A DNA stretch of 32,000 nucleotides from an uncultured Eubacteriales bacterium (GCA_934395135.1 CAKRRK010000001.1:255375-287374); one strand, 5' to 3'. Positions 1 to 32,000 are shown, counted from the first letter of the stretch. The notes: generated by a model from the letters alone, not told the origin. Translations and numbers: made by a program.

Positions 1-798
1 ATCCGCCGGGCCGTCCCGCAGTTCCGCCGCCTCTTTTTCCAGCGGTGCGTTACGATCGATTTTCGCCAGCCGATAACTGAGAAGCGCCAGTTCCCTGCCG
101 GCTTCCAGCTTTTTCCGCACTGCGTTTTTTACCGTGTCGCAGTTCAGATTCTGATACAGATTTTCCAGGGTATGGAATTGCCCAATGAGAGCAGCGGCCG
201 TCTTTTCCCCCACGCCGGGCACCCCGGGTATGTTATCCGAGGCGTCTCCCATCAACGCTTTCAAATCCACCAGATTTTCCGGCGGAAACCCATATTCCTC
301 CGCAAAAAGTTCTGCTGTATAGTTCCGGGAAGTGGTCTGTCCCATTTTGGTCGTCACAAGGCGCACCGTTGTGCCGGCGCCAAGGAGCTGCAGGCTGTCC
401 CGGTCTCCTGTCACAATGACGCATAAATCTCCCGCCCTGTTACAAGCCGCGGAAATCGTTCCCAGCAGGTCGTCCGCTTCATATCCTGCCAGTTCACAGG
501 TGACAATGCCCATGCAGGAAAGCACTTCCTTCAGTACTGGCAGCTGGCAGGCAAGTTCTTCCGGCATCCCCTTGCGCTGCGCCTTATATCCGTCATACAT
601 CTGGTGGCGGAAGGTTTTTTCCCGCACATCAAAGCACACAATCACATTATCCGGCCTTTCCTCCTCCTGCAATTTGAAAAATGTTGCCAAAAACCCATAA
701 ATTGCATTGGTGTAAAGTCCCTCATGATTTGTCAACAGCCGTATACCGTAAAACGCGCGGTTTAATATGCTGTTCCCGTCGATTATCATATGCTTCAT
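1..798 (-). CDS. polA: DNA polymerase I, N-terminal 5'-3' exonuclease domain (the gene continues past the window start)
   Basis: Not in the ORF track because it runs off the edge. My reverse-complement translation from the ATG at 798 gives MKHMIIDGNSILNRAFYGI...YDGYKAQRKGMPEEL...GYEADDLLGTIS...VTGDRDSLQL...LMGDASDNIPGVPGVGEKTA. These are classic FEN/5'-nuclease and H3TH motifs. A GGAGG RBS lies upstream and the frame stays open to position 1. Confidence 0.85.
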   Translation of the reverse strand, partial: MKHMIIDGNSILNRAFYGIRLLTNHEGLYTNAIYGFLATFFKLQEEERPDNVIVCFDVREKTFRHQMYDGYKAQRKGMPEELACQLPVLKEVLSCMGIVTCELAGYEADDLLGTISAACNRAGDLCVIVTGDRDSLQLLGAGTTVRLVTTKMGQTTSRNYTAELFAEEYGFPPENLVDLKALMGDASDNIPGVPGVGEKTAAALIGQFHTLENLYQNLNCDTVKNAVRKKLEAGRELALLSYRLAKIDRNAPLEKEAAELRDGPAD

Positions 799-952
799 AG
801 CGTAGGTTCCTCCCGTTTTCCTGCCGAAAAAATGCTGCCGCCGGCCTTTCCGGTCACTCCTGAGCTCAGCGGAAAATTGTTATTATAGTAGTATAACATT
901 TTTACTCGCTTTAAACAATATCGCCGAAAAATTCTCTGGGATTCCAGAATGC

Positions 953-982
953 AAAAAAAACGCAGGGGAAAACTTCCCCTGC
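953..982 (-). terminator. Rho-independent terminator of hup
   Basis: On the minus strand the sequence is GCAGGGGAA-GTT-TTCCCCTGC, a 9-bp GC-rich stem, followed by G plus a run of 8 T. It sits about 20 nt after the hup stop. Confidence 0.8.
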
Positions 983-1001
983 AACCTGTATCTTGCGCTG
1001 C

Positions 1002-1277
1002 TTATTTTGCAATTTTTTCTTTTAGGTTTGTGCTTGCCTTAAATACCGGAATTTTCGCCGCCGGAATGGTCATACTTTTGTTTGTTCTGGGATTTCTGCC
1101 GACACGTTCGGCCCGCTCCTTCACAGAAAATGTGCCAAAGCCGGAAAACTGGATTTTGTCCCCTTCGGCAAGCACCTCTTCCACCGACGCGATCACCGCG
1201 GCAAGCGCCGCCTCCGCATCTTTTTTGGTAAGGCCGGCTTTTTCTGAAACCTTGATAATAAAATCCGATTTTGTCAT
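1002..1277 (-). CDS. hup: HU family nucleoid-associated DNA-binding protein
   Basis: 91 aa. MTKSDFIIKVSEKAGLTKKDAEAAL...GFGTFSVKERAERVGRNPRT...IPAAKIPVFKA is the canonical HU/IHF fold signature. The RBS is GGAGAAGGG. Confidence 0.95.
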   Translation of the reverse strand: MTKSDFIIKVSEKAGLTKKDAEAALAAVIASVEEVLAEGDKIQFSGFGTFSVKERAERVGRNPRTNKSMTIPAAKIPVFKASTNLKEKIAK

Positions 1278-1317
1278 ACCCTTCTCCTATTCTTGACATA
1301 TTTTGCAATGCAATTTC

Positions 1318-1345
1318 ATTATACCGCATTGCACAAGTTTTGCAA
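1318..1345 (-). promoter_or_regulatory. Putative sigma-A promoter of hup
   Basis: On the minus strand: TTGCAA (1345-1340), a 16-nt spacer, then TATAAT (1323-1318). It lies about 40 nt upstream of the hup ATG. Confidence 0.5.
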
Positions 1346-1546
1346 TGTTCTTTGAATAGATTTTTTCAATTTTGTACCTTTTGTAAAATAATATTATATC
1401 TTTTTAGAAAAAAGATACAATTCTGCCTGCCGTTCGCAAAGGCGAAGAGGATCGTTCCCAAAAAATGCAGACAAACCGGCAAACGGCGCAGAGCTTGCAC
1501 CCTGCGCCGCCATGGTCGATCCATCGAAGGCTCCGCCGTCGTCCCA

Positions 1547-2323
1547 TCAGCCTACTTTCAGCTGCAGGCGCAGGCGGTCGGCAATCATAGAAATGAATTC
1601 TGAATTCGTGGGTTTGCCTTTGGAATTGGAAATGGTATAGCCGAAAAAGCTTTGCAGGATTTCCACATCGCCTCTGTCCCATGCAACTTCAATGGCATGG
1701 CGAATGGCGCGCTCTACCCTGGAAGACGTGGTCTTGTATTTTTTCGCCACGGTTGGATATAATATTTTTGTAATGGCATTGATGGCTTCCATATCCTTTA
1801 CGGTCATAATGATCGCTTCCCGCAAATACTGATAACCTTTGATATGGGCGGGAACGCCGATCTCATGGATAATATTGGTGACCCGCAGTTCAATCTCCAG
1901 ATCCTCGTTCATCTCCTTTTGCGGGCTGGCCTGCACAAACGACCGCTTGCCGCCGCCCACGGAGAGGATCCTTTGCACAAGGGATCCCATGTCCACTGGT
2001 TTGCGGAGGAGGTGACTGACGCCAAGTTCGGAACATTCCAGGCCCGTCTCGTCGGAGGTAAAAGCAGATACAACAATGACGCTCGGCTTTTTGTCCAGCT
2101 TTTCCTGTACCTGACGAACGACGGCAAGGCCGTCAAGTCCGGACAGCACAATGTCAATCACAACAACATCCGGCTGTGCCTCGAGAATGCGTTCCACCGC
2201 CTCTTTTCCATCTCCCACGCTTCCTGTTACCGCGATGCGTTTTTCTCCAGCGGCATAATCCTCCAGCATTGTTCTGAAGTCCCTGTCTCCGTCTGCAATG
2301 AATAATTTGATTTTATTTTCCAT
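1547..2323 (-). CDS. spo0A: Sporulation master regulator Spo0A (response regulator)
   Basis: The receiver domain shows KLFIADGD...[13 protein letters not shown]. The Spo0A-specific C-terminal DNA-binding domain shows [20 protein letters not shown] and [16 protein letters not shown] place the start at the internal ATG (MENKIKL) preceded by GAGGAA; the 15-codon extension in the ORF track has no RBS. Confidence 0.95.
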
Positions 2324-2448
2324 GATAAATTCCTCAGCCTTCCAACAAATCTTCGTATATTCTGTCACCTGACAACCATTAATTTACCATGTTTTTCCAG
2401 ATACCTCAATAGAATTTCCCATTATTTCCCAAAATTTTCCAATTCTTT

Positions 2449-2465
2449 TTCGACATATTTCGACA
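2449..2465 (-). promoter_or_regulatory. Two tandem perfect Spo0A boxes (TGTCGAA) upstream of spo0A
   Basis: The plus strand reads TTCGACA at 2449-2455 and again at 2459-2465, which is TGTCGAA twice on the spo0A strand. Spacing is 10 bp centre to centre, about 125-140 nt upstream of the spo0A ATG. Confidence 0.6.
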
Positions 2466-2483
2466 TTTTGTTGTTGTTTTTGT

Positions 2484-3485
2484 TTAGCTTTTCGCGGTTT
2501 CCAGCATTTCGTCAATAAAAATGCCATATCCCCGCTGGGGATCGTTTACCAAAACATGCGTCACCGCGCCTACCAGTTTTCCGTTTTGCAGAATGGGGGA
2601 ACCGGACATTCCCTGCACAATGCCGCCTGTCTTTTCCAGGAGTTTCGGGTCGGTAATGCGGATCATAAAGTTTCTGCCGCTTTTATCGGCGGAGGCAATC
2701 TTCAGGATTTCTGCGGTGTACGCTTCCACCCGGCTGCCCTCCACATTGGCGAGGATTTCCACCGGGCCGGTGGTCACTTCGGAAAATTCTGCCGTAGGAA
2801 CGGTCTGTTTCCCCTGATAGAAGCTGCCCTGCGTCACCGTCCCAAAGATGCCGCTGTCGGTATTTTTCTCAATGGTGCCAATATCCGATGAAAATTGAAA
2901 TTCCCCTTCCAGCTCTCCCGGTGCGCCTACTTCCCCTTTCTGCACCCCTGCCACAGAGGATTCTGTGATGGCGCCTTCCTTCATAGGGATAAGCTGGCCG
3001 GTTTCACTGTCACAAATGCCATGGCCCAGAGAACCGTAATCTCCCGTCTGGGGATCAATATAGGTGATGGTGCCGATTCCTGCCATACTGTCCCGTATCA
3101 TTACGCCAATTCGATATTTTCCGTCCATGGAACGCACCGGCGCGACGGTGCAGGTATTTTCCTGCTCCTGCCTTCGGTAAGCGATCCGGATCGCTTCCCC
3201 GTTGCTTTGAAAAATGGTTTGCCGCAAATCTTCATTGGAAAGCACGTTTTTACCGTTTGCGGAAATAATTACGTCGCCTTCCTGCAGGCCTGCGTCTTTT
3301 GCCGGAGTCTTCTCGCCGCTTTCCGTCTGCACCGAGGAAAGTTTGACAATCACCGCCCCGTCCGTCGAAAGCTTGATGCCTACTGTCTGTCCCACTGGAA
3401 TCAGTTCCTGCGCAAACACGGTTGTAATGGTAAGAAGGACGGTCAAAAACAGCGAGGCTGTCATTTTAACTGCCTTTTTTTGCAT
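2484..3485 (-). CDS. spoIVB: SpoIVB peptidase (S55 signalling serine protease with PDZ domain)
   Basis: 333 aa. It has an N-terminal signal/TM segment, a PDZ-like GLQEGDVIISANGK, and the S55 catalytic region GGIVQGMSGSPILQNGKLVGAVTHVLVNDPQRGYGIFIDEML. The spoIVB-spo0A adjacency is conserved. The RBS is AAAGGAGGTG. Confidence 0.92.
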   Translation of the reverse strand: MQKKAVKMTASLFLTVLLTITTVFAQELIPVGQTVGIKLSTDGAVIVKLSSVQTESGEKTPAKDAGLQEGDVIISANGKNVLSNEDLRQTIFQSNGEAIRIAYRRQEQENTCTVAPVRSMDGKYRIGVMIRDSMAGIGTITYIDPQTGDYGSLGHGICDSETGQLIPMKEGAITESSVAGVQKGEVGAPGELEGEFQFSSDIGTIEKNTDSGIFGTVTQGSFYQGKQTVPTAEFSEVTTGPVEILANVEGSRVEAYTAEILKIASADKSGRNFMIRITDPKLLEKTGGIVQGMSGSPILQNGKLVGAVTHVLVNDPQRGYGIFIDEMLETAKS

Positions 3486-3712
3486 TTTTTCACCTCCTTT
3501 ATGTTATTTACTATTCCACAAAGAAATGAAAAAATAGCTGAGATTGTTTTCTTATTTCCTAAGGATTTGACTTGTCAAATTTTTTTAAATGACTGCGGCT
3601 TTCTTTTCTCCCTGTGCAGCGCACCTTCCCTGGAGCCCCGGGCCGCGGTTTCTCTTTCTCCCCTCCGCCGCGCGTCTTTTTTCATGACCGCTTTTCTGCA
3701 AATCCATTTTTC

Positions 3713-3741
3713 TTGCATATATTTTTTTCTTTTGCTATACT
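3713..3741 (+). promoter_or_regulatory. Putative sigma-A promoter for the SLOG/DUF2493 gene
   Basis: TTGCAT (3713-3718), a 17-nt T-rich spacer, then TATACT (3736-3741). It lies about 80 nt upstream of the ATG at 3822. Confidence 0.4.
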
Positions 3742-3821
3742 AAAAACAGAACGGTATGCTGGCGTTGGAATGCTGTTCCTCCGCCGCATTGTATTTGAAC
3801 TGTTTTGGAGGGAACGCACCT

Positions 3822-4181
3822 ATGAAAGTCGCCGTCATTGGTTCCAGATGTGCCGACGAATCCAGCTATCTGCCGCTATGCGAGGCAGTGCCTTTGGGCG
3901 CCAGCGAAATCCTGTCCGGCGGCGCGCCTGGCGCGGACGCCCTTGCAAAGCGTTATGCGGCGGAGGGCGGCCTTTTGTTCCGGGAATTTCTGCCAAACTA
4001 TGAACGATACGGAAAAAACGCGCCGCTGGTCCGCAATGCGGAAATCGTTCAGCACGCCGACTATGTCATCGCTATCTGGGACGGCGTATCCAAGGGCACC
4101 GGCTCTGTCATCATGGAATGCCTGAAAACATATACGCCGGTCAAGGTAATTGGCTGCAGCCCATCTTCCAAGCCTTTGTAG
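3822..4181 (+). CDS. SLOG-superfamily / DUF2493-like small protein (DprA/LOG-like Rossmannoid fold)
   Basis: 119 aa, starting at an internal ATG preceded by GGAGGG with 9-nt spacing. MKVAVIGSR...ILSGGAPGADALAKRYAAEGG...PNYERYGKNAPLVRNAEIV..ADYVIAIWDGVSKGTGSVI matches my recollection of the DUF2493/SLOG pattern: GxR, GGAxGAD..A..wA, then yG..A...RN. The family call is from memory and has not been searched. Confidence 0.65.
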   Translation: MKVAVIGSRCADESSYLPLCEAVPLGASEILSGGAPGADALAKRYAAEGGLLFREFLPNYERYGKNAPLVRNAEIVQHADYVIAIWDGVSKGTGSVIMECLKTYTPVKVIGCSPSSKPL

Positions 4182-4354
4182 CATTCCGCAATTGGCTGCT
4201 GCAATACGCATAAGCCGCTGAAAATTCCTTCCGGTGCTTTTGGTCCGTTTCTTTGGCGTGACCACATGTTTCATTTTAACTTATTGATATATTTTTTATT
4301 TATATTACAATTTGTATATTTTCAAACGCCGCGGCGACGGACAAACGAATACAC

Positions 4355-4381
4355 AAAACGGACAGCTGAGCTGTCCGTTTT
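4355..4381. terminator. Bidirectional rho-independent terminator between the convergent SLOG gene and the P-loop gene
   Basis: AAAACGGACAGC-TGA-GCTGTCCGTTTT forms a perfect 12-bp stem. An A-run sits on one side and a T-run on the other, so it can terminate both strands. It lies 18 nt after the stop of the minus-strand operon. Confidence 0.8.
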
Positions 4382-4398
4382 CCTCTGTTCCGCCAAAA

Positions 4399-5331
4399 TC
4401 AAGAATATGTTGCAACCTCCACCTTGGGCGGCATCGCCGGCTCAAATGACTGAAATACCAGCACCGGACCTTCTCCCATATAAATTTTGTGATATTCCTT
4501 TGTCATCCTGGCCGTAAGACGAATCCACTGATTGTTTATGAGCCGCAGTTCCTCGCCGCATCGGCACACCACGGCCTTGTATGACAGATCCTCTATGTTG
4601 CATGTCATTACCATCCGGCCAATGATAAAATCATATTGGTTCACGCGAAATTCCGTGTTGACCATTCCATGCAAGACAATGACCTTGTCCTGGTATTTTT
4701 CCGGCGCTTCGGTAAAGTCCCGGTGCCACACAGCATAGTCCGCATCCCGCAGCACAATCGTATCCCGGGTAATGTCATACGGCAGAATGTCCGGCAAATC
4801 GTCGATTTCCAGCCGGCCGTCTTCATATTCATACACAATTTCACAATTGCGGTTTATCGCCCGCACGGTTTTGTGCAGCGCCGCTTTTTCCATGTCTTTG
4901 CCGCAGCGGTTCAGCACCACCCGGGTGCAGCCCATCAGCTTGTCTGTTACATAACTGCGGGCATACTGGTCATACTGCGGATATACCCGCCCGTCCCCCA
5001 GAACGATTTCCTGCTCGAGAAACCAGCCGTCCGGCAAGTTGTCCCGCAGGAATTTCATCGGCCAGTTTCCATTCATCTCCACAATAACCCGTTGTGGATG
5101 CAGTTCGTCGTTCCAGTCGGACAATGTGAAAAAATTCAAGGCGGTATGCTCGTGTATCGTTTTGATCGTGCTGTTCTGCGGCATGTCTTTTTCTTCCAGC
5201 CGCGCTTCCCCCTGCTCTGTCAAAATGACAAGCAGCCCGCCGTCCGGCACGCCGTTCTTCAGCCGGCGCCGAATGTATGTGGTTTTTCCCGCGCCGGGAA
5301 ACCCACTGTAAACTTCCACCGGTACCCTCAT
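4399..5331 (-). CDS. Atypical G3E (CobW/HypB/UreG)-like P-loop NTPase fused to a DUF1980/TIGR03943-like C-terminal domain
   Basis: The start is the internal ATG (MRVPVEVYSGF) with a GGAGGG RBS. Walker A is GFPGAGKTT, the CobW-like layout LVILTEQGE...VIVEMNGNWP is kept, and the NKxD is degenerate (LNRCGKD). The CobW CxCC metal motif is absent. The C-terminal ~110 aa (KVIVLHGMV...FIIGRMVMTCNIEDLSYKAVVC...QWIRLTARM...GPVLVFQSFEPAM) resemble the soluble C-terminus of TIGR03943/DUF1980 proteins, from memory. Confidence 0.55.
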   Translation of the reverse strand: MRVPVEVYSGFPGAGKTTYIRRRLKNGVPDGGLLVILTEQGEARLEEKDMPQNSTIKTIHEHTALNFFTLSDWNDELHPQRVIVEMNGNWPMKFLRDNLPDGWFLEQEIVLGDGRVYPQYDQYARSYVTDKLMGCTRVVLNRCGKDMEKAALHKTVRAINRNCEIVYEYEDGRLEIDDLPDILPYDITRDTIVLRDADYAVWHRDFTEAPEKYQDKVIVLHGMVNTEFRVNQYDFIIGRMVMTCNIEDLSYKAVVCRCGEELRLINNQWIRLTARMTKEYHKIYMGEGPVLVFQSFEPAMPPKVEVATYS

Positions 5332-5356
5332 CGCTTTCCCTCCTGCTGTTTTTGCT

Positions 5357-6379
5357 TTAAAACGCATACTGCCCGTCCTGATTGGTGTATTTTACAAGAC
5401 AGTGAAGATATTCTGTGGTTTTTTTTGCCTTATGTTTCCGGTTTGCTTCTTTGTCCGCCCGGAAACGCCGATGATCCTTGGACACCACATCGTATCTGCC
5501 ATATTTCTGCATAATGTTCCGTATGGTCTCAAAGGACATCAGCCCTTCGTTATTATAACTCAAAAAGATATATTTAAAATTGGCCCGCCGAATGATGGTT
5601 TCAAAGTCGCCCGCCACATTCCGTTTGGAGCAAAAGCCGCTTTTTCGGGCTGTTTCCTTGCGCAGACCGGTTTTTCCCATCAGCGCCGGGCTGTCATACC
5701 GGGATATGGTTTCCAGCAAATGATAATTGGCGTTATACTGCCGGGCATTGTAGGGCGGATCCAGATAGAGCACCTCGCCCCGGACTTCTTCGATAAGGTC
5801 GCTGACGTCCTGGTTATACACCCGGCCGAGAGGCCCGTCCGGCGCTGCCAGCGGTTCAATGACAAACCGCTTTTCCGCCGCCTTTTTAATGTGCTTCAGA
5901 TGCGCCCCATAGACAGACGCGGTATTGGCATATTTGTCAATGGAATTTAAAACGCTCGCCAGGCAGAACCAATATTGGTCGTCGCTGATCTCTCCCGCGT
6001 CATACATCCGCTGCAGTTCCTGCCGCACCGCGTCGCATTTTTTTCCGTTTTCGTCCGTAAAATAAATGCGGCCGCTGCCGGACCCCTGGCAATAATTGTT
6101 ATACACAAACCCCTCCACACCGGACAGGCTGTTCAGATAGTCAATTTTGTCCCGGGGCAAATCCGCCGGATTGCCAATCAAATGACGGTTGATGGCATAG
6201 CTGTAATGCTGGAAATCATTGGCAATGACAAAACTGCCGTTTTCCCGGAACTTTGCGCCCACAACTCCGGTGCCCGCGAACAGGTCGGCAAATACTTTTC
6301 CTTCCAGATGCCCCGTCACATCGGTAATCGCAGTATATAAAAAATCCAGAATGGAATATTTGGAACCGATGTAATTCAT
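5357..6379 (-). CDS. N6-adenine DNA methyltransferase, D12 class (alpha motif order), FokI-N-domain/NlaIII-like branch
   Basis: It starts MNYIGSKYSILDFL. Motif I is FADLFAGTGVVG and motif IV is LYLDPPYNARQYNANYHLLETISRYDSPALMGKTGLR. The later FLSYNNEGL closely follows the pattern I recall for the M.FokI N-terminal half. The ATG at 6379 overlaps the TGA of the upstream WYL gene (ATGA). Confidence 0.85.
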   Translation of the reverse strand: MNYIGSKYSILDFLYTAITDVTGHLEGKVFADLFAGTGVVGAKFRENGSFVIANDFQHYSYAINRHLIGNPADLPRDKIDYLNSLSGVEGFVYNNYCQGSGSGRIYFTDENGKKCDAVRQELQRMYDAGEISDDQYWFCLASVLNSIDKYANTASVYGAHLKHIKKAAEKRFVIEPLAAPDGPLGRVYNQDVSDLIEEVRGEVLYLDPPYNARQYNANYHLLETISRYDSPALMGKTGLRKETARKSGFCSKRNVAGDFETIIRRANFKYIFLSYNNEGLMSFETIRNIMQKYGRYDVVSKDHRRFRADKEANRKHKAKKTTEYLHCLVKYTNQDGQYAF

Positions 6380-7398
6380 GCTTGCCTTTCCTCCCCGCTG
6401 CAATACATTGCTTTTACACTGCTAAGGTAGTCTGTAAACTGCCGCCGGATTTCCAGCGGCGAAACAATTTCCACACCGTCTGCCAGACCAAACAGCCAGC
6501 CAAAAAACTGCGGGCTGACCTGCGCCCGAACTGTGACGGAAAAATGGTCGGTTCCGTCGGGCACCAAAATCAGCTCTCTGCCGAACCGCTCCGTTACAAC
6601 GCCCACCAACCGGTTTTCAAAACGCAGCGTTACCTGTTCCTGCGCACCGGCAAACATGCCGAACAGCATCTGAGAATACAGCGCTGTATCAAACCGCTCA
6701 AACGCACTTTTTCCCTGGCGTTTTCCGTCTGTAATGCGGATATCCTGCATTTTGTCTACCCGGTAATGGCGAACTTCCCGGGTATGCTCATCAAAGGCCA
6801 CAAGATAATAGTTTTCGTTATCCCAGATAAGCGCCCAGGGGGAGACGGCATAGTCCCCGCCATTCCGGCGGAAACGTTTTGTCACCTTTTCCGGGGCTGA
6901 CCAGTCCAGCACCCATTCAAAATATTTCATCCGGATACAGCAGTCCTGCTGGATCGCCTGATGGATGGTGTCAATGTTGTAATACACGCTGTGGTTCATG
7001 GTTTTGATCCGGTTTGTGACAAACACCTGATGCTGCAGCTGCCTGGCTTCGTACTTTGACGCCAGTCCCTCCAGCTTTTGAATGAGTTCTCCCGTCTTTT
7101 TATGGGTAATAAACCGGGACGCCTGCACCGCATCCACCAACAGCTTGAGTTCCGGAAGTTCAAACGGCCGGCTCGCCATATAGTAGCTGTAATGCCTGCC
7201 GGGGCGGGTTTCAATATCATACCCAAATTCCCGCAGCACGGCAATATCATCGTACACGCTTTTTCGCTCCGCATGAATCTGCCGACGCGAAAGTTCCATT
7301 AGAATTTCTTGCATCGTCACAGGATGCGCTTCATCTGTCTGCGCCAAAATCTGGAGCAAATGCAGCAGTTTTCCCTTTTGATTGGCACTTTTCGCCAT
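6376..7398 (-). CDS. HTH-WYL-WCX transcriptional regulator (YafY/PafBC/BrxR/CapW-like)
   Basis: The N-terminal wHTH is KLLHLLQILAQTDEAHPVTMQEILMELS...SVYDDIAVLREFGYDIE. The central WYL domain is YAVSPWALIWDNENYYLVAFDEHTREVRHYRVDKMQDIRI. The C-terminal WCX-like region is VTLRFENRLVGVV...FFGWLFGLADGVEIVSPLEIR. The ATG at 7398 is preceded by AAGGGAG; the TTG at 7407 in the track is less likely. Confidence 0.85.
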   Translation of the reverse strand: MAKSANQKGKLLHLLQILAQTDEAHPVTMQEILMELSRRQIHAERKSVYDDIAVLREFGYDIETRPGRHYSYYMASRPFELPELKLLVDAVQASRFITHKKTGELIQKLEGLASKYEARQLQHQVFVTNRIKTMNHSVYYNIDTIHQAIQQDCCIRMKYFEWVLDWSAPEKVTKRFRRNGGDYAVSPWALIWDNENYYLVAFDEHTREVRHYRVDKMQDIRITDGKRQGKSAFERFDTALYSQMLFGMFAGAQEQVTLRFENRLVGVVTERFGRELILVPDGTDHFSVTVRAQVSPQFFGWLFGLADGVEIVSPLEIRRQFTDYLSSVKAMYCSGEERQA

Positions 7399-7669
7399 AG
7401 GCCCCAACTCCCTTACTGCCTATTCTATCAAAAACCCATGGGAATGTCTAATAAAAAAGTCGAAATCTGCCTAATTTCTCCGCTGGATAAATCTGGAACG
7501 CCTGCCATGCCGCCGCAAGACAGGGATCCGACGATTTATGCCGCCATTGCTGTCTCTCCAAGGGTTTTCCTGTCCCGGTATTTTTAATCCAACATGGAAG
7601 AATTTTTGTGATTTTTTTGAATTTTACCGAATTTTTTCTTGAAATTGCAAGTATTTTAGCCGAATTGTA

Positions 7670-7698
7670 TTGCATTTTGCAAACAAATGTAATATAAT
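7670..7698 (+). promoter_or_regulatory. Putative sigma-A promoter of nagB
   Basis: TTGCAT (7670-7675), a 17-nt spacer, then TATAAT (7693-7698). It lies 35 nt upstream of the nagB ATG. Confidence 0.5.
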
Positions 7699-7732
7699 GT
7701 GAAACCACAAAAATGTTTGGAGGTTCCCGCTT

Positions 7733-8458
7733 ATGCAGATTCATATTTATAAGGATACACAGGCCATCGGCGCGGCCGCTGCTGCGCTGTTCGCCGCGCA
7801 GGTGATCCAAAAGCCAACTTCGGTGCTCGGCCTTGCCACAGGTTCCACCCCAATCCCTGCCTATGCCAAAATGGCGGAACTGTATGCGTGCGGCGCGGTG
7901 GACTATTCCAGCGTCACAACCTACAATCTGGACGAATATGTAGGGCTGGATCACTCCCATCCCCAAAGCTACTATTCCTTTATGATGGAGCATCTGTTTT
8001 CCCATATCAATGTGCCGGCCGGCAGCATCCATGTGCTTTCCGGCACCGCCCCGGATCCAGAAGCGGAATGCGCCGCATACGAAAAGGCCATAGAAGCCGC
8101 CGGGGGCATTGACCTGCAGATACTGGGCATTGGCCGCAACGGCCATATCGCCTTTAACGAACCGGACACTTCCTTTGCACCGGCAACTCATGTGGTAAAC
8201 CTGACGCAGAGCACCATCGAAGCAAATACCCGGTTTTTCTCCTGCTCCGATGAAGTGCCGCGGCAGGCTCTCACAATGGGAATCGGTTCCATTATGAAAG
8301 CCCGGTCCATTGTCCTGATCGCCACTGGGGCAGACAAGGCAGACGCGGTCCGCGCCCTGGTAAACGGCGCAGTGTCTCCCGCATGTCCGGCGTCTGTTTT
8401 GCAGCTGCATCCCCGGGTGACCGTCATGCTGGACGCGCCGGCAGCTTCCCTGCTGTAA
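7733..8458 (+). CDS. nagB: Glucosamine-6-phosphate deaminase
   Basis: 241 aa with LGLATGSTP, YNLDEYVGL and LGIGRNGHIAFNEP, the hallmark NagB motifs. The RBS is TGGAGG. Confidence 0.93.
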   Translation: MQIHIYKDTQAIGAAAAALFAAQVIQKPTSVLGLATGSTPIPAYAKMAELYACGAVDYSSVTTYNLDEYVGLDHSHPQSYYSFMMEHLFSHINVPAGSIHVLSGTAPDPEAECAAYEKAIEAAGGIDLQILGIGRNGHIAFNEPDTSFAPATHVVNLTQSTIEANTRFFSCSDEVPRQALTMGIGSIMKARSIVLIATGADKADAVRALVNGAVSPACPASVLQLHPRVTVMLDAPAASLL

Positions 8459-8476
8459 AGCTTCTGTACAAGCAAG

Positions 8477-8511
8477 ACTGCATTCCCGGAACTGGGAGTG
8501 CAGTTTTTTTG
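8477..8511 (+). terminator. Rho-independent terminator of nagB
   Basis: ACTGCATTCCC-GGAACT-GGGAGTGCAGT forms an 11-bp stem with one G-U pair, followed by TTTTTTT. It begins about 20 nt after the nagB stop. Confidence 0.75.
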
Positions 8512-8630
8512 CCATGCAGTCCTTCCGGCGGCTTGGCAAAAAAACGCCCCGGGCAGCCGATTGCCGCCCAAGGCGTCCGTATGTTCTCTTATCACCGCGG
8601 TGCCGAAAGTAAAGAACATCCTGCCCCAGC

Positions 8631-9668
8631 CTACGCCGGAAAAACCCCGTCAGGATATACAATAATACGGCAGCCTTCCTTGTTCATCAGCAGGCGGAAT
8701 GCTTCCTGGATGTCTTTGAGCGCAAACCGGTGGCTGATGAATTGATCCAGCCCCAGCTCCTTGTTCTGCATCATAGCGATTGCCCGGGGGAAATCCTTGC
8801 CCAAAACGCCGGTTACCGTCAGCTCTTTGCTGGTAAACAGAAACGGCGGCACCTGGGACATCGCGTTCCGGTTATAGCCGAACAGCAAAACCCGGCCTCT
8901 GGCGTTCATCAGCTCCAGAATTTGGGAGAAGATCGGGCCGGTGCCCACCGCATCGATGGCGACGTCTGCAAGACATCCCCATGCGGACAGCAGCGCCTCC
9001 TTCACATCTCCCGCCTGGGAATCGATGACAAGATCCGCGCCGCATTCCTTTGCCTGCCGGATTCTCGCCGCTCCCTTCGCCACCACTGCAAGGTTCTGCA
9101 CCCCAAACAGCTTCAGCGCCCGGATAAAGGTGAGGCCAATGGGACCGGCGCCATACAGCAACACCCGGTCCGTGGGCATCGGCTGAATGCGCACCATCCC
9201 GCTCATCACGCAGGCAAGCGGCTCCGTCTGCGCCGCGATGTCCGGCGAAATGTCTTTTGGCAGATGATACAGTTGCCCCGCATCCACCAGAGCGTATTCT
9301 GCAAAGCCTCCGTCGCAGGTCTGTCCATAGTGATATGGGTTCACGCAAAGATTGCTCCGGTTGTTGACACAATCAAAGCATTCGCCGCAGGGCATGCATG
9401 GGTTGACCGCAACCACATCCCCGACCTGAAATCCCAACGATCTTTCGCCGGTTTCCACAACTTCTCCGAAAAATTCATGCCCATATACAATATTGGGCGT
9501 AAAAATTTGTCCCGGCGGCACATGCAGGCCATGAATATCGCTGCCGCAGATGCTCGCCGCCCGTACCCGGATCAGCACATCCGTTGGCGCAGAAATCTTG
9601 GGCACCGGAATTTTTTCCACTTCCAACACGCCGTTTCCCTTAAAAACAGCCGCTAACATTTCACGCAT
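8631..9668 (-). CDS. Zinc-dependent medium-chain dehydrogenase/reductase (sorbitol/threonine dehydrogenase-like)
   Basis: Catalytic Zn ligands are CGSDIH and GHEFFGEV. The structural Zn cluster is CMPCGECFDCVNNRSNLC. The Rossmann motif is LYGAGPIGL. The ATG at 9668 follows AAAGGAGGG. Substrate is not assignable. Confidence 0.85.
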   Translation of the reverse strand: MREMLAAVFKGNGVLEVEKIPVPKISAPTDVLIRVRAASICGSDIHGLHVPPGQIFTPNIVYGHEFFGEVVETGERSLGFQVGDVVAVNPCMPCGECFDCVNNRSNLCVNPYHYGQTCDGGFAEYALVDAGQLYHLPKDISPDIAAQTEPLACVMSGMVRIQPMPTDRVLLYGAGPIGLTFIRALKLFGVQNLAVVAKGAARIRQAKECGADLVIDSQAGDVKEALLSAWGCLADVAIDAVGTGPIFSQILELMNARGRVLLFGYNRNAMSQVPPFLFTSKELTVTGVLGKDFPRAIAMMQNKELGLDQFISHRFALKDIQEAFRLLMNKEGCRIIVYPDGVFPA

Positions 9669-9757
9669 CAAAACACCCTCCTTTTTGAAAAAGCCGCCTG
9701 GTTCGCCAGCGCCGCCTTTCTTTCGGACCCGGCAGAATTCGAATCCTCTTTTTTAAA

Positions 9758-9786
9758 ATTATATTGCGTTCCTTCCGGCAGGTCAA
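9758..9786 (-). promoter_or_regulatory. Putative sigma-A promoter of the dehydrogenase gene
   Basis: On the minus strand: TTGACC (9786-9781), a 17-nt spacer, then TATAAT (9763-9758). This implies a 5' UTR of about 85 nt. Confidence 0.45.
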
Positions 9787-9826
9787 TATAAGAATCCCGC
9801 GAAATCATATATATATTCTTGCAAAA

Positions 9827-10327
9827 TCACAGGGCTTTGTATGCGTTTTGATAGGCTTTCAGGGTGTTTTCATCAAAGCACACCATTACGGACTCTTTCA
9901 CTGTCCGGCAGGGATATTCCGTGATGGCTTTGACGGCGATAACCGCCGCCTGAGAAAGCGGGAACCGGTATATCCCGGTGCTGATGGATGGGAACGCCAC
10001 GCTCTCGCATCCATTGGCTTCCGCGAGGGCAAGGCAGCTTTCATAACAGCTTCTGAGCTGTTCTGCCTCCCCGTGTCCGCCGCCCCGCCAGACAGGTCCC
10101 GGCGTATGGATAACATACGCCGCTGGCAGATGGTATCCTTTTGTAATTTTCGCTTTTCCGGTTTCACAGCCGCCAAGGGTCCGGCATTCCTCCAACAGTG
10201 CAGGTCCCGCCGCCCGGTGGATGGCGCCGTCTACACCGCCGCCGCCCAGCAGAGACGTATTGGCCGCATTGACAATAGCATCTACGGAACATTTTGTAAT
10301 GTCTCCCCGTATAATAGAAAACCGCAT
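9827..10327 (-). CDS. Macro-domain protein (O-acetyl-ADP-ribose deacetylase / ADP-ribose-binding, YmdB-like)
   Basis: The internal ATG ([11 protein letters not shown]) follows a [33 protein letters not shown] and [13 protein letters not shown] are macro-domain signatures. The 31-codon upstream extension in the track overlaps degV and lacks an RBS. Confidence 0.85.
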
Positions 10328-10356
10328 GTTACCCCTTCCTTTCCTTTCGCCGTGCC

Positions 10357-11205
10357 TTATATGCGGCGCAGGATGCCAATCCCCAGGGTGGATGGACCGC
10401 AATGGCTGCCAATGGTACATCCCGTAATGTTTTCGATAATCTTGACACCAGGCAGAAACTTCCGGATTTCTCGGCGCACTTCTTCCAGCACATCGCCCGG
10501 CGCCATTGCATGAGTCATCAAAATCGTGCCGCGCTGGATGGACGGACGGTTTTCCAGCTTATCCCGTATATAGTGGCAGACGCTGCGCTTTAGGCTGCCC
10601 CGATATTTTTTCCCCACTCTCAGGCTGCCGCCGCACATTTCAATGCAGGGCTTGAGTTTGAGCAGATTCGCCCCCAAGGCCACAATGGCAGAACACCGGC
10701 CGCCCATATGCAGATAGGACAGGGTATCCACGAGGAAACTGACCTCCATTTGACGCCGCAGTTCGGAAAGCTTTTCCAAAATTTCCCCCGCGCTGCTGCC
10801 CCGCCTTGCCAAATCCGACGCTTCCATCGCCAGGTACCCGGAGGCGGAGGATACATTTTGGCTGTCAAACACATACACATTTTCATAGTTTTCCGCGGCG
10901 ATCCTGGCATTTTGATGGCAGGAGGTCAGTTTGCTGGAAATATTGATGTGGATCACCGTGTAGCCTTCCTTTCGGTACCGCCGGAAGACTTCCTCATATT
11001 CGTAGCTGCTGATTGCCGCCGTGGTAGGCAGCTGTCCCGTACTGTCTACAATGCGGAATACATCCGGCAGACGGATATTCACCATATCCAGATACTGCTT
11101 TCCGCCGGAAATCACATGAACCGGTATGGGCATGATCTGGTACGCCCTATAGGTTTCACTGCTTAAATCACAGGCAGAATCGCATGTGATTTTAATCTTT
11201 TCCAT
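10357..11205 (-). CDS. DegV family fatty-acid-binding protein (FakB-type)
   Basis: 282 aa. [15 protein letters not shown]..., ...[13 protein letters not shown]..., and the length and layout are typical of DegV/FakB. Confidence 0.85.
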
Positions 11206-11425
11206 GCATTAACTTGCTCCCTTAACTGTTATTTTTCCCGATAAATATTCAAATTTTTCAGCCCGATAACTTCATTTTTTTATCACTTGCTCACCATATT
11301 TTATCATGCTTCCCTGCTTTTCCAGAACTCTTTTTCCACAATTCATAATTTGTTTACATTTGCATAAAAATTTCTTGGTATCCTTTCGTTTTCGTGCAAT
11401 ATTTTTCGCAAAACACAAAAACTTC

Positions 11426-11454
11426 TTGTATATACCATCAAAGTGAGATAAAAT
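11426..11454 (+). promoter_or_regulatory. Putative sigma-A promoter of asp23-yloV
   Basis: TTGTAT (11426-11431), a 17-nt spacer, then TAAAAT (11449-11454). It lies about 50 nt upstream of the ATG at 11507. Confidence 0.4.
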
Positions 11455-11506
11455 AGAAAAAGCTATAAGGAATTACAGCCCATCTTGTTTTAAAGGAGGT
11501 CATTCT

Positions 11507-11857
11507 ATGATTATTAAAACCGACCTTGGAAATATTGACATAACGACCGACGTTATCGCCGGCATTGCCGGGCAGGCGGCCAACAACTGCTTTGGCGTCA
11601 AAGGTATGACGGTGCGCTCCGTATCCGACGGCCTTGCTCATCTGCTGCGCCGGGAAAATCAGAGCCGCGGCGTAAAAATCACAGAGAATGACGACGGCGG
11701 CATTTCCATCGCCCTGCACATTGCGGTTGACCATGGGGTAAACATTTCCGCTGTTTGCAAATCCATTATGGAAGAAGTGCGGTATAATGTGGAATCCCAG
11801 ACCGGCATTGATGTGAAAACCATTGATATTTATGTGGAAAGCCTGAAAGCAGACTGA
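11507..11857 (+). CDS. Asp23/Gls24 family envelope-stress protein (YloU-like)
   Basis: 116 aa. IDITTDVIAGIAGQAANNCFGVKGM...GISIALHIAVDHGVNISAVCKSIMEEVRYNVESQTG matches the Asp23 family pattern. The RBS is AAAGGAGG. The position directly upstream of yloV is conserved. Confidence 0.88.
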   Translation: MIIKTDLGNIDITTDVIAGIAGQAANNCFGVKGMTVRSVSDGLAHLLRRENQSRGVKITENDDGGISIALHIAVDHGVNISAVCKSIMEEVRYNVESQTGIDVKTIDIYVESLKAD

Positions 11858-11897
11858 CACAGCGTTTGCAAGAATACGAATGAACAGATTGGAGGCA

Positions 11898-13568
11898 ATG
11901 ATATTGTCCACGAAAATTGACGGTATTTTGTTTCAGTCCATGGTAATAGAGGGTGCGTTGTCCATTGAAGACCAAAAGCAGAAGGCAAACGACCTGAACG
12001 TTTTCCCTGTACCGGACGGCGATACCGGCACGAACATGTCCCTTACTATGTTCGGTGCGTTAAATGAAATATCCAAGCTTGAACATCCCTCCCTGCAAAA
12101 AGCGGCAGAGGTTACTGCATCTTCTCTTCTGCGGGGCGCGCGGGGAAACTCCGGCGTAATTCTTTCCTTGTTGTTCCGCGGCATCGCCAAAAAGCTGAAA
12201 AGCCTTGCCTGTGCAGACGGTGCGGATTTTGCCGTCGCCCTTAAGGAAGGCGTGGATACAGCGTACAAAGCGGTAATGAAGCCGGCGGAAGGTACCATGC
12301 TGACGGTATCCCGTGTCGCGGCGCAGCATGCCGTGGAGCTTTGCCAGGCAAATCCCGAGCTTTCGGTGGAAGAAGTGCTGGACGCCATTCTGGAAAAAGG
12401 CGGAGAAGCGCTGAAAGAAACCCAGTTTCAAAATCCGGTGCTGGAAAAAGCCGGGGTTGTAGACGCGGGCGGTTTTGGTTTTCTTACCATTCTGGAAGGC
12501 ATGCGCAATGGATTTCTCGGCATTCGTCCCCAGCACAATGCACCGGCGCCGGAAGAAGATCCCTCCGCAGACTTTTCCGCATTGAGCGACGAGGACATCA
12601 CTTATACTTACTGTACGGAATTTATCGCCGAACGGGTGGACAAATCCCGAAATGTGGACCGGGTCCGGCAGCTTCTTTCTGACATCGGCGACAGTCTGGT
12701 GCTGGTGGAGGACGATGACATTGTCAAAGTCCATGTCCACACGGATCAGCCAAACCTTGCCATTGCCGAGGGCCTGAAATTTGGCCCCCTTGTTACTGTG
12801 AAAATTGAAAATATGCGGCAGCAGCATTCCGCCAAGGTTATTGAATCCCAGGCGCCCCGGGCAAGCAGCCCGGAAGCCCCGGCGGAACGGGTTGTTGTGC
12901 CGCCGGAAAAGAAATATGGCTTTGTCGCCGTAGCGGCAGGCGACGGAATTACCAGCCTGTTCCGGGAACTCGGCGTGGACTGCGTTGTGCAGGGGGGACA
13001 GACCATGAACCCCTCCACAAACGACATTCTCTGTGCGGTGGACGCAGTGCCGGCAGAAATTGTTTTTGTTCTGCCCAACAATAAAAACATTATTATGGCG
13101 GCAGAGCAGGCCGTTCCCCTCTCGGAAAAGAAGATTCTTGTGATTCCTACCAAAACCATTCCCCAGGGCGTTGCCGCTCTGCTGGCGTTTGACCCGGATG
13201 GTCCGGAAGCGGCGAATACCACCGGGATGCTTGACTGTCTTTCCTCCGTCAAAACCGGACAGATTACCTATGCCGCCAGAAATTCGGATTTTGACGGCAA
13301 AAAAATCAAGGAAGGCGAATATCTTTCCCTCCTGGAAGGCAAGCTTTGCTCCAATTCCAAAAAGCTGGCGGAAGTGGTCAAGCGTCTTGCCAAGGATATG
13401 ACCCGGGACGGCGGCTCGTTCCTTACCATTTATTACGGCGCCGGCATGACGGAAGAAGACGCTGCCGCGGTGCAGGCCACGTTTGCCAAATACTGCGATG
13501 ATTTGGAAGTCACATTAATTGACGGCGGGCAGCCGGTGTATTACTTCTTAATCTCTTTGGAGCAGTAA
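11898..13568 (+). CDS. fakA: DAK2-domain protein YloV / fatty acid kinase ATP-binding subunit FakA
   Basis: The LNVFPVPDGDTGTNM Dak2 phosphate-binding motif is present, with a full-length YloV-like architecture. The start is uncertain. The track gives 11880 with no RBS. The ATG at 11898 is only 2 nt from GGAGG. The TTG at 11904 has ideal 8-nt spacing and would give MSTKIDG. Confidence 0.88.
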   Translation: MILSTKIDGILFQSMVIEGALSIEDQKQKANDLNVFPVPDGDTGTNMSLTMFGALNEISKLEHPSLQKAAEVTASSLLRGARGNSGVILSLLFRGIAKKLKSLACADGADFAVALKEGVDTAYKAVMKPAEGTMLTVSRVAAQHAVELCQANPELSVEEVLDAILEKGGEALKETQFQNPVLEKAGVVDAGGFGFLTILEGMRNGFLGIRPQHNAPAPEEDPSADFSALSDEDITYTYCTEFIAERVDKSRNVDRVRQLLSDIGDSLVLVEDDDIVKVHVHTDQPNLAIAEGLKFGPLVTVKIENMRQQHSAKVIESQAPRASSPEAPAERVVVPPEKKYGFVAVAAGDGITSLFRELGVDCVVQGGQTMNPSTNDILCAVDAVPAEIVFVLPNNKNIIMAAEQAVPLSEKKILVIPTKTIPQGVAALLAFDPDGPEAANTTGMLDCLSSVKTGQITYAARNSDFDGKKIKEGEYLSLLEGKLCSNSKKLAEVVKRLAKDMTRDGGSFLTIYYGAGMTEEDAAAVQATFAKYCDDLEVTLIDGGQPVYYFLISLEQ

Positions 13569-13594
13569 GCCCCTTTGAGAAACTCTATGGCACT

Positions 13595-13632
13595 AAAATG
13601 ACGGACAAATGGAACTTTGTCCGTCATTTTTT
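13595..13632 (+). terminator. Rho-independent terminator after yloV
   Basis: AAAATGACGGACAAA-TGGAAC-TTTGTCCGTCATTTT forms a 15-bp stem followed by TT. Confidence 0.8.
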
Positions 13633-13661
13633 AAAACAATATAAAAAGGAACCCATAATTT

Positions 13662-14303
13662 ATGTCTATTTTTGATATTTTTGCCCGCCTGGAACAGGAA
13701 AAAAAGGAGCAGCCGCCGAAAACGTCCGGGCCGGTGCAGTGGATCGTTGCAGGGCTGGGCAATCCCGGCGCCGCTTATGCAGACACCCGGCACAACGCAG
13801 GCTTTATGGTGCTGGACCGCTACTGTGAAAAAAATGGCCTGCGGCTTCACAAAATGAAATTCAAAGCCTTGGTGGAACGTGCCGGCTTTGCCGGCCAGAA
13901 CGTGCTGTTTTTAAAACCCCAAACCTTTATGAACTTATCCGGAGAAGCGGTATCTGCCGCCGCGGCATTCTATAAGATCCCGCCTCAGCGGATCATTGTG
14001 GTGTTTGATGACATCTCTCTGCCGGTAGGCAGGCTGCGGGTGCGGGCCAAAGGCTCGGACGGCGGGCAAAACGGAGTGAAAAACATTATTTATCATTTGA
14101 ATTCCCAGGATTTTCCCCGGGTAAAAGTCGGGATCGGCGCAAAACCGCACCCGGACTATGACCTTGCCGACTGGGTGCTCTCCGCGTTTTCTCCGGAAGA
14201 ACGGCCAGTGATGGCAGAGGCATGCGACCGCGCCATCGGCGCAGTGGAGGAGATTATCCGGGCCGGCGTTCCCGCCGCCGCACAAAAATACAACGGGAAA
14301 TAA
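13662..14303 (+). CDS. pth: Peptidyl-tRNA hydrolase
   Basis: WIVAGLGNPGAAYADTRHNAGFMVLD, FLKPQTFMNLSGEAV and DGGQNGVKNI are canonical Pth motifs. Confidence 0.93.
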   Translation: MSIFDIFARLEQEKKEQPPKTSGPVQWIVAGLGNPGAAYADTRHNAGFMVLDRYCEKNGLRLHKMKFKALVERAGFAGQNVLFLKPQTFMNLSGEAVSAAAAFYKIPPQRIIVVFDDISLPVGRLRVRAKGSDGGQNGVKNIIYHLNSQDFPRVKVGIGAKPHPDYDLADWVLSAFSPEERPVMAEACDRAIGAVEEIIRAGVPAAAQKYNGK

Positions 14304-14340
14304 CGCGGCTTGCCGCCAGTGCAGCAGGAGGGTTTATTCT

Positions 14341-14832
14341 ATGGATCTTGTTCTCCGGCAGTTTGAAGAAAGGGATCTGTCCCAGATGAATGCCATCTGG
14401 AACAGCATTGTGGAGGAGGGCGACGCCTTTCCCCAAACGGAGCGTTTGGATATGGCCTCCGGTCTTGCTTTTTTTCGCAGCCAATCCTTTGCCGGCGTGG
14501 CGGAAGACCGGAACACCGGGAACATCGCAGGTCTTTATATCCTGCACCCCAACAATGTGGGCCGGTGCAGCCACATCGCAAACGCAAGCTATGCGGTAGC
14601 AGAAACCGCGCGGGGCCGCCAGGTCGGCAGGCAGCTGGTGACGCATTGCCTTTCCAAGGCAAAAGCTCTGGGCTTCCGCATCCTGCAGTTTAACGCGGTG
14701 GTCAAAACCAACACTGCTGCCATCCGTCTGTACCGCGCTCTGGGTTTCACCCCGCTGGGGGTTATCCCCGGCGGATTTCTCAAAAAGGACGGGACGTACG
14801 AAGATATTATCCCCTTTTATAAAACATTGTAG
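14341..14832 (+). CDS. GNAT family N-acetyltransferase
   Basis: 163 aa. The acetyl-CoA motif is RGRQVGRQLV...KALGF...LQFNAVVKTNTAAIRLYRALGF. The RBS is GGAGGG. Substrate is unknown. Confidence 0.8.
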   Translation: MDLVLRQFEERDLSQMNAIWNSIVEEGDAFPQTERLDMASGLAFFRSQSFAGVAEDRNTGNIAGLYILHPNNVGRCSHIANASYAVAETARGRQVGRQLVTHCLSKAKALGFRILQFNAVVKTNTAAIRLYRALGFTPLGVIPGGFLKKDGTYEDIIPFYKTL

Positions 14833-14956
14833 CGCCAGACGGTATGGTTTCCCGGTTTTCTTTGCGGCAAAGCCGTATTTCGCCGCAGGAAGAGCTGGGG
14901 AACCCACCGTTCCAAAAACAGGAACGCTGCCTTTCGTCTCTGCCGCTTCCTGATAG

Positions 14957-14996
14957 AAAAGCCCCTTGCCGTTATTGGCAAGGGGCTTTTTTCTGC
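14957..14996. terminator. Bidirectional terminator between the GNAT gene (+) and the isomerase gene (-)
   Basis: AAAAGCCCCTTGCC-GTTATT-GGCAAGGGGCTTTT forms a 14-bp stem. It has a T-run on the plus side (TTTTTTCT) and an A-run upstream. Confidence 0.8.
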
Positions 14997-14998
14997 AA

Positions 14999-15832
14999 TT
15001 ACACCGCTTCCAGAATTGCTTTTGTTTTTTCGTATCCTTCCCGGATCACGGTTTCTCCGTCCATTTCATAAAACTTTGGATGAAACACTTCCAGGGAGGC
15101 GTGATGGTCAAATCCTACGCGCCTGAGAGCCGCCACAAATTCCCGGACGGGAACGATCCCATCGCCGGGCAGCAGACGGTGATACATCGGATCCAATTCG
15201 GAAACCGGACGGTTTTCTCCGTCGTCAATGTGAAACACATAGATTTTTTCCGGAGGAATCGCCTGCAGGTCTTCTATGTCCGAAAGTCCGTCATAGGTAA
15301 AAAGATTGAACGCATCCAGCGTCAAACCGATGTTCTCCCGGTCCGCCGCCTTTACAATTTCCCAGCCCTGCCGGATGCTGCGTACACAGTACAGACGGTT
15401 TCCCATAGGCTCAAAGGCAATTTTGGCGCCGTAAACTGCAGCAATGTCCGAAAGCTTTCGCAGAACGCTGACCGAATCGGCAAATACCGCCTCCCGGGTT
15501 TTTTCCTGCATCGCTTCCCCTCTTGTGGGCACCACCACTACATAAGGCGCGCCAAGCTCTTTGCACATCATACATGAAAAGATGAAATCCTCCAGCATCC
15601 GGTTCCAGCCAGCCGGATCGCAGAAGTTTATATCCACTACAGAATTGACGGACAAGGGTTTGATGGAATGGGTTGCAAAGAAATGCCGCAGTTCTCCGAT
15701 GCCATGGCTGTCCAGGTATGCCTTTAGCCGGTCAATCCGAAGTTCGATATAATCGTAGCCGTACTTGTCACACAGAAATAAATCCTCCGCCAGCCCGTTT
15801 TGCGGCAAGGTTTCGTTGAATGCAATTTTCAT
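14999..15832 (-). CDS. Sugar-phosphate isomerase/epimerase (xylose-isomerase-like TIM barrel)
   Basis: The internal ATG (MKIAFNETL) follows a GGAGGGAG RBS. The track's longer ORF would overlap the Mrp gene by 86 nt. The family is assigned from the general pattern (...AFEPMGN...FHIDD...LEVF), so specificity is unknown. Confidence 0.65.
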   Translation of the reverse strand: MKIAFNETLPQNGLAEDLFLCDKYGYDYIELRIDRLKAYLDSHGIGELRHFFATHSIKPLSVNSVVDINFCDPAGWNRMLEDFIFSCMMCKELGAPYVVVVPTRGEAMQEKTREAVFADSVSVLRKLSDIAAVYGAKIAFEPMGNRLYCVRSIRQGWEIVKAADRENIGLTLDAFNLFTYDGLSDIEDLQAIPPEKIYVFHIDDGENRPVSELDPMYHRLLPGDGIVPVREFVAALRRVGFDHHASLEVFHPKFYEMDGETVIREGYEKTKAILEAV

Positions 15833-15899
15833 AGAACTCCCTCCTACTGCTGTCATTTGTTTGCCATGCGTTTCTGCCGTTGTTGTGCGGACGGATGCA

Positions 15900-16739
15900 T
15901 CATACCTTTTCCAGCGCGTCCGCTGCGGAAAGCAGCCAGGTTCCCATAAAGTCCTCGATCCGGCCGGTGTCGCACAGATGGGCAAGTTCCGGGCTGATGG
16001 GCATCTTTCCCAGCACCTTTAAGCCGTTTTTCTCTGCCGCTTCCTCGGTTTTTCCTTCGCCGAACAGATGGATCTTTCTGCCGCAGTCCGGACACTCTAC
16101 ATAGCTCATATTTTCAATCACTCCTACAATGGGCACCTCCATCATCCGGGCCATATGCACGGCCTTTTCCACCACCATGGAAACCAGTTCCTGGGGAGAA
16201 GTGACAATCACGATGCCATTGAGGGGAATGGACTGGTATACTGTCAGGGGCACGTCGCCGGTTCCAGGCGGCATATCCACAAACATATACTCCACATCTT
16301 CCCAGATTACATCCGTCCAAAACTGTGTGACAGCGCCGGCAATCACCGGGCCGCGCCAGACCACCGGGGAGGTGTCGCTGTCCAGCAGCAGGTTCATCGA
16401 CATTACCTGGATGCCGCTTTTTGTCACAACGGGATAAAAACAGTCCTCCCCGCACCGTACCTCTGCCCGGGAGACGCCAAACGCCTTCGGGATGGACGGC
16501 CCGGTGATGTCTGCGTCCATAATGGCTGTTTTGTAGCCCTTTCTTGCCGTCAGCACAGCAAGCTGACTGGTTACCATCGATTTTCCCACGCCGCCTTTGC
16601 CGCTGACAATGCCAAACACTTTTTTCACCCGGCTTCCCGGATGCAGTTCCCTGCGCAGACTCTCCGGTTTTCTCTCGCTGCAGGTTTCATTGCACGAAGA
16701 ACAATCATGCGTACACTCCGCCATACTATCCGTCTCCAT
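15900..16739 (-). CDS. Mrp/NBP35/ApbC family Fe-S cluster carrier ATPase
   Basis: The deviant Walker A is VSGKGGVGKS, the CxxC region is VECPDCG, and the N-terminus is Cys-rich (CTHDCSSCNETC). An alternative start is the ATG at 16724 (MAECTH). Confidence 0.88.
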   Translation of the reverse strand: METDSMAECTHDCSSCNETCSERKPESLRRELHPGSRVKKVFGIVSGKGGVGKSMVTSQLAVLTARKGYKTAIMDADITGPSIPKAFGVSRAEVRCGEDCFYPVVTKSGIQVMSMNLLLDSDTSPVVWRGPVIAGAVTQFWTDVIWEDVEYMFVDMPPGTGDVPLTVYQSIPLNGIVIVTSPQELVSMVVEKAVHMARMMEVPIVGVIENMSYVECPDCGRKIHLFGEGKTEEAAEKNGLKVLGKMPISPELAHLCDTGRIEDFMGTWLLSAADALEKV

Positions 16740-16771
16740 TCCTCTTGATTTGTTTTTATCATTGTCTAATA

Positions 16772-16800
16772 ATTATACTATTCCTTTGTCGCAGATTCAA
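16772..16800 (-). promoter_or_regulatory. Putative sigma-A promoter of the Mrp gene
   Basis: On the minus strand: TTGAAT (16800-16795), a 17-nt spacer, then TATAAT (16777-16772). It sits in the short HD-mrp intergenic region. Confidence 0.45.
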
Positions 16801-16805
16801 CTGTT

Positions 16806-17387
16806 TTAATCCAGTTCGTCCAGAGTCAGAGCAAAGCCCGGGATAAAGTGTTCCAGAAAATATGCCACTTCCTCGCTGTTTGTTTCCTCCAGCCCCTTGC
16901 GGATGCTCTCTGACGCGGTCTTAAACTCATGATTGCCGCTTTTCATCTCTTCCATACACTTAATATAAGCGGAGAGTTTATCTGCCCAATGGACCACATT
17001 CGCCACGTCCCCATCCCCTTTTACCGCCTCAAACAAACTGTGATACTCCGGATACAGCTCTTCCGGCAGATAGCCCAGCAGCTTTTGTGCGGCGTTTTTT
17101 TCCACCTTTTTGTATGCCTCCCGGATCTCCGGGTTAAAATATTTCACAGGAGTGGGCAGATCGCCGGTCAGGATTTCCGGCGCGTCGTGAAACAGGGCCG
17201 CCGCAGCGCAGCGCTCCGGCGAATGGTTTTTTCCAAAGATGCGGTTACCGATTACCGCCAGCGCATGGGCAATGACGGCGGTGTCCAGCGTATGCTCCGC
17301 CAAATTTTCCGCCGCGGAATTTTTCATCAGCCCCCATCGCTGAATATACCGCATTCTGTATAAATAGCTGAAAAAATAATCCTTCAT
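16806..17387 (-). CDS. HD-domain 5'-deoxynucleotidase (YfbR-like)
   Basis: LYRMRYIQRWGLM...ENLAEHTLDTAVIAHAL...ALFHDAPEILTGDLPTPVK carries the H...HD...D motif, with length typical of YfbR-type HD hydrolases. Confidence 0.8.
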   Translation of the reverse strand: MKDYFFSYLYRMRYIQRWGLMKNSAAENLAEHTLDTAVIAHALAVIGNRIFGKNHSPERCAAAALFHDAPEILTGDLPTPVKYFNPEIREAYKKVEKNAAQKLLGYLPEELYPEYHSLFEAVKGDGDVANVVHWADKLSAYIKCMEEMKSGNHEFKTASESIRKGLEETNSEEVAYFLEHFIPGFALTLDELD

Positions 17388-17496
17388 AGCAATTCCCGTT
17401 CCCTTTCTCCGCCGAAAAAGTTTTTATATATACATATTATCATCTTTTGATGCAAAACTGTAGTAATCGGGCGAATTTTTTTGTAGCTTATTTTGG

Positions 17497-17526
17497 TTGC
17501 AATCTATACCGCTAAGGTGCTATATT
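17497..17526 (+). promoter_or_regulatory. Putative sigma-A promoter of nifS-nifU
   Basis: TTGCAA (17497-17502), an 18-nt spacer ending in TGC, then TATATT (17521-17526). Confidence 0.4.
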
Positions 17527-17564
17527 TTATATGGGATATTATCAATTTTGGGGAGTGTACTCAC

Positions 17565-18758
17565 ATGATGAATCAAATATATACCGATAACGCGGCGACA
17601 ACGCCGATCTCAAGCACCGTGCTGGACGCTATGCTGCCATATCTGACATCCGGATACGGCAATCCTTCCAGCCTTTATTCCACTGGCCGGGATGCCAAAG
17701 CCGCCATAGAAGACGCCCGCCGGAACGTTGCGGACGCCATCGGCTGCGAAAGCAGCGAAATCATCTTTACCGGCGGCGGCTCGGAAGCGGACAACCTGGC
17801 CATCAAAGGCCTGCTGTGGGGCTCTGCCCTGAAAAAAGGCAAAAACCACATTATCACTTCCAAAATCGAGCATCATGCCATTTTGCATACCGTTGCGTTT
17901 ATGGAACGGATGGGATGCCGGGTGACCTACCTGGATGTGGACAACCTTGGCCGGGTTGACCTGGAGCAGCTGCGCTCGTCTATCACCAGCGAAACCGCCT
18001 TGGTTTCCATTATGGCGGCGAACAACGAAATCGGCACCATACAGCCCCTTGCGGAAATTGCCCGCATCTGCCATGACGGCGGCACCCTGTTCCATTGCGA
18101 CGCGGTGCAGGGAATCGGCCATATGGAACTGGACGTAAGGAAACTGGGCATTGATATGCTGTCTATGTCCGCGCATAAAATCCGCGGCCCCAAAGGCGTA
18201 GGCGCCTTGTACTGCCGGAAAGGCATCTATCTGGAGCCGCTGATCCACGGCGGCGGTCAGGAAAGCCGAAAACGCAGCGGCACGGAAAACGTGGCAGGCA
18301 TTGTGGGCTTTGGCGCCGCCATCCAGGAGGCGGTATCCCGCATGCCGGAAGTGCTGCCCAGGATTTCCGCCTTGCGCCGGCGGCTGGAGGCCGGGGTTGC
18401 CAAACTGCCGTATGCCCGTCTGACCGGCGATCCGGAGCATCGCCTGCCCGGCACGGCAAGCTTTGCTTTTGAGTGTATCGAAGGGGAAAGCCTGATCCTG
18501 ATGCTGGATATGAAAGGCATCGCGGCTTCCACCGGATCTGCCTGCTCCACCGGATCCCTGGATCCTTCTCATGTACTGATGGCCATCGGCCTGCCTCACA
18601 AAATTGCCCATGGCTCTCTCCGCATTACCATCGGAGAGCAAAACACGGAAGAAGAAATCGATTATATCCTTGCTTCTCTGGAGGAAATCATCGGAAAGCT
18701 CCGGTATATGTCCCCAGTTTGGGACAATGACCTCCAGCAACCTCTGGAATTTCATTAA
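17565..18758 (+). CDS. nifS: Cysteine desulfurase (NifS-type, class I)
   Basis: YTDNAATTP is present. The PLP lysine lies in SMSAHKIRGPKGVGALY and the catalytic Cys loop is STGSACSTGS. The internal ATG (MMNQIY) follows GGGAG; the TTG-initiated extension in the track lacks support. Confidence 0.92.
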   Translation: MMNQIYTDNAATTPISSTVLDAMLPYLTSGYGNPSSLYSTGRDAKAAIEDARRNVADAIGCESSEIIFTGGGSEADNLAIKGLLWGSALKKGKNHIITSKIEHHAILHTVAFMERMGCRVTYLDVDNLGRVDLEQLRSSITSETALVSIMAANNEIGTIQPLAEIARICHDGGTLFHCDAVQGIGHMELDVRKLGIDMLSMSAHKIRGPKGVGALYCRKGIYLEPLIHGGGQESRKRSGTENVAGIVGFGAAIQEAVSRMPEVLPRISALRRRLEAGVAKLPYARLTGDPEHRLPGTASFAFECIEGESLILMLDMKGIAASTGSACSTGSLDPSHVLMAIGLPHKIAHGSLRITIGEQNTEEEIDYILASLEEIIGKLRYMSPVWDNDLQQPLEFH

Positions 18759-18784
18759 ATCTTAACGCAAAGGAGTGTTTCCCT

Positions 18785-19216
18785 ATGCAATACAGCGAAA
18801 AAGTAATGGACCATTTCTCCAATCCGAGAAATGTGGGAAAAATGGACGATCCCACCGCCGTCGGCCAGGTTGGCAACGCAAAATGTGGCGATATTATGAA
18901 GATCTATCTAAAAATTGAAAACGACGTCATTCTGGACGCCAGATTCGAAACCTTTGGCTGCGGTGCTGCCGTTGCCACAAGTTCGATGGCGACAGAGCTT
19001 GTCAAGGGCAAGACCATTGAAGAAGCGCTGAAGCTGACAAACAAAGCTGTTGCGGAGGCTTTGGACGGCCTCCCGCCGGTAAAAATGCATTGCTCTGTTT
19101 TGGCGGAAGAAGCCCTTCACGCGGCCATCGCGGATTATTATAAAAAACAGGGCAAGGACCCGTCTGACTTTATTCGCTGCAGTATGGATTGTGAAAACTG
19201 CGGCTGCGGGCACTAA
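18785..19216 (+). CDS. nifU: Fe-S cluster assembly scaffold NifU/IscU
   Basis: The three scaffold cysteines sit in GNAKCGD, FGCGAAVATSS and MHCSVLAEEAL. The C-terminal tail is Cys-rich (CSMDCENCGCGH). Confidence 0.92.
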   Translation: MQYSEKVMDHFSNPRNVGKMDDPTAVGQVGNAKCGDIMKIYLKIENDVILDARFETFGCGAAVATSSMATELVKGKTIEEALKLTNKAVAEALDGLPPVKMHCSVLAEEALHAAIADYYKKQGKDPSDFIRCSMDCENCGCGH

Positions 19217-19240
19217 ATCCCTGGCAAATCTTTGTGAATA

Positions 19241-19272
19241 AGGGTAGGTATTTTGAAAACCTACCCTTTTTG
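19241..19272 (+). terminator. Rho-independent terminator after nifU
   Basis: AGGGTAGGT-ATTTTGAAA-ACCTACCCT forms a 9-bp stem followed by TTTTT. Confidence 0.7.
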
Positions 19273-19326
19273 GCGTATATTCTTGTCTCTGTCCATAATA
19301 TAGTAAAGCAGAAAAGGAGGCAAACT

Positions 19327-22300
19327 ATGGAGCAGATTACGACACTTATGGAGGAACTTCCAGTATTTCAGGATTTTTTCAAAGCATTCCGCAGGGGAGA
19401 TTCGCCTCTGTCCTTTACCGGCACGGAGTATATCCACCGGGCATTTATCATCGCCTCCGTGATACAAAGCATCCGCCGCCCTGTGGTGGTGATTTCTCCT
19501 GACGACGCAGCGGCGGCTCGTATGCAGGCGGAACTGCAAAATTTGCTGTCCGGCGAAGTCCTTCTGCTTCCCTTCCGGGATTTTGTATTTCACCCTATGG
19601 AAGGCGCGTCCCGGGAATACGAACACAAGCGCATCCGCACCCTGTCCCGGTGGAACGAAGGACTTCCGCTGGTGGTCTCCGGGCAGGCGCTCACCCAGTT
19701 TTCCATCCCTCCTGCCGTATTGGCGCAGGCTTCTTTTTCCATTGAGCGCGGAAAGCGGTACTCCCTTGCCGCACTGACGGAACGACTTCTTTCCATCGGC
19801 TATACCCGCTGTATGCAGGTGGAGGGCTATGGCCAATTTTCCCTGCGGGGCGGCATTTTGGATCTTTATCCGCCTCAGGCAAGCGCGCCGGCCCGGATTG
19901 AATTTTGGGACGAGGACGTCGATACCATCTCCCTCTTCGACATTGGCAGCCAGCGCCGCGGCGCGGCGCTGGACCGCGTGATATGCCTTCCGGTTTCCGA
20001 GGCCCTGCCCGCCCTGGGCGGCGACACGCTGGCGATGCGCATCCGGCAAGCGGCTGACGCCCTTCCCCAAACTGCACGGGATGACCGCGCCGTTTTGCTG
20101 CGGGACGCGGAGCGCCTGGAAGGCGGGATGTTGTTTCCATCCCTTGACAAATATCTGCCTTATCTCTACGGCGGTCTGTTTACCGCGGCGGATTATATCC
20201 CCCAGGACGCCGTAGTCTTTTTGGACCGCGCGTCTGCCGTGCGGGAAAACACACTGGGCTTTGAACGCCGTCTGCGGGAAGATCTCGTCGCCCTTACAGA
20301 ACGGCATTTTCCAGTGCCGGAGATCCCATACTGCCTGTGCTTTGCAGCTCTGTGCAAAAAGCTGGAGCAAAACCGCATCATCCTTTTGGATGATTTTCTC
20401 GCCCGATTGCCGGAACTGCCCTCCAAAGGGCTGTTCCATCTTTCGGCAAAGGAACTGCCTCCTTTCGGCGGCAGTCTCCTTTCTATCACCGAGGAGGTTC
20501 AGGCCTATCTTTCTCAGAATTACCGGGTGATCCTTCTGTGTTCCGGCGACGCAAAGTGCAGCATGGCGCTGGATATGCTGGCAGAATCCATCCCGCAATG
20601 CAGCCTGTCTAAAAACATGCCGCAGCCGGGGCATATGGCTATTATGACCGGCAGCCTGGGAGCCGGATTTGAGCTGCCTGAAATCCGGCTGGCTGTTTTT
20701 TCCGAAGGAAAACCGGTATCCCGGCGCAAATCCCGCTCCGTCAAACAGTCCAACCGGGAAAAAATCAAGCACTACACCGACCTTGTCCCTGGCGACATCG
20801 TGGTGCATGAGCATCACGGCATCGGCCGGTTCTCCGGCATTGAGCGCATTGCCGTGGACGGCACGGAAAAAGATTATGTGAAAATTGCCTTTTCCGGGAC
20901 AGACTGCCTGTATGTCCCCACCACCAACCTGGACCTCATTTCCAAATACATTGGCGCCGGCGAGGAGGGTTCCGTCCGTCTGAACAAGCTGGGCGGCGCG
21001 GACTGGCAGAAAACCAAAGCCCGGGCAAAGGCTTCCGCCAAAGAGCTTGCCGCAAAGCTCATCGCCCTGTATGCCCAGCGGGAAAAAACACCAGGCTTTG
21101 CTTTTCCGGAGGACGACAGCTGGCAGGAGGAGTTTGAAGACGCTTTCGCTTATGATGAAACGGAGGATCAGATCCGCTGTTCGGAAGAGATCAAACAGGA
21201 TATGATGCGCCCACGCCCTATGGACCGGCTGCTTTGCGGCGACGTAGGCTTTGGCAAAACAGAGGTGGCTCTGCGGGCTGTGATGAAGTGCGTACTGGGA
21301 AACAAGCAGGCGGCCATTCTGGTGCCTACCACCGTTTTGGCGCGGCAGCACTATCTGACAGCCTCCGCCCGGTTTTCCGGCTATCCAATCAAAATTGAAC
21401 TGCTTAGCCGGTACCGCACCGCCAAAGAGCAGGAAGCCATTTATCAAAAGCTCCGGGAGGGCGGCATTGATCTCATTATCGGCACCCACAAACTGCTTTC
21501 CAAAAAGCTGCGGTTCCGGGATCTTGGCCTTCTCATCATTGACGAAGAACAGCGCTTCGGCGTTTCCCACAAGGAAACCCTCAAAGAACTTTCCCGCAGC
21601 GTAGACGTGCTTACTCTGTCTGCAACCCCCATTCCCCGCACTTTAAATATGGCGCTGTCCGGCATTCGGGATATGTCAATGATCGAAGAACCGCCGGCGG
21701 ACCGTCATCCCGTTCAGACCTATGTGCTGGAATATGACCTTGGCATCCTGACAGACGCACTGCGCCGGGAACTGTCCCGGGGCGGACAGGCATACTATCT
21801 CCACAACCGGGTGGAGGATATGGAAACCATTGTCCGCCGCCTGCGGGATAAGCTGCCAAGCGCTGTGATTGAAGCAGCCCATGGAAAAATGAACCAAAAA
21901 ACCCTTGCAGACATTATGACCAGAATGTCTGCCGGAGAAATCGATGTCCTTGTTTGCACCACCATCATTGAAACCGGGGTGGATATTCCCAACGTCAATA
22001 CGCTGATCATCGAAGATGCAGACAAAATGGGGCTTGCCCAGCTGCACCAGATTCGGGGACGGGTAGGTCGTTCCAGCCGCCATGCCTTTGCCTATCTGAC
22101 GTTCCGCCGCGGCAAAGTGCTGACGGAGGTGGCAAAAAAGCGGCTTTCCGCCGTGCGGGAATTCGCGGAATTTGGATCCGGCTTCAAAATTGCGATGCGC
22201 GATCTGGAAATCCGCGGCGCCGGAAACGTCCTCGGCCCGGAACAGTCCGGACACCTGATGAGCATCGGCTATGACCTGTATCTCAAACTGTTGGAAGACG

Positions 22301-22785
22301 CGGTGCTGGAGGAGCAGGGCCGCACGCCCAAAACCCGGACAGAATGCTCCGCAGAACTTACCGTCAGTGCCAATATTCCCAGCTCGTATGTACCGGACGA
22401 CGGACAGCGCATTGACCTGTACCGCCGCATTGCCCTGATTCAGACCGAAGCTGACAAGTCCGATATGCTGGACGAACTCATCGATCGGTTCGGGGAGCCG
22501 CCCCAAAGCGTCGCCGCCCTGTGCGACATCGCCCTGCTGCGCGCCATCGCCGGCGGCTGCGGGATTATTGAAATCCGGCAGCAGGACCATCGGCTTTTCC
22601 TCAAGTGGCAGATGCCGGACTTTGCCAAGCTGTCCGCCTTGTGCGGCGATCCGGCCTACAAAGGGCGTTTGCTGTTAAACGCCGGCTCGGATCCCTATCT
22701 CTCCCTGCGGCTTTTGCCGGAGGAAGCGGTCCTTCCCGCCCTTTTCCGGCTGCTGCGCGCCTACTCCGCCCTTTCCTCCCGCTGA
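19327..22785 (+). CDS. mfd: Transcription-repair coupling factor
   Basis: About 1150 aa. Walker A is LLCGDVGFGKTEVA, the DExx box is IIDEEQRFG, and helicase motifs are TATPIPRTL, TTIIETGVDIPNVNT and QLHQIRGRVGRS. A TRG/C-terminal region is present. The ATG at 19327 follows AAAGGAGG; the track extension spans the nifU terminator. Confidence 0.95.
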   Translation: MEQITTLMEELPVFQDFFKAFRRGDSPLSFTGTEYIHRAFIIASVIQSIRRPVVVISPDDAAAARMQAELQNLLSGEVLLLPFRDFVFHPMEGASREYEHKRIRTLSRWNEGLPLVVSGQALTQFSIPPAVLAQASFSIERGKRYSLAALTERLLSIGYTRCMQVEGYGQFSLRGGILDLYPPQASAPARIEFWDEDVDTISLFDIGSQRRGAALDRVICLPVSEALPALGGDTLAMRIRQAADALPQTARDDRAVLLRDAERLEGGMLFPSLDKYLPYLYGGLFTAADYIPQDAVVFLDRASAVRENTLGFERRLREDLVALTERHFPVPEIPYCLCFAALCKKLEQNRIILLDDFLARLPELPSKGLFHLSAKELPPFGGSLLSITEEVQAYLSQNYRVILLCSGDAKCSMALDMLAESIPQCSLSKNMPQPGHMAIMTGSLGAGFELPEIRLAVFSEGKPVSRRKSRSVKQSNREKIKHYTDLVPGDIVVHEHHGIGRFSGIERIAVDGTEKDYVKIAFSGTDCLYVPTTNLDLISKYIGAGEEGSVRLNKLGGADWQKTKARAKASAKELAAKLIALYAQREKTPGFAFPEDDSWQEEFEDAFAYDETEDQIRCSEEIKQDMMRPRPMDRLLCGDVGFGKTEVALRAVMKCVLGNKQAAILVPTTVLARQHYLTASARFSGYPIKIELLSRYRTAKEQEAIYQKLREGGIDLIIGTHKLLSKKLRFRDLGLLIIDEEQRFGVSHKETLKELSRSVDVLTLSATPIPRTLNMALSGIRDMSMIEEPPADRHPVQTYVLEYDLGILTDALRRELSRGGQAYYLHNRVEDMETIVRRLRDKLPSAVIEAAHGKMNQKTLADIMTRMSAGEIDVLVCTTIIETGVDIPNVNTLIIEDADKMGLAQLHQIRGRVGRSSRHAFAYLTFRRGKVLTEVAKKRLSAVREFAEFGSGFKIAMRDLEIRGAGNVLGPEQSGHLMSIGYDLYLKLLEDAVLEEQGRTPKTRTECSAELTVSANIPSSYVPDDGQRIDLYRRIALIQTEADKSDMLDELIDRFGEPPQSVAALCDIALLRAIAGGCGIIEIRQQDHRLFLKWQMPDFAKLSALCGDPAYKGRLLLNAGSDPYLSLRLLPEEAVLPALFRLLRAYSALSSR

Positions 22786-22909
22786 AGCAGGCCGCCTTGC
22801 TCCGCCCTGCGTTCCAGACATGGAAAACAACCCCTATGCATTCACATCCGATTCCCCTCTTTTTGGAGCATTTGGAAATAATGTTCACAAAATCTACACA
22901 TTTTCCGCA

Positions 22910-22938
22910 TTGTATCTTGCTTTGTAAGATGCTATAAT
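22910..22938 (+). promoter_or_regulatory. Putative sigma-A promoter of the PrsA-like pair
   Basis: TTGTAT (22910-22915), a 17-nt spacer ending in TGC (extended -10), then TATAAT (22933-22938). Confidence 0.5.
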
Positions 22939-22972
22939 GATAACTGCATTTGTTATTTTAGGAGTTAGTACA

Positions 22973-24082
22973 ATGAAAAAATTTGTTTCCATTTTATTGC
23001 TTTCCTCGGTATGCCTGCTGACTCTGTGCGGCTGCAAGAGTTACGAATCTCCGGAAGACACTCCGATTGTCCTGAAAATCAACGGAGAGGAATTCCATGC
23101 CGCCCAGGTGGCGGAATATATGAGCGCCTACAAAGCGGAATGCGAATCCAACTATGTCTCGATGCTGTCTATGTTCGGCGATACGGACACTTCCCAATTG
23201 GATGCTTTCTGGGATACGGACGAAATGCAGGAGGATTTGCGGGAAACCGGCCTGTCCCGCCTGCTGACGGACATGGCGATTGAAGAGTTTATGGAAGAAC
23301 ATGGGCTTTCTTTTACCGAAGAAGATCAACAGGCAGTGGATGAGAAAAAAGATTCTCTGATTTTGCGGGCTGGCAGCAGTGAAAAATTTGCCGAATACAT
23401 TGCCAGCCAAGGTTATACTGAAAAAAGCTATGACCACAGGCTGCGCATGAACCAGTGCCGGCAGATTATCACAGAGTATTGTTTTGGTCCCGGCGGCGCG
23501 ATGCGCCCCTCGGATGAGGAACTTGCCGACTACTACAACCAGTATTACTACAAAATTCAAATCATCAGCCTGGCAAAGACTTCTACCAACATAGAAGGCG
23601 TTACAAAACAGGATATTGCCAACGACGTGCTGGAGCAAGCGCTTTCCGGTGCGGATTTTGACACCTTGATCGCGCAATACAATGAGGCGACGCAGGACCA
23701 CCTGGTGTTCAGCTATTCATGCAATCTGGAGTCTGTCCTAGTGGACGCCGCCATTATGCTGGAAGAAAATGAAGTATGCGATACCTTGGTGGACGGCGCT
23801 TACAGTTATTACATCATCAAGCGGGTACCCCTGGACGAAGATGCGCTGTTTGCTCCGGACGGGCTGTATGACGGCACCTCCATTGCAGAGGACGTCGCCC
23901 CGAAAATCGGTTCGCTGGACGATGTGCTTTCTGAAATTACCGATGCGTATGACGTGGAGCGGCTGGACGCCTTTTCCAAAATGACTTCCAAAAATCTGGA
24001 ACAGTACCGCGTTGCCACAGAGACTGCTCCCAGAGAAAGCACCTCTGATCCGGACGGCAGCGCAGCGGATACCGCTTCCTGA
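22973..24082 (+). CDS. PrsA/SurA-like lipoprotein with a degenerate parvulin domain
   Basis: The signal peptide and lipobox are MKKFVSILLLSSVCLLTLCGC. The architecture parallels the downstream paralog, but the parvulin signature positions read YKIQIISLA and AYSYYIIKR instead of KHILI and GFHIIQR. The RBS is GGAG. Confidence 0.7.
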   Translation: MKKFVSILLLSSVCLLTLCGCKSYESPEDTPIVLKINGEEFHAAQVAEYMSAYKAECESNYVSMLSMFGDTDTSQLDAFWDTDEMQEDLRETGLSRLLTDMAIEEFMEEHGLSFTEEDQQAVDEKKDSLILRAGSSEKFAEYIASQGYTEKSYDHRLRMNQCRQIITEYCFGPGGAMRPSDEELADYYNQYYYKIQIISLAKTSTNIEGVTKQDIANDVLEQALSGADFDTLIAQYNEATQDHLVFSYSCNLESVLVDAAIMLEENEVCDTLVDGAYSYYIIKRVPLDEDALFAPDGLYDGTSIAEDVAPKIGSLDDVLSEITDAYDVERLDAFSKMTSKNLEQYRVATETAPRESTSDPDGSAADTAS

Positions 24083-24124
24083 TCCGGCCTTCCATTCCTT
24101 GCTGATATCACAAAGGAGACTTGT

Positions 24125-25201
24125 ATGAAAAAATTAATTGCTCTGTGCCTTGCAGCTGCTGTCTGCTTTTCGTTTGCCGGCTGCGGCACACCGGACGCTG
24201 CGGAGACAACCTCCGATGTCGCAAGCGATGCGGTGGTGATGACCGTCGGTGATACGGAAATTACCGCGGACCTTCTGGCCTCGTATATTACAAACAACAA
24301 AGTCAGCTATGAGATGTATTATCTGGAAAACTTTGGCCAGGGCGATACCTCCTCCCTTTGGGAAGATCCGGACACCTGCAGCATGATTTTGGAAAATGCC
24401 AAATCCCAGATTATTTTTGATACGGCCACGGTACAGCTGGCGGCGGAACTTGGGCTGGTTCTTTCGGACGAAAACCGCGCCAATATGGAAACCACCAAAG
24501 AAACCTATATTGCACAGCTTGGTTCTGAGGAGGCCTTTTTGGAATATATCCATACCATGGGATTCCGCGAAACGGAGTTTGACAAAATCCTGGAGGCCGC
24601 CGAATACCAGCGGCTGATCGAAGACTATTATTACGGAGAAAACGGACAGACTCCGGTTTCGGAGGAAGATATCCAGGCGTATTACAACGACCATTACTAT
24701 CGTGCCAAGCACATTTTGATCAAAACCGTGGACGACGCCTTCTCTCCCCTCGGCGATGACGAAATCGCGGAAAAGGAAGCCCTTGTCAACGATCTTGTTT
24801 CCCGCGCAAACAGCGGCGAAAATTTTGACGCGCTGATTGCGAAATACGGCGAGGATCCAGGGATGGAAACCAGCCCGAATGGTTACACCTTCTCCGCAGA
24901 AGATAACTTTGTCTCGGAATTCATCGACGGCACGGTGGCCTTGGGCGTCAACGAAATTTCCGGCGCAGTGGAAAGCGCCTATGGATTTCATATCATCCAG
25001 CGTCTTCCGCTGTTGGAAGACACCCTGTATGCGGAAGACGGCTCGGTAAGCGGCACATCCATTTATGATGCTATCCGTTCTTCCCTGGCGGATGTCAGCG
25101 CCCGGATCAACGACTACATCAATGATAAGATCACCGTAACGGTGCACGAAGAAATCTATGACAAGATAACGGTGCAAAACGCCGGCAGTTTGCTGGAATA
25201 A
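24125..25201 (+). CDS. prsA: Peptidylprolyl isomerase, PrsA-like lipoprotein (parvulin type)
   Basis: The lipobox is LAAAVCFSFAGC. The parvulin motifs YRAKHILIKT, ...GYTFSAEDNFVSEF... and AYGFHIIQRLP are present. The RBS is AAAGGAG. Confidence 0.8.
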   Translation: MKKLIALCLAAAVCFSFAGCGTPDAAETTSDVASDAVVMTVGDTEITADLLASYITNNKVSYEMYYLENFGQGDTSSLWEDPDTCSMILENAKSQIIFDTATVQLAAELGLVLSDENRANMETTKETYIAQLGSEEAFLEYIHTMGFRETEFDKILEAAEYQRLIEDYYYGENGQTPVSEEDIQAYYNDHYYRAKHILIKTVDDAFSPLGDDEIAEKEALVNDLVSRANSGENFDALIAKYGEDPGMETSPNGYTFSAEDNFVSEFIDGTVALGVNEISGAVESAYGFHIIQRLPLLEDTLYAEDGSVSGTSIYDAIRSSLADVSARINDYINDKITVTVHEEIYDKITVQNAGSLLE

Positions 25202-25227
25202 TTCCCTGCCCCCCTGCCGCATTTCTC

Positions 25228-25260
25228 GATAATCGCAAATGGCTTGCGGTTATCGTTTTG
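25228..25260 (+). terminator. Rho-independent terminator after the second PrsA gene
   Basis: GATAATCGCAA-ATGGC-TTGCGGTTATC forms an 11-bp stem with one G-U pair, followed by GTTTTGCTTT. Confidence 0.65.
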
Positions 25261-25454
25261 CTTTCGCTTCTTTTTTGAATGGAAACCGAAAATTTTGCAA
25301 ATACTTCGAATAATGAACTTTTTCTTTCTAATACAATTTTTGTATAGATTCCACAGAAAGTTTGTACTTTTTTCCCTGTATTTCCAAAAGCATGTGGATA
25401 GCTTTTGATTTTTTCGAATTTCTCTTGTTTTTTTATCATAAATCTCTTGTAATT

Positions 25455-25482
25455 TTGTTAATAAAATGTTAATATCTATAAT
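25455..25482 (+). promoter_or_regulatory. Putative sigma-A promoter of the radical SAM gene
   Basis: TTGTTA (25455-25460), a 16-nt spacer, then TATAAT (25477-25482). It lies about 80 nt upstream of the ATG at 25565. Confidence 0.5.
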
Positions 25483-25491
25483 GATTTATAG

Positions 25492-25514
25492 TACGCATGC
25501 GAATGCATTGCGTA
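25492..25514 (+). promoter_or_regulatory. Inverted repeat just downstream of the predicted start site (5'-UTR hairpin or operator)
   Basis: TACGCATGC-GAAT-GCA(T)TGCGTA forms a 9-bp stem with a single bulged T, or equivalently 6-bp outer arms TACGCA/TGCGTA. It starts about 10 nt after the -10 box. Confidence 0.4.
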
Positions 25515-25564
25515 TGAGACCATTCTTTTACAGATGTCAGTAATCTATTTTCAGGAGGAAAACT

Positions 25565-26995
25565 ATGGATTTAAAGCATAAGGCCACGAGACTCGCCTTT
25601 TCTACGGCAATCGACGGCGTAATGAAATATATCAATAAAGACAGAGAGAAGAACCTCCTCAAACTTGTTGATATGGCTGAAAAATTGATGGGAGATACAT
25701 ATCCTAAGTATCTTTGGAAAAACGCAAGGGAACTGTTTTCAGATCCGGACGCAAAATGGATGCAGTTTATGTTCAAGTCTTTTGACGACTTGGATCCCAA
25801 GGTTGTGAAGATGCATATTCTGAACCTAGCGTTTGAAGCAGGCTTGTCCGGCATGAAGCGCGTTGTGGCAAACCGCGAAAAATACGGCTGCAACGTACCT
25901 TGGCTCATTTTAATGGATCCTACCAGCGCCTGCAACTTAAAATGTACGGGCTGCTGGGCGGCAGAATACGGCCACAAGCTGAACCTCACTTATGACGAAC
26001 TGGACAATATCATCACCCAGGGCAAAGAACTGGGCATTCACTTCTATATTATGACCGGCGGCGAGCCGCTGGTGAGAAAAGCGGACATTGTAAAGCTTGC
26101 GGAAAAGCACAACGACTGTGCGTTCCATATCTTCACAAACGGTACGCTGATTGACGACGAGTTGTGCCGGAAAACCAAGGAACTGGGCAACATTTCTTAT
26201 GCTCTCAGCCTGGAAGGCTATGAAGAAGTGAACGACAGCCGCCGCGGCGAAGGTGTATTCCACAAGGTTATGGAAGCTATGGACCGTATGAAAAAATACG
26301 GCCTCCTCTACGGCATTTCCGTATGCTATACCAGCCGCAACTACAAGGTTGTAACCTCGGATGAATTTATGGATATGGTCATTGACAAGGGTTGCCGTCT
26401 GGCATGGTATTTCCACTATATGCCGGTGGGCAATGACGCTGCGGTGGAATTGATGCTTTCTCCGGAACAAAGAGAATACATCGTACACCGGATTCGTGAA
26501 ATCCGCAGCATGGACGGCGGCAAACCGATTTTTGCAATGGATTTCCAGAACGACGCAGAATTTGTCGGCGGCTGCATTGCCGGCGGTAAAAACTACCTTC
26601 ACATCAACGCAAACGGCGATGTGGAACCCTGTGTTTTCATTCATTATTCCGGCGCCAACATCCGGGAAAAGACACTGTTGGAATGCCTCCAGCAGCCGCT
26701 GTTTATGGCATACAAGAACAATATGCCGTTTAACGACAATATGTTCCGCCCCTGCCCTATGCTGGAAAACCCGGAATTCATTCAGCGTATGGTAAAAGAA
26801 ACCGGCGCAAAATCTACCGATATGATCTCTCCGGAAAATGTAGACGACCTTATCGGAAAGACCACGCCGTATGCAGACAACTGGAAAGAAAAGGCTGACA
26901 AGCTTTGGACAGAACGGTCTGCAGAACGGGACGCTGCAAAAAAAGCCCATGAAGAATACGAGGCCCAGTGCGCTGAGAAAAAGAAAAGAAAATAA
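25565..26995 (+). CDS. Radical SAM enzyme of unknown substrate (MoaA/NifB/PqqE-like core with extra C-terminal Cys residues)
   Basis: 476 aa. The CX3CX2C motif is SACNLKCTGCW, about 110 aa from the N-terminus. The GGEPL SAM-binding motif is MTGGEPLV. Downstream cysteines lie in GGCIAGGKNYLHINANGDVEPCVF and FRPCPM (twitch/SPASM-like). The C-terminal tail is Lys/Glu-rich. The RBS is AGGAGG. Confidence 0.8.
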   Translation: MDLKHKATRLAFSTAIDGVMKYINKDREKNLLKLVDMAEKLMGDTYPKYLWKNARELFSDPDAKWMQFMFKSFDDLDPKVVKMHILNLAFEAGLSGMKRVVANREKYGCNVPWLILMDPTSACNLKCTGCWAAEYGHKLNLTYDELDNIITQGKELGIHFYIMTGGEPLVRKADIVKLAEKHNDCAFHIFTNGTLIDDELCRKTKELGNISYALSLEGYEEVNDSRRGEGVFHKVMEAMDRMKKYGLLYGISVCYTSRNYKVVTSDEFMDMVIDKGCRLAWYFHYMPVGNDAAVELMLSPEQREYIVHRIREIRSMDGGKPIFAMDFQNDAEFVGGCIAGGKNYLHINANGDVEPCVFIHYSGANIREKTLLECLQQPLFMAYKNNMPFNDNMFRPCPMLENPEFIQRMVKETGAKSTDMISPENVDDLIGKTTPYADNWKEKADKLWTERSAERDAAKKAHEEYEAQCAEKKKRK

Positions 26996-27000
26996 ACAAA

Positions 27001-27037
27001 ACACCGGAAGAAATCTTCATCTTCCGGTGTTTTTTAT
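27001..27037 (+). terminator. Rho-independent terminator of the radical SAM gene
   Basis: ACACCGGAAG-(10-nt loop)-CTTCCGGTGT forms a 10-bp stem followed by TTTTT. It begins 5 nt after the stop codon. Confidence 0.85.
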
Positions 27038-27075
27038 TGCAGCGCGTCACGGAAAAGCGGCACAGGTATCTTCTG

Positions 27076-27113
27076 CAAAAAAGCCGGAGGGGGTTATCCT
27101 CTCCGGCTTTTTC
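27076..27113 (-). terminator. Terminator of the minus-strand secreted-protein/SDR/lipoprotein operon (could act in both directions)
   Basis: GCCGGAG-(11-nt loop)-CTCCGGC forms the stem. A-runs and T-runs flank it on both sides (AAAAAA on the left, TTTTT on the right). It lies about 40 nt beyond the lipoprotein stop. Confidence 0.6.
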
Positions 27114-27149
27114 ACTATATTATTGCTTCCGATTCATTGGACTTTCGTG

Positions 27150-27815
27150 TTATCCTTGATACGTTCCCGCAATGCCATCGTCCCCGGAAACCGTAAACAC
27201 GCCTTCTTCCTCACAACGGAAGGAAAGATCGCCTTCCACTGCGTCTTCGCCGGTGAAAAGATCCCCTCTGCCGCAGGACGCCGTATTTCCCTGCACCCTG
27301 GCGATGCCGGAAATGCTGTGTTCGCCTTCCAGATAAAACTCAAAAGAATTGGCGTCCGCCTGATACAGCGTCAGCGTATATCCATTCTCCTGGTTTGTAT
27401 ATTCCCCATCCCAGGCACACACTGCGTCCCTCTGCGGGTCATACAGCGGAAATTCCGCATAGGGCAGGATTTCGCTGCCGTCATAATAGAACAGGTCGCC
27501 GCTTTCTTTCTGCACCGCAATGCCGCCAATGACATCACTGCCTTTTGTTACCGTGAACACAAAATATCCCTGCGTGGTTTCGTCCGAAATGTCTTTCTCC
27601 TCTTCCAGCGCATAGGTTCCTTCTTCCAGCTTTTCCGCTGCAAGCTGATATGCATCCTCGTAGGTAAGGGTGCTGTCCGGCACATCCGCCGGGGAATCGT
27701 CCTGCGTCGGTGCAGGGTTGGGATCTTCCGGCGGGCGCTCCGTCCCGCTGCCATTACAGCCTGCCGCTGTCAGCAGCAATGCCAAAATCATCCATACTGC
27801 TAAAAACTTTCTCAT
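27150..27815 (-). CDS. Lipoprotein of unknown function
   Basis: The signal peptide and lipobox are MRKFLAVWMILALLLTAAGC, followed by a Pro/Asp-rich linker. No domain recognised. Its ATG overlaps the TGA of the SDR gene (ATGA). Confidence 0.7.
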   Translation of the reverse strand: MRKFLAVWMILALLLTAAGCNGSGTERPPEDPNPAPTQDDSPADVPDSTLTYEDAYQLAAEKLEEGTYALEEEKDISDETTQGYFVFTVTKGSDVIGGIAVQKESGDLFYYDGSEILPYAEFPLYDPQRDAVCAWDGEYTNQENGYTLTLYQADANSFEFYLEGEHSISGIARVQGNTASCGRGDLFTGEDAVEGDLSFRCEEEGVFTVSGDDGIAGTYQG

Positions 27816-28579
27816 GCTTGTATCCTTTCGCTTCCCAGCGCCTTTTTTTCCTGAATCCGGCGGGTAATTTTGATGAGCAGCCCTTCCGGCAGCAACCTGG
27901 CTGCCAGCAATCCCGCTTTCATAGAAACTCCCGGCACAATTACACGTTTCCCTTTGAATAACATCTTCACCCCATACTCCGCGGCTTTCTCCGGCGCCAT
28001 TGGCTTCACAGAAGCATGAATGCCCGCATTTCGGTTAAATTCCGTATCCACCGGCCCCGGGCAGAAAGCGCATACCCGCACACTGCCGCCGGACTCTTCC
28101 TCAAAAACCGCTTGGGAAAGACGCAGCACATAACTTTTCGCTGCGTAATAGGAGGACAGAAACGGTCCTGCCATATATCCCGCGGAGGAGGCTACATTCA
28201 TTATATACCCTTTTCCCCGTTTCTGGAATGTTTTCAGGTAAAGTTTTGTTAAAATATGCGGCGCCTTTATATTCAGATCCAGCATAGTAAGTTCCCGTTC
28301 CAGAGACGTTTGCGAAAACCGCCCATACACGCCGAATCCGGCGGCGTTTATCAGCACCGACACATCCATTTCTTTCGTTTGCTCCCACAGTGCATAGCAC
28401 TGCCCGGGTACAGACAGATCCATACACAATACCATACATTTCACCGGCAGTTCCTCTGCCAGCTGCATGAGCCTATCCTCCCGGCGGGCGACCAGCACAA
28501 GGTCGTATCCCCGCCGGCTCAGCGCCTGGGCGATGCATTTTCCAAGTCCGGAACTTGCGCCGGTTACCACTGCCGTCAT
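27812..28579 (-). CDS. Short-chain dehydrogenase/reductase (classical SDR)
   Basis: The cofactor motif is VVTGASSGLGK (TGxxxGxG). NAAG is present. The catalytic motif is YAAKSYV (YxxxK) with an upstream Ser. The RBS is AAGGAGAA. Confidence 0.88.
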   Translation of the reverse strand: MTAVVTGASSGLGKCIAQALSRRGYDLVLVARREDRLMQLAEELPVKCMVLCMDLSVPGQCYALWEQTKEMDVSVLINAAGFGVYGRFSQTSLERELTMLDLNIKAPHILTKLYLKTFQKRGKGYIMNVASSAGYMAGPFLSSYYAAKSYVLRLSQAVFEEESGGSVRVCAFCPGPVDTEFNRNAGIHASVKPMAPEKAAEYGVKMLFKGKRVIVPGVSMKAGLLAARLLPEGLLIKITRRIQEKKALGSERIQA

Positions 28580-28595
28580 AGTCTGGTTCTCCTTG

Positions 28596-29990
28596 TTACA
28601 GAGCGATGATCTGATCCCAGTTCAAAATTATGCTGTCCGTTCCCGGCTTTTTTATGGTGCTGCCGGCAGAATTCCAATACTGCACCTTTGTTTCGGAATA
28701 AATATTGTATTCCTCCGTTACAAGGCGGATTTCTTCCTCCAACGCCTCTGCTTTCACCGACATCACAACGCTGCATCGTTCCGTTCCAGGACCGGAAACC
28801 GTATATTCCGTCCGTCCCGCAGCGGCGCCGTTTTGGGATGCGGTAACCGAAATCGTCAGGGCATAGGTTTCCCCGGCCGCAGTCTCTTCCTGCAGGCTTA
28901 TGGTGGAAACGCCGTTTTTCTCTGTAAACTGCCCGTCGCACAGCGCCGCTCCAATCCGCTTTGCCGTGTCCTGCAGCGCCGTACTGTCGCAGCTTGTGAC
29001 CTCCACATCCCGCAAACAAGCGGCAATGAGGTCCCGTGTGTCGTCATAGGACGCCATATTGGCGCTGCTCCAAGGGATTTGCTCCATCTGGCTGCTCACC
29101 GCCGTCACCGAGCCGCCAATGATGTCCATTCCCCGTTCGTTGTCAACCTGATACCATAAATCGCCCTGCGTCCCGGCCAGAAGGTTGAAAATCTCTCCCT
29201 TCACGTAAGCGGTTTGCCCAGTTTCATAATAGGAAAGCTCCATATTTTCCAAGGCTTCCATCAACTGTGCGTTTTGCTGAGCGCTTTCTTTGTCAAGGCC
29301 CGCAAACAAGGCAGAAAGGTTGCTTTCCAGCCGGATGTCCGCAGACAGTTCCCTGCCTTCCCGAACCCCTTCAAATGTGCCGACGGTATCGTAGGCAGTG
29401 CCCGCCTCGTCAAACAATTCCGTAGCAAGGCGATAACTTCCTCTCAGACGATTGCCGCCGTGTTCCGCGGTTTCCCGCGCCAGGGCAATGTATTGATCCA
29501 TGCAGGAAAATTCCCCTGCCACCTCTTCTGCAATCCGGCGGGGATCGGTGATTACCGCCGTCATCTTTGCCTGGTCCCATCCCACGTTGTAGCCCAGACA
29601 CTGGGCTGCAAAGCGCACCGGTACAAACGTGCGATTGTTCATTGCAAAGGATTTGGCGTCTGTCACAACGGTTTTTTCTGTCCCGTTTTCCACCACCGTC
29701 ACATTGTAATCGCCAATGACAAACCGTACCGTGGTGTCGCCCTTCACTGCGACTACCGTCTTGCTTTCCGTCACATAATCCACGTCTGCGCCGAGGGTTT
29801 CAAAAATCGCCCGAAACGGCACATAGGTTCTGCCGGACATCGCCACCGGCGCGGCATCGGTAAACGTTACCGTTTTTCCGTCTGCAATCACGGAAATCCC
29901 ATGAATATACTCTACCGCATAAGCATTCAAGGTAACCGCGCCAATGATGGAAATCACCAGCAGCATCGCCCGGATGATATGCTTTTTCAT
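28596..29990 (-). CDS. Secreted protein with N-terminal copper-amine-oxidase-N-like (stalk) repeats and an uncharacterised ~300-aa C-terminal region
   Basis: The signal peptide is MKKHIIRAMLLVISIIGAVTLNAYA. Two repeats carry the motif SGRTYVPFRAIFETLGADVDY / NNRTFVPVRFAAQCLGYNVGWD, typical of the Cu_amine_oxidN1 family. The RBS is TAGGAG. Confidence 0.75.
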   Translation of the reverse strand: MKKHIIRAMLLVISIIGAVTLNAYAVEYIHGISVIADGKTVTFTDAAPVAMSGRTYVPFRAIFETLGADVDYVTESKTVVAVKGDTTVRFVIGDYNVTVVENGTEKTVVTDAKSFAMNNRTFVPVRFAAQCLGYNVGWDQAKMTAVITDPRRIAEEVAGEFSCMDQYIALARETAEHGGNRLRGSYRLATELFDEAGTAYDTVGTFEGVREGRELSADIRLESNLSALFAGLDKESAQQNAQLMEALENMELSYYETGQTAYVKGEIFNLLAGTQGDLWYQVDNERGMDIIGGSVTAVSSQMEQIPWSSANMASYDDTRDLIAACLRDVEVTSCDSTALQDTAKRIGAALCDGQFTEKNGVSTISLQEETAAGETYALTISVTASQNGAAAGRTEYTVSGPGTERCSVVMSVKAEALEEEIRLVTEEYNIYSETKVQYWNSAGSTIKKPGTDSIILNWDQIIAL

Positions 29991-30053
29991 GCTATTTCAC
30001 TCCTAAATATCAAGTTTATGAAAGAATTCCTTTCACTTTCCTTACGATATCTT

Positions 30054-30082
30054 ACAATACCATATAAAATTTTCTTTGTCAA
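30054..30082 (-). promoter_or_regulatory. Putative sigma-A promoter of the minus-strand operon
   Basis: On the minus strand: TTGACA (30082-30077), a 17-nt spacer ending in TGG, then TATTGT (30059-30054). Confidence 0.45.
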
Positions 30083-30092
30083 AAAAATTACC

Positions 30093-30121
30093 TTGATTTT
30101 TGGATAATTCTGGTGTATAAT
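30093..30121 (+). promoter_or_regulatory. Orphan plus-strand sigma-A-like promoter, back to back with the promoter above
   Basis: TTGATT (30093-30098), a 17-nt spacer, then TATAAT (30116-30121). No credible CDS follows before the terminator at 30247. Confidence 0.4.
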
Positions 30122-30127
30122 TTAGAT

Positions 30128-30292
30128 ATTCCAATAAAGTTTATAATTTTGTTACATAAGCTTTAATTTTTACTTGGTAATTAGAAATGGAAACGATGGT
30201 TTTGTTTCCCAATTTCTTTTTATTTCTCTTTTATCCCTTTATTACAGAAACAGGAACTCTTTCCCCCATAAGAGTTCCTGTTTCGCTTTTTT
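30128..30292 (+). ncRNA. Candidate small RNA or terminated leader (promoter-to-terminator unit of about 165 nt)
   Basis: It is bounded by the promoter at 30093-30121 and the strong terminator at 30247-30292. It contains an internal hairpin GGAAAC-(9 nt)-GTTTCC (30189-30209). The only ORF here (84 aa from 30187) lacks an RBS and reads through the terminator. Confidence 0.3.
30247..30292 (+). terminator. Strong rho-independent terminator with no upstream plus-strand gene
   Basis: GAAACAGGAACTCT-(10-nt loop)-AGAGTTCCTGTTTC forms a perfect 14-bp stem, followed by GC and TTTTTT. The minus-strand reading lacks a T-run, so it is plus-oriented. Confidence 0.8.
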
Positions 30293-30424
30293 CAGACTTG
30301 TCCATTGCCGCTCTGCGCCTTTCAGAGCAACAAAAAGCACTGAATAATCATAATATTCAGGAGAAAAATAGCGGTAATGCCAACGATAAATTCTTTGTCC
30401 AAGCGTTTCCCCTTTCTCTGGCTG

Positions 30425-30453
30425 TTGACAAACATTTGTGATTCACTTACAAT
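30425..30453 (+). promoter_or_regulatory. Putative sigma-A promoter of the polysaccharide locus
   Basis: TTGACA (30425-30430), a 17-nt spacer, then TACAAT (30448-30453). It lies about 60 nt upstream of the GTG start at 30512. Confidence 0.5.
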
Positions 30454-30511
30454 TAAATGATATGGATATGTTCGAACGAATGCTTTTTCATACAATTCTA
30501 TGAGGTGAACT

Positions 30512-31708
30512 GTGAAAAATATACTTCTTTACCAGCATGGCGGCAGCAAAAACCATGGATGCGAAGCCTTAGCGCGCACGGTAACCACAATTTTAAAAGA
30601 ACAGATGGACGTTTCGGCTACCCTGTGTTCCAATCACCCGGAGGAAGACGCTTTGTACGGTCTGGACCAGGAACTGACCATCATCCAAAACAACCAGATC
30701 CTCAAACGATACAGTCCAAAATGGTTTCTCTACCAGGCGGACCGGCGGATTACCAAAAGCCGCGCGCTGCAGGAAGCCTTTCTGACGGAAAAAAATATCC
30801 TCCGCGCGGCGGAAGGCTGCGATCTCGCGATTGCCATTGGCGGCGACAATTACTGCTATCACAAAGGCCGGCAGTTCTGGCCCACCGACCGGAAGCTGAA
30901 AAAAAAAGGCGTTTCCACGATGCTTTGGGGATGTTCCATTGAACCGGAGGATTTGGACCGGGAGTTTGCGGCGCATCTCTCTTTGTTTGATTTAATTACC
31001 GTGCGGGAGTCCGTGTCGTTTGACGCGATGGCAGCGGCCGGCATCCCCCGGGAAAAAATGTTTCTCCTCCCGGATCCTGCCTTCACCCTTCCTGCCGACG
31101 AGCTTCCCCTGCCGGAGGGGTTTTCGCCAGATAACACGGTGGGAATCAACGTCAGTCCAATGATCATCGGCTGCGAACGCAGTCAGGGAGCGACTATGGA
31201 AAATTATGTCGCTTTGATGGATTATATTTTGAAGGAGACGGAAATGCACATTGCCCTCATCCCTCATGTGGTGTGGGAAGACAACGACGACCGTGTTCCC
31301 CTGTCTCTGCTTTATAAAAAATTCTGGCACACCGACCGTGTCGTTCTGCTGCCGGACTGCGGCTGTTCTGCCCTCAAAGGTTATATCGCACGGCTGCGTT
31401 TTTTTATCGGTGCACGCACCCATGCCACCATTGCGGCATATTCTTCCGGTGTGCCGACCCTTGTAGTGGGATACTCCGTCAAAGCCCGCGGTATCGCCCG
31501 GGATTTGTTCGGCACGGAGGAGGGCTATGTGCTCCCAGTCCAATCCCTCACCCGGCCGGAGGAACTCACCGCCGCATTCTGCCGTTTAGCCGGCGATGCG
31601 GACCGTATCCGCACCCGGCTTAACACCATCCTTCCGTCTTACCGGCAGGCGGCATTCGCCGCCGGCCAAAAGGCGGCGCAGCTTCTTGGAGAATACACCC
31701 ATGATTGA
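30512..31708 (+). CDS. Polysaccharide pyruvyl transferase family protein
   Basis: 398 aa with a GTG start after GAGGTGA. The N-terminal YQHGGSKNHGCEALARTV and the later IAIGGDNY..., RLRFFIGARTHATIAAYSSGVPTLVVGYSVKARGIA match my recollection of the PS_pyruv_trans (CsaB/WcaK-like) layout. Its position next to a flippase supports the call. Confidence 0.7.
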   Translation: MKNILLYQHGGSKNHGCEALARTVTTILKEQMDVSATLCSNHPEEDALYGLDQELTIIQNNQILKRYSPKWFLYQADRRITKSRALQEAFLTEKNILRAAEGCDLAIAIGGDNYCYHKGRQFWPTDRKLKKKGVSTMLWGCSIEPEDLDREFAAHLSLFDLITVRESVSFDAMAAAGIPREKMFLLPDPAFTLPADELPLPEGFSPDNTVGINVSPMIIGCERSQGATMENYVALMDYILKETEMHIALIPHVVWEDNDDRVPLSLLYKKFWHTDRVVLLPDCGCSALKGYIARLRFFIGARTHATIAAYSSGVPTLVVGYSVKARGIARDLFGTEEGYVLPVQSLTRPEELTAAFCRLAGDADRIRTRLNTILPSYRQAAFAAGQKAAQLLGEYTHD

Positions 31709-32000
31709 GAATCAACGAAAAGCGGGGGTGGCCCTGTCTTACGCTTCCATGCTCATTAATATTGCCATTGGCCTTATTTCCGTCCCTCTTATGAACCATT
31801 TTATGGGAAAATCGGAATACGGCATTTACGAGTTGATGGGTTCCCTCATCGCGTATATGTCGGTCATGGACTTCGGCCTGTCCGCCACCATTACCCGCTA
31901 TTACTCTCAGGCAATGGCAAAGGGCGATACGAAAGCCCGGGAGAATATCCTTGGAATTTCCTCGGTGATTTACATGGTCATTGCCGGGATTACCATTGTC
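31701..32000 (+). CDS. Oligosaccharide flippase (Wzx / MOP-family polysaccharide biosynthesis protein), 5' part only
   Basis: My translation from the ATG at 31701 gives MIENQRKAGVALSYASMLINIAIGLISVPLMNHFMGKSEYGIYELMGSLIAYMSVMDFGLSATITRYYS... This is a hydrophobic, Wzx-like N-terminus. It overlaps the pyruvyl-transferase stop by 8 nt and is open to the window end. Confidence 0.6.
   Translation, partial: MIENQRKAGVALSYASMLINIAIGLISVPLMNHFMGKSEYGIYELMGSLIAYMSVMDFGLSATITRYYSQAMAKGDTKARENILGISSVIYMVIAGITIV

Follow-up and report, generated by a model that had tools for sequence, protein, structure and literature searches.

A probable lineage-specific WYL-led operon with a solitary adenine methylase of predicted CATG specificity in an uncultured gut Clostridium

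Introduction

For a solitary adenine methylase, fixation within the species together with native composition usually signals an epigenetic or housekeeping enzyme, as with Dam, CcrM and C. difficile CamA. Adenine methylases are also found in restriction-modification (R-M) systems. The N6-adenine methylases M.NlaIII and M.HpyI (encoded by hpyIM), each about 330 aa long, belong to the alpha type of the D12 class. The methylase of the IceA1/NlaIII system, which is a CATG system, is hpyIM, and in H. pylori hpyIM is often retained where iceA1 is disrupted by mutation (PMC13340068). The persistence of hpyIM without an intact iceA1 provides a precedent for a solitary methylase in the NlaIII/HpyI family.

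The regulators BrxR, CapW, DriD and PafBC share a three-domain wHTH-WYL-WCX architecture. Picton et al. took BLASTP E < 1e-5 as the criterion for a BrxR homologue, and about 48% of BrxR homologues are located upstream of known defence systems (PMC9122601).

The window analysed here is a 32-kb stretch (32,000 nucleotides) of the genome of an uncultured Eubacteriales bacterium. It contains a block in which a WYL regulator, an m6A DNA methyltransferase (MTase) and a P-loop NTPase are encoded on one strand, facing a SLOG-domain gene. The closest described counterparts of the NTPase are the COG0523/G3E proteins (YjiA, ZigA, CobW, HypB and UreG), and those of the SLOG protein are the DUF2493, or YspA-type, proteins of phages and plasmids. 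The block is probably no dedicated multi-gene system but a lineage-specific grouping of four genes, each with its own history.

Results and Discussion

The block (3713-7407) consists of four ORFs between spoIVB and nagB (Table 1). Matches from the ORF check, Pfam, PADLOC and phrog agree with the four genes, the layout and the SLOG, WYL, m6A MTase and P-loop calls of an initial annotation, and the close packing that it described is present in the sequence. The ATGA at 6376-6379 is the WYL stop overlapping the MTase ATG, and the 25 nt from the MTase stop (5357) to the NTPase ATG (5331) contain a GGAGGG ribosome-binding site. The WYL ATG at 7398 is preceded by AAGGGAG and the SLOG start, a 119-aa start on which the gene callers agree, by GGAGGG. 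The common bidirectional terminator proposed for the convergent SLOG and NTPase genes corresponds to a perfect 13-bp inverted repeat between them, bordered by an A-tract and a T-tract; it lies 18 nt beyond the NTPase stop, and the SLOG stop is 174 nt away.

Table 1. Genes and candidate expression signals of the block (window coordinates)
Feature	Position	Strand	Details
SLOG gene promoter-like site (putative function)	3713-3741	+	TTGCAT, 17 nt, TATACT; TGn upstream of -10
SLOG / DUF2493 (YAcAr) gene	3822-4181	+	119 aa
Bidirectional intrinsic-terminator-like hairpin	4355-4381	.	AAAACGGACAGCT-G-AGCTGTCCGTTTT; 13-nt arms, 100% complementary
CobW/G3E-like P-loop domain + DUF1980_C gene (NTPase)	4399-5331	-	310 aa
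D12-class N6-adenine DNA methyltransferase gene (MTase)	5357-6379	-	340 aa
wHTH-WYL-WCX regulator gene, heads operon	6376-7398	-	340 aa
Best promoter-like site of the WYL-MTase-NTPase operon (putative function)	7422-7450	-	TAGACA, 17 nt, TGnTAGAAT

The promoter-like site of the operon scored 10/12 in a consensus scan and has the TG extension; the palindrome CCCATGGG (7435-7442) lies inside its spacer. The same scan gave no promoter-like site on the minus strand from 7216 to 4399. The SLOG promoter-like site was read straight from the sequence and is absent from the consensus-scan list. The three minus-strand genes most likely share one transcript, which would start from the promoter-like site (7450-7422) and end at the hairpin (4381-4355); from the spacing of the genes we infer both their co-transcription and their control by the WYL regulator. 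Between 3.5 and 7.7 kb there is no free ORF and no ORF for a nuclease, integrase or transposase, in line with the initial annotation.

The initial annotation had judged the block by eye to be somewhat more AT-rich than mfd or nifS, and had named variable presence between spoIVB and nagB as a point to check. Neither AT-richness nor variable presence was observed. Its genes have a GC content of 0.50-0.56 and a GC3 of 0.60-0.65; their codon-usage distances are 0.30-0.35, with 0.47 in the short SLOG ORF. All these values are within the range of the window's other genes and match the flanks. The block is present, in the same arrangement, in every conspecific contig that extends far enough to include the locus; the relatives available for comparison were either above about 90% or below about 58% identity. 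No direct repeats, att repeat or tRNA flank it. None of the marks of a mobile island (atypical composition, an integrase or transposase, repeats or a tRNA, variable presence) is found, and the block is fixed within the species and compositionally native.

The MTase matches PF02086 (2e-41; 142.8 bits against a cut-off of 22) and the PADLOC MTase_II model (1.5e-104), and it conserves all columns that are invariant across 25 homologues, DLFAGTG (motif I) and DPPY among them. Its relatives are 50-65% identical over 97% of its length; the remaining C-terminal tail of roughly 10 aa is absent from the homologues. An ICEA nuclease (PF05315, 3.5e-64) adjoins the MTase homologue in 35/80 genomic loci, an association that holds throughout the range of 50-65% identity. 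In 44/80 a second N6_N4 MTase lies nearby, directly downstream (9-31 nt) in several. ICEA-like ORFs also adjoin viral homologues, and several further putative nuclease families are among the neighbours. When the window was searched by tblastn with ICEA and five other recurrent neighbour families, no match was obtained. The ICEA nuclease and the second methylase that go with most of its relatives are both missing from the window, which makes the MTase a solitary enzyme; from family membership at 50-65% identity it is predicted to write Cm6ATG. The MTase is an ortholog of ICEA-paired methylases of the NlaIII/HpyI type at a locus that has no cognate nuclease, which could be encoded elsewhere in the genome, beyond the 32-kb window. 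Indirect support for CATG methylation comes from a shortage of CATG sites in the window (O/E 0.66, z = -5.6), although GGCC and CGCG are depleted at least as strongly.

The likeness to M.NlaIII and M.HpyI, with which the MTase shares the D12 class, the alpha type and a length close to 330 aa, is drawn through the family. Unlike those R-M systems, the locus lacks ICEA or any other nuclease and a second N6_N4 methylase, and the MTase resides in a WYL-led operon and has its own C-terminal tail. We take the MTase to share the solitary, fixed and compositionally native signature of Dam, CcrM and C. difficile CamA. It belongs to a different sequence family from these enzymes, and we regard its translational coupling to a WYL regulator as unusual in comparison with them.

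It is possible, but rather unlikely, that the MTase is what is left of a decaying CATG R-M system that lost its nuclease and second methylase, with no regulatory tie to the WYL gene, whose product would target itself and/or the CobW-like gene. The relatives of the MTase are found overwhelmingly within R-M systems, the C-terminal tail suggests a recombination junction at the exact place where the second methylase normally begins, and WYL homologues precede many different downstream genes. However, the MTase is intact at all family-invariant positions, compositionally ameliorated and fixed in the species, which argues for retention under selection and not decay. Moreover, the block is without pseudogene remnants or spare intergenic space, and the ATGA overlap ties translation of the MTase to the WYL cistron.

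The WYL protein has Pfam matches to WYL (2.8e-11), WCX (1.7e-9) and HTH_11 (8.5e-5). It has thousands of clostridial homologues with identities of up to 58%. In Clostridia, those at 53-58% lead a variety of housekeeping operons and frequently overlap the next gene by 4 nt; the cargoes observed are HD/Cdd1, HAD+RluA+methyltransferase and abhydrolase+AATase. No common upstream motif was found. A PDB-wide phmmer search (E <= 0.01) returned five WYL-domain regulator chains (7u02, 7tzv, 9cu3, 9pfq and 8tp8), the best matches, although weak, include the WYL-WCX regulators 7u02 and 8tp8 (E of about 4e-6 for 8tp8), which are probably Caulobacter DriD. The BrxR entries 7QFZ and 7T8K and the CapW chains were not matched at this threshold. 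The resemblance to BrxR and CapW put forward in the initial annotation therefore holds for the architecture, but does not extend to sequence similarity with solved chains. As with BrxR, CapW, DriD and PafBC, the WYL gene stands first in its operon and probably autoregulates the genes downstream. In contrast to BrxR and CapW, what follows is a solitary methylase and a CobW-like gene rather than a known defence system, and the close relatives head metabolic or housekeeping operons. Translation of the solitary m6A methyltransferase is coupled to that of the WYL regulator, and it is therefore plausible that the WYL protein controls methylation in this organism.

The NTPase had been described as an atypical P-loop protein. 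The P-loop is present (Walker A, GFPGAGKT), but the protein is not an orphan fold; it combines a CobW/G3E-like domain (weak Pfam cobW match, 1.9e-5) with DUF1980_C (PF21537; 59 bits, 5e-16). In the family alignment it retains Walker A, E39/G41, E85-N87-G88-W90 and N141-R142; all 21 family-invariant columns are kept, the one loss being the second Cys of MTCC (here MTCN), which is nearly invariant. The family comprises about 934 clusters at 50% identity, 435 of them at E <= 1e-10, and the best non-self match of the NTPase has 35-36% identity. In Foldseek searches with the AF2 model (pLDDT 89), the N-domain matched YjiA (8e-7), HypB and UreG, and the C-domain, which models as an OB-like barrel, matched the OB folds of RPA, CST and SSB.

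Like COG0523/G3E proteins, the NTPase has a Walker A motif, reading GFPGAGKT against the typical GFLGAGKT, as seen in one CobW, and a SIMIBI G3E fold. It differs from them in lacking the CxCC metal motif, in reading NRCG at the NKxD guanine position and in carrying DUF1980_C in place of CobW_C; its scores against the TIGR02475 and ZigA models fall far short of the cut-offs. NTPase relatives are encoded directly downstream of CobW or CobW_C in 4/5 contexts, where the partner is a His-rich COG0523 metallochaperone. By tblastn, the window contains no CobW partner.

The position of the NTPase gene, 25 nt after the MTase stop, raises the idea of a new pair, in which the CobW-like/OB-fold protein would fill the slot of the second methylase and act with the MTase on DNA as an NTP-dependent loader or specificity factor. 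The frequency of a second methylase near the homologous MTase genes, the modelled resemblance of the C-domain to ssDNA-binding OB folds and the divergence of this NTPase from its family (35% best identity; MTCC to MTCN) are consistent with such a role. Yet a DUF1980_C protein occurs in 0/160 MTase loci and a methylase in 0/5 NTPase contexts. Furthermore, an OB-like barrel is no specific sign of nucleic-acid binding, predicted permease subunits (TIGR03943) likewise end in DUF1980_C, and the G3E GTPases YjiA, HypB and UreG are metallochaperones. A pair of this kind is the least probable of the explanations considered here.

The SLOG protein is a marginal match to PF10686 (28.6 bits against a cut-off of 28.2) and matches phrog_289 at 2.4e-18. 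Homologues are present in 388 phage records, the best being 48.6% identical and from a Ruminococcus phage; plasmid matches are annotated as DUF2493/SLOG, and tblastn to annotated DUF2493 proteins reaches 1e-24. The protein shares a GGAxGAD-type motif with DUF2493, or YspA-type, SLOG proteins. Unlike those of phages and plasmids, its gene stands alone on the chromosome, without phage genes as neighbours.

Co-localization was surveyed at 80 genomic and 80 viral MTase loci, 4 chromosomal and 8 viral WYL contexts and 5 NTPase contexts. The four genes of the block occur together in none of these other loci. NTPase and SLOG homologues are absent from all 80 genomic MTase loci, one of which contains a WYL fragment that is not adjacent to the MTase gene. 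No block partner occurs at any of the 80 viral MTase loci, the 4 chromosomal and 8 viral WYL contexts or the 5 NTPase contexts. The expectation that the homologues co-occur elsewhere was thus not borne out (no partner co-localization in 160 MTase, 12 WYL and 5 NTPase contexts). On the block itself, PADLOC matched only MTase_II/oMTase (type II/orphan) and a generic WYL model, leaving the NTPase and the SLOG protein unmatched. It found no BREX, DISARM or other signature proteins (PglX, PglZ, BrxC, DrmA and others) in the locus, in agreement with the earlier statement that the layout is neither BREX nor DISARM.

These results bear on the proposal that the four genes are a WYL-gated conflict or defence module, in which the MTase would be the modification arm and the NTPase, the SLOG protein or both would serve as sensors or effectors. 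The proposal draws on the architecture shared with BrxR and CapW, the frequency with which BrxR homologues precede defence systems, the tight packing of the operon, the phage type of the SLOG gene and the modelled OB-like C-domain of the NTPase, which could in principle bind nucleic acid. It is nevertheless very improbable, given that no partners co-occur at the surveyed loci, PADLOC has no model for the NTPase or SLOG protein, and no nuclease or other effector domain is present. In addition, the recurrent neighbour of the NTPase family is a His-rich COG0523 gene and not a DNA-modification gene, the WYL protein matches no solved BrxR or CapW chain and has relatives that head housekeeping operons, and the block is native in composition, species-fixed and free of mobile-element marks. 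What stands of the proposal is a WYL-MTase core, as suggested by gene anatomy; defence with NTPase or SLOG partners does not. The species-conserved tight packing of three unrelated genes could reflect a functional link that is unseen in a sampling of distant homologues as thin as 4 chromosomal WYL contexts and 5 NTPase contexts.

The explanation we consider probable is a lineage-specific juxtaposition that includes an operon in which the WYL regulator probably co-expresses the solitary methylase. The regulator, from a common chromosomal clostridial family with varied operon cargo, would head the transcript, and the ATGA overlap would couple translation of an intact NlaIII/HpyI-type MTase to the WYL cistron. 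The WYL regulator would set expression of the MTase by autoregulation and might respond to ssDNA or some other ligand, as DriD, CapW and BrxR do. The MTase probably places orphan epigenetic marks and/or shields the chromosome from the CATG-cutting systems that are common among neighbouring gut Clostridia. The NTPase, probably a displaced metal-handling paralogue, would simply share the transcript, and the SLOG gene would be an independently transcribed, phage-derived DUF2493 singleton.

A more speculative version of WYL control, which we regard as improbable, is that the WYL protein, like its relatives, senses ssDNA, DNA damage or a phage-derived ligand and switches on the CATG methylase and the OB-fold G3E NTPase as an inducible epigenetic or self-immunising module. 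If so, a transient rise in CATG methylation may allow survival of CATG nucleases of mobile elements, or may reprogram gene expression, and the palindrome in the operon's own promoter-like site could give methylation feedback.

Finally, domain content typical of conflict systems (WYL, methylase, NTPase and SLOG) can arise by chance juxtaposition and should be read with caution. The analysis also brings to light an uncharacterised family of CobW-like GTPases with an OB-like DUF1980_C domain (about 900 clusters), usually encoded after a His-rich COG0523 gene, and a widespread clostridial WYL family that heads operons with interchangeable downstream genes. If the MTase is active, the NlaIII/HpyI family would gain an orphan member that is coupled to a WYL regulator, in an uncultured gut Clostridium that forms spores.

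Results and Discussion

The interval at 3.7-7.4 kb contains exactly four credible genes, bounded by spo0A and spoIVB at one end and by nagB at the other. Their layout is as the initial annotation described it: the WYL gene ends and the methylase gene begins within one ATGA, the methylase stop lies 25 nt from the start of the P-loop protein gene with a GGAGGG RBS inside the gap, and a perfect inverted repeat separates the convergent genes in the position claimed for a shared bidirectional terminator. Profile searches upheld the domain calls for three of the products. The WYL protein comprises HTH_11, WYL and WCX domains; the methyltransferase is a D12-class enzyme (2e-41; PADLOC MTase_II, 1.5e-104); and the SLOG protein matches YAcAr barely over the cut-off, with support from phrog_289 and from DUF2493-annotated homologues.

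Positions of the four genes and of other sequence features in the window
Feature	Position	Strand	Details
SLOG gene	3822-4181	+	119 aa
WYL gene	7398-6376	-	
Methyltransferase gene	6379-5357	-	
P-loop protein gene	5331-4399	-	
Inverted repeat between convergent gene ends	4355-4381		Perfect, 13 bp, with flanking A and T tracts
Promoter-like site in AT-rich spacer after SLOG gene, with the hairpin	4284-4385	+	TTGATA, 16 nt, TACAAT (10/12)
Palindrome CCCATGGG	7435-7442		8 bp
Direct repeat CTGCCTATTCTATC / CTGCCTAATTTCTC	7416-7429 and 7467-7480		51-nt spacing
AT-rich intergenic stretch	30001-30500		GC 0.31
AT-rich intergenic stretch	11001-11500		GC 0.38
AT-rich intergenic stretch	25001-25500		GC 0.39

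It was originally proposed that the genes form a WYL-gated DNA-modification module, for defence or for epigenetic regulation, with the NTPase and/or SLOG protein as partners. The impression of an AT-rich block was not borne out, as in GC, GC3 and codon-usage distance all four stay inside the range of the window's other genes; a compositional island is ruled out by the same GC, GC3 and codon usage in the flanks. The absence of an integrase or transposase at the block was confirmed, and a mobile element is ruled out by the lack of att-like repeats, tRNA, integrase or transposase around it. Variable presence was not seen: every conspecific contig (one encoding an identical SpoIVB or MTase) long enough to show the locus carries an identical block in the same arrangement. 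Contigs of this organism reach 301 kb.

Partners were sought with tblastn and family HMMs around 80 genomic and 80 viral methylase homologues. An NTPase or SLOG homologue was found in none of these 160 loci, and WYL was represented by one fragment, non-adjacent. In reverse searches, homologues of the methylase, NTPase and SLOG genes were absent from the WYL loci, as were those of the WYL, methylase and SLOG genes from the NTPase loci. The WYL, MTase and NTPase homologues do not co-localise in the sampled loci, and a conserved module was rejected on this sampling. Native composition, fixation and the failure of homologues to co-localise elsewhere are the grounds on which the conflict module is rejected, in line with the refuting conditions that the initial annotation had set for it, and a four-gene defence module is regarded as very unlikely.

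In a metagenome scan no SpoIVB relative exceeded 47% identity; of the other genes in the window, the nearest relatives retain just the adjacent spo0A, and this in many of them. Within the collections searched, the organism stands phylogenetically apart (nearest SpoIVB 47% identical, Spo0A about 47%; window 2484-3485). The usual spoIVB-spo0A adjacency is kept, and nothing upstream of spoIVB is common with the SpoIVB relatives.

The closest non-self relative of the methylase is 65% identical, and thousands of homologues fall at 50-65%. Because all columns invariant in 25 homologues are retained, motif I and DPPY among them, the methylase looks active. Eighty genomic loci around its homologues were fetched and their neighbours clustered. 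A second methylase, of the N6_N4 type, is present in 44 of the 80, and a ~208-aa protein identified by Pfam as ICEA (3.5e-64) in 35; four further recurrent putative nucleases are found in other loci. The ICEA association covers the full identity range of the homologues and recurs beside viral homologues, giant-virus MAGs included. ICEA is the IceA1/R.NlaIII family, and IceA1/hpyIM has been described as an NlaIII-like CATG system (PMC13340068). Given the association of its homologues with this CATG family, the window methylase, a D12-class member of the NlaIII/HpyI-type family, is predicted to be CATG-specific, and probably is.

Most NlaIII/ICEA-type loci in Clostridia, as sampled in the 80 genomic loci, have two methylases (D12 and N6_N4) despite the palindromic CATG, and from locus to locus this one methylase family is accompanied by one or another of at least five unrelated families of putative nucleases. 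On giant-virus metagenome contigs (IMG/VR, GVMAG; viral methylase loci L176, L181, L194, L195, L199 and L203), methylase homologues 36-39% identical adjoin ICEA-like nucleases. The pairing recalls the CviAII CATG system of chloroviruses.

None of the recurrent partner families is found within the window; locally, at least, the methylase stands alone. A hidden nuclease, second methylase or CobW was searched for in the window and none was found. Because the nuclease is absent, the locus is not an R-M system. It is possible, if rather doubtful, that the methylase is a functionless or unregulated relic of such a system, a reading that has to be weighed against the intact invariant columns. The methylase also carries a unique 10-aa C-terminal tail, and its placement where relatives usually begin the second methylase hints at a recombination junction.

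Measured against a second-order Markov expectation over the whole window, several 4-bp palindromes are rarer than expected: CTAG (O/E 0.15), GGCC (0.53), ACGT (0.65), CATG (0.66, z = -5.6), CGCG (0.67) and GTAC (0.68). Such a pattern is suggestive of prolonged restriction acting on several sites.

By Pfam, the NTPase has a clear DUF1980_C domain and a weak CobW domain. It represents an uncharacterised ~310-aa family that joins a CobW-like P-loop to DUF1980_C (an OB-like barrel with the MTCCADD motif); no literature on the family was found, and nothing functional on DUF1980, TIGR03943 or YcgQ. By an exhaustive HMMER search the family comprises about 934 clusters at 50% identity, with proteins of equal length, the best match being 35-36% identical. 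Alignment gave the signature GFLESGKT...CEEGE...EYNGMW...FNRC...MTCCADD, of which the window protein keeps all invariant positions but has MTCN in place of MTCC. Sequence searches returned no solved-structure homologues for the NTPase or the methylase. The AlphaFold model of the NTPase is confident (pLDDT 89), and in Foldseek its N-domain matches YjiA, HypB and UreG and its C-domain OB folds (RPA14/32, CST, SSB, AsnRS). The protein has the fold and P-loop of G3E GTPases but falls outside COG0523 by motif and domain; CxCC and NKxD are absent from it and from the rest of its family.

NTPase relatives directly follow a CobW of the His-rich COG0523 type, or the CobW_C end of one, in four of five independent contexts, and their neighbourhood is one of metal handling, not DNA modification. 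A CobW partner is not present within the window. That the NTPase and the neighbouring methylase are a functional pair is considered very unlikely. Loci L087 (6823-8930), L090, L133 and L224 exemplify the family; in L087-L092 the NTPase relative lies behind a 72-aa ORF.

The WYL regulator has thousands of homologues in Clostridia, up to 58% identical, and its family is rare on viral contigs (8 loci). Its likeness to BrxR and CapW, as first suggested, holds for architecture, which is also that of DriD, but not for sequence or defence context: matches to solved chains are confined to WYL-domain regulators, 8tp8 for example (E ~1e-6), and do not include BrxR or CapW. In four distinct chromosomal contexts, the WYL gene heads the cluster in three and follows a DUF5131 gene in one, and the next gene abuts it (4-nt overlap or 1-nt gap) in two. 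The downstream genes differ each time: a small ORF, Cdd1 and an HD hydrolase; flavodoxin and an HD hydrolase; a HAD hydrolase, RluA, a methyltransferase and an aminotransferase; or an alpha/beta-hydrolase and AATase. In the first two, an NRDD-like gene is divergent. Close homologues elsewhere in Clostridia (WYL loci L119-L125 and L136-L143) are 53-57% identical. The two lineages with the divergent NRDD-like gene, of 92 aa, have the HD hydrolase a few genes downstream of WYL, an arrangement that may indicate a regulon for nucleotide pools or DNA damage.

Upstream of the WYL gene, the direct repeat CTGCCTATTCTATC / CTGCCTAATTTCTC brackets a promoter-like site and is a candidate operator; the upstream regions of WYL homologues yielded no shared operator or equivalent motif. 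The palindrome CCCATGGG, which contains the predicted CATG target, falls between the -35 and -10 elements of the WYL-MTase operon's best promoter-like site. Its chance occurrence is plausible, since the window has roughly one CATG per 320 nt. The promoter-like site after the SLOG gene precedes the bidirectional hairpin by ~45 nt, and together they could define a ~65-nt plus-strand transcript, for which there is no Rfam match. In Rfam the intergenic regions matched no known RNA element, whether at the gathering threshold or at E <= 1, nor did the three strongly AT-rich stretches yield a family at the gathering threshold (window average GC ~0.52).

On balance, the block is best read, with some confidence, as an operon-like organisation within a single lineage. 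In it an intact and solitary methylase, probably specific for CATG, would be coupled in translation to a WYL regulator of a common kind; a CobW-like/DUF1980_C gene, displaced from its usual setting, would come after the methylase, and a phage-type SLOG singleton would stand opposite the three minus-strand genes. The locus is an ordinary one, composed of members of already known kinds.
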